From: Methanobacteriota archaeon
Lineage (GTDB): Archaea; JAADCQ01; Methanopyri; Methanopyrales; Methanopyraceae
Assembly (NCBI GenBank): GCA_027064425.1
Contig: JAMOPO010000025.1
Location: 1-11,983 of the forward strand
Length of the DNA: 11,983 bases
Direction of reading: 5' to 3'
Part shown: positions 1 to 11,983 of the stretch, one piece after another
Numbering within the stretch: position 1 is the stretch's first letter
Layout of the letters: the number at the start of each line of letters is the position of its first letter
Made by a program: the position numbers and the translations under genes
Notes under the pieces: model-generated
Told to the model about the DNA's origin: nothing
What the model saw: only the letters and a program-made list of their open reading frames with translations
Databases searched by the model: none

Positions 1-533
1 TTGGCGGCGTCGACGACGACGCGGAGTCCCTCGCCGTCGAAGTCGCCGACGTAGTCCAGGACGGCGTCCACGAAGCCGTTCAGGAGCTCGGGGGCGCGGG
101 TCCGCTCGCCGACGGACCGCCAGCCCGCCCGTTTCCCACCCTCCTCGAAGTAGATCCGCTCGATCTCCCGCTCCGCCTCCTTCGAGAGCCCACACCCGTC
201 GGGGCCCAGCAGTTTAATACCGTTGAATTCGGGTGGATTGTGCGAGGCCGTGACGACGGCGCCCGCGTCGAACCCCTCGGCCTCGACGAGGTACTGCACG
301 GCCGGGGTGGGCGCGACGCCGACGTCGGTCACGTCGCAGCCCGCGGCCGTGAGTCCGGCGGCGAGCGCGTCCTTGAGCGTGTCCGTGCTCGTCCGCGTGT
401 CGCCACCGATTAAGACTTCGGCGTCGCCCCCTAGGTACGTGCCGAAGGCGAGGCCCAACCGCCGCGCGAGGTCCTCCGTCAGGTCCTCCCCGACCACGCC
501 CCGGACGCCGAACGTGCCGAACAGCCGGCCCAT
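1..533 (-). CDS. glmM: Phosphohexomutase (phosphoglucosamine mutase / phosphomannomutase family), 5' part; runs off the left edge
   Basis: Not in the ORF track because it is truncated. Manual translation from ATG at 533 gives MGRLFGTFGVRGVVGEDLTEDLARRLGLAFGTYLGG...GGDTRTS...VGVAPTPAVQY...VTASHNPPEFNGIKL, with the FGTxGxRG, DTR, PTP and catalytic-Ser TASHNP motifs. SD-like GGGGGAG at 545-539. Family is certain; GlmM versus PMM/PGM specificity is not. Confidence 0.9.
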   Translation of the reverse strand, partial: MGRLFGTFGVRGVVGEDLTEDLARRLGLAFGTYLGGDAEVLIGGDTRTSTDTLKDALAAGLTAAGCDVTDVGVAPTPAVQYLVEAEGFDAGAVVTASHNPPEFNGIKLLGPDGCGLSKEAEREIERIYFEEGGKRAGWRSVGERTRAPELLNGFVDAVLDYVGDFDGEGLRVVVDAA

Positions 534-558
534 CGGGACTCCCCCGGGTGAGGGAGCG

Positions 559-1002
559 TTGATTAGGCTGGTGTTTAAGATCCTCGAGAAAACGCCGGGC
601 GTGGATGACCCGGAGAGGTTCCTGAAGTTCTCACTGGTGGGACTGAGCGGCGTCTTCGTGAATTTGGGGCTCCTCTGGTTCCTTACCGAGATTGTTGGGA
701 TGTACTACCTGGTGTCCAACGTGATCGCGGTGGAGGTGTCCATAATATCTAACTTCATACTGAATGACCTGTGGACGTGGAGAGACCGGCGCGATCCGGG
801 GCTAATCAATTTCCTAAAGCGGCTTGCGGCCTTTAACGTGGTATGCGCAGGCGGGCTCGTGATAAACACGACAGTCCTATGGGCGCTGACTGCGCTTTTC
901 CATATTTATTATATAGTTTCGGCCCTGTTCGGGATCGCAGCGGCCACGCTCTGGAACTATTGGATGAACAACCGAGTGACCTGGGGTGTCCTGCTTGAGT
1001 GA
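559..1002 (+). CDS. GtrA-family small membrane protein (putative lipid-phosphate-sugar flippase), 147 aa
   Basis: Four hydrophobic segments with the GtrA pattern RFLKFSLVGLSGVFVNLG...SNVIAVEVSIISNFILNDLWTW...WNYWMNNRVTW. Start re-called at TTG 559 behind GGTGAGGGAG (547-556); the upstream part of ORF 223..1002 is antisense to glmM. Confidence 0.9.
   Translation: MIRLVFKILEKTPGVDDPERFLKFSLVGLSGVFVNLGLLWFLTEIVGMYYLVSNVIAVEVSIISNFILNDLWTWRDRRDPGLINFLKRLAAFNVVCAGGLVINTTVLWALTALFHIYYIVSALFGIAAATLWNYWMNNRVTWGVLLE
905..922 (-). promoter_or_regulatory. Candidate BRE-TATA element inside gtrA
   Basis: Minus strand reads CCGAAAC-TATATAATAAA (922->905), resembling the methanogen BRE/TATA arrangement. 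The plus strand also has TTATATA at 909-915. It is formed by six consecutive A/T-ending codons (CAT ATT TAT TAT ATA GTT). Confidence 0.4.
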
Positions 1003-1006
1003 ACGG

Positions 1007-1918
1007 ATGGTCGATGACGTCAGGGAGACGCCGGAGGCCCTCAGGAACGTGCTGGAGGCCGACCTGAGCGGCCTGCCGGACCTCCGTGAGCGGAACTTCG
1101 TCATCACGACCGGCTCGGGCAGCAGTTACCACGTAGCTTACTACGCCTCCATGCTGCTCACCCGGGAGACCGACGTAGCCTCCTCCCACTACCCGGGCAA
1201 GCTGGCTCCCTGGGTTGACGGTGCGGACGCTGTAATCATCTTCTCCATCTCCGGCGGGAAGGACTCACATCGGATCGCGCGCGAGTTCGACGGCGCCGAC
1301 ATCATGGCCGTCACGTGCGAGAAGGACTCTCCGCTCGCCCGAGAAGCGGACTCGGTCCTGCTCATCCCGGTGGAGCGGGAGTCCGGGTTCCTGAACACCA
1401 AGACCATCGTTGCGGCCATGTACGCCTTCTGCGCCTATGTGTCCGAGGTCACGGGCTCGAATGTCCTGAACACGAGGGCGCCGGACGAGGTGGAGAAGTC
1501 GATCGAGGCGGATCCACGGGACGACCTCGTCGAGGCCATGCGCGAGTGTGAGAAGGTCTTCTTCGTTGGGGACGGGTACCTCCACGTCGCCGCGGAGCAG
1601 GCCGCGCTTAAGGCCGTCGAGGTGGGGGACGCCAACGCCCTGGCCACCACGACCGACGAGCTCTTTCACGGCAGGTTCTTTGGGGACCACTCGCGCCGGC
1701 TTTACGTCTGCCTGAACGAGGGCAGCGCGGACCTCATCGAGGAGCGCTCGAACGGCGAGGCCAACATTTTCCGACCGGATGAGGTGGTAAAAGTTAAGGT
1801 TGAACCCGACGACCCGAACGCGCCCGTCGTGGTCCTGCCCGCCCTGTACCTGGCCATCGACGCGGCGTACGGCCCCGTCAACACTTCACAGGCCAGGGAC
1901 TGGTGGGACCACCTCTAA
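1007..1918 (+). CDS. Double-SIS-domain phosphosugar isomerase/deaminase-like protein (resembles the GlmS isomerase half, no glutaminase domain), 303 aa
   Basis: Motifs TGSGSSYH, FSISGG, NTKT, FFVGDG...EQAALKAVE and ELFHG parallel the GlmS C-terminal SIS domains (GxGTS, SQSG, TK, EGALKLKE, ELKHGP). ATG 1007 lies 4 nt after the gtrA stop, preceded by GAGTGA. Confidence 0.8.
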   Translation: MVDDVRETPEALRNVLEADLSGLPDLRERNFVITTGSGSSYHVAYYASMLLTRETDVASSHYPGKLAPWVDGADAVIIFSISGGKDSHRIAREFDGADIMAVTCEKDSPLAREADSVLLIPVERESGFLNTKTIVAAMYAFCAYVSEVTGSNVLNTRAPDEVEKSIEADPRDDLVEAMRECEKVFFVGDGYLHVAAEQAALKAVEVGDANALATTTDELFHGRFFGDHSRRLYVCLNEGSADLIEERSNGEANIFRPDEVVKVKVEPDDPNAPVVVLPALYLAIDAAYGPVNTSQARDWWDHL

Positions 1919-1933
1919 CCGGGGCGAGGAGCG

Positions 1934-3004
1934 TTGAACACGGACGCGGTGGTCCTGGCGGGCGGGTTCGGGACCCGGTTGAGACCGCTCACCTGGGACA
2001 CCCCCAAACCGCTGGTTCCGATCCTCGGTCGACCTTTGCTCGAGTGGGTGATTCGCAGCCTACCTGACGACGTCGTGCACGTTCACATCGCCGCCGGGTT
2101 CAGCTCCGACAAGCTGGAGAGGTACGTCGAGTCCAACCCCCTACCTCGCAAGCTTCACTTGAAGGTGGAACCCAAGCCCCTGGACACGGCGGGCGCGATC
2201 AAGTTCGCCTGCCGGGACTCGACCGCGGACGTGTTCGTAGTCTTCAACGGTGACATAATCTCCTCGCTCGACGTGCGTGAGATGCTCGAGTTCCACCGCG
2301 AGCACGATGGCATCGCCACGATCGCGCTGTATCCCGTGCCCGAGGACGAGGTTTCCCGGTTCGGTGTGGTGGATCTGAACGAGGACAACCGCATCCTGAA
2401 CTTTGTCGAGAAGCCGGCCCCCGAGGAGGCTCCCTCCAACCTGATCAACGCAGGGGCCTACGTCCTGGACAGGGAGGTGCTCGACTACATCCCCGAGGGC
2501 CGACCGGTCTCCATCGAGCGTGAGATCTTCCCGAAGCTGGCCGAGGAGGGCCTCCTCTACGGGTTCAAGTTCGAGGGTTACTGGGTCGACGTCGGACTCC
2601 CGGAGACCTACCTCGAGGCGCACTGGGTCTTGATGGAGCACGAGTGTTCCGGCGCGGCCTTGGTGGGGGTCCGGACGGACGGCGCGGAGGTAAACGAGCC
2701 CGTTGTCGCCGACCCAATGAGCGAAATCAAGGACTCGACCGTCGGCCCCTACGTGTACATCGGAGGACGCGTCGAGATCGACGGGGCCGTGATAAAGAAC
2801 TCAGTCATCCTGGCGGACGCGCGCATCGAGAACGCCGAGATTAAGGACACGATCATCGCGGAGAAGTGCCACGTCGAGGACGCCGAGCTTGAGGGATGCG
2901 TCATCGGGCACGACGCTGAGGTCTCGGGATGCACACTGAAGGATGTCAAGGTAGCGCCCGGCAAGGAGGCGGGGGAGGACCTCGAGGGCCAGTGGGTGAT
3001 CTAG
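1934..3004 (+). CDS. Sugar-1-phosphate nucleotidyltransferase (mannose-1-phosphate guanylyltransferase-like) with C-terminal left-handed beta-helix, 356 aa
   Basis: LAGGFGTRLRPLT...PKPLVP signature, NGD, FVEKP, INAGAY, SIEREIFP, GYWVDVG and hexapeptide-like C-terminal repeats. TTG start with GAGGAG SD. Confidence 0.92.
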   Translation: MNTDAVVLAGGFGTRLRPLTWDTPKPLVPILGRPLLEWVIRSLPDDVVHVHIAAGFSSDKLERYVESNPLPRKLHLKVEPKPLDTAGAIKFACRDSTADVFVVFNGDIISSLDVREMLEFHREHDGIATIALYPVPEDEVSRFGVVDLNEDNRILNFVEKPAPEEAPSNLINAGAYVLDREVLDYIPEGRPVSIEREIFPKLAEEGLLYGFKFEGYWVDVGLPETYLEAHWVLMEHECSGAALVGVRTDGAEVNEPVVADPMSEIKDSTVGPYVYIGGRVEIDGAVIKNSVILADARIENAEIKDTIIAEKCHVEDAELEGCVIGHDAEVSGCTLKDVKVAPGKEAGEDLEGQWVI

Positions 3005-3433
3005 GTGAGTGAGCGCACCATTGACACCATCCGGATCATCGCGTACGTCTTCTTCCTGTTCTTCGTACTCCCCGTCCTGATATTCGCCCTCGTCGTGGTC
3101 CTGGCACCTCTCGTGGTGTTGCTAGTGCTGATGGTGGCTTTCGTGGTCATATTCACTCAGATCCCCTGGACACCGCCGGAGTTCAGCCTCGCAGCGGAGG
3201 TAATTCTGATCGCGCTGTACCAAATAACCCGCGAGAAGCTGCTGCTTGAGGTCGCAGAGAACCTGGCGACCCATCGGAAGAAGTCCCTCGAGCTGGACCG
3301 CGAGGAGGACATTGAGAGAGCGCTGGAGGAGGGTGACACGAAGCGCGCGCTGCGCCTCTACCTCCGGGAGATCATGGAGAGGGTCGTTGGGAGTCCCCCA
3401 CATGCTAAGCCCGAAGACCGTGGCGACGATTAA
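3005..3433 (+). CDS. Hypothetical membrane protein (N-terminal TM segments plus charged helical C-terminus), 142 aa
   Basis: GTG directly abuts the upstream TAG. About 45 hydrophobic residues are followed by an E/R/L-rich helical tail; C/G-ending codons fit the other genes. Confidence 0.7.
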   Translation: MSERTIDTIRIIAYVFFLFFVLPVLIFALVVVLAPLVVLLVLMVAFVVIFTQIPWTPPEFSLAAEVILIALYQITREKLLLEVAENLATHRKKSLELDREEDIERALEEGDTKRALRLYLREIMERVVGSPPHAKPEDRGDD

Positions 3434-3965
3434 CACCGTCGTTACGAGCCTCCCGTTCGCCATCTCCCTGTACCTTGTCCTACGCAGGATGGGACGCACG
3501 CTGATTCAAATGTACTCCCTGGCGTATCTGGCCCCGTTCCTCGTGATCGTCTACGGTGTCTCGGTCCCGGTTCCGGGCAACCTGTACGCGTATTTCACGG
3601 GTGCCCCCGTGCTGTTGACGTACGGGGTCGCGGACGCGGCGGTCCTAACCTACGCCGTGGGCTCGGCGCTCGCGGTTATGTTCGTGGGCATGGACCAGTG
3701 GGCCGACGTGCTCTACTCGGGCTCGCTGACCGCAATGTGGCTGCTGAACGCGGTTATGGACTTGGGTCCCCGGGCCTCGCTGCTCCTCGGGTCGGCGATC
3801 ACGGTCGCGTCGAACATGTTCGTGGCACTGTACAAGTACCACGCCTGGCCCATAATCCCGCTTCCTTCGGTAATACTCCAGTTCTCGGTGGCTGTGGGAG
3901 CGATAACGGCGCTGGAGGGATTGGCGTGGTGGGTCTTCACGAAGCTAAAGCCGCCTGCGCGGTAG
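3402..3965 (+). CDS. Hypothetical polytopic membrane protein (about 6 TM segments), 187 aa
   Basis: Start re-called at ATG 3402 (GGGAG upstream). MLSPKTVATINTVVTSLPFAISLYLVL... is hydrophobic throughout. Overlaps the upstream gene by 32 nt. Confidence 0.7.
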   Translation: MLSPKTVATINTVVTSLPFAISLYLVLRRMGRTLIQMYSLAYLAPFLVIVYGVSVPVPGNLYAYFTGAPVLLTYGVADAAVLTYAVGSALAVMFVGMDQWADVLYSGSLTAMWLLNAVMDLGPRASLLLGSAITVASNMFVALYKYHAWPIIPLPSVILQFSVAVGAITALEGLAWWVFTKLKPPAR

Positions 3966-4540
3966 CCGTCGCCATCCTAGCGTTGATCAACGCTCTCGCG
4001 GTGAGCCACCCGAGGTTTCGGCCGGTAGGTACCACCATCACGTACCCGTGGCTGAACTCGAGCGATACCTACAGGGTGTTGTCGCTTCCCGTCCTCTCGG
4101 GTCCCTCGGTTAACACCATACTCCCGGTCGGGCTCTTCGTGTCCTCCGACAGGCTGTTCGTAGGCCCTCTAACCACGGACGTCAGCAGCGCGTCGCTGTG
4201 GCCGAAATCCACGAGCACCAAGCTGACACCTCTGCTCCGGCGGCTTTCACCCGACGCGCGCGTCTCGTGTTACGGGATCAGCTCCCGCCACTTGGACGTA
4301 GCCGTTTCAGAAACCCTCTCGGTGTTGGTCGGGAAGCGCTGCGTGGTGGTTGTTGGGAGGGACTACCTGATGGTGGTAAGCTGCGAGCGCGCCAGCGTTA
4401 GGAGGTGTTTAGGAGGCGCGTACGTGTCCGCGAGCAAGGCTAGCCTGGTCATGTCGTTCCCGGAGCGTATCCTGGAGGGGGCCTATACGTGGAGGCCAAG
4501 GTTACCGCTGTCGCTGCCGTTTCCGCACTTGTCTCTATAG
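3926..4540 (+). CDS. Family A member A1: membrane-anchored/secreted protein of unknown function, 204 aa
   Basis: GTG 3926 behind GGAGGGA (3914-3920) and an N-terminal signal/TM segment (AACAVAVAILALINALAVS). Paralog of 7518-8111: TYPWL, LPVLSGP/MPVVMGP, DRLxxGPLT, RVSxYG, YVS, PER, W[RK]P. Confidence 0.75.
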   Translation: MVGLHEAKAACAVAVAILALINALAVSHPRFRPVGTTITYPWLNSSDTYRVLSLPVLSGPSVNTILPVGLFVSSDRLFVGPLTTDVSSASLWPKSTSTKLTPLLRRLSPDARVSCYGISSRHLDVAVSETLSVLVGKRCVVVVGRDYLMVVSCERASVRRCLGGAYVSASKASLVMSFPERILEGAYTWRPRLPLSLPFPHLSL

Positions 4541-6732
4541 CGTTCGTCGTCTACGACTGCTGCGAGGAAGTGGGTAGGATCACCACGACCATGGACCTGC
4601 CCATCCAAGCCCTAAAGACGTACCTCATAGCGAAGTACGGCCTGTCGGGCGCCGACTGGGACCCGTACTCGTACTTAGGCAGAGCCCCACTGGTCAACTA
4701 CCCCATTCTTCCCTTTCTCTTTCCCGCCCTCCTTACCAGGCTCACCAAAGACCCGATGCTATCCTGCTCCGTCACCGAGATTATCTATAGATCGGTTCCA
4801 GTGATCGTTTGGCTATTCCTTCTTTTCCTCGGTAAGTGCTCCTCCAGGGCCACTGTAGCCACCCTTGTGTACCTAATTTCCTACCCGGTGTTCTCCGTAT
4901 ACGACGCCCATTACGTGAGGATAGCCACAACCATGTACTTCTGTTCCGCCGTCGTGGCGATCACCGTTTGGCACTCGAAATTGAGCAGAAGGGTGAGGGA
5001 AACCTTATCCATACTGGCCTGGTTCGCATCGGTACAATCGAACTTTGTGTACTCGCTCGTGCCGCTCGTCGTGGTGTCCATCATGGAAAGTCCGAAGCTG
5101 CTCGTCGCCGCCGGCGCCGCGGTGCCGCCCATGGTGCTGGCCTACTGGGCGGGGAAGCTGGAGTTCGACAACCCTCCCGCCTCCTCACGGCTCACGCTCT
5201 CCCCGTACGACACCGTCGACACCACGCTGATTCTGGTCGTGACAGCGCTCGTGGCCACCGTGGTAGCGCTGTCTTTCCTGCTCGAGGATTGGAGAAAAAG
5301 TGCCCTGATCTCGCTGCTGACGGTGACGGCCTCCCTGGGACCGTTCGCGGTGTTCGCGGCGCCCCCGCTGGCCTACGGGGTCCTGAAGGTTGTCAAGGTG
5401 GTGGCGCAGCTCGACCCTCACCGGCTCGCGCTGATGGCACTGCTCTCTTTGATCGCCCTATGCGCCCGAGTCGCCGAGCGCCTGCTGCGAACGATCACGG
5501 TGTGCGGCGGCGTGGGATCAGTGGCCTGCTTCCTGATGGCCCTCACGGTCCTCCTCGGGGTCTGCCGATGGGATGTGGCCCCCATGCACGCCCTGCAGCT
5601 CGGGCATGGTCCGCGGGACGTCAGGAGCGTGGTGACCTCACCCAACGACGCGAGCGCCATCTTTCCCTGGAACGGTCGGACCGTCGGGGCGTCGCTGGCC
5701 GGGGCCTTCTATCAAGGTAGCTCGGAGCCTGAGCTCCGCGTGCTCTCGGCGGTCTACTTCCCAGGCAGCTTGCTCTCCACGCTGCGCTTTTCGGACTACG
5801 TTCGTCGGCCGCTTTACAACCAGGCGTTCGACCCTCAGCTGGCCGACAAGGTGGTGAGGATCCTTCCTGCCGGTCGGGTGGAGCACCTGCCGGGAATCAT
5901 CGTCCCGACGTCCGGCCTGGCGGACGTGCGGACGGTGGCGATAAGGAACGCGCCCGCCATCACCGTACGGGACGCCATCCCGGTGCGCAGGGCTAGGGCG
6001 CTCTACGTGGGCTCGTTCACGGACTACAGTTACCTGTGGTTGAATGTGGTGCGGTGCGCGCCCGCGGGCTACTTCCCCGTAATCCCCTGCCTCCGCCCCT
6101 ACGATCTCAAGCACCACCAGCAGCTCGACGTGACCAGGTACTGGACCGGAGAGATCCTGATCCTGGACCCTGAGGCCGTCAATTACCCGCACCTCGACAG
6201 GCTGGTTCACCGCGCCAAGGTGGTCCTGGCGGTGCGAGGGGCCTTCGACAGCAGGGGGCTCGGCTCGATCCTGGGAGCCGTTCACCGGTGCGGGAAGCGC
6301 GCCGAGGTCATCGACGGGATCGACCGTCCCATCAAGGCCCCGGTTCTGCGGGACCTCGCTAGGGTCACCGCCGTCCCCGTTAACCACGCCGAGCGCGGAG
6401 TCGTGCAGCCGGTCGGCAACGATCGAATGATTGTGAGGCCCCGGAGCGAGCTGTCCATCATCCCGTGGGCGTGGGCGCCGTTTTGGGCGGTGAACGGGCG
6501 GGAGGGTGAGGCGTGCCCGGTCGGCCCGTACATGCTCGTCAGGACCGGAGGCAAACCCGCCCACCTACACTACGTCGCCTGGGAACGATACCAGTCCCGA
6601 GCCTACGAGGTCTCGGTGCTGCTTCTGGCGCTCAGCGTCGTCGGCGTCACGTGCTCCGAGCTCGTCCGGGGTAGGCCGGCTAAAGGGAGTAGGGCCACCT
6701 CGGGTACCTCCACACCAGGTCCTGAAAGGTGA
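4489..6732 (+). CDS. Family B member B1: large polytopic membrane protein, YfhO/PF10131-like (predicted GT-C glycosyltransferase), 747 aa
   Basis: N-terminal TM, then MDLPIQALK...WDPYSYLGRAPLVNYP (D...K...WxPxxxxGxxPxxxYP loop), about 10 further TMs, a large soluble domain and a YfhO-like end (WAPFWAVNG...YMLV...LHY plus a final TM). GTG start with GGAGGGG SD. CDS is solid; the family call is by motif recognition. Confidence 0.7.
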   Translation: MEAKVTAVAAVSALVSIAFVVYDCCEEVGRITTTMDLPIQALKTYLIAKYGLSGADWDPYSYLGRAPLVNYPILPFLFPALLTRLTKDPMLSCSVTEIIYRSVPVIVWLFLLFLGKCSSRATVATLVYLISYPVFSVYDAHYVRIATTMYFCSAVVAITVWHSKLSRRVRETLSILAWFASVQSNFVYSLVPLVVVSIMESPKLLVAAGAAVPPMVLAYWAGKLEFDNPPASSRLTLSPYDTVDTTLILVVTALVATVVALSFLLEDWRKSALISLLTVTASLGPFAVFAAPPLAYGVLKVVKVVAQLDPHRLALMALLSLIALCARVAERLLRTITVCGGVGSVACFLMALTVLLGVCRWDVAPMHALQLGHGPRDVRSVVTSPNDASAIFPWNGRTVGASLAGAFYQGSSEPELRVLSAVYFPGSLLSTLRFSDYVRRPLYNQAFDPQLADKVVRILPAGRVEHLPGIIVPTSGLADVRTVAIRNAPAITVRDAIPVRRARALYVGSFTDYSYLWLNVVRCAPAGYFPVIPCLRPYDLKHHQQLDVTRYWTGEILILDPEAVNYPHLDRLVHRAKVVLAVRGAFDSRGLGSILGAVHRCGKRAEVIDGIDRPIKAPVLRDLARVTAVPVNHAERGVVQPVGNDRMIVRPRSELSIIPWAWAPFWAVNGREGEACPVGPYMLVRTGGKPAHLHYVAWERYQSRAYEVSVLLLALSVVGVTCSELVRGRPAKGSRATSGTSTPGPER
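6004..6146 (+). repeat. Direct repeat tract 1, copy a (143 bp, identical to 9545-9687)
   Basis: Base-by-base comparison: TACGTGGGCTCGTTCACGGAC...GTGACCAGGTACTGGAC identical at offset 3541; flanks mismatch. Confidence 0.97.
6458..6606 (+). repeat. Direct repeat tract 2, copy a (149 bp, identical to 10008-10156)
   Basis: Base-by-base comparison: TCATCCCGTGGGCGTGGGCG...CCAGTCCCGAGCCTAC identical at offset 3550. Confidence 0.97.
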
Positions 6733-7459
6733 AATTAGGCAGGACGATCGGTGACCAGCGGATCACCATCCCGCCGCGTGATCGGATGACCCCGCGGACC
6801 CCATCCACGTCGAGCCGCCCGTGCCGGGCCTCCACGGCTGTGATTTCCATCGGGGTTGGAAGGCCGAGAATCAGGAAGGCCCGGGACAGGAGTGGGATCC
6901 TTGCCATTGAGATGATGGCCAGGTGGTGAACCTTCCCTTCGTACCCGCGGACCATCTTACCGTGGACTATCAAGGAAGGAGGGACGTACGTTGCTGAGCC
7001 GCTCCAGATGACACTTTTAAGTAGTACCAGTGAGCACGGGCCGCTGACTTCTACCCCGGAGTAGTTCACCCTAACCTTGGGCCTCCCGGAGCAGACGATC
7101 GTGAATGGTGCCGGCATCGGGCCCATGTACACGTTGACGCGATTCCCGCTGACGACCACCCAGTATCGGCCGGCGAGGTGCGGGATGGGGACGATCTCAT
7201 ATCCTCCCATGGAGGGGAGGTTGAACTTCTCATAGGCGGTGGGGTCGCGGTACCAGGCGTAAACGGGGACGGGGCCGGGCTGAAGGTCCCTACCGCTCAC
7301 CGCCGGCAGCCTTTTAACGCTCATTATCTTCACCGAGGGGGGAGTGGGGTTCGTCGTCGCCGCCGTCCACGTGTGGAAGTATCCCTTCGAGACGGCTAGG
7401 ACGGCCACCAGGACGGCCACAAGTTGTGTGAAAAGGACGGGCCGGACGTAACCGGGCAT
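6680..7459 (-). CDS. Membrane-anchored/secreted protein, probable distant family A member (A3), 259 aa
   Basis: N-terminal TM (LFTQLVAVLVAVLAVS), T/P linker and beta-rich body. YAWYRDPTAYEKFNLPSMGG aligns without gaps to A1 YPWLNSSDTYRVLSLPVLSG; C-terminal VWRYPRWPYSL resembles A1 TWRPRLPLSL. GGGGCGGTG precedes the ATG. Confidence 0.7.
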   Translation of the reverse strand: MPGYVRPVLFTQLVAVLVAVLAVSKGYFHTWTAATTNPTPPSVKIMSVKRLPAVSGRDLQPGPVPVYAWYRDPTAYEKFNLPSMGGYEIVPIPHLAGRYWVVVSGNRVNVYMGPMPAPFTIVCSGRPKVRVNYSGVEVSGPCSLVLLKSVIWSGSATYVPPSLIVHGKMVRGYEGKVHHLAIISMARIPLLSRAFLILGLPTPMEITAVEARHGRLDVDGVRGVIRSRGGMVIRWSPIVLPNFTFQDLVWRYPRWPYSL

Positions 7460-7470
7460 GCACCGCCCCC

Positions 7471-7491
7471 GGGCGCGGTCCCTCCGCGCCC
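7471..7491. promoter_or_regulatory. Perfect 8-bp inverted repeat in the A3/A2 divergent intergenic region
   Basis: GGGCGCGG-TCCCT-CCGCGCCC, immediately followed by the main AT-rich patch of the gap (ATTATT, 7492-7497). The repeat is certain; its function is not. Confidence 0.35.
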
Positions 7492-7517
7492 ATTATTGGG
7501 TCATTCGGGGAGGGAAC

Positions 7518-8111
7518 ATGAGGGGCCTGAGGCTCGTTGCGGCGGCCCTGATTGGCTGGCTGTGGTGCGCCGTGGCATGGTCGGCGGTGAATCCCAGGTA
7601 CGTCATTCACGACGGAAAGGTGACGTACCCGTGGCTTCGGGACGGCTTCCGGACGCTGGAGATGCCCGTGGTCATGGGACCGGTGACGGACACCTGGGTC
7701 CCCTGGAGGGTCGTACAGGCGTCGGAGTGGCTGATCTGGGGGTGGTTGGAGGCGGGACCCGATCGTCTCGCGTTGGGGCCCTTGACGTACCGGTCGAGCG
7801 GGAGCTGGGCCAAGCTGATGAGGGCGTCGGAGGGTACCAGAGTGTCGGGGTACGGGCTGAAGTCCGGGGATTCCGACCTGATTTTTCGGGGCTTCCTAGT
7901 GGACAGGGGAGGTAGGTGGCTCGTCCTGTTGTGCCCGGGCGGTCCGGTCCTGGTGCTCGGTGGGAAGATCAGGGAGTGGCGGGTGTTCGGGGAGGTTTAC
8001 GTGTCGCTCCGGAGGGGGATGGTGATCGCCGTCCTGCCAGAGCGCGTGTTCTGGGGAGTGCATGTTTGGAAACCGAGCTTGCGATTGTCCTCATTGGGTT
8101 TACCGCCCTGA
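7518..8111 (+). CDS. Family A member A2: membrane-anchored/secreted, Trp-rich protein of unknown function, 197 aa
   Basis: ATG 7518 behind GGGGAGGG, a signal-like N-terminus (MRGLRLVAAALIGWLWCAVAWSA) and collinear motifs with A1. Confidence 0.78.
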   Translation: MRGLRLVAAALIGWLWCAVAWSAVNPRYVIHDGKVTYPWLRDGFRTLEMPVVMGPVTDTWVPWRVVQASEWLIWGWLEAGPDRLALGPLTYRSSGSWAKLMRASEGTRVSGYGLKSGDSDLIFRGFLVDRGGRWLVLLCPGGPVLVLGGKIREWRVFGEVYVSLRRGMVIAVLPERVFWGVHVWKPSLRLSSLGLPP

Positions 8112-10252
8112 TGCTGGGCCCGATGATCTGGGACTGCTGCGTTAACGCCGGCGCTTCCCCGGCGGACATGGACCTGGCCGTTCAGGCTGTGAAAACGTAC
8201 CTGATCAGCCGTCACGGACTCGCCGGCGGCGACTGGGATCCTCACTCGTACCTGGGCCGGCCGCCGCTGGTCAACTACCCTGTGGTCCCGTTCTTACTCC
8301 CCGCGCTGCTCTCTAGGTGCGTCGACCCGGCCCTCGCGTGCTCGATCTCCGAGTACGTGTACAGGATGCTGCCCGTGTTGGTCTGGGCCGCGCTCAGGCT
8401 GGCCGGAGCGGACTCCCGCGGGTCTCTAGGGGCGCTGATCGTCTATTTGGTTCTGTATCCGATCTACCTGCTGCACAATGCCACTTACGTGCGGGTGGCC
8501 ACGACGCTGGCGTACTGCGCGTTCACGACCGCTGTGATCGTATGGTACTCAAACCTTGGACGCAGACTTCGGACCGCAACCTCCGCCGCGCTGCTCTACG
8601 TCGCGCTCCTGTCAAATTTCATCTATATCCTACTCCCGGCGGCGGCGTTCGCGCTCCTGGAGTCCCGCACGCTCTTCCCACCGATCCTGTCCGCGACCCC
8701 GGTCCTGTATCTGGCGTACGAGTTCGGCAAACTGAGCTTCAGCAACGTGCCCGCCTCGTGCCACTTCACCTACACGATCCTGGACAAAGGGACGACGATG
8801 ATCCTCGGGCTCCTGTCCGGCCTTGCCGTCCTGACGCTGCTCATCAGCCTATTGGACTCACGCTCGGCGGTGCTGTCGCTGGGGACGGGAGCCTGCCTGG
8901 CGACGCTCGCCGGATGGTGCATGGTATCCCCCGGGCTGGAGAAGCTCATGATCGGGTCGGCGAAGGTGCTCACGCAGCTCGACCTGCAACGGCTCCCAAT
9001 CATCCCCTCGTTGACGCTCACGATCGGGGTGGCAAGGGTGAGCCGCAAACGGTCGCTTCCTCCGACGTGGGCGCTGATCGGCCTCCCGCCGGTCTGCCTC
9101 ACGGCCATTGGATCGGCGGCGCTTCCATGGGTGAGCCTGCCCAGCCTGATCGCAGGGGTCTATGACGGGCACGAGCAGCGGGTCTTCGTGGCCGGCACGG
9201 CCGACGCCTTGTTCCCGTGGAAGGACGGGAGGCTGGGCATGTCACTGATGGGAGCCTTCCATCAGGGGCTTCCGGAACCGGCGTTGAGGGTGCTCACGGC
9301 CACGTACTTCCCGCTGGGCACGATGGCGGGTGGGTTCAGCGACTACTCTCATCGACCGGGTTACAACCAGCCCTTCAGCCTAGAGTTAACCCGGAAGCTC
9401 CTCGACATACTCCCCACCGGCCGCGTGGAGGTGATGGTGGAGCCTGCGGCCTTGCACGGGCCATGCGACGTGAAGGGAGTGCCAGAGGTCCGGTCACGGG
9501 TGAGCCTAAGGGACGCCCTGCCCGTCGATCGCGTTCGGGTCCTTTACGTGGGCTCGTTCACGGACTACAGTTACCTGTGGTTGAATGTGGTGCGGTGCGC
9601 GCCCGCGGGCTACTTCCCCGTAATCCCCTGCCTCCGCCCCTACGATCTCAAGCACCACCAGCAGCTCGACGTGACCAGGTACTGGACGGGGGACGTCCTT
9701 GTCGTTGACCCCGGGGCTCTTCAACACCCGGGCCTGAGGCGGCTGGTGAAGCGCGCTAGGATCGTTGTCGTCGCGCACTCGTCGCCGGCCCTGGATCGCG
9801 CGGACGTGAAGGACGTCGTCCGGCTCGTGAGAAAGTGCGGTAAGCGGCCCATCGTGCTGGGACCCGTCCACAGACCGATCGCGCCTCGGGCTCTGCGACC
9901 CCTGATGCGGTCACTGGTTCACTGGGACGGGTGCAAGGTGAAGGGCGCCGTGCACCTGGCGGCGAACGACAGGATGGTCGTGGACGGGGTAAGGTCACGC
10001 CTGGCCGTCATCCCGTGGGCGTGGGCGCCGTTTTGGGCGGTGAACGGGCGGGAGGGTGAGGCGTGCCCGGTCGGCCCGTACATGCTCGTCAGGACCGGAG
10101 GCAAACCCGCCCACCTACACTACGTCGCCTGGGAACGATACCAGTCCCGAGCCTACCTTTGCTCCGCCCTCCTTTTCATCGGCCTCACCGCGGCGGCAGT
10201 GATGCTCAGCAGCGCAAGGAGCAGGCTGAAGGGGGCCGTCGGCCTGTCGTAG
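8066..10252 (+). CDS. Family B member B2: YfhO/PF10131-like polytopic membrane protein (predicted GT-C glycosyltransferase), 728 aa
   Basis: Start re-called at TTG 8066 (GGGGAG at 8053-8058), matching the B1 start position. Full-length paralog of B1: DCC, MDL, KTYLI, DWDPxSYLGRxPLVNYP, YVRxATT, QLD, FPW, GAFxQG, FSDY, YNQ. Confidence 0.72.
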   Translation: METELAIVLIGFTALMLGPMIWDCCVNAGASPADMDLAVQAVKTYLISRHGLAGGDWDPHSYLGRPPLVNYPVVPFLLPALLSRCVDPALACSISEYVYRMLPVLVWAALRLAGADSRGSLGALIVYLVLYPIYLLHNATYVRVATTLAYCAFTTAVIVWYSNLGRRLRTATSAALLYVALLSNFIYILLPAAAFALLESRTLFPPILSATPVLYLAYEFGKLSFSNVPASCHFTYTILDKGTTMILGLLSGLAVLTLLISLLDSRSAVLSLGTGACLATLAGWCMVSPGLEKLMIGSAKVLTQLDLQRLPIIPSLTLTIGVARVSRKRSLPPTWALIGLPPVCLTAIGSAALPWVSLPSLIAGVYDGHEQRVFVAGTADALFPWKDGRLGMSLMGAFHQGLPEPALRVLTATYFPLGTMAGGFSDYSHRPGYNQPFSLELTRKLLDILPTGRVEVMVEPAALHGPCDVKGVPEVRSRVSLRDALPVDRVRVLYVGSFTDYSYLWLNVVRCAPAGYFPVIPCLRPYDLKHHQQLDVTRYWTGDVLVVDPGALQHPGLRRLVKRARIVVVAHSSPALDRADVKDVVRLVRKCGKRPIVLGPVHRPIAPRALRPLMRSLVHWDGCKVKGAVHLAANDRMVVDGVRSRLAVIPWAWAPFWAVNGREGEACPVGPYMLVRTGGKPAHLHYVAWERYQSRAYLCSALLFIGLTAAAVMLSSARSRLKGAVGLS
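9545..9687 (+). repeat. Direct repeat tract 1, copy b
   Basis: Identical to 6004-6146. Confidence 0.97.
10008..10156 (+). repeat. Direct repeat tract 2, copy b
   Basis: Identical to 6458-6606. Confidence 0.97.
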
Positions 10253-11676
10253 CGCACGCGTCCGTTGAGGACCATCAGGCCGGCCGGTCCCGGCCGGCGG
10301 TGGGAGTGAGGCTTCCACCAGGGGCTGAACGACTGGGCCACTAGCCCGTGGCCGGAGAGCGTCCTGGGGGTTAGTACGAGGGGCTCCGAGACGGGCTTGA
10401 TGCCGTTCAAACGGGACCACTCGTACGCGAGGGTGAGCTGGTCGGAGGACTGAGCAGCCAGGTGTCCGGGGGACACGATCCTCAGGATCTTCAGCTTTAG
10501 CTGCAGCACCCTCGGTTCCACGCTCGAGGACGGGGTGAAAGCCACGTACCGCGAGTCCCCGACCTGAGTCATCAGGATGGCGAACGTGGCCGTCGCGGGC
10601 GTCGTGGACAGGAACGGCGGATTCACCACCGGTCGCCCGCGGAGCACGTGGTGGACAACCTCCGTGAACCACGGGTCGCTCGAGACCACCGCGACGGCGC
10701 TTCCCGACCCGACGGTGACGGAGCCGGCGATCGTCATCCTGGGCTTCGCCAGATACGAGAGCTCGGCCATGTTGAGCGGGATGAACGTCAGCGACATCAG
10801 CGCGGCGGAGGCCAGGACCCGTCGATGCCTCCGCTCCAGCCCGGCTAGCACGGAGTCGGCGTACCGGAGGGCCTCCGATAGGGCCAGAACGTACGGGAAC
10901 GCCAACCCCATGACGAGTCCGGGATGAAGGAGGGAAGCCGCGGCCAGGACGCAGGCCAGCAGCGCAGGTGCTTTCCACCGGGTCCCGAGCGCACGGTGCA
11001 GCAGGTAGCCCAGGGTTACCGTCACCGCAAGGGACACTGAGATACCCAGGCAGTACGCGATCGTCAACGGGCTCAGGATGGCGGATGTCGCCATCCGGTT
11101 TATCGACTCGGCGAGGTACGAAGCGAGGTCGTCGGCGGTGCACGCGAGGGAGGCGATCAGCGGCCACGGGGATGGAGATCGTAGCGCGAGCTCCACGCAC
11201 AGGGCCAACTCCGGCAGGGCAAGGGATCCCAGGGTCCTTCGGGCGGGCGAGCCCGTCGCCAGCCCGGCCAGGTAACAGACGACGAGCGCGGGAGCGGGGT
11301 GTAGGGTGTAAGCGACGGCGGCCAGCGAGGGTAGCGCCAGGGTCGCGGCCAGGAGGCGGGAGCGAAAGGCCAGGTACGTGCACAGGGAGACGGCGAGGAC
11401 GGCCAGCAGGGTCGTCGATCGGCCGAGCCCGTAGAGCAGGTAGTACGGGGTGGGGGACAGCGGGTACCCGCCACCTAAGTAAGGGTTCCACTCCGGGAGC
11501 TCGTGCGCCCTGAGGCTCTCGGCGACCGCCTTGAGGTTCGCCACCCCGGAGGCGTAGACGTAGGGGAAGAGGGGAACGCGGAGTGGGACCAGGGCCAAGA
11601 AGATCAAGACCAGGCTTGCCATCGAGCCCAGCGCGATGGCGTCGACGTGCCTCCGGGTCGGGAAAGGCACCGGCAT
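10153..11676 (-). CDS. Family B distant member B3: shortened YfhO/PF10131-like polytopic membrane protein, 507 aa
   Basis: TM, then LPEWNPYLGGGYPLSPTPYYLLY (W[ND]PY..G.P loop), many TMs, a soluble domain and a C-terminal SFSPWWK...GPAGLMVL...VRY plus final TM that parallels the B1/B2 end. Confidence 0.68.
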   Translation of the reverse strand: MPVPFPTRRHVDAIALGSMASLVLIFLALVPLRVPLFPYVYASGVANLKAVAESLRAHELPEWNPYLGGGYPLSPTPYYLLYGLGRSTTLLAVLAVSLCTYLAFRSRLLAATLALPSLAAVAYTLHPAPALVVCYLAGLATGSPARRTLGSLALPELALCVELALRSPSPWPLIASLACTADDLASYLAESINRMATSAILSPLTIAYCLGISVSLAVTVTLGYLLHRALGTRWKAPALLACVLAAASLLHPGLVMGLAFPYVLALSEALRYADSVLAGLERRHRRVLASAALMSLTFIPLNMAELSYLAKPRMTIAGSVTVGSGSAVAVVSSDPWFTEVVHHVLRGRPVVNPPFLSTTPATATFAILMTQVGDSRYVAFTPSSSVEPRVLQLKLKILRIVSPGHLAAQSSDQLTLAYEWSRLNGIKPVSEPLVLTPRTLSGHGLVAQSFSPWWKPHSHRRPGPAGLMVLNGRVRYDRPTAPFSLLLALLSITAAAVRPMKRRAEQR

Positions 11677-11708
11677 CCCCCCGGCGGGTCCGCGCCCGCG
11701 TCGATGCC

Positions 11709-11716
11709 TTTATTAA
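11709..11716. promoter_or_regulatory. Candidate TATA box, possibly bidirectional, between B3 and carB
   Basis: TTTATTAA (+) / TTAATAAA (-) is the only AT-rich tract in the 70-bp divergent gap, about 30 nt from each start codon. Confidence 0.55.
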
Positions 11717-11746
11717 CGTGCGCCGCTAGTGCTGGAGCGGGTTCTG

Positions 11747-11983
11747 TTGCCCGAGACCCCCGATAAGGTCCTGATCATCGGGTCGGGCCCGATCGTCGTC
11801 GGTCAGGCGGCGGAGTTCGACTACTCTGGTTCTCAGGCGTGCAAGGCGCTGCGGGAAGAGGGCGTCGAGGTCGTTCTGGTGAACAGCAACCCGGCGACGA
11901 TCATGACGGATCCGAACATGGCGGACCGCGTCTACATCGAGCCGTTGGACGCGCGGATCGTGGCCAAGGTGATCGAGAAGGAG
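11747..11983 (+). CDS. carB: Carbamoyl-phosphate synthase large subunit, 5' part; runs off the right edge
   Basis: TTG 11747 gives [66 protein letters not shown], the canonical CarB N-terminus. GGAGCGGG upstream. Confidence 0.97.

Follow-up and report, generated by a model that had tools for sequence, protein, structure and literature searches.

Gene content and layout of the island

The 11,983-nt window analysed here is a complete contig (12 kb) from a metagenome-assembled genome of Methanopyrus. Gene starts were picked by homology and ribosome-binding sites (Table 1). GGAGG/GGTGA-like sites were found upstream of most starts; A2 has the ribosome-binding site GGGGAGGG upstream of the ATG at 7518, and the start of B2 is the first residue of its database copy P0005. 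The contig was recovered in public reads from five runs of two studies, each with at least 94% of the sampled words, and in two of these runs (one per study) it was covered in 30 of 30 depth bins, as identical short pieces. No RNA run contained it.

The re-derived coordinates reproduced the close spacing that a preliminary description of this DNA had given for positions 559 to 6732, with gaps of 4, 15 and 0 nt followed by overlaps of 32, 40 and 52 nt. The divergently adjacent phosphohexomutase of that description was likewise recovered by Pfam (PGM_PMM_I, E 3.3e-44), 25 nt from gtrA. Pfam matches were obtained for four island genes only, the mutase, GtrA, SIS and nucleotidyltransferase genes, and no Pfam family was found for M1, M2, A1, B1, C, A2, B2 or B3. 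Pfam, NCBIfam and PDB sequence searches, where tried, returned nothing for the B family (B1 and B2), B3, A, C, M1 or M2.

Table 1 Genes of the Methanopyrus island, in window coordinates.
Feature	Position	Strand	Remarks
PGM/PMM-type mutase, N-terminal 177 residues	3-533	-	Truncated by contig end
GtrA-family four-helix membrane protein	559-1002	+	PF04138
Double-SIS sugar-phosphate isomerase-like protein	1007-1918	+	Pfam SIS; gap of 4 nt after gtrA
Nucleotidyltransferase, GMPPB type	1934-3004	+	Pfam NTP_transferase; gap of 15 nt after SIS gene
M1, 142-aa orphan	3005-3433	+	Gap of 0 nt after nucleotidyltransferase gene
M2, 187-aa orphan	3402-3965	+	32-nt overlap with M1
A1, single N-terminal anchor and extracytoplasmic domain	3926-4540	+	40-nt overlap with M2
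B1, 747-aa polytopic membrane protein	4489-6732	+	52-nt overlap with A1
C ('A3'), 259 aa	6680-7459	-	N-terminal anchor and extracytoplasmic domain
A2, paralogue of A1	7518-8111	+	46-nt overlap with B2
B2, 728-aa paralogue of B1	8066-10252	+	TTG start; 48% identity to B1
B3, 507-aa polytopic membrane protein	10153-11676	-	Layout as in B

Sugar-nucleotide genes most likely provide GDP-mannose

The nucleotidyltransferase matched Pfam NTP_transferase (E 5.7e-44) and has a C-terminal left-handed beta-helix. Its top NCBIfam model was that of man1P guanylyltransferase (man1P_GTase), at 234 bits and below the cut-off of 440. In the PDB, GDP-mannose pyrophosphorylases came first, with 7d72 matched at full length (residues 5-350, E 6e-51) and 7x8j and 8yre next in rank, and the GlmU-like ST0452 reached only ~1e-22. 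By these similarities the protein is likely a mannose-1-phosphate guanylyltransferase. The SIS protein (Pfam SIS, E 1.4e-14) gave weak matches to NagB-II, the GlmS isomerase domain and GlmD, all under the cut-off, and may be a phosphomannose isomerase. The mutase is cut by the contig end, and its full-length copy on contig C3, 91% identical, scored 552 bits with NCBIfam Arch_GlmM (cut-off 439). A second Arch_GlmM paralogue, on contig C52, adjoins a true archaeal GlmU in a canonical GlmM-GlmU pair. Hints of an amino sugar thus come from the nearest relatives of the SIS protein, which are amino-sugar enzymes, and from the mutase, which passes the archaeal GlmM model. Of the two donors proposed earlier, GDP-mannose or an amino sugar, the first is retained because GDP-mannose pyrophosphorylases are the best relatives of the nucleotidyltransferase, and the donor is most likely GDP-mannose.

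The GtrA protein is read as one half of a split Dol-P-Man synthase

The GtrA protein, with four hydrophobic segments by hydropathy, scored 102.7 bits with Pfam GtrA_DPMS_TM (PF04138; cut-off 26.1, E 1.9e-29), a family present in this genome solely at this locus type. Its sole PDB match was positions 252-373 of the Pyrococcus furiosus dolichol-phosphate-mannose synthase (DPMS) chain (E 9e-19). At E ≤0.001 it was matched by 163 longer proteins, and nearly all of the 120 of them that were listed combine PF00535 with PF04138. Among the matches listed, fused GT2+GtrA proteins of ~360 aa share 45-63% identity with it in their C-termini, and two matches are fusions to PMT-type GT-C (P0121, GT2+GtrA+PMT; P0135, GtrA+PMT). 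In the fused 369-aa protein P0021, residues 227-363 align to GtrA residues 2-142.

The window had been described as lacking a GT-A loader, and a genome search for GT2 located it as a 239-aa gene on contig C52. Its product maps to residues 10-235 of the fused 369-aa protein and matches positions 23-247 of the P. furiosus DPMS chain (E 7e-54). Both halves of the P. furiosus type-III DPMS (5MLZ, 5MM0, 5MM1, 9EP0; PMC12992685, PMC5526996) are matched in Methanopyrus by the products of two genes, and the two matches meet at chain positions 247 and 252. Type-III DPMS has been defined as a single chain with catalytic and four-helix membrane domains (PMC12992685), and in Methanopyrus the two were found split. 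All five other Methanopyrus genomes have the catalytic GT2 part as a gene of its own, its open frame being 242-289 aa long in G001, G002 and G004, and in the two complete genomes it lies 44-45 kb from the membrane gene.

Alignment to the P. furiosus enzyme showed that SRY, Arg131 and Ser135 are kept in the C52 protein and both polar-pocket Asn residues (Asn248, Asn277) in the GtrA protein. Other positions differ. The C52 protein reads DADGQHPP against DAD[LFY]QHPP, with Gly at the x of DADxQHPP, and has Glu at the Lys178 position; the GtrA protein has Thr at the gating Phe338 position and Asn at the Arg341 position. Given DADGQHPP, Glu at Lys178 and Thr at Phe338, the sugar could be another hexose. 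Asn at the Arg341 position is reported for all type-III sequences outside Thermococcales (PMC12992685). The same paper describes flipped Dol-P-Man bound in the type-III membrane domain and catalysis left intact by removal of that domain, and it presents the flippase role of the fused domain as a hypothesis based on one crystal state (PMC12992685, 2026). The 'GtrA flippase' of the preliminary description keeps its family and is refined: we read it here, for the first time, as the detached membrane domain of a split type-III DPMS, and by analogy with the fused enzyme it is a candidate Dol-P-Man flippase.

B1 is predicted to have a GT-C fold

B1 and B2 share 48% identity across 711 residues. Their genes also contain near-identical tracts, a repeat at 6451-6606 and 10001-10156 being 99% identical. 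The B1/B2 family is confined to Methanopyrus (8-9 proteins among billions), and no B relative beyond the family was detected when 1.84 billion proteins were searched exhaustively with a profile. The AF2 model of B1, built on a shallow alignment confined to the genus (22 rows, of which 17 are non-redundant), reached pTM 0.78 and mean pLDDT 73.7, with residues 58-70 of the first external loop, the putative catalytic one, below pLDDT 50. In the model, a GT-C-fold domain (residues 1 to ~360) precedes an extracytoplasmic part made of a flavodoxin-like alpha/beta domain (~500-630) and a beta module, and a C-terminal anchor helix ends the protein.

In a structure search with the B1 membrane domain, ranks 1-13 of 48,161 chains were all GT-C, with 251-377 residues aligned at Z 12.5-7.5, although Z below ~13 can occur among helical bundles. 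The matches were Pmt4, ArnT, AftA, Pmt1/2, ALG12, AglB and STT3B and, further down, ALG9, PglB, ALG6, GPI-MT-I, ALG3 and DPY19. Ranks 1-23 of a second structure search were again all GT-C; Foldseek on the B1 model gave no match at E ≤0.001. Against PMTs (Pmt1/2, Pmt4), ArnT, AftA and STT3/AglB the domain aligned over ~300-375 residues at Z 10.7-12.8, whereas sequence identity was 8-12% and B1 has no Pfam match, no MIR domain and other external domains. The donor of PMTs is Dol-P-Man.

D36 and D56-W57-D58, between helix 1 and helix 2, were invariant in 22 of 22 aligned B sequences. GT-C enzymes have as their signature a conserved acidic catalytic site, a single residue or a motif, in the first loop outside the membrane. 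The model predicts a GT-C glycosyltransferase fold for the B1 membrane domain, and from its 48% identity to B1 we infer the same fold for B2.

Membership of B in the STT3/AglB oligosaccharyltransferases was rejected: there was no PF02516 match, a WWDYG-type motif (WW[DE][YWFN]G) was present in none of 22 B and none of 6 B3 sequences, and the Z of 11.1 to AglB was no better than that to PMT or ArnT.

The B proteins had also been called 'YfhO/PF10131-type'. PF10131 (PTPS_related) and YfhO proteins are laid out like B: a polytopic domain at the N-terminus is followed by a large external part that includes an alpha/beta domain, by a beta module and, at the end, by an anchor helix. PF10131 clusters (at 0.97-0.98) and YfhO clusters are among the language-model neighbours of B1. 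Profile comparison of modules with hhalign gave E 3.3e-4 between the B N-terminus and Methanopyrus PF10131 proteins and 9.5e-4 for the B C-terminus; at full length the probability was 1.4%, not significant. The PF10131 and YfhO models did not hit any of nine B or six B3 members at E up to 10, and membership of B or B3 in these families was rejected. A genome-wide PF10131 search at the same limit identified genes on contigs C29 and C57 only, true members at 302 and 78 bits, and not the island; a genome search for YfhO (PF09586) found no match. Since B1, B2 and B3 score nil with the PF10131, YfhO and STT3 models, the term 'PF10131-type' holds for architecture and weak module similarity and not for family membership. 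The module similarity suggests distant kinship to PF10131, which has been grouped with GT-C/PMT families by HHpred (PMC7801869, Table 2) and is listed in that paper as 'function unknown'.

B3 is tentatively assigned to GT-C

B3 has the layout of B (membrane domain, external domain, C-terminal anchor) and was seen in the genus Methanopyrus only. BLAST found no similarity to B1 (best E 4.3), and full-length profile comparisons were not significant with B (probability 6%) or PF10131 (0.6%); its C-terminal module matched that of B by hhalign (E 1e-4). The AF2 model was poor (pLDDT 53). Its top two structural matches were GT-C (Pmt1/2, Z 6.5; AftA, Z 6.3), with short helical hairpins within 1 Z, and its language-model neighbours include PF10131, YfhO and AftD clusters. 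An invariant E59 and [EQ]-W-[ND]-P-Y stand at the place of the acidic loop motif of B. From model and layout, B3 is tentatively a GT-C protein. Of the three proteins earlier proposed as GT-C-like, B1 is thus backed by structure search, B2 by its identity to B1, and B3 tentatively.

Anchored partners and orphan membrane proteins

A1, with an extracytoplasmic domain of ~175 aa, and A2 are 29% identical (E 1e-18). In every case an A gene lies directly upstream of, and overlaps, the B gene of the locus. A was found in 5 of 61 genomes, this one included, and in 0 of 55 outside Methanopyrus. C is limited to the genus Methanopyrus; in G001, G002 and contig C3 it is the direct neighbour of B3 and shares its strand. 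Profile comparison of C with A revealed no similarity (hhalign E 0.31), and neither A1 nor C matched any family. The earlier grouping into three B proteins and three partners therefore stands as paralogy for B1/B2 and A1/A2; for B3, with no BLAST similarity to B1, and C, with no profile similarity to A, it describes architecture rather than demonstrable sequence homology.

M1 consists of one very hydrophobic helix (segment 24-42) and a charged tail, and its position is kept in all loci at 55-63% identity. M2, the last gene of the invariant core, has ~5 membrane helices by hydropathy, is 62-69% identical within the genus and was absent from the 15 other archaeal families searched. Neither matched Pfam or NCBIfam. 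The analysis gives a fold and a functional hypothesis for B, a tentative fold for B3, and a context for A, C, M1 and M2.

The island is linked across Methanopyrus and hypervariable

Between the mutase gene and carB, this set of genes recurs on contig C3, a second contig of this assembly (G000), and in G001, G002 and G003, and pieces of a fourth other genome (G005) agree with that order; the arrangement is not a chance one. In all Methanopyrus loci that were examined, the gtrA-SIS-nucleotidyltransferase-M1-M2 core was accompanied by an A-B pair, C and B3. The invariant unit runs from gtrA to M2 only, and an opposite-strand gene separates core and A-B pair in two genomes (G003; pieces of G005). 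For the proposed operon from gtrA to B1, linkage is thus supported, and in these two genomes contiguity is interrupted. A further B paralogue lies downstream of the carB N-half, with no sugar genes alongside.

Across loci, the orphan genes shared 30-67% identity and the flanks 80-100%. Comparison of the two alleles that this assembly contains gave dS 0.24-0.56 and omega 0.04-0.11 for the supply genes, and dS 0.85-1.33, dN 0.25-0.63 and omega 0.24-0.53 for the orphan genes. In run X5, read depth was 570-760 on the left flank versus ~90-150 across most of the variable part. These results fit A-B, C and B3 cassettes that diverge fast, rearrange and differ between co-existing strains, under selection on the cell surface.

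Discussion

With a probability of roughly 60%, we propose that Methanopyrus, a heat-loving methanogen, mannosylates its cell surface with a lipid-linked, extracytoplasmic system encoded by the island. GDP-mannose would be made by the SIS protein, the divergent mutase and the GMPPB-like nucleotidyltransferase, the last of these by similarity and the first two with presumed specificities. The soluble 239-aa GT2 protein, encoded ~45 kb away and similar to the P. furiosus synthase, would load mannose on dolichol phosphate. The GtrA protein, homologous to the membrane domain of that synthase, would then take Dol-P-Man and move the head group to the outer face, as hypothesised in print for the fused enzyme. 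B1, B2 and probably B3 would transfer the sugar outside, an activity that the predicted fold suggests; their use of a polyprenyl-phosphate-sugar donor is suggested by the clustered GtrA/DPMS subunit and GDP-mannose genes. Acceptors may be S-layer or other secreted proteins, pseudomurein or glycolipids. Each B protein would be paired with an anchored extracytoplasmic partner (A1, A2, C) whose gene overlaps or adjoins its own, and the partner may be an acceptor-specificity subunit or the acceptor itself.

The same logic operates in bacterial and phage systems such as Bacillus subtilis CsbB/GtcA/YfhO, in which a GT-A enzyme loads polyprenyl phosphate, the GtrA-family protein is the presumed flippase and a GT-C protein transfers the sugar outside, and there too GT-C and GtrA genes are clustered. 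Other examples are Listeria GtlA, GtcA and GtlB and the Shigella phage GtrA/GtrB/Gtr-type proteins. Such three-component transmembrane glycosylation systems have been reviewed (PMC8035078). In contrast to them, the lipid of the island is presumably dolichol phosphate, the loader is encoded elsewhere with the GtrA protein as its detached membrane domain, and nucleotide-sugar supply genes lie inside the cluster. The island also has three GT-C candidates from two sequence families with no YfhO/PF10131 model match, anchored partners A and C that have no counterpart there, and two additional orphan membrane proteins, M1 and M2. It therefore seems to be a new variant of the GT-A/GtrA/GT-C scheme, and B seems to be a previously unrecognised enzyme family.

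We consider it unlikely that the island joins two unrelated neighbours, namely housekeeping sugar genes, serving GDP-mannose/Dol-P-Man or an amino sugar in pseudomurein or glycolipids, and a fast-evolving surface-protein island of receptors, adhesins or scaffolds with no enzymatic link to them. The evolutionary contrast would fit this, with an omega of 0.04-0.11 in the supply genes against 0.24-0.53, at saturated dS, in the orphans, as would the opposite-strand gene that parts A-B from the core (G003, G005 pieces), the B paralogue past the carB N-half and the amino-sugar relatives of the SIS protein and mutase. B also gave no sequence-level GT-C signal in Pfam, the PDB or 1.84 billion proteins. 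However, the top matches of the B1 model among 48,161 chains were exclusively GT-C, and the first external loop of B, the usual site of such a motif in GT-C enzymes, carries an invariant acidic motif. M1 and M2 run into A1 and B1 through the 32-, 40- and 52-nt overlaps, the core was linked to A-B, C and B3 in every locus seen, and GT2, GtrA and PMT-type GT-C occur as natural fusions.

Within the mannosylation system, the GtrA protein might instead be a mere membrane anchor for a soluble synthase, like eukaryotic DPM3, with flipping by, for example, M2; we regard this as quite unlikely. That the type-III membrane domain flips is hypothesised from a single crystal state (PMC12992685), the gating Phe338 position is Thr, and M2, a conserved polytopic core orphan with ~5 helices, is an alternative flippase candidate. 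Against this, loss of the membrane domain does not lower catalysis in the published work (PMC12992685), and an anchor is therefore not needed for in vitro activity. Moreover, the GtrA protein keeps both polar-pocket Asn residues and has at the Arg341 position the Asn of type-III sequences outside Thermococcales (PMC12992685), and gtrA is clustered with the presumed consumers of flipped Dol-P-Man and not with the catalytic gene.

A wider reading, which we regard as doubtful, is that B/A and B3/C are two-subunit, Dol-P-Man-dependent protein glycosyltransferases that belong to a new GT-C family and replace AglB for surface proteins, with the partner picking the acceptor. The cassettes would be swapped between strains and diversified under virus or predator pressure, and the type-III membrane domain would be an autonomous flippase travelling with its consumers. 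M. kandleri is described in one paper as one of two archaea without AglB (PMC8993221); STT3 (PF02516) had no match genome-wide at E ≤1 and was found in four archaeal control genomes.

Returning to the proposed mannosylation system, who flips Dol-P-Man is an open question, and the type-III membrane domain has been proposed for it (PMC12992685). Methanopyrus offers a natural experiment on Dol-P-Man flipping, as its membrane domain is free-standing and the GtrA gene, distant from that of the catalytic half, is grouped with genes of the presumed outside transferases. The island is also a clear hypervariable locus in natural hydrothermal-vent populations. A genus-specific family with a predicted GT-C fold, beside a likely GDP-mannose supply and a putative Dol-P-Man synthase subunit, is a candidate for envelope decoration without AglB.

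Gene content of the window

Contig C25, all of which makes up the window (11,983 bases), belongs to a Methanopyrus metagenome-assembled genome of 1.54 Mb in 57 contigs, and its G+C content is 59-69%. Thirteen genes were called from the ORF listing, homology-guided starts and ribosome-binding sites, and in the databases the relatives of their products carry the names Methanopyrus kandleri, Methanopyrus sp. or Methanopyri archaeon. The spacings from gtrA to B1 in the preliminary description (+4, +15, 0, -32, -40 and -52 nt) were recomputed, and every value matched exactly. Two convergent pairs also overlap, B1/C by 53 nt and B2/B3 by 100 nt. Pfam matches were obtained for five window proteins only, namely the mutase (PGM_PMM_I), GtrA (PF04138, currently named 'GtrA/DPMS transmembrane domain'), the SIS protein, the nucleotidyltransferase and carB; at E values up to 10 nothing relevant was found for the polytopic membrane proteins B1, B2 and B3 or for their putative partner proteins A1, A2 and C. 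Scans of the window for bacterial-type signals stayed at chance level: promoter-like sites numbered 3 where 1.7 would be expected, and terminator-like sites 6 where 5.8 would be. The palindrome CGTTA-N9-TAACG was absent from the window, where its two-mismatch matches numbered 2 against 2.35 expected.

Genes called in the window, with positions and strands
Gene	Position	Strand	Remark
mutase	3-533	-	truncated at contig end
gtrA	559-1002	+	
SIS	1007-1918	+	
nucleotidyltransferase	1934-3004	+	
M1	3005-3433	+	
M2	3402-3965	+	
A1	3926-4540	+	
B1	4489-6732	+	
C	6680-7459	-	
A2	7518-8111	+	
B2	8066-10252	+	start codon TTG
B3	10153-11676	-	
carB	11729-11983	+	first 85 codons

GtrA is one half of a split dolichol-phosphate-mannose synthase by sequence similarity

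Sequence similarity identifies the window GtrA as the membrane half of a dolichol-phosphate-mannose synthase (DPMS), detached from the catalytic one. Its sole PDB match covers positions 252-373 of the P. furiosus DPMS chain (E 9e-19), and a soluble 239-aa GT2 protein encoded on contig C52, searched against all solved structures, matched positions 23-247 of the same chain (E 7e-54). A GtrA search limited to longer proteins gave 163 matches; nearly all of the 120 listed are proteins of about 350-380 aa that combine PF00535 with PF04138, and the listed proteins are 45-63% identical to GtrA across 78-97% of its length. In the matching database protein P0021 (369 aa), residues 10-235 align to the 239-aa GT2 protein and residues 227-363 to GtrA. 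The catalytic GT2 gene is separate in 5/5 other Methanopyrus genomes and lies 44-45 kb from gtrA in both complete ones, and PF04138 in the present assembly is restricted to this locus type. The "flippase" of the preliminary description keeps its family, PF04138, and is recast as the membrane half of the synthase. The same description saw no GT-A loader, which is true of the window; the genome search found the loader candidate in the 239-aa GT2 protein on C52. This is one of two GT2 genes in the genome. The other (G000:C15:283685-284035; 1294-3090 in locus L017) encodes a 598-aa protein with a GpgS-like catalytic domain (224 bits, under the 262 cut-off), after which come membrane helices and a long C-terminal domain.

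We compared the split pair with the definition of type-III synthases in the main text of PMC12992685. The pair keeps SRY, Arg131, Ser135, Asn248 and Asn277, and has Asn at the Arg341 position, as that text describes for type-III synthases outside Thermococcales. It departs from the definition in carrying Gly inside the DADxQHPP motif, Glu in place of Lys178 and Thr in place of Phe338. According to the same text, catalysis remains intact after deletion of the type-III membrane domain, in which Dol-P-Man is reported to be bound in a flipped state and for which a translocator role is proposed; a free-standing membrane domain clustered with presumed outside transferases fits this proposal, short of proof. 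The words 'Methanopyrus', 'split' and 'separate' do not occur in the main text, and our literature search found no paper joining 'Methanopyrus kandleri' with 'GtrA'. Two of the listed longer GtrA matches are natural fusions with PMT-type GT-C domains and provide a Rosetta-stone link of loader, flippase-like domain and GT-C transferase. Both are metagenomic: P0121 (817 aa) holds GT2, GtrA and PMT in one chain, and P0135 (638 aa) holds GtrA and PMT_2 in one chain.

GDP-mannose is the probable donor

The best curated model for the nucleotidyltransferase was mannose-1-phosphate guanylyltransferase (234 bits, under the 440 cut-off), and its best solved relatives were GDP-mannose pyrophosphorylases, led by human GMPPB 7d72 (E 6e-51, residues 5-350) and followed by 7x8j and 8yre; the comparison with the GlmU-like ST0452 gave only ~1e-22. 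On contig C3 there is a full-length mutase, 91% identical to the one in the window, that scores above the cut-off of the archaeal GlmM model, and the SIS protein weakly resembles GlmS-isomerase, NagB-II and GlmD proteins. Contig C52 carries a second mutase that passes the archaeal GlmM model and adjoins a bona fide archaeal GlmU. This pair is the obvious UDP-GlcNAc route, so that the window mutase and nucleotidyltransferase would be free for another sugar. We read SIS, mutase and nucleotidyltransferase as a GDP-mannose route, in which the nucleotidyltransferase step is suggested by similarity and those of SIS and mutase we infer. Where the donor had been left as GDP-mannose or an amino sugar, GDP-mannose is now probable; the amino sugar ranks lower, given the canonical GlmM-GlmU pair on C52 and the GMPPB-like window enzyme.

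B1 and B2 have a predicted GT-C fold

B1 and B2 (48% identity) are best described, from a predicted structure, as a new and very divergent GT-C-fold family. By hydropathy and the model, the chain begins with a polytopic domain (1 to ~360), continues outside the membrane for about 340 residues and ends in an anchor helix. Family members numbered 9 in a word-indexed search of 5.8 billion proteins and 8 (all at E <=2e-73) in an exhaustive profile search of 1.84 billion representatives; neither search showed a link to another family, and against PDB sequences the B profile gave chance rows only (best E 1.3). The AF2 model of B1, built on a genus-only alignment of 22 rows (17 non-redundant by hhalign count), reached pTM 0.78 and mean pLDDT 73.7 but is poorly defined in the first external loop (residues 58-70) and over the linker 359-410. 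Foldseek returned nothing at E <=0.001 for this model, its best rows being AftD, Stt3, STT3A, Pmt4, AftA and AftB. In a Foldseek-independent search of 48,161 representative chains, ranks 1-13 were all GT-C enzymes: Pmt4 (Z 12.5, 308 aligned), ArnT (12.3), AftA (11.7), Pmt1/2 (11.7), ALG12 (11.3), A. fulgidus AglB (11.1), STT3B (10.7), ALG9, PglB, ALG6, GPI-mannosyltransferase I, ALG3 and DPY19 (7.5); Z values below ~13 are possible among helical bundles, and the assignment is made because the top rows are uniformly GT-C, not because of the Z score. The first 23 rows of a second structure search were likewise all GT-C. Residues 500-630 of B1 form a predicted flavodoxin/CheY-like alpha/beta domain (Z 6-8). 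In the first loop, D36 and D56-W57-D58 are invariant (22/22 sequences). A post hoc first-loop motif, devised once the sequences had been inspected, was found in 22/22 B, 5/6 B3 and 0/5 PF10131 proteins and carries no weight in the assignment.

B1 and B2 are probably distant kin of PF10131 and are not members of it. In the language-model atlas, neighbours of B1 include clusters that contain PF10131 proteins (0.97-0.98), and the two true PF10131 genes elsewhere in the genome share the B layout. The full-length comparison of B with the Methanopyrus PF10131 profile was not significant (E 0.038, probability 1.4%); truncated profiles gave E 3.3e-4 over 89 columns for the N-terminal module and E 9.5e-4 for the C-terminal module. 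In Table 2 of PMC7801869, HHpred places PF10131 together with GT-C/PMT families. The preliminary call of "GT-C-like" agrees with the predicted fold, with B1 and B2 placed outside the PF10131 and YfhO families that it had named. The first PF10131 (PTPS_related) gene (G000:C29:29759-31501; L020 2306-4921; 302 bits) has the order membrane, alpha/beta, beta-module and anchor as in B; the second (G000:C57:168876-170081; L021; 78 bits) is part of a 1511-aa ORF.

B3 showed no BLAST similarity to B, and the full-length profile comparison was not significant (E 0.0058, probability 6%). Its comparisons with PF10131 were all null, at E 0.09 for the full-length profile and E 0.19 and 0.31 for the truncated modules. 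Its layout is the same as that of B, a first-loop stretch resembles the B counterpart, and the two C-terminal modules align at E 1e-4. The AF2 model of B3 is poor (pLDDT 53); its best two structural rows are GT-C (Pmt1/2, Z 6.5; AftA, Z 6.3), with short helical hairpins within 1 Z. Atlas neighbours include RgtA-like, AftD, PF10131 and YfhO clusters (0.92-0.93), for which structural TM by query is 0.43-0.61. B3 is tentatively taken as GT-C, a reading that we hold somewhat more likely than not.

Putative partner proteins and taxonomic range

By hydropathy, A1, A2 and C share a plan of a single hydrophobic anchor at the N-terminus plus an external domain. A1 and A2 are 29% identical, and profile comparison of A with C detected no kinship (E 0.31). 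At every mutase-carB locus examined, an A gene lies directly upstream of a B gene and overlaps it. C adjoins B3 on the same strand in two other genomes, G001 and G002 (C first), and on contig C3 (B3 first); the two are separated by the A2-B2 pair in the window and by an A-B pair in G003. The A family was found in 5/61 genomes including the present one (4/5 other Methanopyrus, 0/55 outside the genus), and the C, M2 and B3 families each in 5/21 genomes, again including it (4/5 other Methanopyrus, 0/15 outside). In the remaining Methanopyrus genome, G004 (94% complete, ~90 contigs), the searches for gtrA, A, C, M2 and B3 all came back empty, and the catalytic GT2 gene is present; the island is either unassembled there or missing from that lineage.

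The island varies between strains

In the mutase-to-carB interval, the core gtrA-SIS-NTase-M1-M2 is constant in order and the remainder is rearranged. After M2, G001 and G002 have A-B and then C-B3 on the opposite strand, contig C3 has A-B and then B3-C on the opposite strand, and G003 (with which the pieces of G005 agree) has C on the opposite strand, then A-B, then B3; in the window both A-B positions are filled. The synteny check linked the gtrA-NTase core to A-B, C and B3 in the loci examined. Identities of window proteins to those of other loci were 80-100% for flanks and sugar genes, except SIS (59-94%), 55-67% for M1 and M2, and 28-67% for A, B, C and B3. Compared with contig C3, the window has dS 0.24-0.56 and omega 0.04-0.11 in the supply genes, and dS 0.85-1.33, dN 0.25-0.63 and omega 0.24-0.53 in the orphan genes. 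It follows that the variable part is not simply relaxed but is an allele that is older and changes more freely.

The locus occurs once per complete genome, and the present assembly has C25, C3 and fragments on C4 and C28, which we read as alleles of co-existing strains. Five public runs, from two studies, each contained 94% or more of the words sampled from the window, and no RNA run was among those listed for it. In one of the five (X5), depth from contig data fell from 570-760 on the left flank to ~90-150 across most of the island. A contig from this run (depth 650; shorter side 36 letters) joins window 6543 to 10658, skipping 4114 bases; the junction may come from a different allele of the dominant strain or from the B1/B2 repeat.

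Although their products are otherwise 48% identical, the B1 and B2 genes have near-identical tracts in common (window 5966-6224 and 9507-9765, 83%; 6451-6606 and 10001-10156, 99%), and the B gene of contig C4 (L012, 1401-3623) has a B1-like front and a B2-like end and is followed directly by B3. The latter looks like a recombinant with C and A2 lost, and together these features point to recombination between paralogues. L008 4567-6618(-), L009 3385-5448(-), L010 4849-6858(-) and L011 3343-5376(-) hold a fourth paralogue of B, with 31-35% identity to B1. In all genomes inspected its immediate upstream neighbour is an N-terminal half of carB, 564 codons long; these four loci showed no A-type gene next to it, and carB appears to be split in Methanopyrus. 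Further B-family genes, 32-33% identical to B1, lie at L014 (G000:C16) 531-2687 and L015 (G000:C18) 489-2537; the C16 copy has two in-frame stop codons read through near its end, which may reflect decay of the gene or an artefact of assembly.

Genome context

The STT3/AglB model, positive in four archaeal controls, had no match in the genome, and neither did the PMT_2 and YfhO models. According to the introduction of PMC8993221, Aeropyrum pernix and M. kandleri are the exceptions among sequenced archaea, all others having AglB. This leaves B, B3 and the two PF10131 proteins as the only candidates of GT-C type that we found in this organism. The scheme of the preliminary description stands with changes: GtrA as part of a split synthase, a loader encoded elsewhere, GDP-mannose as the probable donor, a new B family, a tentative B3 and a strain-variable island. 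Activity, acceptor, flipping, partner binding and co-transcription we infer beyond homology and predicted fold. What is new is GtrA as a putative detached Dol-P-Man synthase half, together with B1/B2 as a predicted GT-C-fold family apart from PF10131 and YfhO.

Follow-up and report, generated by a model that had tools for sequence, protein, structure and literature searches.

How can two neighbouring genes, diverged from each other to saturation at their synonymous sites, share two stretches of DNA in which not a single nucleotide differs? The question is raised by a contig of a deep-sea archaeon of the family Methanopyraceae (JAMOPO010000025.1, assembly GCA_027064425.1), positions 1 to 11,983 of which are referred to here as the window. 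Its gene B1 (4489..6732, plus strand) encodes a membrane protein of 747 aa, as judged from the ORF, its translation and the GC3 phase. B2 (8066..10252, plus strand, placed by the GC3 phase) encodes 728 aa counted from the TTG codon at 8066, its frame being open from a GTG at 7916; the TTG start is inferred from the alignment with G003a and G005a, each being the single gene at the locus in another Methanopyrus genome and starting with this TTG. Directly upstream of each B gene lies a small orphan gene in the same orientation, gene X1 (3698..4540, coding signal from about 3960) before B1 and gene X2 (7458..8111), which overlaps the start of B2; both are placed by the GC3 phase, and gene X1 matches no Pfam family. 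Genes X1 and X2 are paralogs (BLASTP, 29% identity over 190 aa, E 1e-18), so the repeated module consists of X plus B, and the two modules stand in tandem about 3.5 kb apart. Between them, convergent with B1, lies D (6680..7459, minus strand, in keeping with the GC3/GC2 phase), an orphan gene of 259 aa that is also present beside the single-copy locus on contig C3 (window 6457-7409 versus C3:17164-16223, 65% identity). The conserved genes upstream (223..3004, plus strand) are of sugar-activation and flippase type: a GtrA-domain gene (223-1002), a SIS-domain gene (986-1918) and a sugar-phosphate nucleotidyltransferase gene with a hexapeptide tail (1934-3004), recognized by PF04138 (6.8e-29), PF01380 (1.4e-14) and PF00483 (5.7e-44), respectively. 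The B gene is the variable member of this otherwise conserved cluster.

Tract 1 comprises 143 nt, 6004..6146 in B1 (residues 506-553) and 9545..9687 in B2; tract 2 comprises 149 nt, 6458..6606 in B1 (residues 657-706) and 10008..10156 in B2, all on the plus strand. As the first-pass annotation of this DNA had claimed, the two copies of each tract agree letter for letter. Both exact repeats are maximal, no extension by even one base being possible at either end, and both lie in frame within the ORFs 4489-6732 and 7916-10252. They form the cores of two repeat families, D1 (5966-6224 / 9507-9765, 83% identity) and D2 (6451-6606 / 10001-10156, 99%). Over 2136 aligned nucleotides, with an overall identity of 57.6%, the longest identical runs between B1 and B2 measure 149 and 143 nt, followed by 14, 12 and 10; when the string of matches and mismatches was shuffled 10,000 times, no run exceeded 32. 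The identity extends to synonymous sites, as had also been claimed: among codons for identical residues, methionine and tryptophan excluded, the same codon is used in 89 of 89 cases within the tracts versus 41.8% of 244 outside them (P ~2e-34). It is thus beyond chance. Paralog dS is 0 in the tracts and 1.44, i.e., saturated, outside, where the proteins are 40.6% identical (616 columns) and the DNA 51%. The edges are abrupt and accompanied by indels, confirmed by the shift of the B1-to-B2 offset from 3541 at tract 1 to 3550 at tract 2. The diverged segments between the tracts, M1 in B1 (6147..6457, plus strand, 311 nt) and M2 in B2 (9688..10007, plus strand, 320 nt, 9 nt longer than M1), share about 44-52% of their nucleotides.

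Such a pattern could be produced by an assembler, by collapsing similar tracts during bubble removal or by joining two alleles into a chimera. Several features of the data invite this suspicion: the genome is a 57-contig bin of mixed haplotypes, with at least three haplotypes of this locus, and both assemblers used remove bubbles. In the k=31 contigs of Logan from three runs (X1, X3 and X4) of two studies, contigs end or start exactly 30 nt within each tract, with limits at ...-6033, 6117-6487, 6577-..., ...-9574 (the end of the flanking contig in run X3), 9658-10037 and 10127-.... An independent assembler therefore breaks exactly at the tract limits in all three runs. In run X4 each tract forms a contig of its own, and these are exactly 143 nt (9545-9687) and 149 nt (10008-10156) long. 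The latter has a depth of 18.1 versus about 9-10 in its flanks, that is, about double; the 143-nt contig has a depth of 11.3 versus about 19 expected for two copies, which speaks for the artefact. Depth in the unique parts is even (86-103 in run X1, 7.9-10.9 in run X4). A 2811-nt contig of run X4 (6577-9387) spans the tail of B1, D, X2 and the head of B2, and contig C28 of the same bin bridges them likewise; because of these bridges the tandem is considered real, and a chimera of two alleles is rejected for the window contig. Contig C4, in which the head of a B1 homolog is joined through tract 1 to the middle of a B2 homolog, is probably itself a chimera, arising from an assembly path that skipped the loop. 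A version of the tracts diverged by 5%, described below, was kept separate rather than collapsed; in run X1 it stands apart by its letters at 10105, 10108 and 10117, at a depth of 8.2. No alternative letters of the main haplotype occur inside the tracts in the k=31 contigs of the three runs; since contigs can hide low-frequency differences between copies, the figure of 100% could be 98-100%. An identity of 95% would still set the tracts apart from flanks at 51%. No joints are listed in the k=31 contigs, which are uninformative about any deletion form of the locus, and a further run, X6, in which 6 of 30 bins were covered at a depth of about 2, was left out of the conclusions. The repeat is real DNA and no artefact of binning or polishing, and an origin in the assembly is scarcely credible.

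The first-pass annotation had proposed recent or recurrent gene conversion of two extracytoplasmic C-terminal parts of the proteins, to be recognized by tracts whose copies agree within a strain but not from one strain to the next. The bin itself offers the comparison, as it contains a second haplotype of the tandem, H3 (contigs C4 and C28), about 12% diverged and 82-92% identical to the window in unique parts; its variant letters recur in run X3 as well (21 of 22, 6 of 6 and 5 of 5). The sites at which tract 1 of H3 departs from the window are common to both contigs, 7 of 7, and C4 and C28 do not differ over 120 comparable nucleotides, an identity that rests on one shared stretch of the assembly graph, C28 beginning inside the tract. 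In tract 2 H3 differs from the window at 7-8 sites, 6 of these differences being common to both H3 paralogs, which differ from each other at 3 sites. The paralogs of the window haplotype, H2, show no difference in either tract. Outside the tracts the order of likeness is the opposite: orthologs of the two strains are 82-92% identical and paralogs about 51%. The tracts thus group by strain and not by gene, and therefore point to concerted evolution by short-tract gene conversion; in this respect the proposal is borne out. No further strain with the tandem was found among 41 relative genomes and 6 loci in a metagenome contig collection (three of the six being contigs of the same bin and one the G003 locus), so the word recurrent rests on two lineages.

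It is very probable that the identical tracts are the product of recent, recurrent, short-tract ectopic gene conversion between the old versions B1 and B2, limited by homology. Non-reciprocal homologous recombination between the two genes would be confined to the two C-terminal segments in which conservation of the protein has kept the DNA similar, the residual similarity there sufficing for strand invasion and heteroduplex formation; where it collapses, the heteroduplex would end, leaving sharp tract edges. Conversion would have occurred repeatedly, copying tract 1 from B2 to B1 and tract 2 probably the other way; the strain carrying H3 shows the same homogenization, with tract sequences of its own. 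The outcome would be concerted evolution of two islands of about 145 bp in genes that otherwise diverge freely.

The phylogenetic trees bear on the donors. In trees of the gene heads B1 groups with C4 (support 100) and with C3a (53), and B2 with G003a/G005a (100). In the tree of tract 1, B1, B2 and C4 together join G003a/G005a with 96% UFBoot support. Tract 1 is of B2 type, and on this tree the B2 copy was probably the donor and the B1 copy the recipient. For tract 2 the donor support is 50-64%; the tract is not grouped with G003a/G005a and its 3' half looks like C3a and B1. Conversion of tract 2 probably ran from B1 to B2, opposite to tract 1. The same affinities modify the description of B1 and B2 as deeply diverged paralogs. 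The divergence holds (41% identity in protein and 51% in DNA outside the tracts), but a simple old duplication is less fitting: B2 matches B1 with an overall identity of 45%, and G003a and G005a with one of 66-67%. The description that fits better is of a single hypervariable locus, two old allele types of which have come to stand in tandem.

Such alleles could also have made the pattern by import. The tracts would then survive from a recent duplication or a common backbone, one copy having had its diverged head, middle and tail replaced from a divergent allele of a co-occurring Methanopyrus lineage, through homologous recombination that crossed over in the conserved blocks. Divergent alleles are indeed sympatric, since a gene of G003a type (67% identical to B2) occurs in the same metagenome collection as contigs C4, C28 and C16; the several haplotypes of the bin fit this too, as does B2, which is collinear with the G003a type from its head through its middle to its tail. 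However, import requires three separate replacements, whose four breakpoints would all have to coincide exactly with tract edges, and a single template predicts one type for both tracts, whereas only tract 1 is of the B2/G003a type. The homogenized tracts peculiar to H3 are left unexplained as well. Import is accordingly judged very unlikely, and gene conversion is retained as the explanation of the tracts.

One observation is not predicted by simple conversion between paralogs. Between strains the tracts show 9 synonymous differences over about 67 sites versus a pS of 0.276 in the flanks (binomial P 0.005, Fisher P 0.012); dS is 0.14-0.16 in the tracts and 0.31-0.37 in the flanks, i.e., about half. 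In addition, subfamilies have kept the DNA at the 5' core of tract 2 to an unusual degree: the a and b paralogs of single genomes, about 32% identical in protein, agree there without a mismatch over 58 nt (G005a/G005b) and 46 nt (G003a/G003b), and in pairs of a and b genes from different genomes the exact runs reach at most 30 nt. Both findings favour a function at the nucleotide level that keeps the tracts identical, for example as an RNA element, as a binding site or as anchors dedicated to the recombinational exchange of cassettes. Against it, 7 sites of tract 1 and 7-8 of tract 2 vary from strain to strain, replacements included (dN 0.018-0.028). C3a, G001a and G002a carry the tract motifs at only 51-78% nucleotide identity; C3a, with the same protein motifs kept, is 69.5% identical to tract 1 and 76.2% to tract 2, and G003a 78.7% and 74.1%, which suggests that the family as a whole is under no nucleotide constraint in the tracts. 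An RNA element was rejected: Rfam gave no match at E<=1 over the whole window, and neither tract on either strand folds better than its shuffled versions (z from +0.35 to +1.66, with 119-193 of 200 shuffles folding at least as well). The function at the DNA or RNA level that the first-pass annotation had offered as an alternative thus finds little support, and it is considered highly improbable. A diversity-generating retroelement was likewise rejected: no reverse transcriptase domain was found among the scanned ORFs of the window, and the repeats are identical rather than biased at adenines. The differences between B1 and B2 in the flanks comprise all kinds of change as well as indels.

M1, the segment that the tracts enclose in B1, is the fastest-evolving part between strains (82.3% identity to H3, dN 0.148). 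Conceivably, the tracts act as recombination anchors, conserved blocks of homology that bracket the fastest-evolving segment M of a strain-variable enzyme of surface glycosylation and by which DNA passes between paralogs and between co-occurring Methanopyrus lineages. Such a role would explain the lowered synonymous divergence between strains, the exact runs of 46-58 nt at the core of tract 2 in two other genomes and the join of a B1 head to a B2 tail in contig C4. We regard it as an unlikely extension of the conversion reading.

The B1 protein consists of an N-terminal multi-helix domain (residues ~1-355), an extracytoplasmic C-terminal domain of alpha/beta and beta-rich structure, and a C-terminal transmembrane helix (699-727). 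Tract 1 encodes the first strand-helix-strand of the alpha/beta domain (506-553), and tract 2 encodes beta strands and the start of the transmembrane helix; the most conserved motif of the family, PW.WAPFW.V.GREG..CP.GP, falls in tract 2. The N-terminal domain of B1 and B2 is predicted to have the fold of GT-C glycosyltransferases. With the model of B1 (pLDDT 70, pTM 0.73), the matches ranked 1-12 by VIA-align among 48,161 chains are all GT-C enzymes, with Z from 11.6 to 7.9, values that, being below about 13, may reflect a generic helical arrangement. These matches align 247-362 residues, covering positions 1-346 of the model and beyond, the first being ArnT (5f15_A, Z 11.6, rmsd 5.8, 326 residues aligned). 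Foldseek against the PDB returned no row at E<=0.001 and weak rows for AftD and STT3 at E 0.04-0.4. Two aspartates, D56 and D58 of a DWDP motif, are found without exception in the family (15 of 15 members); they stand where the second helix (36-56) gives way to the first loop (57-70), whose pLDDT is below 50.

As far as sequence searches reach, the family is an orphan confined to Methanopyrus. In Pfam neither B1 nor B2 matched a family at E<=0.01, and none of the 15 members matched a GT-C family at E<=10; NCBIfam gave no relevant match, B2 having a single row at chance level (0.014). A profile search of the PDB returned a single designed protein (E 0.3), and one of 1.84 billion representatives returned 8 matches, all to the family itself, with no remote relatives. 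A feature search of the Atlas pointed to clusters of PF10131 type (score 0.97), which is a lead only. The description of the C-terminal motif as YfhO-like accordingly could not be upheld, there being nothing in these searches beyond the shared predicted fold of GT-C type. With their predicted fold, their X partners and the neighbouring GtrA and sugar-activation genes, the B genes are candidates for a role in strain-specific glycosylation of the cell surface.

No general concept is changed by these findings, but the locus provides a clean natural case, resolved to single bases, in which short tracts are converted between deeply diverged paralogs of Methanopyrus, which has no genetics and grows above 100 °C. 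It implies that islands as short as about 145 bp are open to homologous recombination there, and recurrently so. Neither gene conversion nor Methanopyrus appears in title or abstract among the matches listed in a literature search for the two terms together. There is also a practical point: a strain-variable hotspot of this kind breaks metagenome assemblies, here leaving several haplotypes and one probable chimera in a single bin.

Several known systems invite comparison. B1 resembles the GT-C enzymes (ArnT, PMT, AglB/PglB/STT3, ALG and Aft) in its predicted helical fold and, unlike them, belongs to none of their sequence families. The arrangement of the locus recalls the three-component glycosylation of Gtr type with its type-specific GtrC, in that the genes upstream include one with a GtrA domain and others for sugar activation, and the B gene is the variable member; unlike in those systems, no GT2 gene of GtrB type was seen in the window. 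In bacterial antigenic-variation loci conserved blocks of homology flank variable cassettes, and expressed copies of surface genes undergo mosaic or segmental conversion with variant ones. The B1/B2 locus is similar in that conserved blocks flank the fast-evolving M1 and M2, the locus is strain-variable and related to the surface, and recombination is confined to the blocks. It differs in that both copies look intact and the homogenization seen concerns the blocks and not the variable cassettes; neither dedicated recombination machinery nor an array of silent copies was seen at the locus. If the tracts do serve as anchors, such mosaic loci of surface variation would have an archaeal counterpart in a hyperthermophile.

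The conversion itself is real, clean and of a known kind, as gene conversion and concerted evolution of paralogs are already documented in methanogens. Two reports describe domain-limited concerted evolution of mtrA-1 and mtrA-2 in Methanococcales and Methanomicrobiales (PMC4632066) and recurrent conversion in 7 archaeal genes, all of them in methanogens (PMC6053082). As these cases are presented there, they share with B1/B2 the neighbouring position of the paralogs, the homogenization of one part of the gene with divergence of the rest, and a closer likeness of paralogs within a genome than of orthologs between genomes. By the same accounts, they concern core genes of methanogenesis compared across orders, whereas B1/B2 belong to a strain-variable orphan family compared between strains of a natural population; and the B1/B2 tracts, unlike those described, are two very short islands, of 143 and 149 nt, with seemingly opposite donors, in genes whose synonymous divergence is elsewhere saturated.

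B1 (4489-6732, an ORF of 747 aa) and B2 (7916-10252, on the same strand; 728 aa from its probable start, TTG 8066), the tandem paralogous membrane-protein genes of the window, share two exact repeats, tract 1 of 143 nt (6004-6146 = 9545-9687) and tract 2 of 149 nt (6458-6606 = 10008-10156). Neither can be extended by one base at either end, both lie in frame within the two ORFs, and in the repeat search they form the cores of repeat families D1 and D2. Outside the tracts, B1 and B2 are 40.6% identical in protein and 51% in DNA in the codon alignment, with a paralog dS of 1.44. The longest identical runs in this alignment are 149, 143 and then 14 nt, and no run above 32 arose when the match string was shuffled 10,000 times. 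The same codon is used at 89 of 89 identical residues inside the tracts versus 41.8% of 244 outside (P ~2e-34). The first-pass annotation, which had described two 100% identical tracts in diverged paralogs, is thus borne out, its coordinates being exact and the identity, by the shuffles and codon counts, far beyond chance.

The window is contig C25 of a bin of 57 contigs (1.54 Mb). At least 96% of the words sampled from window 4400-10400 are present in each of five public runs from two studies, two of which may be its source. Independent assembly evidence came from Logan k=31 contigs of sequencing runs X1, X3, and X4, placed on the stretch. In these three runs the contigs of unique sequence stop or start exactly 30 nt inside every tract, the pattern that an exact repeat imposes at k=31; their spans are 4400-6033, 6117-6487 (in all three runs), 6577-9387, 8253-9574, 9658-10037, and 10127 onward. 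Run X4 has each tract as a contig of its own, exactly 143 nt long for tract 1 and exactly 149 nt for tract 2. The depth of the tract 2 contig is 18.1 versus ~9-10 in the flanks, as expected, while that of the tract 1 contig (9545-9687) is 11.3, below the ~19 expected for two copies at ~9-10. Outside the tracts this run departs from the window by a few single-letter differences (5775, 5993, 6258, 6339, 7782), and the tract limits are unchanged. A 2811-nt contig of run X4 reaches from the B1 tail to the B2 head, so the possibility that the tandem is a chimera of two alleles was ruled out. An assembly artefact as the source of the tract identity is unlikely, opposed as it is by the contig ends at the tract limits, the tract contigs of run X4, and its bridging contig; a small residual doubt attaches to the figure of 100%, since contigs, as opposed to raw reads, can hide rare variants.

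A stretch of another contig of the same bin, C3:23626-14329, runs collinear with the window in reverse orientation. The two have flanks of 85% (window 1-3860) and 77% (11260-11983) identity around a diverged middle, which holds one family gene on C3 (C3a) and two in the window. Two further contigs, C4 and C28, constitute a third haplotype, H3, whose identity to the window is 82-92% over unique parts; with at least three haplotypes inside one bin, the locus is a strain-variable hotspot. The contig collection that includes C4, C28, and C16 also has a G003-type locus, named after another Methanopyrus genome, so divergent types co-occur. C16 and C18 are 96% identical variants of the neighbouring b-type family gene on C3, and together with the locus haplotypes they indicate that several small contigs are alternative alleles of co-occurring lineages, not extra genes. 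In C4 (= L018/L032, 1-4124) a head of B1 type (window 3089-6206, 88%) passes into a middle and tail of B2 type (9542-10752, 91.6%), the junction being exactly tract 1. It is probably an assembly path that skipped the loop, a real unequal-crossover product being possible. Variant contigs of run X3 match H3 at 21/22, 6/6, and 5/5 listed letters, so H3 is found beyond the bin as well, and the even depths of its pieces in that run (18.1 for the head of the H3 version of B1, 17.1 from the tail of that gene to the head of the H3 version of B2, 16.7 for the middle of the latter) suggest the tandem in H3 too.

C4 departs from the window at 7 sites of tract 1. C28 starts 23 nt into this tract; over the 120 nt that the two contigs have in common it matches C4 fully, all 7 differences included, and past the tract its sequence is of B1 type and that of C4 of B2 type. 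For tract 2 the differences from the window number 7 in C4 and 8 in C28, 6 of them common, and 3 sites separate the two contigs. The tracts group by strain, all surrounding sequence by gene: the window's strain has 0 differences between its copies in either tract, and H3 has 0 (of 120) in tract 1 and 3 in tract 2. A single old conversion before the strain split would predict within-strain differences close to those between strains; the observed ones are far lower, so homogenisation went on after the split. The comparison of the window with H3 therefore supports the earlier proposal of recent or recurrent gene conversion.

The nearest relative of B1 is C3a (50% aa), and that of B2 is the single gene at this locus in two other Methanopyrus genomes, G003 and G005 (66-67%), which points to B1 and B2 as old allele types set in tandem, not young duplicates. 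Among the a-type genes, i.e., those of this locus, the head tree places B1 with C4 (100) and C3a (53) and B2 with G003a/G005a (100), whereas the tract 1 tree unites B1, B2, and C4 with G003a/G005a (96); by this conflict, B2-type sequence has overwritten tract 1 of B1. In its own tree, tract 2 falls outside G003a/G005a, and its 3' half is closer to C3a than to G003a (76% vs 66%, sliding window); a transfer from B1 to B2 is only suggested, tree support being low (50-64%). A model in which the tracts are left over from a young duplication and the flanks were imported requires four breakpoints at the tract edges and is at odds with the different affinities of the two tracts.

Between strains, the tracts hold 9 synonymous differences in ~67 sites versus a pS of 0.276 in the flanks (P 0.005 binomial, 0.012 Fisher), and the dS between the window and C4/C28 is 0.14-0.16 in the tracts, about half of the 0.31-0.37 in the flanks. 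Simple two-copy conversion does not explain this halving. The lowered divergence speaks for the alternative offered in the first-pass annotation, a DNA- or RNA-level function keeping the tracts identical, as do exact runs between a- and b-type paralogs at the tract 2 core (PW.WAPFWAVNGREG...): 58 nt in G005 (L014/L020) and 46 nt in G003 (L034:7900-8100 and 13150-13350), in pairs only ~32% identical in protein, cross-genome a/b pairs reaching at most 30 nt. Promiscuous recombination in the tract blocks would give both patterns as well, and the core may be a second, independent conversion site in other Methanopyrus genomes. Such a function found no support in Rfam or in folding, and it is contradicted by synonymous sites that change freely in other family members (51-80% nt identity) and between strains too; it is thus not supported, with a small door left open.

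B1 matches only five proteins in a collection of 5.8 billion, three from the window's bin and two annotated as 'hypothetical protein' in Methanopyrus kandleri and Methanopyrus sp. SNP6. Of 41 genomes, 5 have the family, all of the window's genus (4/5 congeners, 0/35 others), and a profile of 15 members found only 8 representatives, and no remote relatives, among 1.84 billion. Pfam and NCBIfam searches matched no family, placing B1/B2 in none of their curated families, and the 'YfhO-like' label applied earlier is without support from the Pfam, NCBIfam, or profile searches. In the AlphaFold model (pLDDT 70, pTM 0.73), a helical membrane domain at the N terminus is followed by a C-terminal domain, alpha/beta plus beta-rich, and by a last TM helix. 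In VIA-align against 48,161 chains, ranks 1-12 are GT-C glycosyltransferases, including ArnT (Z 11.6), Pmt4, AglB, AftA, Pmt1/2, ALG12, STT3, ALG6, and PglB; Foldseek gave no more than weak rows for AftD and STT3, and D56-W-D58-P is invariant in 15/15 family members. A GT-C fold is a reasonable prediction for the N-terminal domain. Residues 506-553, coded by tract 1, form the opening strand-helix-strand unit of the C-terminal domain, and residues 657-706, coded by tract 2, its final strands together with the beginning of the terminal TM helix; across the family these are the best conserved stretches of the C-terminal half.

Upstream of B1 lie genes for a GtrA-domain protein, a SIS-domain protein, and a sugar-phosphate nucleotidyltransferase. 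Small orphan genes on the plus strand, X1 (3698-4540) and X2 (7458-8111), precede B1 and B2, respectively; they are paralogs (29% identity over 190 aa, E 1e-18) with no Pfam family, so the repeated module is X plus B, and the family seems to travel as this two-gene module. The B2 frame is open from GTG 7916, and the alignment of relatives puts its start at TTG 8066, overlapping the end of X2 (stop 8111) by 46 nt. Between the modules, on the opposite strand, lies an orphan gene, D. A minus-strand ORF (10153-11676, 507 aa) with a coding-phase signal has its stop codon (10153-10155) in the last bases of tract 2 and would share 100 nt with the B2 tail; its sole match, PIG-U (E 1.6), is at chance level, and it may be a further membrane protein of the cluster. 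At the end of the window (11729-11983, plus strand) a carbamoyl-phosphate synthase large-subunit gene begins (PF25596, 9.2e-34); the same gene also flanks b-type family genes in related genomes.

Among the literature matches listed for Methanopyrus and gene conversion, neither term appeared in a title or abstract. Partial, recurrent gene conversion of paralogs is already documented for methanogens (PMC4632066, PMC6053082), the former describing homogenisation of mtrA-1/mtrA-2 limited to the non-membrane domain, and the latter seven archaeal genes with such conversion, all in methanogens. The B1/B2 tracts are a further instance of the same kind, notable for their shortness and sharp edges, the deep surrounding divergence, the population-level evidence, and the host.
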